From positions 1-31,480 of the forward strand of contig DASWDK010000176.1 of NCBI GenBank assembly GCA_036395335.1: 31,480 nucleotides of DNA. The letters run 5' to 3'. Shown in pieces: positions 1-31,480 of the stretch. The notes beneath the pieces were generated by a model. The model was given only the letters and a program-made list of their open reading frames with translations. It had not been told where the DNA came from and ran no database searches. Origin of the DNA: Thermoanaerobaculia bacterium. GTDB lineage: Bacteria > Acidobacteriota > Thermoanaerobaculia > UBA5066 > Gp7-AA6. How positions within the stretch are numbered: the first letter of the stretch is position 1; each line of letters begins with the position of its first letter. A program made the position numbers and the translations under genes.

Positions 1-897
1 TCCGACGACGAAGGGCCGGGCGGAGCGCTCGGCAAGAACCCGCCGGGCGGCGTCGCCGTCTCCTACTGGCTGAAGGAGAAGCCGTCCGAGAAGGAACCGC
101 TCACGATCGAGTTTCTGGACGGCGAAAAGGTCATCCGCACCTACACGACCGAGAAAAAAGACAAGGACAAGGAGGAGTCGGCGGGGCCGGGCGAGGACGA
201 GACCGCCGACAAGCCAATCGAGGCCAAGGCCGGCGTGAACCGGTTGACGTGGGACATGCGGATCCTGAAGCCTGCGCTCATCCCGAAAGCCGTCGTGTGG
301 GGAACGCGCCAGGGTCCCCGCGTCGCGCCCGGCAGTTACAGCGTCCGGTTGAAGTACGCCGGGGCGACGCTCACGCAGCCCGTCGAGGTGCGCCGCCATC
401 CCGAGGCGTCCGCGAGCGACGAAGACCTGAAGAACCAATTCCGGCTGCTGTCGGACGTTCGCGACCGGATCGAGGAAGCGCACGACGCCGTCGCGAGAAT
501 CCGCGACGCGAAGGCTCAGGCACAGGCGATCGGCGAGCGCGCCGAGAAGCTCGGCAAGGGGACGGCGCTGAAGGAGAAGGGAAAGACTCTTTCCGAGAAG
601 CTGACTTCGATCGAGAAGAAGCTCGTCAATCCGGACCTGAAGTCGAACCAGGACGTCCTGAACTTTCCGCCCGCGCTCGACCACCAGCTGATCGGGATCG
701 CGGTCGCGGCCTCGTCGGCGGACTCTAAGCCGACGGACTCCTCGTGGACCTATTACAAGGAAGTCTCGGGCAAGCTCGCCTCGATCTTGGCGGAGCTCGA
801 CCAAGCGCTCGGCAAGGACCTCGCCGACTTCAACGCGCTCGTGCGCAAGGAGGAGATTCCGCCGGTCGTCGTGGTGTCGAAGAAGAAGAGCGGGTAG
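1..897 (+). CDS. C-terminal part of a large secreted glycosyl-hydrolase-like (BNR/VPS10 sortilin-type) protein, 5' partial
   Basis: Frame +1 is open from base 1 (SDDEGPGGALGKNPPGGVAVSYWLKE...) to TAG 895-897. The GVNRLTWDMR...GPRVAPGSYSVRL...QPVEVRRHP...DL..QF and SNQDVLNFP..LD..L segments match the typical C-terminus of this family. Family call is from recall. Confidence 0.7.
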   Translation, partial: SDDEGPGGALGKNPPGGVAVSYWLKEKPSEKEPLTIEFLDGEKVIRTYTTEKKDKDKEESAGPGEDETADKPIEAKAGVNRLTWDMRILKPALIPKAVVWGTRQGPRVAPGSYSVRLKYAGATLTQPVEVRRHPEASASDEDLKNQFRLLSDVRDRIEEAHDAVARIRDAKAQAQAIGERAEKLGKGTALKEKGKTLSEKLTSIEKKLVNPDLKSNQDVLNFPPALDHQLIGIAVAASSADSKPTDSSWTYYKEVSGKLASILAELDQALGKDLADFNALVRKEEIPPVVVVSKKKSG

Positions 898-902
898 CCC
901 GA

Positions 903-2312
903 ACGCCGGAAGAAAGAGAGGGACGGCGCTCGGCCGCGCTTCTCGCGGGGCTGCTGGCGCTGTCCCTGACGTCGAAGATCGTGTTCGCCTGGCGCTTCGA
1001 CGGCTTCCTGACCGGGGACGATCTCGAGATCGTCGAAACCGCGCTCGCCCACTCGACCGGCTTCGAGTACACGCCCTGGTCGCTTCGCAGCCTTTTCCAC
1101 CCGGTCGCCCTGGTCGCGCCCGCCCTACGGGTCGCGTCCTGGTTCGGACCCGTCTCGCCGGAAATCGCGACCTTCCTCGCGGCGATCCCGACCGCGCTCT
1201 TCTCGACGGCCGCGATCGCTCTCGTCTTCGCGTTTGCCCGCGTCCTCGGCGAGTCGAACAGCGTTGCCCTCGTCGCGGCGTTCCTTTATGCGGTCCACTG
1301 GCTGCCATGGGCGTATGGCGGAACTCCGTACCCGCGCCCGATCTCGGCCGCGTTCTTCGTCGCCGCGACCCTCCTCGCGGCGGCGAGCCGGCGGTCCATT
1401 CCCTGCGGGATCCTGGCCGGCTTCCTCGTCTCGGCCGGCTGCGCCGTCCGGTTCAGCGAGGGAGTCCTGATCCTTCCGCTTTTAACCTTCGCGTGGATCC
1501 GGTCGCGGGACCTGCGTCAACAGGGCGCGATCGCAGGCGGCTTCTTGGCCGGCGTTGTTCTTCTGCTCGGCGTGTTCGACGCGGTCACCTGGGGCCGGCC
1601 GTTCGCGAGCCTCTCGGAGTTCGTGCGCGTCATGCACTCGGGCTCGCCGCCACCGTCCGCGACGGGCGACAAGCCCTGGTATCAGTACGCGAGAAACGTT
1701 CTCCGCTGGGCGGGCCCGGTTCACCTCGGGCTGATCGCTCTCGCCGTCCGCGACCGGCGGCTGCGATTGCCCGTCACGCTGATCGCGTCGATCGTTCTGC
1801 TTCTCTCGCTCTTCCGTTACAAGCAGTACCGGTATCTTCAGGCGGCGATTCCGTTCGTGGCGATCGCCGCGGCGTTCGGCTGGGACCGGCTGCGGGCGAA
1901 GGCGCCCCGGATCGCCGGCGCTGCCCTCGCGCTCGCCGCCGTGTATGGAGCCCTTGCGAGCGTCCTCCTTCTCCGCGGGAAATCCCAACCGGCGGTCGCC
2001 GCGGCGCGGTCGCTCGCGCGGATGGATCCGCCGCCCCGGTCGGTGGCGCTCGAGCAGACGTGGGCCTACGGCGCGCAGCTGTACCTGCCGCGCGTGCGAA
2101 TCCGCGACGTCCCCCCGTCGCGGCCGCTCGACCCCGCGGCGCTCGCCGAGGCCGTCTCGGGCGTCGAGGCCGCGGCGTTCTATTCGAACGATCTCGATTC
2201 CGCGAGCCGGATCGCTCTTGCGGGGAGCGGCTTGCGCGAGGCGAGCACCTTCCGCCGGGACGACGGAAAACCAGTCACCGTCTTCCGACGCGTCACTCAG
2301 TCGGTCGAGTAG
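903..2312 (+). CDS. GT-C fold multi-pass membrane glycosyltransferase (PIG-B/Alg9-like mannosyltransferase); start uncertain
   Basis: About 10 hydrophobic segments. A DD acidic motif after TM1 (FLTGDDLEIVE) is followed by YTPWSLRSLFHP, which resembles the Alg9/PIG-B W..LRS..P motif; there is also a KQYRYL loop. Canonical in-frame starts are only GTG 744 (154-nt overlap with the upstream gene) or GTG 981 (loses TM1). Confidence 0.7.
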   Translation, partial: TPEEREGRRSAALLAGLLALSLTSKIVFAWRFDGFLTGDDLEIVETALAHSTGFEYTPWSLRSLFHPVALVAPALRVASWFGPVSPEIATFLAAIPTALFSTAAIALVFAFARVLGESNSVALVAAFLYAVHWLPWAYGGTPYPRPISAAFFVAATLLAAASRRSIPCGILAGFLVSAGCAVRFSEGVLILPLLTFAWIRSRDLRQQGAIAGGFLAGVVLLLGVFDAVTWGRPFASLSEFVRVMHSGSPPPSATGDKPWYQYARNVLRWAGPVHLGLIALAVRDRRLRLPVTLIASIVLLLSLFRYKQYRYLQAAIPFVAIAAAFGWDRLRAKAPRIAGAALALAAVYGALASVLLLRGKSQPAVAAARSLARMDPPPRSVALEQTWAYGAQLYLPRVRIRDVPPSRPLDPAALAEAVSGVEAAAFYSNDLDSASRIALAGSGLREASTFRRDDGKPVTVFRRVTQSVE

Positions 2313-3282
2313 CCCCGGCCGCATCGACCGCCGCGATCAGTCCACGCAGGTCGTCCGGCAGGGGAGCCACGATCTCCATCTCTTCGTTCGTTGCCGGATG
2401 GCGCAGGCCGATCCGTTCGGCATGGAGTGCCTGCCTCGGAAAAGTCGCCAGCGTCGAGCGCAGATTCGGATCACGGACGCGATCGAAACGCGGCCGGCCG
2501 TAGACGGGATCGCCGACGACCGGCAGAGCGACCGCCGCGAGGTGCACGCGGATCTGATGGGTTCGCCCGGTGACGAGCCGGCACTTGAGGAGCGCGATCG
2601 ACAGCTCCGGCCATTCGCGCTCGATCTCGTAGAGAGTGTGTGCCTCCTTCGCCCCGACCGGGGCGGTTTCCGTGCTCCGAAAGGCCCGCATTTTCTTACG
2701 GTCGCGCGGGTCGCGCCCGATCGGCAGTGCAACCTCGCCCTTTCGGACGCGAGGGAAGCCGGCGACGAGAGCGAGGTACTCCTTGCGCAGAGTGCGCTGC
2801 TTCATCTGCCTCGAGAGCGACGCGTGCGCGCGGTCGGTCTTCGCGACGAGGAGGACCCCGGTGGTATCGCGGTCGAGCCGGTGGACGATTCCCGGGCGAA
2901 GCTCTCCGCCGATTCCCGACAGATCGCGCACGTGGTGGAGCAGCGCGTTCACGAGCGTGCCGGAATCGTGACCGGGGGAGGGATGGACGACGAGCCCCGG
3001 AGGCTTGTCGATCGCAAGGATGTGCTCGTCCTCGTAGAGAACCGACAGGGCGATCTCTTCGGGCTCGATCGAGACGGCGCGAGGCTCCGGGACTTCCACC
3101 TCGACCTCTTCGCCGGCTCGAACGACGTGAGAGCGTTTCGCGGTGGAGCCTCCGAGCCGGACCGCCCCCTCGTCGATCAGCTTCTGAATCCGCGAGCGCG
3201 AGAGATCGGAGCAGGCGGAAGCGAGAAAGAGATCGAGACGGGTGCCTTCCGACGGGACGCCGACCCGGAAGCGGCGGATCAA
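2293..3282 (-). CDS. rluD: RluA-family pseudouridine synthase (RluD-like, N-terminal S4 domain)
   Basis: S4-like RLDLFLA..SRSRIQKLI.EG.V, IDKPPGLVVHP, catalytic GIVHRLDRDTTG, LVTGRTHQIRVH, RQALHA. TTG start 1 nt after the lgt stop. Confidence 0.92.
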   Translation of the reverse strand: MIRRFRVGVPSEGTRLDLFLASACSDLSRSRIQKLIDEGAVRLGGSTAKRSHVVRAGEEVEVEVPEPRAVSIEPEEIALSVLYEDEHILAIDKPPGLVVHPSPGHDSGTLVNALLHHVRDLSGIGGELRPGIVHRLDRDTTGVLLVAKTDRAHASLSRQMKQRTLRKEYLALVAGFPRVRKGEVALPIGRDPRDRKKMRAFRSTETAPVGAKEAHTLYEIEREWPELSIALLKCRLVTGRTHQIRVHLAAVALPVVGDPVYGRPRFDRVRDPNLRSTLATFPRQALHAERIGLRHPATNEEMEIVAPLPDDLRGLIAAVDAAGATRPTE

Positions 3283-3283
3283 C

Positions 3284-4069
3284 TCATGCGGGGGCGCTCG
3301 CCCGGCGCGAAAGGTAGATCAGCATTCCCACAGCCGCTGCGACCCCCACAAGCCCGATGAACTGGGATGTCGAGAGAACGCCGGGAATCAGGAACCCGCG
3401 GATAGAGTCGCCCCGGAACGTCTCGAGGATTCCCCGGGTGATCGCGTAGAGAAGGACATACAGCCAGAAGATTTCGCCGTCGAACGTCCGCCTCCGGTAG
3501 GCCCACTGCAGGATCAGGAAGATCACGAACGCGTTTGCCGAGAGGTAGATCTGCGTCGGGTGGAGCGGAACGTTCAACGGGGTGCCGACGGCCTCGTGGG
3601 CGAACGGATCGCGGAACGTCACCCCGAACGGGCCTTCGGTCGGCTTGCCGTAGCAGCAGCCCGCCGCGAAGCAACCCCAGCGCCCGATCGCCTCGCCGAG
3701 CGCGATCGAGGGGGCTCCCATGTCGGCGATCTTCCATGCCGGCAGCCGGTGCTTCCGCATGTATGCGATGCCGACGAAGGTTGCCGCGATCAGCCCGCCG
3801 TAGAAGACGCCACCGGAGCGGAGGACCTCGATGAAGTTGCCGGCGCTTTTCATGTAATGGCGCCACTCGACGATTACGAGGAGGAGCTTTGCCCCCAGGA
3901 TCGCGGCCGCCAGCACGTAGAGCGAGAAGTCGAAAATCTTCTGCTCCGGCAGTCCTTCGGCCCTGGCTTTGCGGCGGAGCATCCAGATCCCGACGAGGTA
4001 CGCGATCGCGAGAACGACCCCGTACGTCGGGATGTAGAACGAACCGATGCGGACGAGCCGGGGAAACAC
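3284..4069 (-). CDS. lgt: Prolipoprotein diacylglyceryl transferase
   Basis: IPTYG, GGVFYGG, IGRWGCFAAGCCYG, HPTQIY, RGILETFRGD, STSQ motifs; sits beside lspA. Confidence 0.93.
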   Translation of the reverse strand: MFPRLVRIGSFYIPTYGVVLAIAYLVGIWMLRRKARAEGLPEQKIFDFSLYVLAAAILGAKLLLVIVEWRHYMKSAGNFIEVLRSGGVFYGGLIAATFVGIAYMRKHRLPAWKIADMGAPSIALGEAIGRWGCFAAGCCYGKPTEGPFGVTFRDPFAHEAVGTPLNVPLHPTQIYLSANAFVIFLILQWAYRRRTFDGEIFWLYVLLYAITRGILETFRGDSIRGFLIPGVLSTSQFIGLVGVAAAVGMLIYLSRRASAPA

Positions 4070-4072
4070 GGA

Positions 4073-4606
4073 CTATCCGGAGCCGACGGAGCGCGCCTCC
4101 GCCTCGTCCTCGCGCTGGAGCATATCGAGGAAGAGAAGGGCGACCCCTGCGCAGATCGCCGAGTCGGCCAGGTTGAAAGCGGGCCAGTGGTGTCCGGAGA
4201 TCGAAAAATCCAGGAAGTCCACGACGTACGTGAACCGGACCCGGTCGAGGAGATTGCCCACCGCTCCGCCCAAGATCAAGGCGAGGCCGACCTGAAGCCG
4301 GACGCTCTTGTGCGACGACCGGAGCGCGTAACCGGAGACGATCAGGAAGACGAGCACCGCGACGCTGTTCAGCACGATCGCCTTGACGGAAGAGTCCACG
4401 GAAGCGAAGAGTCCGAAGGCGGCGCCCGAGTTCTGAACATAGGTCAGATCGAACAGGCCGGAAACGACTTCGCGCGACTCGTGGACCTGGAACGTGCGCA
4501 TCACGACGCCCTTGGTCCACTGGTCGGTCAAGAGGACAGCGAGGGAGACGAGGAAATACCCGGTGCGGTAGACCGCGCTCTCCTTCAGGCGCTGAAAGAG
4601 GCTCAT
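4073..4606 (-). CDS. lspA: Lipoprotein signal peptidase II
   Basis: [32 protein letters not shown] motifs. ATG 4606 overlaps the ileS TGA (ATGA); 177 aa. Confidence 0.95.
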
Positions 4607-7533
4607 CGCGTCAGACCGGCGGGCTCGGCCGCCAGGGCCTCGAGCGCCCGCCGGCAGCGAGCACAGATTCCATCCGGCTCCGCTTCCGGTGTCACTTTCC
4701 AGCACCGCTCGCAGCGCCGTCCGCGCGCCTTCGCGAACTTGAGCCGAAGACCGGGATAGGCCTGGGAGGCGGTAAAGCCGTCGTCCGTCGGCGCCGAAAC
4801 GACCGTCGTCTCCGACACGATGAAGATATCGGCGAGACCAGCGCCGTCCGTGCCGGTCGCGGCACGGTCGCTCTCGAGCGCCTCGTTTCGCGTCAGGACG
4901 ATTCCGCCTTCGAGCGAGGACCCGATCGTTTTCTCCCGCCGTGCGGCTTCGAGCAGCACGGCCGCCTCTTCACGCAGCTTCATCAGGCGGTTCCAGGCCT
5001 CTTCGGGAATGGCTTCTTCCGGAAGGTCATCCAGCCCGTCGAAACGCGCGAGGTGGACCGATTGTTCCTTCGAGCCGGGCAGCGCTTCCCAGATTTCCTC
5101 GGACGTGAACGGCAGCACCGGAGCGGCCAGGGTCGCAATCGAGCGCGCGATCCGGTTCATCGCCGTCTGCGCGGAGCGGCGTTCCGGGGAAGCCGCGGGA
5201 GAGGCGTACAGCCGATCCTTCAGCACGTCCAGATAGAAAGCGGAGAGCGTCGTCGCGCAGAAGTTGACGAGGGAATGGTACACGAGGTGAAACTCGTAGT
5301 CGCGGTACGCGTCGGACAGCCGCTCCGCGAGGCGTCGAGTCTGGTGGAGCGCCCACCGGTCGAGAGGCAGCAGGTCCTGCGGCGCAGCGGCGCCCGCGGC
5401 GGGATCGAAATCGTACAGGTTGGAGATGAGGTACCGCGCCGTGTTGCGGATCTTGCGGTAGGCCTCCGCGCATCGCGCGAGGATCTCGTCCGAGATCGGA
5501 TCGTCGTCCCGGTAATCGAGGCTCGTCACCCAGAGGCGCAGAATGTCGGCGCCGTACTTGTCGAGGATCTTTTGCGGCTCGATGACGTTGCCGAGAGACT
5601 TCGACATCTTCCGTCCGGATCCATCGACGACGAACCCGTGCGTCACGACCCCACGGTAGGGCGCCGCGCGGCAGAGCACGACCGACGTCAAGAGCGACGA
5701 CTGAAACCAGCCGCGATATTGATCGTGCCCTTCGACGTAGAGATCGGCGGGGGGGCCGTCTCCGCCCCGCGTCAACTCGGGCCATTCGCCGGAGCGGAGA
5801 ACGGCCAGATGCGAGACGCCCGAGTCGAACCAAACGTCGAGGATGTCGGTTTCGGCGACGAAGTCTTGCGGACGGAAATTCTTGAGATCGGCGCCGGGGG
5901 GGAGAAAGTCGACCGCGGGCCGCGCGTACCAGGCGTCGCCCCCTTCCCGCTCGAAGATCGCGACAACGTGCTCGAAGAACTTCTTCTGCTCTTCCGGGGA
6001 CTCTTTCCACGGATACACCCGCCGCTCGTCTCCGCGAGTCGCGTAGAGGAGCGTGATCGGTGAGCCCCAGCGACGCTGCCGGGAGATGACCCACTCGTGC
6101 CGGTTCTCGACCATCCCGGCGATCCGGGACTCTCCCCAGGCGGGCACCCACCGCACATGCCGGATCGCTTCGAGAGCGCCGGCGCGTACGTCGGCCAGGG
6201 GTTCGTCGAGCTGCACGAACCATTGCACGGTCGCTCGAAAGATCACCGGGTTCTTGCAGCGCCAGCAGTGCGGATACTCGTGGCGGAAGGCGGGCTCCAC
6301 GTGGAGGAGAGACCCGGCCGCGTCGAGGTCTTTCACGATCTCCGCGTTCGCGTCCAGGACTTTCTTGCCTCGGTATCGGGATACCGTCGTGAACCGACCG
6401 GCGGCGTCCACCGGAGACAGGATGGGCAGCTTTTCGCGCACGCCGGTCTGGAAGTCGTCCTCTCCGGCGCCCGGCGCGGTATGGACGAGCCCCGTCCCCG
6501 CGTCCATCGTGACGTAGTCGCCGGCGACGAAGCGGAAGGAGCGCGCTTCTTCCTCGGGGGTCAGATCCCCCCGCATCTCCTTTTCGAGCGGGTGGCGATA
6601 ACGGAGGCCGACGAGATCCGCGCCGCGTGCGACCCCGAGAACCGTCGCGTCCTTCCAGCCCACCCGTCGCGTGACTTCCGCCGAGAGCTTCTCCGCAACG
6701 AGGAAGAACCGTTTGCCCGCGCGGACGAGCTCGTAACGCTCCTCCGGGTGAACCGCGATCGCGAGGTTCGACGGGATCGTCCAGGGAGTCGTCGTCCAGA
6801 TCACGGCGAAGACCGGCTCGTCCTCGGTCCCGCTCGGCCGGTCCTCCTTCGGAAAGCGGTCCCAGACCTCCCGTGCCACGGGGAATGCCACGTCGATCGC
6901 CGGGTCGGTCCGCTCCTCGTACTCGAGCTCCGCCTCGGCGAGAGCCGTTCGATCGGCAAAGCACCAGCGGACGGATTTCAAGGCCTGGTAAACGAGATTC
7001 CGCTGAAAGAACTCCCCGAAGGCCCACGCGATCTGCGCCTCATACTCGCGGCTCATCGTCGTGTACGGCCGATCCCAGTGCCCGCCGACGCCGAGGCGCT
7101 GGAACTCCTCCCGCTGGATCGAGATGTATCGTTCGGCATAGTCGCGACAGGCTCGCCGAATTTCGACCGCCGACATCTCCCGTCTCTTTGCTCCGAGCTC
7201 CTGGTCCACCTTCCGCTCGATCGGCAGGCCATGGCAGTCCCAGCCTGGCACGTACGGAGCGTCGAAGCCGAGCATGGACCGGCTCCGCACGACGAAGTCT
7301 TTCAGGATCTTGTTCAACGCCGTTCCGATGTGGATGTTGCCGTTCGCGTACGGGGGACCGTCGTGGAGAATGAATCGGGGCCGGCCTGCCGCTGTCGCGC
7401 GCAGCGCCGCTTCAAGCCCGATTCTCTTCCAGGCGGCGAGCCTCTCCGGTTCCCGCCGAGGGAGGTCCGCCTTCATCGGGAACTCGGTCCTCGGGAGGTT
7501 CAGCGTCGCCTTGTAGTCGCCGGGAGTCGCCAT
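4603..7533 (-). CDS. ileS: Isoleucine--tRNA ligase (type 1)
   Basis: [63 protein letters not shown]-terminal CERCW...CARC zinc finger. Confidence 0.99.
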
Positions 7534-7547
7534 GGTCGAAGCCCGGA

Positions 7548-7556
7548 AAGATAGCA
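7548..7556 (-). promoter_or_regulatory. Putative extended -10 promoter (TG-C-TATCTT) for ileS-lspA-lgt-rluD
   Basis: The minus strand reads TGCTATCTT in the 45-bp acpS-ileS gap, 14 nt before the ileS ATG. Confidence 0.45.
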
Positions 7557-7578
7557 GGTGTCGACGCCCGTCTGTAGG

Positions 7579-7989
7579 CTACTCCTCGGTCACGAGGGCG
7601 ACGGCCGCGGCCGCCATCGTCCTGGTATGGGTGATCGAGACCTCCATGCTCGCGACGCGCAGTTGCCGGCAACGATCGAGCGCGCGTCCGTGGAAAGAGA
7701 GCGTCGGCTTCCCGCGTGGATCGCGCCCGACCTCGACGTCGACGAACGCGAGACCCCGCCACCCGGTGCCGAGTGCCTTCATCGCCGCTTCTTTCGCGGC
7801 GAACCGGCCCGCCACGTGCTCCGCCCGCGCCCGCGGATGCCGGCGACTCACCGAGACCTCACCCGGGCGGAAGACGCGATCGAGAAAACGGTCGCCCCAA
7901 CGTTCGAGCACTCGGGCGACACGGTCGACTTCGATCAAGTCGAGACCGAGGAGGACTTTCACCATCGAGCCCGCGGAGAAAGCTCTCAC
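7579..7989 (-). CDS. acpS: Holo-[acyl-carrier-protein] synthase
   Basis: GLDLIEVDRV, AGRFAAKEAAMKALGTG, VSITH. Start is either GTG 7989 (GTGA overlap) or ATG 7965. Confidence 0.95.
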   Translation of the reverse strand: MRAFSAGSMVKVLLGLDLIEVDRVARVLERWGDRFLDRVFRPGEVSVSRRHPRARAEHVAGRFAAKEAAMKALGTGWRGLAFVDVEVGRDPRGKPTLSFHGRALDRCRQLRVASMEVSITHTRTMAAAAVALVTEE

Positions 7990-9437
7990 TTCAGCCCGAA
8001 GAATCGCGCGATCCGCTGCCGCAAAGGGGTCCGATCCTCCGTTCGATCGGCCTCTTCCCCGCGCGCGGCTTCGAGGGCGTCGGCGGCGCGCTTACGCCGC
8101 TCCTGCATCGTCAGCTCGAGCATCCCGACGATCGAAGGATTCTCGCGGAGGATCGGTGACAGCGTCGCCTTGTCGATCTCGACGAGGGTCGCTTCCGTCA
8201 GCGCGCGGACGGTCGCCGTGCGTGGGTCGCCGGTCAGGAGGCTAATCTCTCCGAATGCGGCTCCCGGCTCGAGCACGGCGAGCCTCTGGCTCTGCCCGAC
8301 GCTCCCGTGAGCCGATACGCCGAGACGGCCCGCTTCCACGACGAACATCGAGGAACCGCGGTCTCCCTCACGCACGACCGTCTCGCCCGCAGCGAAGCGT
8401 CGCTCCTTCGCGCCGTCGGCGACGCGGCCCCGTGCCTCGTCGGAAAGCAAGGCGAAGAGATCGACGTTCGAGATTGCCGCCTCGATCGACGCGCGCCGGG
8501 ACGGAACGACCAGATCCCCCGCTTTGTACTGAAATTGGCGGATCACGGGGTAGGCGATTCGGATGTTCTCCCGGTCGAGCCGATACCACACGCGCTCGTG
8601 AATCTGCGAGTCGAGATCGAGGAACTTCGCGTAGTCCTCCAGCCAGAAGCGCAGCTCGTAGGAGATCGCGAAGTCATCGAAGCTCTTCACGTAAGCGATC
8701 GGTTCCGGATAGGAAGCGATTCCGGGCAGATCCCGGGCCGCCGCTTCGAGCGCGTCCCGGGCCGGCGCGGGCGGCTGGTCGTACTCGAGTCCGACCTTGA
8801 GGATTCGCGCAATCGGCCGACCCGGCCGCGGAAAGACCTCGAGGCGCTCCCGGCTCGCGACGCTGTTCGGGATCAACAGCACGTTGCCTTCCATCGTCCG
8901 CAGCTTGATCGCCCGCCAGGTGAGCTGCTCGACCGTTCCGAAGATCTCGCCGGAGCGGACCATGTCGCCGACCTGGACGGTCTTCTCGAGATGAAGGGCG
9001 AGGCCCGAGAAGAGATTCCCGAGCGTGTCCTGCAGGGCGAGACCGATCACGACGGTCAGAACGGCGGACGTCGCGAGAACGCCCGTCAGCTCGACCTGAA
9101 GGATCACCCGGAGGAGGATGGCTGCCGCAACTCCGAAGACGAGCAGCCCCACCAGCTGCCGGAGAAGCGCCGGCGCGGGAGTCTTGCGCCGCAGTCGAAA
9201 CGCGACGTCGAAAAAGATGTAATCGAATAGCCGGGTCACGACGACGGCCACGGCGATGCCGATCGCGAGGGCCCCGTAGTCGTGGTCTCCCCGTGCGTTG
9301 GTGGTCGGGACCTTGAGCGCCGTCAAGAGCAGCACCACGGCGATGACCGTTGCGACGAGCGCGAGCGGGCCGATCAGGCGCCGCACGAGAAGAGGGAGCT
9401 TTTCGCCGATCGGCTTGATCCGGTCGAGGGTTTTCAC
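7986..9437 (-). CDS. MscS-family mechanosensitive channel fused to a cyclic-nucleotide-binding domain
   Basis: N-terminal TMs; MscS core IGLALQDTLGNLFSGL..H.E..VQVGD, IPNS; C-terminal cNMP domain AGETVVREGDRGSSMFVVE.G...FGEISLLTGDPRTATVRA. GTG start overlaps the thiE-like stop. Confidence 0.9.
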   Translation of the reverse strand: MKTLDRIKPIGEKLPLLVRRLIGPLALVATVIAVVLLLTALKVPTTNARGDHDYGALAIGIAVAVVVTRLFDYIFFDVAFRLRRKTPAPALLRQLVGLLVFGVAAAILLRVILQVELTGVLATSAVLTVVIGLALQDTLGNLFSGLALHLEKTVQVGDMVRSGEIFGTVEQLTWRAIKLRTMEGNVLLIPNSVASRERLEVFPRPGRPIARILKVGLEYDQPPAPARDALEAAARDLPGIASYPEPIAYVKSFDDFAISYELRFWLEDYAKFLDLDSQIHERVWYRLDRENIRIAYPVIRQFQYKAGDLVVPSRRASIEAAISNVDLFALLSDEARGRVADGAKERRFAAGETVVREGDRGSSMFVVEAGRLGVSAHGSVGQSQRLAVLEPGAAFGEISLLTGDPRTATVRALTEATLVEIDKATLSPILRENPSIVGMLELTMQERRKRAADALEAARGEEADRTEDRTPLRQRIARFFGLK

Positions 9438-10045
9438 AACCGTCCGATCATTTCCACGACCGCGCGCGGATCGGCGGCCTCCTGAAAGAGTCGAATGGCG
9501 GCGATTCCCGACAGGGAGCTGCGGAACCGCGCAATCTCTTCGAGCCGCCGCTCGGCAATCCCGCCGATCGCAAAGATCTCCGCATCATGCGCCGAGAGCG
9601 GCGGAAGATCTTCCAGAACGCCCGGCCCGAGGGGCGCTCCGAACGAAACCTTGGAAGGCGTCTCGAAGACCGGTCCGATCACGACCAAGTCCGCGCCTTC
9701 GCCGATCGCACGGACTGCCTCTTCGACGGAGTGCGTCGAGACTCCTACTCGCAGCCCGCGGGGGGACGCCGAGCGGACGCGGGAAAGGGGCAGGCCGTCG
9801 GCGGGCAGGTGAACGCCGTCGGCCTTTGCCGCGAGCGCGACGTCGAGTCTCCGGTTCACGAAGAGAGGGACTTCCGAACCGAGCCTTTGGTGCGCCGATT
9901 CCGCCCAGCGCAGAGTCTCTCTGTCGGGCGTCCCCTTTTCTCGGAGCTCGACGGTTATGCCAGCTGCGCCGTAGAGGGAGTCGAGGAGCCGCTCGAAGGT
10001 GGCGTCTCCGATCGCGCGTCGGTCGGTCACGTAGAGAGACTTCAT
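9434..10045 (-). CDS. thiE: Thiamine phosphate synthase family protein (ThiE/TenI-like)
   Basis: LYVTDR, ELREK, ADGVHLP, GVSTHS, GPVFETPSK, AIGGI. ATG 10045 in an ATGA overlap; 203 aa. The upstream ORF extension to 10720 is not credible. Confidence 0.8.
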   Translation of the reverse strand: MKSLYVTDRRAIGDATFERLLDSLYGAAGITVELREKGTPDRETLRWAESAHQRLGSEVPLFVNRRLDVALAAKADGVHLPADGLPLSRVRSASPRGLRVGVSTHSVEEAVRAIGEGADLVVIGPVFETPSKVSFGAPLGPGVLEDLPPLSAHDAEIFAIGGIAERRLEEIARFRSSLSGIAAIRLFQEAADPRAVVEMIGRL

Positions 10046-10293
10046 CCGGCGGATCGATCGGGAACGGAGTCGTCCGACAGCTCCCGGGAGAGGACTCTCA
10101 GGTCCGACGCCCCGGCGAAGAGGTGAACGAGTCCGAGACCCGACACGAACCCTCGAAAGAAGCCGGAGCCGGTCCACCCGCTTCCACCCACGCCACCGGT
10201 CCACGGGCGAAGCAGAAGATAGACGCCCACGGCGGTGCAGTAGAAGACGAACAGGGCGCTGCCCAGGAGAGTCGACGGACGCAGGTCGGTCAT
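10042..10293 (-). CDS. Small two-TM hypothetical membrane protein (83 aa)
   Basis: MTDLRPSTLLGSALFVFYCTAVGVYLLLRPW...GFFRGFVSGLGLVHLFAG has two hydrophobic segments. Its stop is coupled to the thiE-like ATG, and a TACAAT box lies just upstream. Confidence 0.7.
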   Translation of the reverse strand: MTDLRPSTLLGSALFVFYCTAVGVYLLLRPWTGGVGGSGWTGSGFFRGFVSGLGLVHLFAGASDLRVLSRELSDDSVPDRSAG

Positions 10294-10302
10294 CGGATCG
10301 GG

Positions 10303-10308
10303 ATTGTA
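10303..10308 (-). promoter_or_regulatory. Putative sigma70 -10 box (TACAAT) for the small-membrane-protein/thiE/mscS/acpS operon
   Basis: TACAAT on the minus strand, downstream of the terminator and 9 nt before ATG 10293; no clear -35. Confidence 0.45.
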
Positions 10309-10351
10309 GTTTCCCACGAGCGACGGCTCGATTTCGACGCCGCGCCGACAC

Positions 10352-10377
10352 AAAAAGACCGCGCCCGAAGGCGCGGT
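10352..10377 (-). terminator. Rho-independent terminator of the DUF6600 gene
   Basis: The minus strand reads ACCGCGCC-TTCG-GGCGCGGT followed by CTTTTT: a perfect 8-bp stem, C(UUCG)G loop and U-tract, about 30 nt after the stop at 10410. Confidence 0.85.
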
Positions 10378-10409
10378 GTGAGGAAGAGGAAATCCCTTTG
10401 GACCGGAGA

Positions 10410-12809
10410 TCAGCCTTTGTGACCCTTGCCGTGACCTTTGGAACCGGAGGCAGGAGCTGACGGAGCGGAGGACTGCGGCGCCCGTTCGACGCGGGGCGGC
10501 TCGCGGTACTCGCGCGGGGCGGGCGCCCGGAACTCGCGGGGCTCGGGGCGATACTCGCGGGCCGGCGGTGCACCGTACTCCCGCGGTGGGAGTCGATACT
10601 CCCGCGGAGCGGGCGCCACCCTCTCGGGGCTTCGCTGGCGCCAGTCGGCCCCGCCAAGGCTCTGGCGGCCATGCGGTGCGCTTTCGGTTTCCGCCTGCCA
10701 GCGGCGGCCCGGAACTGCACCTTCGATCACGCGTCGGGCGGGGGGGACCTCGGAGCGGCTCCGCCAGCCCGGTTCGGAGCTGCGGGGTTCGGGCACCGGC
10801 GCGACCCGCCGCGATTCGGGGCGGCCCCGCCACGTTTCCTCACGCGAAACCGACTTACCGGGCTTGCGCCGTTCGATCTCGTCGGGCGCGCGTCCCGGCC
10901 GATCGGGGGGCGGCGGGGCTTCCCGCTTCAAATCCGGCGCGCGTTGACGCCAGTCCTGCGCAGGCGGAGCCGGCTCGGATCGATCCGTCGCCCTTCCTTC
11001 GCGCGGGGCCACGGTCTCCGGCCGGCCGCGGCCCTTGTCGCCGCGCTCGATGCCCGAGACGTCGGGGGCCGGGGCGCGGCCGATCTCCCGGCCGCGACCG
11101 CGCCAGACGTCCTCGCTACGCGGTCCAGCGGTGGCCGGCGCCTCGCGGGCGGTCTCTCCCGACACGATCGGCGCGACGCCGGCCTTGCGTCCGCGCGCGA
11201 AAGCGGATCCCTTGTCGCCGCCAAGCTTTTCGGCGCCGCCGCGACTGCCCAGGAACTCGGTGACCGAACGGCCTCTCTCGACGATCGTTCCGCGGGAGGC
11301 GAGCTCGTCGGCGCCCGGTCCTCCGAGCTGCCCGCGGCCGGTCACGACAGCCCGCTCCCGCAAGGCGTCCAGGGTCGAGGGGGGCAGCGACTTCTCGCGT
11401 GCGAGGACCGGAGCGAGACGCGTTGCGTCCCGCGACTTGGTGCGCTCGATCAGAGCGGGAGCTTCCTTCACGTAGTTCTGAATCGCCTGCGACACCGACT
11501 CACCACGCGAAGAGACGACGATCGGCTTCGCGGAAATCGCGATCTGGTCGCCGAGCGTCGAGGCGATCCGGGTTCCCGGTACGACCGCCAGCCGGTCGGA
11601 GGTCGTTCCGAGCGACCGGGAGGCGGCGAAGTTCCAGCCGCCGAGATCGACCTTGGAGGTCTTGAACGTCCCCGAAAGGGCGAATACGAGGTTCCGCGCT
11701 CGGCTGTATCCGCCCGTCCACCCCCAGGAGCGGTAGTAGTTGTCGAACCAGGGGGAGAAGAACGAGTAGTAGCCGACCGGACACCAACCGACGTAGCCCG
11801 GCGTATAGCCCCAGTAGACCCACGCCGGTGAGTAGACGTAAGAGGGGGCCCAGCACCAGTGGTGGAAGCCGACGTCGAAGAACCAGCTGCCGTAGTGGAA
11901 GGGATACCAACCCCACGGATCCCACGACCACCAGGTCAGACCGATCGGCGTGTAATACCAGGTCCCGGAGGAGTAAGGCGTCCATCCGATCGAGACCCGG
12001 GGGACCCAGACGTTCGTCGAGTAGGTGGAGTTGTACTCCCAGTCGCCGTAGTCGTCGAGAGCGACGACGTCGCTCGCGTAATCCTCGTCCACGTAGCGAA
12101 CCGAGGCGCTTCGGGCGGTCTCGTCCGAGAGGCCCTCCAGCCGGTCGGCGCACCACAGGTCGAACCGGTCGCGCGAGAAAACGCCTCGTGAGATGTCGGG
12201 TGTTTCGTCTCCCTGGACCATCAGGTACTGACCGGCGTCTACCGTGTAACTGTCCAATCGCGTGCGGACTTCCGCGGAGCCGGCGCGCACGACGACGACC
12301 GTCCCGCGTCGTGGATCGGCGTTGACCCGGACTCGCGAGCTGGCGGACAGGTAAACCGTCGCGTCCTCGGTGTCGATCCGAGGGACGGACTTCTCGTCGG
12401 CACCCGTCGTCGCGAGGACCACCGAACCGTCACGGAGGTCGATCGCCGAAAAATCGTCGTTCTCGCCCTGCTGATCGTTGAGAGAAGTGAAGCGCGCTCG
12501 CGTTCCTCCGCCGACGAAAAGCAGATTGCCGTCAGCGAGCCCGATCTCGGCACGGCCCGCCTCGGAGACCAGGATCTCGTCGCCGGCGGAGATCGGCATG
12601 TTTCGGCGGGCGGTCACGCGTCCGTTCCAGCGCGACTGGACGGTCACACCCCCGACCGTCTCGCGGACGTACGAGTAACCGTTGCGCTGGCCGTCGGACG
12701 GCCGGTCGGAGTTGGTCGGCCGGGATGAGGGTTGGTATTGGGAAAAACCGGTCGCGACCGTCAACAACGTCAGGGCCACGCCCAGGAAAACCCGCTTCGT
12801 GGAGCTCAT
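10410..12809 (-). CDS. Exported FecR-like plus DUF6600-type protein with a long Pro/Arg-rich disordered tail
   Basis: Signal peptide MSSTKRVFLGVALTLLTVATGFS; FecR-like beta region (RRNMPISAGDEILVSEAGRAEIGL); aromatic-rich YGDWEY...WVP.VSIGWTPY..G.WYY...W.W.S.DPWGWYPFHYG.W as in DUF6600. SD GGAGG lies 6 nt before ATG 12809. Confidence 0.8.
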   Translation of the reverse strand: MSSTKRVFLGVALTLLTVATGFSQYQPSSRPTNSDRPSDGQRNGYSYVRETVGGVTVQSRWNGRVTARRNMPISAGDEILVSEAGRAEIGLADGNLLFVGGGTRARFTSLNDQQGENDDFSAIDLRDGSVVLATTGADEKSVPRIDTEDATVYLSASSRVRVNADPRRGTVVVVRAGSAEVRTRLDSYTVDAGQYLMVQGDETPDISRGVFSRDRFDLWCADRLEGLSDETARSASVRYVDEDYASDVVALDDYGDWEYNSTYSTNVWVPRVSIGWTPYSSGTWYYTPIGLTWWSWDPWGWYPFHYGSWFFDVGFHHWCWAPSYVYSPAWVYWGYTPGYVGWCPVGYYSFFSPWFDNYYRSWGWTGGYSRARNLVFALSGTFKTSKVDLGGWNFAASRSLGTTSDRLAVVPGTRIASTLGDQIAISAKPIVVSSRGESVSQAIQNYVKEAPALIERTKSRDATRLAPVLAREKSLPPSTLDALRERAVVTGRGQLGGPGADELASRGTIVERGRSVTEFLGSRGGAEKLGGDKGSAFARGRKAGVAPIVSGETAREAPATAGPRSEDVWRGRGREIGRAPAPDVSGIERGDKGRGRPETVAPREGRATDRSEPAPPAQDWRQRAPDLKREAPPPPDRPGRAPDEIERRKPGKSVSREETWRGRPESRRVAPVPEPRSSEPGWRSRSEVPPARRVIEGAVPGRRWQAETESAPHGRQSLGGADWRQRSPERVAPAPREYRLPPREYGAPPAREYRPEPREFRAPAPREYREPPRVERAPQSSAPSAPASGSKGHGKGHKG
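10500..10606 (-). repeat. Five degenerate in-frame (P/A)RE(Y/F) peptide repeats, 21-24 nt period
   Basis: TACTC/AACTC cores at 10507, 10531, 10552, 10576 and 10597 encode PREYRLP-PREYGAPP-AREYRPE-PREFRAPA-PREYREP. Confidence 0.8.
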
Positions 12810-12833
12810 CGGCATCCTCCGGTTTAAAGAGAG

Positions 12834-12849
12834 AGCGATGCCCGTGCCA
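12834..12849 (-). promoter_or_regulatory. Sigma54 (RpoN) -24/-12 promoter for the DUF6600 gene
   Basis: The minus strand reads TGGCACGGGCATCGCT against consensus TGGCACG-N4-TTGCW, with exact GG-N10-GC spacing. Predicted +1 is an A at 12823, 3 nt before the SD GGAGG. Confidence 0.7.
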
Positions 12850-12887
12850 CCCGAGTGTCCAGACGTTTACCTAATAAGCCACTTTGG

Positions 12888-12971
12888 AATCAGAGACTTC
12901 GCCCGAGGCTGCCAGCTCTTCCGGGGACGGACTGTCCGACCATGCGGACACCATTTCGAAGTGCGAGGACA
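12888..12971. promoter_or_regulatory. Candidate IHF site (12888-12900) and upstream activator palindrome(s) (12933-12971)
   Basis: AATCAG-AGAC-TTC against WATCAR-N4-TTR. TGTCC-N8-GGACA palindrome at 12933-12950, plus a second GGACAC 21 bp away. Confidence 0.4.
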
Positions 12972-12995
12972 CTCGCGAGATGCCGTCCGGCAGGC

Positions 12996-13004
12996 TGCTA
13001 CTCT
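12996..13004 (+). promoter_or_regulatory. Putative extended -10 (TG-C-TACTCT) for def-cysS
   Basis: TGCTACTCT ends 8 nt before the def ATG at 13013; no SD in between. Confidence 0.45.
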
Positions 13005-13012
13005 CCTCTGCA

Positions 13013-13522
13013 ATGTCGATCCGGAACCTGGTTCGCTGGGGAGACGCGCGCCTTCTCGCCGAGAACCAGGAGGTCCTCTTCGGCGATGACCTCGCGGGCG
13101 TGATCACGGACCTCGTCGACACCTGCCACGCCGCCCCGGGGGTCGGTCTCGCCGCTCCTCAGATCGGAGTCAACCGACGCGTCGCGGTCATCGACCTGTC
13201 GGGAGGCGAGGACGCCTCTGCCATCATCGTCCTCGTGAACCCGTTTATCCTTTCGACCTCCGGCGAGCAGAAGGAGGAAGAAGGCTGCCTCTCGGTTCCC
13301 GACGTCTCCGAGAAGGTCGTGCGGCCCGCCCGGGTCGTCGTGCGGGCGGCGGACGCCGACCTCCAGATCCGTGAAATCGAGGGAACGGGTCTGCTCGCCC
13401 GGGCCCTCTGCCACGAAACCGATCATCTGAACGGAGTTCTCTTCGTGGATCGGTTGCGGGGGCTCAAAGCGGAGATGACCCGGAAGAAGATCGAACGGCG
13501 CCACGCTCGTGGTGCCTGGTGA
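13013..13522 (+). CDS. def: Peptide deformylase
   Basis: GVGLAAPQIG, EGCLS, HETDHLNG motifs. ATG 13013 gives a normal 169 aa. Confidence 0.96.
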   Translation: MSIRNLVRWGDARLLAENQEVLFGDDLAGVITDLVDTCHAAPGVGLAAPQIGVNRRVAVIDLSGGEDASAIIVLVNPFILSTSGEQKEEEGCLSVPDVSEKVVRPARVVVRAADADLQIREIEGTGLLARALCHETDHLNGVLFVDRLRGLKAEMTRKKIERRHARGAW

Positions 13523-14934
13523 AGCTCCACAACACGCTCGGACGTCGGCTCGTCGAGTTCACGCCTCTTGAACCGGGGCACGTCCGCCTCTACACGTGTG
13601 GTCCGACCGTCTACAACGTCGTCCACATCGGCAACCTGCGAACCTTCCTCTTCGAGGACGTCCTGCGCCGACACCTCCTTGCGCGCGGCCACCGGGTGAC
13701 TCAGGTCATGAATCTGACGGACGTCGACGACAAGACGATCCGCGGCGCGGAGCAGGCCGGCGTCCCGCTCGGCGACTTCACCGCCCAGTATTCGGAGGCG
13801 TTTTTCCGCGACATCCGACGGCTGAACGTCGAGCCCGCGGAGCGATACCCGCGGGCGACCGACCACGTTCCCGAGATGGTCGAGCTCATCCGGCGCCTCG
13901 CGGAGCGGGGCCACACCTATGAGTCGGAAGGCTCGGTCTACTTCCGCATTTCGACTTTCCCCGATTATGGAAGGCTCTCGGGGATCGACCTGGACCAGAC
14001 GCGCCGCGGCGACCGCGTCGCCGACGACGAGTACGAGAAGGAGGACGTGCGGGATTTCGCTCTGTGGAAGGCGGCAAAGCCGGGGGAGCCTTCGTGGCCG
14101 TCGCCCTGGGGAGAGGGAAGGCCCGGATGGCACATCGAGTGCTCCGCGATGAGCATGAAGTACCTGGGCCAGCGCTTCGATATCCACACGGGCGCCGTGG
14201 ACAACATCTTTCCCCACCATGAGAACGAGATCGCGCAGAGCGAAGGTGCGACCGGTCACCCCTTCGTCGAGGTCTGGCTGCATGCCGAGCACTTGATCGT
14301 CGACGGCGAGAAGATGGCGAAGTCGAAGGGCAACTTCTACACGCTGGACGACGTGCTCGCCCGGCGCGACGACCCGGCCGCCATTCGATACCTCCTTCTT
14401 TCGGTGCCTTACCGCAAGAAACTGAACTTCACCTGGGACGCGCTCTCGGGGGCGGCCGTCGCCGTTGATCACATTTTTACGACCTGGAGCCGCGTCTCGG
14501 ATTTCGGCGCGGCGTTGGGCTCCAAGCCGGCACCGTTCCCCGCCGAAGAGCGTTCTGAGGAATTCCTCCGCGGCTTCAGCTCCGCGCTCGACGACGATTT
14601 GAACACCCCTCAGGCTCTTGGCGTGCTCTTCCCGTTCCTGACCGAGATCAATAAGGCTTTCGACGAGCGCACGCTCGATGCAAGGGGAGCCGAGATCGCC
14701 CGTCTCGCGATCGAGAGGGCGGACAGGGTGCTCGGCGTGATTTCTTTTCACAGGCAGATGCGGGCGGAGCCCCTCCCTGCCGAGATCGAGGCGCAGATCG
14801 CGGCAAGAAATGCGGCCCGCAAGAGGCGCGACTTCGCGGAGGCCGATCGGATCCGGGACGAGCTCGCCGCCCGGGGAATCGTGCTCGAGGACACGCCGGG
14901 AGGGACGCGGTGGAAGAAAGCGTCGACCGTTTGA
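13519..14934 (+). CDS. cysS: Cysteine--tRNA ligase
   Basis: YTCGPTVY, HIGN, DFALWK, GRPGWHIECSAM, HHENEIAQSE, KMAKS. GTG start overlaps the def TGA. Confidence 0.99.
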   Translation: MKLHNTLGRRLVEFTPLEPGHVRLYTCGPTVYNVVHIGNLRTFLFEDVLRRHLLARGHRVTQVMNLTDVDDKTIRGAEQAGVPLGDFTAQYSEAFFRDIRRLNVEPAERYPRATDHVPEMVELIRRLAERGHTYESEGSVYFRISTFPDYGRLSGIDLDQTRRGDRVADDEYEKEDVRDFALWKAAKPGEPSWPSPWGEGRPGWHIECSAMSMKYLGQRFDIHTGAVDNIFPHHENEIAQSEGATGHPFVEVWLHAEHLIVDGEKMAKSKGNFYTLDDVLARRDDPAAIRYLLLSVPYRKKLNFTWDALSGAAVAVDHIFTTWSRVSDFGAALGSKPAPFPAEERSEEFLRGFSSALDDDLNTPQALGVLFPFLTEINKAFDERTLDARGAEIARLAIERADRVLGVISFHRQMRAEPLPAEIEAQIAARNAARKRRDFAEADRIRDELAARGIVLEDTPGGTRWKKASTV

Positions 14935-14940
14935 TATCCT
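14932..14940 (+). promoter_or_regulatory. Putative extended -10 promoter (TG-A-TATCCT) overlapping the cysS stop codon
   Basis: TGATATCCT ends 7 nt before the leader-peptide ATG at 14948. Confidence 0.55.
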
Positions 14941-14947
14941 CATCACG

Positions 14948-14992
14948 ATGAACGGCCGCTCGGTCTGGTGCTGGCGGGAGGAAAACCGGTAA
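14948..14992 (+). CDS. trpL: trp operon leader peptide MNGRSVWCWREENR (14 aa)
   Basis: ATG AAC GGC CGC TCG GTC TGG TGC TGG CGG GAG GAA AAC CGG TAA: two Trp codons, directly upstream of alternative hairpins and the aro/trp genes. Confidence 0.8.
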   Translation: MNGRSVWCWREENR

Positions 14993-14994
14993 GG

Positions 14995-15073
14995 TCCGGG
15001 CTCGAGGGCTCGGAACCCTGCCGCGATTTTTTTCGGGGCGGGGAGACCAGAGGCAAACGACCCCCGGCCCGGA
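14995..15073 (+). promoter_or_regulatory. Attenuator antiterminator
   Basis: TCCGGGC(TCGAGGG) at 14995-15008 is complementary to (CCCCCG)GCCCGGA at 15061-15073, the terminator's 5' arm and loop. It encloses the hairpin CCCTGCC...GGCGGGG at 15016-15043. Confidence 0.7.
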
Positions 15074-15095
15074 AGGGCTCGGGGGTTTTCGTTTT
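15055..15095 (+). terminator. Attenuator terminator hairpin
   Basis: CCCCCGGCCC-GGAA-GGGC(T)CGGGGG then TTTTCGTTTT: 10-bp GC stem with one bulge, GNRA loop, U-rich tail. Confidence 0.85.
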
Positions 15096-16572
15096 GAGGG
15101 ATCGATCGCTTTCGCTTCCTGCCCACGTGGCGTCGATCGCGCCGCGCGATCTCGCCGACGCGAGGCGCCTCGCTGCGGCCGTTCCCGCTCGGGCGACGGC
15201 GATCGAGTACCGGATGGACGGCGCTGCGGAGAGAATCGCGCCCGCCGCGCTCTCCGAGGTCGATGCCCGGCCCGTGATCGTGACCTGGCGCAGCGTCCGG
15301 GAGGGCGGCCACTTCGAAGGATCCGCGGAGGAATACCGAAGGTTCGTTTCCGAGGCGGCTGCGGCCGGGGCGGTCGTGGACGTCGAGCACGCGAGTGGGC
15401 TCGCGGAGGACCGGGATCTCGTCGAGCGGCGACACCTTCTCGTCTCGTCGCACTTTCCGTTCGGGATTCCACCGGACTGGGAAGCCCGGTTGGCGGCGAT
15501 GCGCTGCACGGGTGCTCTCGCCGTCAAACTCGTCGCGGGGGCGGCCCATCTTCGGGCGAGCCTCGATCTGGCCCAGATCCAGCGGCGATGCGCTGACGGC
15601 AGGACGGCGATCTTCCCGATGGGGCCCGCCAGCGCGCCCGGACGCATTCTGGCGGCGCTCTTCGGATCCGCGCTCGTCTACGGGTCGCTGGGCCGTCCCA
15701 CCGCCGCGGGCCAGCCGACTCTCTCCGAGCTTCTCGACGTCTATGCGACCGACCGCCCCCAGAGACCCCTCGCGCTCTTCGGGATCCTCGCTCTCGACCC
15801 GTCGGGCTCGCTCTCTCCGCTCGTTCACAACGCGCTCTTTCGCGGGCGCGACCTGCCGTTCGCGTATCTCCCGGTCCCGGTCTCGGACTTCGACCGCGAG
15901 CGCCCGAACGAGATCGAGCTCGATCCGCCGTTCCGCGGCTTCTCGATCACGCAACCCTGGAAGACCCGGGCCGCCCGGGTCGGAGCGCCGAGCGAAGACG
16001 TCTCCGCGACGGGAGCGGCCAACACGCTCTTTCTCGAACGGCGGCGGTGGCGCGCCGAGAACACCGACGTCGACGGCATCTTCGATCCGCTGGCGGACCA
16101 TGACACCGGCGAGGGGCGGAGCGCCGTCGTGCTGGGAACCGGAGGCGTCGCGCGCGCCGCGATCGTCGCCGCGCGGCGGCTGGGATACGAGGTTTTCGTG
16201 GCCGGCCGGCGGGATCAGGAGTCGGACGCGATCGCGGAGCGCTTCGGCGTCGACTCGCTCGCCTGGCAGGACGTCGGCGCGAGCGAGGCCGACCTCTACG
16301 TCAACGCCACGCCGGTGGGTTGGCGGGCCGACGATCCGTCGGCCGTCCCGGTCCGCGTCCTCGAGGGACGGCCGCTCGTCTTCGACTGCGTTTACCGCCG
16401 CAACGGGGAAGAGACCTCGACCGTCCGCGCCGCCCGCGCCGCAGGATGCCGCGTCGTCGAAGGTCTCGAGATGTTCGCGGTGCAGGCCGGCGCTCAGGCG
16501 CGACTCTTCGGGGTCGAGGGCGTGACGCGCGAGGAAGTGGCACGGATTCTCGCGGGAGCGCAGGCGTCATGA
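15094..16572 (+). CDS. aroE: Bifunctional type I 3-dehydroquinate dehydratase / shikimate dehydrogenase (AroD-AroE fusion)
   Basis: N-terminal DHQase I (IEYRMD, IVTWR...EGG, SSH, AVKLV, MG....GRI....GS). C-terminal SDH (SLSPLVHN, SITQPWK, GAANT, NTDVDG, LGTGGVARA, NATPVG, DCVY, GLEMF..QA..Q). Start TTG 15094 is inferred. Confidence 0.9.
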   Translation: MRDRSLSLPAHVASIAPRDLADARRLAAAVPARATAIEYRMDGAAERIAPAALSEVDARPVIVTWRSVREGGHFEGSAEEYRRFVSEAAAAGAVVDVEHASGLAEDRDLVERRHLLVSSHFPFGIPPDWEARLAAMRCTGALAVKLVAGAAHLRASLDLAQIQRRCADGRTAIFPMGPASAPGRILAALFGSALVYGSLGRPTAAGQPTLSELLDVYATDRPQRPLALFGILALDPSGSLSPLVHNALFRGRDLPFAYLPVPVSDFDRERPNEIELDPPFRGFSITQPWKTRAARVGAPSEDVSATGAANTLFLERRRWRAENTDVDGIFDPLADHDTGEGRSAVVLGTGGVARAAIVAARRLGYEVFVAGRRDQESDAIAERFGVDSLAWQDVGASEADLYVNATPVGWRADDPSAVPVRVLEGRPLVFDCVYRRNGEETSTVRAARAAGCRVVEGLEMFAVQAGAQARLFGVEGVTREEVARILAGAQAS

Positions 16573-18061
16573 GCCGGCGGGAAGAGGAGAAGCACGCGAT
16601 CCTCGCTCAGAAGGGCAAGGCGTTCCCTGTCGCGCGCGCCTTTCCGAGCGACGAGCGAACCCCGGTCGGCCTCTTCCGCAGGATGCGGAGGTCCGGCGCG
16701 GAATGTTTTCTCCTCGAGAGCGTCGAAGGCGGCGCGGCGATCGCGCGCTACACGTTTCTCGGCGTTGCGCCGGCGGCGCGTCTGACTGTCCGCGGCCACG
16801 AAGTCGAGATCGAGCGCGACGGCCGCCGCCGCCCGGCCCGCACCGGCGCTCTCGAAGCGCTCCGGGCACTCACGGTCCGCGAAGGCTTTGCGCCCGACCC
16901 CGACCTGCCGCCTCTCTGCGCCGGGGCGGTCGGGTTCCTCTCCTACGACGCCGCGCGGCTCTTCGAGGAGATCCCGGACCGGCACTCCCGCGAAGGAGAG
17001 ATCCCGGACGCGCTCTTCCTCCTCTTCGACGCGGTCGTCGCATTCGATCATGTCCGGCAGCGCCTTCTCCTCCTGACATGCGCGGATCTTTCCGTCGCGG
17101 GGGACGAACAGGTCGAGGCGGAAGCCGCGCTCGCGCGACTCGACCGCCTGGAGGAATTTCTTTCTCTACCGTCTCGCCGTTCGCGAAAAGAGGGTGCAGA
17201 CGAGGGACGGAATTCCGCGTCGCGATTCACGCCCGCGATGCCGAAGGAAACCTTTCTGCGTGCGGTCGAGGCCGCGAGAGAAGCGATTCTCGCCGGCGAA
17301 ATTTACCAGGTCGTGCTGTCGCAGCGCTGGGAGGGACCGCTCGGCGCGGACCCCTTCGAGGTGTACCGCGCCCTGAGGGCGTTGAACCGTCTCCTTACCT
17401 CTTTTATCTCGAGACCCGCGAGGCGGCGGTTTTCGGTGCGTCGCCGGAAATGCTGGTGAGGTGCCGCGGCCGGGACGCGGAGACCCGGCCGATCGCGGGC
17501 ACCATTCGGCGCGGGAAGACTGCCGAGGAGGACGAAGCTCTCGCCGCGCGTCTTCTCGTCGACCCGAAGGAGCGTGCGGAGCACGTGATGTTGGTCGACC
17601 TCGGCCGCAACGACCTCGGGCGCGTGTGCGAGATCGGAAGCGTGCGCGTGACCCGATATGCGGAGGTCGAACGGTATTCGCACGTCCAGCACCTGGTGTC
17701 GGAGGTCCGCGGCATGTTGCCCGCTGGAAAGACGTCGACCGATGCCCTCGCCGCCTGCTTCCCGGCGGGGACGCTGACCGGTGCCCCCAAGATCCGAGCG
17801 ATGGAGCTGATCGATCAGCTCGAAGGCTCACGGCGGGGAATCTACGGAGGCGCGGTCGGTTATCTCGACTGCGCGGGCAACCTCGACATGGCGATCGCAA
17901 TCCGCACCGCGGTCGTGGAAAAAGGAATCTGCCGCATCCAGGCGGGCGCGGGGATCGTCGCCGATTCGGTTCCCGAGAACGAGTACCGCGAGGCGGAGTC
18001 GAAAGCCGAGGCGCTCTTCCGCGCCGTGGAGATCGCGCGAGAGAAAGGGACCGCGTCCTGA
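16569..18061 (+). pseudogene. trpE: Anthranilate synthase component I, split by a 1-nt deletion near 17387 (real lesion or sequencing error)
   Basis: The 5' frame (FLLESVEGG..IARYTFLG...GEIYQVVLSQR...YRALRALN) continues in another frame as PSPYLFYL...GASPEML...PIAGT...EHVMLVDLGRND...GAPKIRAM. The DNA reads TTG AAC CG TCT CCT TAC; adding one C restores LNPSPY and a 497-aa ORF. Confidence 0.9.
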
Positions 18062-18660
18062 TCTTCGTCGTCGACAACTACGACTCCTTCACCTGGAACC
18101 TCGTCCAGGCGCTGGGGAAGCTCGATCCCGAGATCTCGGTATCGCGCAATGACCGCTTCGATCCGGAAGACATGGTCTCGCGTCGTCCTCTCGGAATCGT
18201 CGTCTCGCCCGGCCCCGGCCGCCCCGAGAAGGCCGGCCGGTCGCTCGAGGCGATCGCGGCAGCGGAGCGCGAAGGAATTCCGTTGCTCGGGGTCTGCCTG
18301 GGTCATCAGGCGATCGCAGCGCTCCACGGCGGATGCGTGGAGCGGGCCGGGGCGCCCCGTCATGGAAAGACTTCCCGGGTCCTTCACGACGGCGCCGGTC
18401 TCTTCGCCGGAATGCCAAATCCCTTCGATGCGGGGCGGTACCATTCGCTAATCGTGCGCGAGGAAGGCCTTCCCGCGGAGCTCGCCGTCACGGCCCGGAG
18501 CGACGACGGCTACGTCATGGCCCTCGCGCACCGTTCGAAGCCGGTGTTCGGAGTGCAGTTCCATCCGGAATCGGTTCTGACGCCCGAAGGCGAAATGCTC
18601 CTGGCGAACTTTTTCCGGCTCGCCCGCCGTGCCGCGCCCGCCGATTCGGAGGAGCCGTGA
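18058..18660 (+). CDS. trpG: Anthranilate synthase component II (glutamine amidotransferase); probable CTG start
   Basis: IFVVDNYDSFTWNL, SPGPG, GVCLGHQ, RYHSL, GVQFHPES. CTG 18058 overlaps the trpE TGA. Confidence 0.93.
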   Translation: MIFVVDNYDSFTWNLVQALGKLDPEISVSRNDRFDPEDMVSRRPLGIVVSPGPGRPEKAGRSLEAIAAAEREGIPLLGVCLGHQAIAALHGGCVERAGAPRHGKTSRVLHDGAGLFAGMPNPFDAGRYHSLIVREEGLPAELAVTARSDDGYVMALAHRSKPVFGVQFHPESVLTPEGEMLLANFFRLARRAAPADSEEP

Positions 18661-19679
18661 CGCCGAACGTCGCGGAAGCCCTCAAGATCGTCGCCGCGAG
18701 GCACCCTCTGTCACGCGACCTCGCGGAGCGCGTCTTCGGCGACCTCATGGAGGGCAAGGCGACGGAGGCGCAGAAGGGCGCGATCCTGATCGGAATCGCG
18801 ACGCGCGGCGAGACGTCCGACGAGATTGCTGGAGCGGTCTCGGCACTGCGCAGCCGGATGCGCCGTGTCTCGACGTCCCGAGCGCCGCTGCTCGACACAT
18901 GCGGGCCCGGCGGAATCGGCCGCGACATGTTCAACCTCTCCACCGCGACCGCGATCGTCGCAGCGGGCGCGGGAGCCTGCGTCGCCAAGCACGGCAACCG
19001 CTCGATCTCCTCGCGCGTCGGGTCCGCAGACGTCCTCGCGGCTGCGGGAATTGCGATCGATCTCGATCCGGACCGCGCGGGACGGTTGCTCGACGAGATC
19101 GGGCTCGTCTTCCTCTTCGCGCCCGCGTTCCATCCCGCGATGAAGGAGCTCGGTACCGTGAGGAGGGAGCTCGGGGTCCGGACCATCTTCAACGCGCTCG
19201 GCCCCCTCGCGAACCCGGCCGGGGCCACGCGACAGATGATCGGCGTCGGACGACCGGAGCTGGTGCGGCTCCTCGCCGACGCTCTCGCGACCCTGGGATC
19301 GGAGCGGGCGGTCGTCTTCCACTCCGCCAACGGCTTGGACGAGCTCATCCCGGGCGTGCCGGCCTCGGGCATCGAGATCCAGGAAGGTTGGACGCGGCCC
19401 TGGCGGTACGACCCGGGCGACGTCGCACAACGGGCCGTCGACGCGGCCGAGCTCGCCGGCGGCGACGCGTCCTCCAACGCCGCGATGCTGCGTGCGCTCC
19501 TGGAGGGAGAGAAGGGTCCGCGCCGCGAAGCCGTGCTGTTGAACGCCGCGCTCGGACTCGTCGTCGTCGATCTGGCGGAGAGGCTGGAAGAGGGATACGA
19601 ACGCGCGCGTGTCGCGATCGACGAAGGGCACGCCGTTGCGACGTTCGACAAACTGCGCGCCGCGGGAACCCCGGCATGA
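18657..19679 (+). CDS. trpD: Anthranilate phosphoribosyltransferase
   Basis: DTCG.GG.G...FNLST, KHGNRSISSRVGSAD, TIFNALGPL.NP, GLDEL; GTGA overlap. Confidence 0.95.
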   Translation: MTPNVAEALKIVAARHPLSRDLAERVFGDLMEGKATEAQKGAILIGIATRGETSDEIAGAVSALRSRMRRVSTSRAPLLDTCGPGGIGRDMFNLSTATAIVAAGAGACVAKHGNRSISSRVGSADVLAAAGIAIDLDPDRAGRLLDEIGLVFLFAPAFHPAMKELGTVRRELGVRTIFNALGPLANPAGATRQMIGVGRPELVRLLADALATLGSERAVVFHSANGLDELIPGVPASGIEIQEGWTRPWRYDPGDVAQRAVDAAELAGGDASSNAAMLRALLEGEKGPRREAVLLNAALGLVVVDLAERLEEGYERARVAIDEGHAVATFDKLRAAGTPA

Positions 19680-20443
19680 GCGCGGTCCTCGACCGGATCC
19701 TGGCCGACAAGAGACTTCGTCTCGAGCGCGGGGAATACTCCGCGAAGACTCCGGCGAAGGCGGGGAGCGACGGAGCGCGGTTCGTGGCGTCCCTGCGGGA
19801 ACCCGGCGTGCGGATCGTCGCCGAATTCAAGGCGCGGTCCCCGTCGGCGGGAGACATCGTCGTGGGGGCGAACGGCAAAGTCGAGACGTTCGCCTTGGCC
19901 TATCGCCGCGGGCATGCCGCGGCGATCTCGGTCGTCGCGGAGCAGGACCACTTCGGGGGCAGCCCCGAGTGGGTGACGAGGGCGAAACGGATTTCGGGGC
20001 TGCCGGTGCTCCTGAAGGACTTCCTTCTCTCGGAGGCGCAGCTCGACTTCGCCGTTTCCCTCGGAGCCGACGCCGTCCTCCTCGTCGTCCGCGCGCTCCG
20101 CGAGAAAGAGCTCGCGGACCTGCGCCGAGGCGCGGCGGAACGCGGACTGGCCGTGGTCGTCGAAGCGCATGGCCGCGAAGAGATCCCGCGCGCCGCGGCG
20201 GTCGAGCCCGACGTCCTCGGGGTCAACGCCCGGGATCTCGGAACGTTCGAGACGGACCTCGCCGGGCTGGAGCCTCTCGCCGCAGAGATTCCTGCCGGCC
20301 CCGTGCGGCTGGCGGAGAGCGGCGTCTCCTCCCGCGACGACGTCTCGCGCCTCTCGGCAGCCGGATGGGAGGCGTTTCTGGTCGGGGAGACGCTCCTTCG
20401 CGCGGACGACCCCGAGCAGAAGCTCCGGGAGCTCGTCCGGTGA
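19676..20443 (+). CDS. trpC: Indole-3-glycerol phosphate synthase
   Basis: AEFKARSPSAG, KDF, GADAVLL, GVNARDL.TF, AESG, FLVGE; ATGA overlap. Confidence 0.93.
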   Translation: MSAVLDRILADKRLRLERGEYSAKTPAKAGSDGARFVASLREPGVRIVAEFKARSPSAGDIVVGANGKVETFALAYRRGHAAAISVVAEQDHFGGSPEWVTRAKRISGLPVLLKDFLLSEAQLDFAVSLGADAVLLVVRALREKELADLRRGAAERGLAVVVEAHGREEIPRAAAVEPDVLGVNARDLGTFETDLAGLEPLAAEIPAGPVRLAESGVSSRDDVSRLSAAGWEAFLVGETLLRADDPEQKLRELVR

Positions 20444-21066
20444 CGGAGGTGAAGGTCTGCGGTCTGACGCGAGAGGAGGACGTCGTCGCGGCATGCGCCC
20501 TCGGAGCGGCGTTCATCGGGTTCAACTTCTCCGATCTTTCGCCCCGCCGCGTCACGCCGGAGAGGGCGCGGCGGCTCGCGGCGGCCTCCACTCCCGGGGT
20601 GCGGCGGGTCGGCGTCTTCGTCCTCGAAAGCTATCCCGCGATTCGTGAAGCGATTGGTGCGGCGGCGCTCGACCTCGTCCAGCTGCACCGACCGCTCTCG
20701 GAGGAGGATCTCGAATGCGTCCCCCGCCCCGTCCTCGCGGTCGCGCACGTCGGACGGCAAGCGGAGATCCCGCCCGCCCCGCTCCTCGACCGGTGCGCGG
20801 GCATTCTCTTCGACACGTCCGTCTCGGGCGTTCCCGGAGGGACCGGTGTTTCCTTCGACTGGTCGCTGCTCGAAGGTCGCCGATGGCCGGTCCCGCTCTT
20901 CGTCTCCGGCGGACTGCGGTCGGAGAACGTCGGCGAGTCGATCCGTCGTGCGCGCCCGAACGTCGTCGACGTCGCCTCCGGGATCGAGAGCGCGCCGGGC
21001 GCCAAGGATCGCCGCCGCATGCGCCGCTTCTTCGAGGCGGTCCGGCGAGCGGACGAGGCGGAATGA
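20440..21066 (+). CDS. trpF: Phosphoribosylanthranilate isomerase
   Basis: [41 protein letters not shown]; GTGA overlap. Confidence 0.93.
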
Positions 21067-22253
21067 GCGCGCGCGAAAGGAGGAAGAAGGGGTACTTCGG
21101 CGAGTACGGCGGTCGGTTTGCGCCGGAGACTCTCATGGCCCCGCTGGAGGAGCTCGACAGAGCGTTCGAGCGCTGGCGTCGTGAGCCGCGATTCCGTCGC
21201 GAGCTCGAAGGGCTCCTGCGAAACTACGGCGGCCGGCCCACGCCGCTCTCGGAGGCGCCGCGGCTCGCGAAGAGCGCGGGCGGGGCGCGCATCGCACTGA
21301 AGCGCGAAGACCTCCTTCACACCGGCGCCCACAAGCTCAACAACTGCCTCGGGCAGATCCTCCTCGCAAAGCGGATGGGGAAACGCCGCGTGATCGCGGA
21401 GACCGGAGCCGGCCAGCACGGTGTCGCGACGGCCGCGGCGGCAGCGCGGCTGGGAATCCCGTGTCGCGTCTACATGGGCACGGTCGACATGGCGCGCCAG
21501 TCGTCCAACGTGTCGCGGATGCGCCTCCTCGGGGCGGAAGTCGTCGGCGTGGACTCCGGCTCGCGGACGCTCAAGGACGCGATCAACGAGGCGATGCGCG
21601 ATTGGATCGAGAACGTCGGTACGACCCACTACGTCCTGGGCTCTGCTCTCGGCCCGCATCCATATCCGACGATGGTGCGGGACTTCCAGTCGGTGATCGG
21701 GCGAGAAGCCCGAGCGCAGTTCCGCCGGCTCGCGCGCCGCGACCCGGACGCGGCCGTCGCCTGCGTGGGCGGCGGCTCGAACGCGATCGGGCTCTTCTCG
21801 GCGTATCTCGCGACCCGCGTCCGGCTCTATGGGGTCGAAGCCGGGGGTCGCGGGAGCCGGCCCGGCGATCACGCTGCCCGTTTCGCCGGAGGATCGGTGG
21901 GCGTCCTGCACGGTACGAGGACTCTCCTTCTCCAGGACTCGGCCGGACAGGTTCTGCCGACCCACTCGGTCTCGGCAGGACTCGACTATCCGGCGGTCGG
22001 TCCCGAGCACGCCCACCTCGAATCGCTCGGGCGCGTCGAGTACGGAAAGGTTTCCGACGCCGACGCTCTCGACGCGTTTCGGCTCCTCGCGCGGACCGAG
22101 GGAATCCTCCCCGCGCTCGAGAGCGCGCACGCCATTGCCTTTGCCGTCCGTCTGGCGGCCCGGATGCCGAAGAAGGCCTGGATCCTCGTCAATCTCTCCG
22201 GGCGCGGCGACAAGGATCTCGAGATCGTCCTGTCCGCGGCCGGACGGAGTTGA
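21063..22253 (+). CDS. trpB: Tryptophan synthase beta chain
   Basis: [66 protein letters not shown]. Confidence 0.99.
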
Positions 22254-23116
22254 ACTCCTCCCGCATCGCCGACGCTTTCGCGCGTGCCCGGTCCGAAAGG
22301 CGCGCAGCCTTCATCCCGTACTTGACCGCGGGAGATCCGGCTCCCGACGCGACCGTCTTGCTCGCGCGCGTGCTCGAGGGCGCGGGCGCCGACCTCCTCG
22401 AGCTCGGGGTTCCGTTCTCCGATCCGATTGCCGACGGTCCCGTCCTGCAGAGGTCGGCCGCGCGTTCCCTGGCAGCCGGTACGACGCTCGTCGACGTGTA
22501 CCGGATGGCGGAGCAGATCCGGCGCGAAACCTCGCTCGCGCTCGTCCTGTTCTCGTATCTCAATCCGCTTCTTCGACGCGGGCTCGAACGGGCCGCCCGC
22601 GAAGCACGGGGAGCCGGCTTCGACGCAATCCTTGTTACCGACCTCCCGCCCGACGAAGGAGACGGCATCCAGCCGGTCTTCCGCGCAGCCGGCCTCGAGA
22701 CGGTGTTCCTGGTTTCGCCGACGTCGCCCGCGTCCCGCATGTCGCGGGCGGCCTCGCTCTCGACCGGTTTTCTCTACGTCGTCTCGCGCCCGGGAACGAC
22801 CGGAATGCGCGATTCTCTCCCGACCGATCTGCCGGCAACGGTCGCGCGCGCGCGGCGCGCAGTGGGACGGGCGGGAAAACGACCGTCCGGGGAAGCGTGG
22901 CTCCCGGTGGCCGTCGGCTTCGGAATCTCGACGCCCGCCACCGCGCGGCTCGCTGCGCAGCTGGCGGACGGGGTGGTCGTCGGATCGGCGCTGGTGGCCG
23001 CGGCGGAGGAGAACGAGAGAGACGCCGCCGGCGCGGTCGGCCGGCTCGCACGACGGCTCGCCCGCGCCAGCCGTCGACCGAGAGCTCCGGGGCTCAAAAT
23101 CAAGAGTCCCGGGTAG
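22250..23116 (+). CDS. trpA: Tryptophan synthase alpha chain
   Basis: [55 protein letters not shown]; TTG start in a TTGA overlap. Confidence 0.97.
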
Positions 23117-23123
23117 ACGACGG

Positions 23124-23780
23124 ATGGGCGCCGAAATGGAGTATCTGAAGCTGTTGCGTCGACCCGACCTGCCGGTGGCGGAGGTCGAGCGTATCCTGCG
23201 CGACCGGGACGCCCGGCGTTACCACGCGGTGCGTCTCGCGCTGGCCGGGCACCGCAGCACACCGCGCAGTGAGGCGCTCTCGCTCGTCGAAACCCTCTTC
23301 TGGCGCGGCCTCGCCCGCCTCTCCGCCGATGCGCGCGTCCATCCCGACGTGCGGCGGGCGGCGGATAACCAGCTTCTGCGGCGGCTGCCGGAGATGGCTC
23401 TCGCCGAGCGGATCGATCTTGCCCGGACGACCGGCCGGGGGACGCTCGCCGCGCTACGACAGGACCCCGATCCGCGCGTCGTCGCGGGCTTCCTCGACAA
23501 CCGGTTCACGACCGAACCGGACGTCGTCCAGGTGGCCGCCGCGGCGCGCTCCCGGCCGGAAACGCTGGTGGCGATCGCCGAACACCCGCGCTGGGCGCCC
23601 CGGAGGGGGGTCCGGGAGGCCCTCCTGCGGAACCCTTCGCTGCCGGCGGGGGCGGCCGAGCCGCTTATGGCCCGGGTGGCCGAGGGGGAGCTCCTCGCGC
23701 TGCGGGACGGACCCGGCGGGCCGCCGGCACTTCGTGCTGTCGCGCAAAGAGTTCTTGCGCGGCGCGCGCGGGCGGACTAG
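23124..23780 (+). CDS. Hypothetical alpha-helical repeat protein A (LRV-like ALxxNPxxP motifs)
   Basis: Open frame between trpA and rodZ, start at ATG 23124 or 23136. Internal 52-aa repeat; homologous to the C-terminus of the 24635-25735 gene. Confidence 0.75.
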   Translation: MGAEMEYLKLLRRPDLPVAEVERILRDRDARRYHAVRLALAGHRSTPRSEALSLVETLFWRGLARLSADARVHPDVRRAADNQLLRRLPEMALAERIDLARTTGRGTLAALRQDPDPRVVAGFLDNRFTTEPDVVQVAAAARSRPETLVAIAEHPRWAPRRGVREALLRNPSLPAGAAEPLMARVAEGELLALRDGPGGPPALRAVAQRVLARRARAD

Positions 23781-23835
23781 CATCAAGTCGAACCACTTTA
23801 CGTCCCGGCAAAAAGAGACAGGTTTTCCTCGAAGG

Positions 23836-24621
23836 ATGCAGAATCCTCGAACGGCGGCTCCGAGCTTCGGAGACGAGCTTCGACGCGAACGGATCGTGCG
23901 CGAGGTCTCACTCGAAGAGATCTCCGCGGCGACGAAGATCTCGCTGCGACTGCTTTCGGCGCTTGAAAGCGGCGATCTCGCGAAGCTTCCGGCGCCCGTC
24001 TTCATTCGCGGGTTCATCCGCGCCTATTGCCTTCACCTCGGCCTCGATCCGGTCGAGAAGATCAATGCGTATCTTGCCGACGTCCGACCGAATGCGGGCC
24101 CGCCGCCCATCGCGTCCAGACCGGGGAGCGGATCGCGGTTTCTCCGCGGGCGTCGCTCGACTGCCGGAACGATTCTCGGGGGCGTCACCGCGGTGCTTCT
24201 TCTGCTCGGCTGGATTGCGAGTCCCGAGCATCATCGACCCAAGGTCGTGCGACCATCGCCTCTGTCGCGGATCGAGCCGGTCTCGTTCAAGAACGTGGCT
24301 CCCTCGAATGAGCCGACCCCGCTGATTCGCGAGGACGCTCCCGCTCCCGAGGCCGCGATCGAGAAAACGGGTGTCGACCTCGTCCTGGAATCCGACGAGC
24401 CATCGTGGATCGAGATCTCTGCTGACGGAGAGAAAGTGTACGGCGGCATGATGTCCGCGGGGGAGAGCCGCACGTTCGAAGCAAAGAAGACTTTTTGCGT
24501 GACCCTCGGCAACGCGGGCGGCGTTCGGGTCTCGGTCGACGGACGACCTCTGGCCCCGCTCGGCCGCCCCGGAGAGGTCGTGCGGAACGTTGTGCTCCCG
24601 GATTCGCCGTCGCGAGGGTAG
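23836..24621 (+). CDS. rodZ: RodZ-like protein (HTH - TM - DUF4115)
   Basis: FGDELRRER..REVSLEEIS..TKI..RLLSALESGD..KLPAPVFIRGFIRAY..LGLD, a single TM, and C-terminal SWIEISADG...LGNAGGVRVSVDG. Confidence 0.88.
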   Translation: MQNPRTAAPSFGDELRRERIVREVSLEEISAATKISLRLLSALESGDLAKLPAPVFIRGFIRAYCLHLGLDPVEKINAYLADVRPNAGPPPIASRPGSGSRFLRGRRSTAGTILGGVTAVLLLLGWIASPEHHRPKVVRPSPLSRIEPVSFKNVAPSNEPTPLIREDAPAPEAAIEKTGVDLVLESDEPSWIEISADGEKVYGGMMSAGESRTFEAKKTFCVTLGNAGGVRVSVDGRPLAPLGRPGEVVRNVVLPDSPSRG

Positions 24622-24634
24622 CCCGCCCGAAGAC

Positions 24635-25735
24635 TTGGCGACCATCGGCCCCTCGAGCCCCGAAGACCTCGTCACCCTGCTGCGGAGCGGCCGCGCCCCG
24701 CGCGAGATCCGCCTCTTCGCCGCTCGTGGTCTTCTTCCGCTCGATCCTTACGATTCTGTGCGGGCACTCCTCGCGGTGGTGCGGGACACCGATTCGGAGG
24801 CCGCTTCGGTCGCGCGGGAGAGCCTGCGCGCGACGGCTCCCGACCGATTGGCGGCCTTCGTGGCCTCGGGGGCGCCCCGGGGAGACGAGCTCGATCTGCT
24901 GGCTCGCGAAAGCGACGACCCTTTCGTCCTCGAGGAGGTGGTCCGCTGCCGCGCCGTCGACGACGGGACCCTCCTTTTTCTCGCTCGGACGGCGACCGGT
25001 CGGGCCCAGGAAGCGCTGATTGCGAACCAGGCGCGCCTTCTCGCCCGACCCGCGCTCATCCAGGCGCTCCTCGAAAACCCCGCCCTGACCGGCGAAGGTC
25101 GCCGGCTCCTCTCGGAGCTGACGGAGGAGTTCTTCGAGAAGGAAGCCCGGCGGCGCGCCGCCGAGGCCCGGCGCGAAGGGGAGGCGGCCGAAGTCGCGGA
25201 GGCGCCGGAGCTCGAAAGCGAAGACTCCTTCGCGGAGGACGAGGAGATCGGCCTCGACGATGAGGAGGCCGAGGCGCCCGAGACCGAGGACGCTCCGCGG
25301 GACGAGGAGGCTGAATCCCTGTTCATCGGCGCGATCTATCGGCGAATCGCGCTCATGACGATCGGCGAGAAGATCAAGCTCGCTTACACGGGAAGCAAGG
25401 AAGAGCGTCGGATCCTAGTCGGTGACACGAACAAGCTGATCGGGATCGCGGTGATGAAATCCCGTTCGCTCTCGGTCAACGAAGTCGAGAGCTTCGCGGC
25501 GATGCGGAACCTCGACGAAGAGCTGTACCGCCGGATCGCACAGGGCCGGGAATGGATGCGAAAGCCGGCCGTCGTGCTCGCCCTCGTTCGCAACCCGCGT
25601 GTCCCCCTCGATATCTCCCTGCCCCTCTTGAAGCGCCTGGCGACGCGGGAGCTGCGCGGCGTCTTTCGCGATCGGAATCTCGCATCGGTTCTGCGAACCT
25701 CGGCCCGGAAGCTTCTCGTCCTCCGGCGCCGTTAG
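24635..25735 (+). CDS. Hypothetical alpha-helical repeat protein B with acidic linker
   Basis: Helical N-domain (RLFAARGLLPL...ALLENPALT), an Asp/Glu-rich linker, and a C-domain EKIKLAYTGSKEERRILVGD...REW...ALVRNPRVP. TTG 24635 start is inferred. Confidence 0.8.
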   Translation: MATIGPSSPEDLVTLLRSGRAPREIRLFAARGLLPLDPYDSVRALLAVVRDTDSEAASVARESLRATAPDRLAAFVASGAPRGDELDLLARESDDPFVLEEVVRCRAVDDGTLLFLARTATGRAQEALIANQARLLARPALIQALLENPALTGEGRRLLSELTEEFFEKEARRRAAEARREGEAAEVAEAPELESEDSFAEDEEIGLDDEEAEAPETEDAPRDEEAESLFIGAIYRRIALMTIGEKIKLAYTGSKEERRILVGDTNKLIGIAVMKSRSLSVNEVESFAAMRNLDEELYRRIAQGREWMRKPAVVLALVRNPRVPLDISLPLLKRLATRELRGVFRDRNLASVLRTSARKLLVLRRR

Positions 25736-25797
25736 ATCGCCGAACGACTCCGCCGAGTCGACGCCGCCGGCGTGACCGCCGACACAATTTCCTCCGC

Positions 25798-25827
25798 TTG
25801 CTCCGAAGAACCGGTTTCCCGTATGTT
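25798..25827 (+). promoter_or_regulatory. Putative sigma70 promoter for the J-domain/PP2C genes
   Basis: TTGCTC-N18-TATGTT in the 131-bp gap. Confidence 0.45.
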
Positions 25828-25866
25828 AGTGTCGAGGGCCCCCGAACCCCGGTCTATTCGGAAGAC

Positions 25867-26487
25867 ATGTTTCAGAACGTCGATTACTATGCGCTGCTCG
25901 GCGTGGGCCGCGAGGCGAGCGAGAGCGAGATCCGCGAGCGGTTTCGCGTGCTCGCGCGCGACGCGCACCCCGACCGCGCGCCCCGTCACCTCAAAACGGA
26001 TGCGGAAGCGAAGTTTCAGGAGCTCACCCGTGCTGTCAACGTGCTGACCCATGCGGAGCGGCGGCAGGCCTACGACCGGGAGCTGGCGATCGCGGCGTCC
26101 GCCCGCGGCTCCGGCGACGCCGTCGTTCAGGATTACCTGGAGCTGGGTGGCGTCGCGTATCAGTCGGGCGCCTACGCCGAGGCCGCTGGAAACTTCGCGC
26201 TCGCGGCACAGCGCGATCCCAGAGACGTGCGGGCGCAACACTATCTGGGTCTCGCCTCGGCGCGCGCCGGAGACCTGCACGCGGCCGTGAAGGCCCTGGA
26301 GGCGGCTGTCGCGCTCGATCCGCACAACGTGACCGTGCTGAAAGACGCCGGGCGAATCTTTCGCCAGGCGGGTCTCCTCGCCAAGGCGGAGAAGGCGTTT
26401 CAAGACGCCGTTCGATGGGACCCGGCCGAGACGGACGCACGCAAAGCCGTCGAGGAGATCCGGGCCGAGCGAGCGGTCAAGGCGTGA
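25867..26487 (+). CDS. J-domain (DnaJ-type) protein with C-terminal TPR repeats
   Basis: DYYALLGV...SEIRERFR.LA...HPDR...KFQEL..A..VL....RRQAYD, followed by about three TPR-like helical pairs. Confidence 0.9.
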   Translation: MFQNVDYYALLGVGREASESEIRERFRVLARDAHPDRAPRHLKTDAEAKFQELTRAVNVLTHAERRQAYDRELAIAASARGSGDAVVQDYLELGGVAYQSGAYAEAAGNFALAAQRDPRDVRAQHYLGLASARAGDLHAAVKALEAAVALDPHNVTVLKDAGRIFRQAGLLAKAEKAFQDAVRWDPAETDARKAVEEIRAERAVKA

Positions 26488-26566
26488 GACCGAGAGAGAT
26501 CGGCGGCCCCTGCCCTCGTCTCGGATGCCCGCCGGCGGAGCGTTCGTGACGATGGGGACCGGTTCG

Positions 26567-27436
26567 ATGACGGCAGCGATCGATGCCTTCGGTCTGACGG
26601 ACGTCGGTCGCAAGCGCAAGCACAACGAGGATGCTTACGCCCTCGACGTGAACGAGGGACTCTTCATCGTCGCCGACGGCATGGGAGGCCACGCCGCGGG
26701 AGAAGTCGCCGCGAAAATCACAGTGGAGACGATCGGGGAGTTCATCGCGGCCACGCGCCAGAAAGAGGAGGCGACCTGGCCGTTCCGGTACGACCACCAG
26801 CTGGAGTTCAACAGCAACCGGCTGGCGATCGCGATCGAGAAGGCGAACGAAAGGGTCATGGCGGCCGTCGCGGCGCAGCCCTGGTTGAAGGGAATGGGAA
26901 CGACGGTCGTCGCCGGGCTCTTGAACGAGAAAACGCTGTCGCTCGCACACGTGGGAGACAGCCGTGCATACCTCTATCGGGACGGCACGCTGACCCGGCT
27001 GACCGACGACCACTCCTGGGTCCACGAGCAGGTCGAGGCGGGGATCCTGACGGAGGAGGAGGCGAAGTCCCACCCCTTGAAGAACGTGGTGACGCGTGCG
27101 CTCGGCGGAGGTCCGTCGGTGTCACCCGACCTGCAGGAGCTCTCGTTCCGGCCGGGCGACGAATTCATCTTCTGCTCCGACGGGCTCACGACGATGCTCT
27201 CCGACGAAGACATCCATGACACGGCGGAGAAGGAAAGAGCGCCCCAGAGCCTTTGCCGAAGGCTCGTGGACTCCGCAAACGAGCGCGGAGGGGTCGACAA
27301 CATCACGGTCGTGGTCGTGCGCGTGCCCGACTCGGCGAGTCCAAAGTCCTCCGACCCGGGTAACCCGAAGTCCAAAGCTCAAAGTAGCCCGCCGGGAGAC
27401 GGAAAACCTCCAACGCGGGAGCCCTCCGGTTCGTAA
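26567..27436 (+). CDS. PP2C/PPM-family Ser/Thr protein phosphatase (Stp1-like)
   Basis: TDVGRKRKHNED, VADGMGGHAAGEVA, GMGTT, HVGDSRAY, DHS, TRALG, CSDGL, GGVDNIT. Alternative ATGs at 26525 and 26552. Confidence 0.95.
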   Translation: MTAAIDAFGLTDVGRKRKHNEDAYALDVNEGLFIVADGMGGHAAGEVAAKITVETIGEFIAATRQKEEATWPFRYDHQLEFNSNRLAIAIEKANERVMAAVAAQPWLKGMGTTVVAGLLNEKTLSLAHVGDSRAYLYRDGTLTRLTDDHSWVHEQVEAGILTEEEAKSHPLKNVVTRALGGGPSVSPDLQELSFRPGDEFIFCSDGLTTMLSDEDIHDTAEKERAPQSLCRRLVDSANERGGVDNITVVVVRVPDSASPKSSDPGNPKSKAQSSPPGDGKPPTREPSGS

Positions 27437-27441
27437 AACGA

Positions 27442-27470
27442 TTGACGGGCCGAGGCTCGCCGACTATTCT
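27442..27470 (+). promoter_or_regulatory. Sigma70-type promoter
   Basis: TTGACG-N17-TATTCT, near-consensus with optimal spacing, 9 nt before ATG 27480. Confidence 0.75.
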
Positions 27471-27479
27471 AAAAAGCCC

Positions 27480-28931
27480 ATGCGGTCAGGAGATCGGGAA
27501 GGGCTGGCCCGCAAGTCACTGATTTTCAGCGTCTTGTGGAGCCTGGCCGCCATCGCTGTGCAGGCGCAGGTCGCCCCCGAGACCTCGCCGGATGCCCGCT
27601 GGATCCAGAGTCCTTATCGCAATTTCGGCGGGCCACAGACGCTTCTGCCCGGCCGGGCGGTCCTCTTCGACGAGGCGGAGGACCCGAGCTTGAGCGCCGC
27701 GCTTTCGGCAGAGCTCCGGTGGCTGTACGGGGATCTTTACGTCCGACAGGGCTGGCGGTACCCGTTCGCGGATGGCGACCCCGTCCGTGTCTTCGTCGCA
27801 CGCAAGGAGGCCGGGGGAATCCGCCAGCTGACGTCGCGGTCGGTGGAAGGTGGGCGCTTCGTCGCGCCGGCGGTGCTCCTCGATGCACACGGTCTGACCG
27901 CCCGGCAGATCGTTCGTGAAGTCGCGAGGCAAATCGTCCTCGCGACCCTGACGCGCTACGGGGTGAAGGACGGAACCTTCGTGACCGAGTCGGCGGCGGC
28001 CCTCGTCTCCGGTCCGGACGCGGAAGAGGAACACGAGGCGGCGCTCGTCGTCGCGGCGGGGCCGGAGCTCTCCGTCGAGAAGAGTCCCGCGGTTCTCGGC
28101 CGCTTCTATCTGGAAGAGTTGACGCGCGGAGCCGGCCCCGGTGTCCTCCGCGCGGCGTGGGAAAGAGCCTCCGAATCGGGAGAGGCGATCCTGTCCGTCC
28201 TGCAGGGGACATATGCAGAACAGAACGGCGAGTCCGAAGAGGAAGGGCTCATCCGGTTCGGGGCGCGTCTCTTCGCGACGGTCGAGCCGGAGGCGGCGCC
28301 CTCGCGGGTGAGCCTTCTCGACCTGGAGTCGGGAGCCCTCGACGCAGCGGCTCCCGTCGGCCTCACGTTGAGACACAGGACCTTCATTCCGGTCGACGGC
28401 GCCTCGGCGCTGCGCGTTTCCTGGCCGGAGGATGGCGCGTCGGGAGCCGCCGTCGTGCGGTACCGCGATGCCGCGCTCCCGCCGGATGTTCTCTTCTTCT
28501 CGGGGGGGGACGTTCGGACGGTCCCGCTCGGAGGAGTCGCGAGGGTGGACTGGGTAGTGGCGGGACGTTCCGTGGGTGGCGCTCTCCGCGCGCCGGCAGC
28601 CGTCGAGGCGGCTCCCGCCTTCCCCTACAGCGGCCTGATCGCACACTCCGCGGGAGGCCCGGACGGGCCCCGGATCTGGTGGAACACGGCTTCGCACGAA
28701 GGACTCGCCGGGTGGGCGATCTTCCGCGAGGAAGTCCTGCCCGACGGCCGGATCGCGCGCACCGGTCCGGAGATTCTTCCGTCGTCGAACCGCGCGGAGG
28801 AGTCTTTCGCCTACGCGTATCTCGATCCCGGTGCGAATCCCGACACCTTCTACCGCTACACGGTCTGGGCGGTAACAGAGGACGGGCTGCTCTCCCGAGC
28901 GTTCTCCGTGACTCTTCGGACGCCCGAGTAA
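27480..28931 (+). CDS. Hypothetical exported protein (possible degenerate zincin-like domain plus C-terminal Ig/FN3-like domain)
   Basis: Signal-peptide-like RKSLIFSVLWSLAAIAVQA; C-terminal IWWNTASHEGLAGWAIFRE...YAYLD....YRYTVWAV beta-sandwich pattern; strong promoter immediately upstream. Confidence 0.75.
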   Translation: MRSGDREGLARKSLIFSVLWSLAAIAVQAQVAPETSPDARWIQSPYRNFGGPQTLLPGRAVLFDEAEDPSLSAALSAELRWLYGDLYVRQGWRYPFADGDPVRVFVARKEAGGIRQLTSRSVEGGRFVAPAVLLDAHGLTARQIVREVARQIVLATLTRYGVKDGTFVTESAAALVSGPDAEEEHEAALVVAAGPELSVEKSPAVLGRFYLEELTRGAGPGVLRAAWERASESGEAILSVLQGTYAEQNGESEEEGLIRFGARLFATVEPEAAPSRVSLLDLESGALDAAAPVGLTLRHRTFIPVDGASALRVSWPEDGASGAAVVRYRDAALPPDVLFFSGGDVRTVPLGGVARVDWVVAGRSVGGALRAPAAVEAAPAFPYSGLIAHSAGGPDGPRIWWNTASHEGLAGWAIFREEVLPDGRIARTGPEILPSSNRAEESFAYAYLDPGANPDTFYRYTVWAVTEDGLLSRAFSVTLRTPE

Positions 28932-29069
28932 TCCGGCGGGATTGGAGTCCTCCCGGCCGACGGAGGCGCGCAACAGGTTCTCGCCATCCGGATCTCCGGA
29001 AAGTGTGCTCCTGCCGCACGAGTCGGCGCGGGCCAGCCCCGCCGGTCCGGAAGCGATTTGGAGTTTTCG

Positions 29070-29831
29070 ATGCGACCCACTAGAAAAGTCCGGCGGGAAC
29101 CGGATGTCGGGAAAATCATCGATCGCACGATCGTCCGGCTCTGGGACACGATCGAGGAGCTGGAGGAGCTGAACCCGGCCGAGCTGCGCTTCTATCGCGT
29201 AGCCGTGTTCGGAAGCGCGCGAATTCAGGCGGGGGATCGCGAGTACCTCGAGGTCCGGGATCTCGCATCACGGTTGACGGAGCTCGGGTGCGACATCGTG
29301 ACAGGCGGCGGACCGGGCCTCATGGAAGCCGCCAACGAGGGCGCGGCGTCTTCCCGGGGCACGCGCAAGACCCGGTCGTTCGGCTTGACGATATCGATCC
29401 CTTACGAGAAGGCGAATCCCTACCTCGACACGGTCACCGCGCACCGCACGTTCTTTTCCCGGTTGCACCACTTCGTGCGGATGTCCCAGGCGTTCGTCAT
29501 TTTTCCGGGAGGAGTCGGCACGAGCCTCGAGCTCTTCATGGTCTGGCAACTGCTGCAGGTCGGGTTCTTGACCGAACGGCCCGTCGTGCTCGTCGGGGAC
29601 ATGTGGCGCGGGCTCCTGGACTGGATGCGCCACGAGATGGTCTCGAGGCACCTGATGAACGCGAGCGACCTCGAGCTGGTGTCGCTCGCGACTTCGATCG
29701 ATCAGGCGATCGCGCGAATCGAACGGCACAAGGAGCGGTTCGACGCCGCGCGCGAGGAGATCATTCTCGAGCGCCGCCGCGCCGCGCGAGCCCAGGACGC
29801 ACCTCCTTCCGTGGAGCCGGTCGCCCGCTAG
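29070..29831 (+). CDS. LOG-family (Rossmann-fold) nucleotide phosphoribohydrolase
   Basis: VAVFGSAR, TGGGPGLMEAANEG, FFSR...F, FPGGVGTSLELF. GGAG lies 6 nt before ATG 29070. Confidence 0.9.
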   Translation: MRPTRKVRREPDVGKIIDRTIVRLWDTIEELEELNPAELRFYRVAVFGSARIQAGDREYLEVRDLASRLTELGCDIVTGGGPGLMEAANEGAASSRGTRKTRSFGLTISIPYEKANPYLDTVTAHRTFFSRLHHFVRMSQAFVIFPGGVGTSLELFMVWQLLQVGFLTERPVVLVGDMWRGLLDWMRHEMVSRHLMNASDLELVSLATSIDQAIARIERHKERFDAAREEIILERRRAARAQDAPPSVEPVAR

Positions 29832-30267
29832 GAGCGGACCGGCGCCCACGACGGCGCGCGAGCTGCTCGCGGACGATTCGCCCGTGGTCGAACGCGAGCT
29901 CGAGCCCCCGGAGATCCTTTCGCGTGAACCACCGCGCGTCGCACGCGTCGTCTCCTGCTCGGACGGTCCCGCCGATCGAGGTCGCAGCGTAGAGAACGCT
30001 GACGGAGTGGCCGCGCGGATCGCGCTTCGGATCGGAATAAACACCGAGCACGGCTCCGATCCGTGCCCGGACTCCAGTTTCCTCTTCGACCTCGCGCGCA
30101 CAGGCGACTTCCGTCGACTCGCCCAACTCGCAGAAGCCCCCGGGAAGCGCCCAGCTTCCTTGGAAGGGGGGCCGTCCACGGCGAACGAGGAGCAGTCTTC
30201 CGCGGCCGTCGCGGACCCAGGCGTCGACGGTCAGTCGGGGCCCTCTCGGGGCGCTCCGTCGACTCAG
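29761..30267 (-). CDS. Nudix hydrolase (ADP-ribose pyrophosphatase-like); probable CTG start
   Basis: LTVDA...LLLVRRG.PPFQGSWALPGGFCELGESTEVACAREVEEETG (Nudix box), GVYSDPKRDPRGH, LAFDH. Confidence 0.88.
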   Translation of the reverse strand: MSRRSAPRGPRLTVDAWVRDGRGRLLLVRRGRPPFQGSWALPGGFCELGESTEVACAREVEEETGVRARIGAVLGVYSDPKRDPRGHSVSVLYAATSIGGTVRAGDDACDARWFTRKDLRGLELAFDHGRIVREQLARRRGRRSAPSGRPAPRKEVRPGLARRGGARE

Positions 30268-31480
30268 GACCGGCTCTCTCCCATGTCGAAGAAATCCCGG
30301 ATCTCCTGGGCCGGCCGGCGCGAAGCGAGCTCCGCAGGGGCCTCCTCGTACCAATCCCGGGGAATCCGGCTGACGTAAGGCTCTTCGAGGAAGCGCCGGC
30401 AGAGGAGGGCGATGACGCCGCGATCGGTCTCGCTGCGGATCAGCCTTCCGGCCGCCTGGACGACTCGAGTCATCCCCGGCTGAAGGTAGGCATAGTCGAA
30501 GCCCGCCTCTTCCTGCTCCTCGAAGTAGCGCCGGAGCAGCTCTCGCTCGAACGACACCCGAGGGAGAGCAGGGGAGACGACGAAGACGCCGGAGAGAACG
30601 TCACCGGGGTAGTCGACGCCCTCGGCGTACATTCCTCCCGAGACCGCGAAGAGAAGAATTCCTTCGGGGGGCGGCGAAGTGAGCGCTTCGAGCACTCGCT
30701 GCCGCTCGAACTCCGAGAAATCGGTCCGTTGGAGCAGCAGCCTCGCACGGGTCGGCGGCATTCGCTGCGCGACCTCCGCGAGGAACCGGTAGGAGGGGAA
30801 GAGAACGAGGTCGTTGCCCGCGTGAGCATCCGACATTTCGCCGAGCAGACCGGCGATCCGACCATAGTTTCTCTCCCGCGAGGCAAACGTCGTCCGGACC
30901 TCCGGGACGATCATGATTTTGCGGTTCTCCCTGGGGAAGGGGGGCGGGAGCGAGATCGTCGCGGTTCGGTTCTCGGGAAGACCCAGGAGGCGCGCGACGG
31001 CGGAATGCGGGGTGAGCGTCGCCGACATCAGGATGGCCGACGACGCCGCCCGGAAGATCGGTCCCACCGCCCGCGCCGGGTCGAGGCACACGAGAGCAAG
31101 GCGGACACCCGCCGCGCGCCGCTCGACGATGCAGGTGAATTCCGGGCCGTACAGGTTGAGAACCGCCGCGAATCGCACCAGCCCGAAGTGAAGGTCGAGA
31201 ATCGGGTCGTCGGGAAGGGCGACCTTCGCCTCGCGCTTCCAGTCGAGGTAGCGCAGAAGTCGCGGCTCCCATTCGCCGAGCCATTCGAGGATCTCTTCCG
31301 CGGGCGCGGAGATCTCGGCGATCGCCTCGCCTTCGGGAAGGTCGGCGGCGAGCCGCTCGAGGAAGGACTGGAGCGTCTCGACGACCGCCGACAGATCGGC
31401 GAACAGATCTCCGGACCGCAGGACGAGCTGGTTGTGGAGGGCTTGCACGTCTTCCCCGAGGATCTCCGGTGAGAAGATTT
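30264..31480 (-). CDS. DinG/Rad3(XPD)-family ATP-dependent DNA helicase, 5' partial
   Basis: Open to the window edge. LMSATL, LVLFPSY, GGMYAEGVDYPG, QAAGRLIRSETDRG (helicase C2 motifs). Confidence 0.92.
   Translation of the reverse strand, partial: IFSPEILGEDVQALHNQLVLRSGDLFADLSAVVETLQSFLERLAADLPEGEAIAEISAPAEEILEWLGEWEPRLLRYLDWKREAKVALPDDPILDLHFGLVRFAAVLNLYGPEFTCIVERRAAGVRLALVCLDPARAVGPIFRAASSAILMSATLTPHSAVARLLGLPENRTATISLPPPFPRENRKIMIVPEVRTTFASRERNYGRIAGLLGEMSDAHAGNDLVLFPSYRFLAEVAQRMPPTRARLLLQRTDFSEFERQRVLEALTSPPPEGILLFAVSGGMYAEGVDYPGDVLSGVFVVSPALPRVSFERELLRRYFEEQEEAGFDYAYLQPGMTRVVQAAGRLIRSETDRGVIALLCRRFLEEPYVSRIPRDWYEEAPAELASRRPAQEIRDFFDMGESRS

What the first reader, a model, noticed from the sequence alone, without database searches (positions are those of the whole stretch)
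14948..15095. Trp-codon leader peptide and classical attenuator ahead of the aro/trp operon
Seen: a 14-aa ORF MNGRSVWCWREENR, a GC hairpin with U-tract at 15061-15095, and a competing strand at 14995-15008 complementary to the terminator's 5' arm. GGGCTCG occurs at 14998, 15006 and 15075, so segments 2 and 4 mimic each other, and GCTCGG at 14958 could pair with segment 2. The geometry fits the E. coli trpL mechanism: a ribosome stalled at TGG-TGC-TGG (14966-14974) leaves segment 2 free, while one reaching TAA at 14990-14992 covers it. Inference: ribosome-mediated trp attenuation in a probable Acidobacteriota genome, a lineage where I do not know it to be described, with an unusual W-C-W sensor. 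Automated annotation will miss it.
Basis: partly seen in the sequence, partly recalled or inferred. Interest (0 to 1): 0.75.

Follow-up and report, generated by a model that had tools for sequence, protein, structure and literature searches.

The report
Tryptophan-sensing leader-peptide attenuator, Acidobacteriota
A 14-codon mini-gene with tryptophan codons, followed by a chain of competing RNA hairpins and a transcription stop signal, almost certainly lets this uncultured soil acidobacterium switch on its tryptophan operon only when tryptophan runs short; the trick is classical, but this lineage-wide, re-programmable version is not in the literature I could search.

Summary
Comparison shows a real ribosome-mediated attenuator. 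The same leader ORF, hairpin chain and terminator precede the aroD-aroE/trp operon in 71 of 80, 6 of 7 and 61 of 63 genomes of the three families of this order (class Thermoanaerobaculia).

The regulatory codons follow operon content:
- W-only leaders precede aroDE-trp (49 of 49).
- HHWHH-type leaders precede aroDE-his-trp supraoperons (6 of 6 in family f1; also two f2 genera).
- H-only copies precede hisZ-hisG (3 of 3).
- W/Y leaders occur in family f3.

The conserved architecture is not the E. coli four-segment geometry. It is a five-segment relay, A:B / B:C / C:D / D:E. Helix A contains the leader's stop codon. A ribosome at the stop frees B, B traps C, and the terminator D:E forms. A ribosome stalled at Trp codons leaves A:B intact, so C pairs with D and blocks the terminator.

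The leader appears leaderless, and the aroDE start (TTG) sits in the terminator's U-tract. No Rfam family matches.

This scan has already noted related acidobacterial leaders on other DNA (e1-1202638, e1-2141596, e1-2173725).

The parts
14932..14940 (+). Probable extended -10 promoter (TG-A-TATCCT). It overlaps the cysS stop TGA, and the leader ATG follows 7 nt after the hexamer.
   Evidence: Sequence. TGnTAnnnT is conserved in the genus. In 87 of 92 family members an in-frame leader start lies 6-11 nt (mode 9) after a -10 hexamer. The lead came from note e1-5334163. The transcription start was not measured.
14948..14992 (+). Leader ORF MNGRSVWCWREENR*, probably translated from a leaderless mRNA.
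   Evidence: Homologous 14-19-codon ORFs occur in all related loci.
14966..14974 (+). Regulatory codons TGG-TGC-TGG. The last Trp codon lies 6 codons before the stop.
   Evidence: A W at this position is invariant in aroDE leaders, and many genera have WWW. The TGC codon is variable: 14969 T>C gives CGC in three metagenomes, and L012 reads WRW.
14987..14995 (+). Segment A (CGGTAAGGT), made of the last sense codon, the stop codon and 3 nt. It pairs with B.
   Evidence: GGTA is invariant in the f1 alignments. The A:B helices are 92-97% paired in 55 sequences. The A..B hairpin folds at -21.8 kcal/mol in the window.
14995..15014 (+).
   Evidence: It is present only in L001-3, L007, L009 and L010, with different but self-complementary sequences. 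It is absent from the other f1 and f3 members.
15016..15026 (+). Segment B (CCCTGCCG plus CGA). It pairs with A or with C.
   Evidence: CCCTGCC is invariant in f1. The B:C helix is 95.4% paired. The B..C hairpin folds at -20.7 kcal/mol.
15033..15043 (+). Segment C (TCGGGGCGGGG). It pairs with B as the anti-antiterminator, or with D as the antiterminator.
   Evidence: C:D folds at -18.0 kcal/mol in the window.
15061..15071 (+). Segment D, the terminator 5' arm (CCCCCGGCCCG).
15075..15085 (+). Segment E, the terminator 3' arm (GGGCTCGGGGG). Its G-run is the likely Shine-Dalgarno site for aroDE, 8 nt before the TTG.
   Evidence: D:E folds at -22.3 kcal/mol, with compensatory changes in relatives. 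The SD role is inferred from the spacing.
15086..15095 (+). Terminator U-tract (TTTTCGTTTT).
15094..16572 (+). aroD-aroE fusion gene (type I dehydroquinase plus shikimate dehydrogenase). The probable start is TTG 15094, inside the U-tract, not GTG 15127.
   Evidence: Pfam. The codon at the 15127 position is GTC in many relatives. An in-frame TTG or ATG lies within the U-tract in 74 of 97 family members.
16569..23116 (+). trpE-trpG-trpD-trpC-trpF-trpB-trpA, the regulated operon.
   Evidence: Pfam and tblastn gene order. trpE is split by a 1-nt deletion after 17386 in this assembly only.

Best explanation
This is a ribosome-mediated (leader-peptide) transcription attenuator of the aroDE-trpEGDCFBA operon, built as a five-segment relay.

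Transcription probably starts at or next to the leader ATG, so the mRNA is leaderless. Five segments can pair in two exclusive sets.

With Trp-tRNA plentiful:
- The ribosome runs to the stop codon, which lies inside segment A (14987-14995).
- It holds A single-stranded.
- B (15016-15026) pairs with C (15033-15043).
- D (15061-15071) stays free and forms the terminator with E (15075-85) plus the U-tract. Transcription ends.

With Trp-tRNA scarce:
- The ribosome stalls at TGG 14966 or 14972. Its front edge stops about 5 nt short of A.
- The A:B hairpin forms, with its apical extension.
- C stays free and captures D as soon as D is made.
- E cannot form the terminator. RNA polymerase reads into aroDE, and the SD-like G-run of E is exposed.

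Shown here: the elements, their conservation, the complementarity chain, codon-operon matching, and the in-silico switch.

Inferred: leaderless start, stall footprints, kinetic order, Trp dependence, and the SD role of E.

My odds are about 0.9 for 'Trp leader-peptide attenuator' and about 0.65 for this relay being the operative pathway in this particular genome.
For: (1) Context. cysS, a 159-nt spacer to TTG 15094 (192 nt to GTG 15127), then aroDE-trpEGDCFBA.

(2) Conservation. The terminator and a W-bearing leader ORF occur in 29 of 29 loci. Model R1 hits 71 of 80 f1 and 6 of 7 f3 genomes. Model R2 hits 61 of 63 f2 genomes.

(3) Codons track the operon.
- W-only leaders precede aroDE-trpE in 49 of 49 cases, HHWHH-type precede aroDE-hisZ in 6 of 6, and H-only precede hisZ in 3 of 3.
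- f2 leaders such as RHWHSHHT precede aroDE-hisZGDCBHA-IE-trpEGDCF.
- The WYWYW leaders of f3 precede aroDE-trp-DAHP synthase.

(4) Both pairing sets are compatible with the sequences. A:B plus C:D is 94.2% paired and B:C plus D:E is 95.3% paired, against 28-72% for slid controls.

(5) The four helices are iso-energetic: mean -19.5, -19.1, -18.5 and -19.8 kcal/mol.

(6) Constrained folding in f1/f3, transcript through D.
- Ribosome at the stop: B:C in 53 of 55, C:D in 0 of 55.
- Stalled ribosome: C:D in 50 of 55.

(7) Constrained folding in f2, full transcript at equilibrium.
- Ribosome at the stop: terminator in 44 of 46.
- Stalled ribosome: terminator in 10 of 46, and D held by an upstream partner in 33 of 46.

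(8) Architecture-level covariation.
- f2 genera have different A-E sequences but keep the chain. In g19, C (GUCGUCCGAGGG) matches D (CCCUCGGACGAC).
- In g21 the GGCU/AGCC pairing replaces GGUC/GGAC.
- C pairs with nucleotides in the terminator loop, which the terminator itself does not need. f3 likewise keeps GGCCG in its terminator loop.

(9) The apical insertions in helix A:B differ in sequence, yet all pair.
Against: - There are no RNA data. No listed run is RNA, so no 5' end, 3' end or Trp response has been observed.
- Nucleotide-level covariation within f1 is thin because the sequence is nearly invariant.
- In f1 the full-length equilibrium fold forms the terminator in every state, so antitermination must be kinetic. 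That was not simulated.
- For the window and its nearest relatives (L001-3, L007), constrained folding does not give C:D under stall. It gives B:C plus D paired to 14993-15004 or to A.
- The model predicts read-through without translation, opposite to E. coli superattenuation. This is untested.
- The window has only two Trp codons, separated by a variable codon.
Confidence: 0.8

Rival explanations
1. The first reader's classical four-segment model operates in this genome. The strand 14993-15008 (GGGCTCG repeats) is the antiterminator that pairs directly with the terminator 5' arm 15061-15071, and B:C is a passive internal hairpin. A ribosome at TAA covers that strand. A ribosome stalled at the Trp codons leaves it free.
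For: The strand mimics the terminator 3' arm: GGGCTCGAGGG against GGGCTCGGGGG. With the stalled-ribosome constraint, the MFE of the window transcript pairs 14993-15004 with D and keeps B:C. It scores -41.9 kcal/mol, against about -39.8 for A:B plus C:D. L001, L002 and L003 share the strand.
Against: The strand lies in an insertion that 23 of the first 29 relatives lack, as do all 71 pattern-scan hits. L007, L009 and L010 carry unrelated sequences there. A ribosome at TAA reaches only to about 15000, which leaves the second GGGCTCG copy (15006-12) free to pair with D. This weakens the ON/OFF logic. The A:B-extension hairpin (-21.8 kcal/mol) forms first during transcription and would have to melt. 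The proposed 1:2 pairing (GCTCGG at 14958) is not kept in L002 or L003.
Confidence: 0.2
2. The hairpin is simply the cysS terminator, the small ORF is a chance reading frame, and the aro/trp operon has no attenuation.
For: In this genus the element directly follows cysS. High-GC DNA is full of spurious ORFs.
Against: In most f1 and f3 genera the element sits behind its own TTGACA-17-TAnnnT promoter with no cysS upstream, and always before aroDE or hisZ. The ORF frame, stop position and W/H/Y codons are conserved while the rest of the peptide varies.
Confidence: 0.02
3. The RNA switch senses something other than a translating ribosome, such as uncharged tRNA, a protein like TRAP, or a ligand. 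The ORF is incidental.
For: The highly conserved hairpin chain could in principle be a binding platform. No experiment excludes it.
Against: There is no T-box, riboswitch or other Rfam match in the window or in 12 related loci. The scaffold stays the same while only the codon identity (W, H, W/H, W/Y) switches with the operon's product. The stop codon is fixed inside helix A. This is what a ribosome sensor predicts and what a ligand sensor does not.
Confidence: 0.03

Closest known systems
Escherichia coli trp operon attenuator (trpL; Rfam Trp_leader RF00513)
   Same: A 14-codon leader with Trp codons, an intrinsic terminator before the first structural gene, mutually exclusive antiterminator and terminator, and a ribosome at the stop codon favouring termination.
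   Different: There is no sequence or structure match to RF00513. It has five competing segments, not four. The Trp codons are not inside a conserved pairing segment, so there is no 1:2 hairpin. The ribosome acts by melting a helix that contains the stop codon, and the signal passes through an extra B:C step. The predicted default without translation is read-through. The leader is probably leaderless. The operon starts with aroD-aroE.
Salmonella/E. coli his operon attenuator (hisL; Rfam His_leader RF00514), with its six-segment A:B, C:D, E:F versus B:C, D:E relay (from my own knowledge of the Johnston et al. 1980 model)
   Same: It is a chain of more than four alternately pairing segments that relays ribosome position to a distant terminator. 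The present A-E correspond to his B-F. His-codon versions of the present scaffold control hisZ-hisG.
   Different: The first his segment, which carries the regulatory codons and pairs with the next, has no conserved counterpart here. There is no Rfam match.
Corynebacterium glutamicum ilvBNC attenuator (three-hairpin model, leaderless leader peptide; PMC11857589)
   Same: A leaderless leader ORF; anti-antiterminator, antiterminator and terminator hairpins of comparable stability; ribosome pausing at control codons decides the outcome.
   Different: In C. glutamicum the anti-antiterminator covers the translation start. Here helix A:B lies at the stop codon. The phylum, amino acids and sequences all differ.
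Mycobacterial leaderless polycysteine short ORFs ('Cys ribulon'; bioRxiv 10.1101/834739)
   Same: Leaderless sensory short ORFs whose stalled ribosomes remodel downstream RNA structure. One scaffold is reused at several operons.
   Different: Those control translation by unmasking a ribosome-binding site. Here a canonical intrinsic terminator is present, and SD masking by the terminator arm is only a possible second layer.
Multivalent leaders (thr, ilvGMEDA of E. coli; from my own knowledge)
   Same: Mixed regulatory codons (H+W, W+Y) report several end products of one operon.
   Different: Here the mix changes between sister lineages in step with the gain or loss of his genes in the operon.

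Membership tests
Ribosome-mediated (leader-peptide) transcription attenuators | Short upstream ORF enriched in codons for the operon's end-product amino acid | tested here: met
   The window has 2 Trp in 14 codons, and relatives have WWW. The codons switch to H, H+W or W+Y with operon content.
Ribosome-mediated (leader-peptide) transcription attenuators | Intrinsic terminator (GC stem plus U-tract) between the leader ORF and the first structural gene | tested here: met
   Stem at 15061-15085 plus U-tract at 15086-15095, -22.3 kcal/mol. It is present in 29 of 29 loci.
Ribosome-mediated (leader-peptide) transcription attenuators | Alternative pairing that sequesters the terminator 5' arm, with its formation dependent on ribosome position | tested here: met
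   In silico only. C:D forms in 50 of 55 with a stalled ribosome and 0 of 55 with a ribosome at the stop. In f2 the terminator forms in 44 of 46 against 10 of 46. C:D complementarity extends into the terminator loop.
Ribosome-mediated (leader-peptide) transcription attenuators | Amino-acid-dependent read-through in vivo or in vitro | not testable with these tools
   All genomes are uncultured MAGs, and no listed sequencing run is RNA.
Rfam Trp_leader (RF00513) / His_leader (RF00514) | Match to the family covariance model | tested here: not met
   There is no match at gathering score, or at E up to 10, in the window. There is none in 12 related loci.
E. coli-type four-segment geometry (1:2, 2:3, 3:4) | Regulatory codons lie in segment 1, which pairs with segment 2, and three overlapping hairpins suffice | tested here: not met
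The conserved structure has five segments. The Trp-codon region has no conserved partner.
T-box / riboswitch leaders | Conserved ligand- or tRNA-binding fold | tested here: not met
   No Rfam match.
Leaderless sensory short ORFs | Transcription start at the start codon, with no Shine-Dalgarno site | tested here: inconclusive
   Promoter geometry fits in 87 of 92 sequences, with the start 6-11 nt after the -10 hexamer. The window has TGATATCCT-N7-ATG and no SD. No 5'-end data exist.

The most novel reading that the evidence does not exclude
One homologous, leaderless five-segment 'relay' attenuator scaffold is ancestral to an order of Thermoanaerobaculia, and perhaps to more of the class. It has been re-programmed repeatedly by swapping only the sensor codons (H+W, W, H, W+Y) as his genes moved in and out of an aro-his-trp supraoperon. 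It works with inverted first-step logic: a terminating ribosome melts a helix that contains the stop codon. The untranslated default is therefore ON. The terminator's 3' arm doubles as the Shine-Dalgarno site of a UUG start codon embedded in the U-tract, which couples transcriptional and translational control.
Probability: 0.45. Interest if true: 0.72.

Novelty: new variant of a known kind. Interest (0 to 1): 0.6.

Why it matters
Leader-peptide attenuation is a textbook mechanism, but it has been documented mainly in Proteobacteria, Actinobacteria and some Firmicutes. A 2010 survey noted that almost none of the predicted acidobacterial attenuators had an assigned function (PMC2965389). I found no paper describing one in Acidobacteriota.

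This family offers a natural experiment. The same RNA scaffold carries W, H, H+W or W+Y codons according to which pathway genes follow it. That is about as strong as comparative evidence for ribosome sensing gets without a culture.

It also shows a different wiring: the stop codon sits inside the first helix, an extra relay step is present, the start is probably leaderless, and the start codon lies in the U-tract.

Practically, it corrects the annotation of the aroDE start, adds an unannotated regulatory gene, and provides two covariance models that could seed an Rfam family.

Tried and rejected
- **Rfam.** Searches of the window and of 12 related loci found nothing relevant.
- **Full-length equilibrium folding of f1/f3 leaders with ribosome blocks.** The terminator forms in all states, so this is uninformative. 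I replaced it with folding of the transcript up to segment D.
- **An early ribosome block reaching stop+14.** It clipped segment B and gave misleading results. I refined it to stop+10.
- **'D paired to anything'.** This measure is noisy because G-rich Trp codons pair weakly with D.
- **Model R1 on family f2.** It found nothing (0 of 63), and I nearly read this as absence. Inspection of aroDE upstream regions and a second model showed f2 has the element with diverged sequence.
- **A segment upstream of A, to complete a his-like six-segment scheme.** I saw a candidate only in L014 and no conserved one. This was judged by eye, not tested systematically.
- **ACCAG between C and D pairing with the CUGGU of the Trp codons.** It is not conserved, for example in L002 and L018.
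- **Sequencing runs.** No RNA holder is listed.
- **hisZ search in genus g1.** It returned only HisS-like matches at 30-32% identity, so I could not tell whether g1 his operons carry a leader.
- **Folding of the other-order candidates L213 and L209.** It gave no clear switch at equilibrium.
- **Nine of the 80 pattern-scan loci searched with model R1** (Streptomyces, Dermatophilaceae, Chthoniobacterales and others). They did not match the model and are chance hits.

Full report
**1. Observation**

- ATG 14948 to TAA 14990-14992 encodes MNGRSVWCWREENR.
- TGG-TGC-TGG lies at 14966-14974.
- GGGCTCG occurs at 14998, 15006 and 15075, and GCTCGG at 14958.
- A GC-rich hairpin has arms 15061-15071 and 15075-15085, followed by TTTTCGTTTT at 15086-15095.

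The terminator scan finds the hairpin core. The region folds 4 standard deviations better than shuffles. No Rfam family matches, at gathering score or at E up to 10.

**2. Context**

Pfam identifies, in order:
- def (12884-13522) and cysS (13519-14934);
- the spacer;
- an aroD-aroE fusion, then trpE, trpG, trpD, trpC, trpF, trpB and trpA ending at 23116;
- rodZ.

The organism is an uncultured member of class Thermoanaerobaculia, phylum Acidobacteriota. All 71 genuine hits of a motif scan over about 185,000 species genomes carry those labels. Soil metagenomes hold the stretch.

**3. The element is conserved and belongs to the operon, not to cysS**

The aroDE gene was located in 57 of 61 related genomes.
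- All 29 full loci of family f1 carry the terminator about 65 nt upstream.
- All 29 carry a leader ORF with Trp codons 5-6 codons before its stop.

A covariance model built on these, R1, finds one copy per genome in 71 of 80 f1 and 6 of 7 f3 genomes. It finds none in 149 genomes from the rest of the phylum.

R1 missed family f2. Reading the f2 aroDE upstream regions showed the same layout with diverged sequence. A second model, R2, finds it in 61 of 63 f2 genomes, including 37 of 37 high-quality ones.

Outside genus g1 and family f2, the element has its own TTGACA-17-TAnnnT promoter and other upstream genes. It therefore travels with aroDE.

Two of four genomes from other orders of the class show a similar layout by eye:
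- G259 has a ...HGWWNEL leader, a hairpin chain and a terminator.
- G159 has a ...GWWGFVHHHVE leader, but I saw no clear terminator.
I do not build on these two.

**4. Regulatory codons follow operon content**

This is the strongest argument for ribosome sensing. Among 92 distinct f1/f3 leaders:
- W-only leaders (WWW, WW, WCW) precede aroDE followed directly by trpE: 49 of 49 with enough sequence.
- HHWHH-type leaders precede aroDE-hisZ: 6 of 6. In G032 the full order is aroDE-hisG-D-C-B-H-A-IE-trpE-trpG.
- H-only leaders (HHGHH, HPHHH) are second copies of the scaffold in front of hisZ-hisG-hisD: 3 of 3.
- f3 leaders read WYWYW or YWYW, before aroDE-trpEGDCFBA-DAHP synthase.
- f2 leaders read RHWHSHHT, LWHWHHT or WHWHWHHG. 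In both genera checked they precede aroDE-hisZGDCBHA-IE-trpEGDCF.

The rest of each peptide is variable.

The window's W-C-W is a drifted WWW. Within the genus the first position varies (W, G, L, C). One relative reads W-R-W. Contigs from three soil metagenomes covering this locus read CGC instead of TGC at 14969.

**5. The conserved RNA architecture**

The invariant blocks are GGTA (the stop), CCCTGCC, GG..GGGG, CCCC..CC and GGGGG-T. They form a chain of complementarity, given here as the common f1 form with window coordinates:

| Segment | Common f1 sequence | Window coordinates |
|---|---|---|
| A | CGG-UAG-GGCG | 14987-14995, plus an apical extension to 15014 |
| B | CGCCCUGCCG | 15016-15026 |
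| C | CGGGCGGGGCG | 15033-15043 |
| D | CCCCCGGCCCG | 15061-15071 |
| E | GGGCUCGGGGG | 15075-15085 |

A:B with C:D excludes B:C with D:E.

Evidence for both pairing sets:
- On 55 Infernal-aligned sequences, 94.2% and 95.3% of cells pair, against 28-72% for slid controls.
- Single-nucleotide covariation is sparse. This is expected when every base serves two partners.
- The four hairpins are balanced: mean -19.5, -19.1, -18.5 and -19.8 kcal/mol. In the window they are -21.8, -20.7, -18.0 and -22.3.

Three observations support the architecture independently:
- (i) Six relatives, including the window, carry an insertion at the tip of A:B. The sequences differ, but all are self-complementary.
- (ii) f3 has a shorter terminator stem but keeps GGCCG in the terminator loop, where only C:D needs it.
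- (iii) f2 genera have entirely different A-E sequences that keep the chain. In g19, C matches D perfectly over 12 bp, including loop nucleotides. g21 shows double compensatory changes. In g22 all five segments can be read off directly. The mean f2 C:D duplex is -21.5 kcal/mol, z = -2.9.

**6. Mechanism: in-silico test**

I blocked the nucleotides a ribosome would occupy, from P-site -15 to +13.

For f1/f3 transcripts that end after D:
- A ribosome at the stop gives B:C in 53 of 55 and C:D in 0 of 55.
- A ribosome with the Trp codon in its A site gives C:D in 50 of 55.

For f2 the switch appears even at full-length equilibrium:
- Ribosome at the stop: terminator in 44 of 46.
- Stalled ribosome: terminator in 10 of 46, and D held by an upstream partner in 33 of 46.

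In f1 the full-length equilibrium always favours the terminator. Antitermination must therefore be kinetic: C captures D before E is made. This is usual for attenuators but was not simulated here.

Without any ribosome, the model predicts A:B plus C:D, meaning read-through (42 of 55). This differs from E. coli.

**7. The window's own peculiarity**

In L001-3 and L007 the constrained folds do not yield C:D under stall.

The two states differ by about 2 kcal/mol: -41.9 against about -39.8. Both give the same regulatory logic. I favour the relay, at about 0.65, for three reasons:
- It is the conserved design.
- The A:B-extension hairpin forms first during transcription.

**8. Further features**

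*(a) Leaderless start.*
- In 87 of 92 leaders an in-frame start lies 6-11 nt (mode 9) after a -10 hexamer.
- In the window the extended -10, TG-A-TATCCT, overlaps the cysS stop, and ATG follows after 7 nt with no SD.
- In f2 the -35 TTGACA overlaps the cysS stop.

*(b) aroDE start.*
- The aroDE reading frame most likely starts at TTG 15094, inside the U-tract.
- The GTG at 15127 is GTC in many relatives.
- An in-frame TTG or ATG lies in the U-tract in 74 of 97 members, with a modal offset of +8 from the stem.
- The G-run of E would then be the SD, masked by the terminator hairpin and exposed in the antiterminated form. This is inference.

**9. Comparison with what is known**

The element works like the E. 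coli trpL and Salmonella hisL attenuators. It is not a member of their Rfam families, and it does not have the four-segment geometry.

Leaderless leader ORFs in attenuators are known from:
- C. glutamicum ilvBNC (PMC11857589);
- the mycobacterial Cys short ORFs (10.1101/834739).

I found no paper describing leader-peptide attenuation in Acidobacteriota. PMC2965389 states that predicted acidobacterial attenuators lacked assigned functions.

Within this scan, related leaders were noted before on other genomes:
- e1-1202638 describes a His/Trp leader that matches family f2 here.
- e1-2141596 describes a WWW leader in Vicinamibacterales.
- e1-2173725 describes a Trp/Tyr leader.

**10. Unpublished data**

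Genome G025 (loci L025 and L076) is unpublished. It contributes one row to the tallies and lists. It was left out of both models and of alignments A2, A4, A6 and A9.

**11. Verdict**

The wiring is revised to a conserved five-segment relay with re-programmable sensor codons. This is a new variant of a known kind, and of moderate to high interest.

Noticed in passing
window 17386-17387 (trpE): trpE is split over two frames by a 1-nt deletion relative to congeners, in the ...AAT/C-CCG... codons. Contigs from four soil metagenome studies all carry an extra C after 17386. The frameshift is therefore most likely an assembly error or a rare variant of this MAG, not a pseudogene.
   Followed up: yes
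window 15081-15096: The aroD-aroE ORF probably starts at TTG 15094, inside the terminator U-tract. The terminator's 3'-arm G-run, 8 nt upstream, is the only SD-like sequence. The GTG at 15127 is not conserved and reads GTC in relatives. This implies a second, translational layer of control.
   Followed up: partly
L067 (G005:C176), L068 (G085:C115), L069 (G087:C163): Second copies of the same RNA scaffold carry His-only leaders (..HHGHHQGNR, ..HPHHHEVNG). They sit directly upstream of hisZ-hisG-hisD and look like a paralogous histidine attenuator.
   Followed up: partly
L078 (G032), L215 (G045), L216 (G057): An aro-his-trp supraoperon (aroDE-hisZGDCBHA-IE-trpEGDCF...) lies under a single mixed His/Trp leader, in family f2 and in genus g7 of f1. 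This is probably the ancestral arrangement. The window's genus has lost the his block and the His codons.
   Followed up: partly
window 14942, 14952, 14969, 15092, 15112: Strain-level variants appear in metagenome contigs: A>G in the promoter-start spacer, AAC>ATC (N2I), TGC>CGC (Cys>Arg in the sensor), one T fewer in the U-tract, and T>C downstream. None touches segments A-E.
   Followed up: no
L071-L075 (family f2) and window 14932-14934: cysS lies immediately upstream of the leader both in f2 and in genus g1 of f1, with a promoter element overlapping the cysS stop codon (-35 TTGACA in f2, extended -10 in g1). This suggests an old cysS-leader-aroDE linkage.
   Followed up: no
L019 (G003:C29), L067 (G005:C176): Two genomes assigned to the window's genus carry contigs with g7-type features: an HHWHH leader with only 65% aroDE identity in one, and a His-leader copy in the other. 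These may be mis-binned contigs in those MAGs.
   Followed up: no
L213 (G259, family f6) and L209 (G159, family f4): Genomes from other orders of the class also have short W- or W/H-bearing ORFs upstream of aroDE. G259 has ...HGWWNEL with a hairpin chain and a U-rich terminator. G159 has ...GWWGFVHHHVE. The system may therefore be older than the order.
   Followed up: partly
window 14975-14981 and relatives: A Shine-Dalgarno-like CGGGAGG or GAGGUG follows the Trp codons inside most, but not all, leader ORFs. Its function is unknown. It could be an extra G-rich competitor strand, or a site of ribosome slowing.
   Followed up: no
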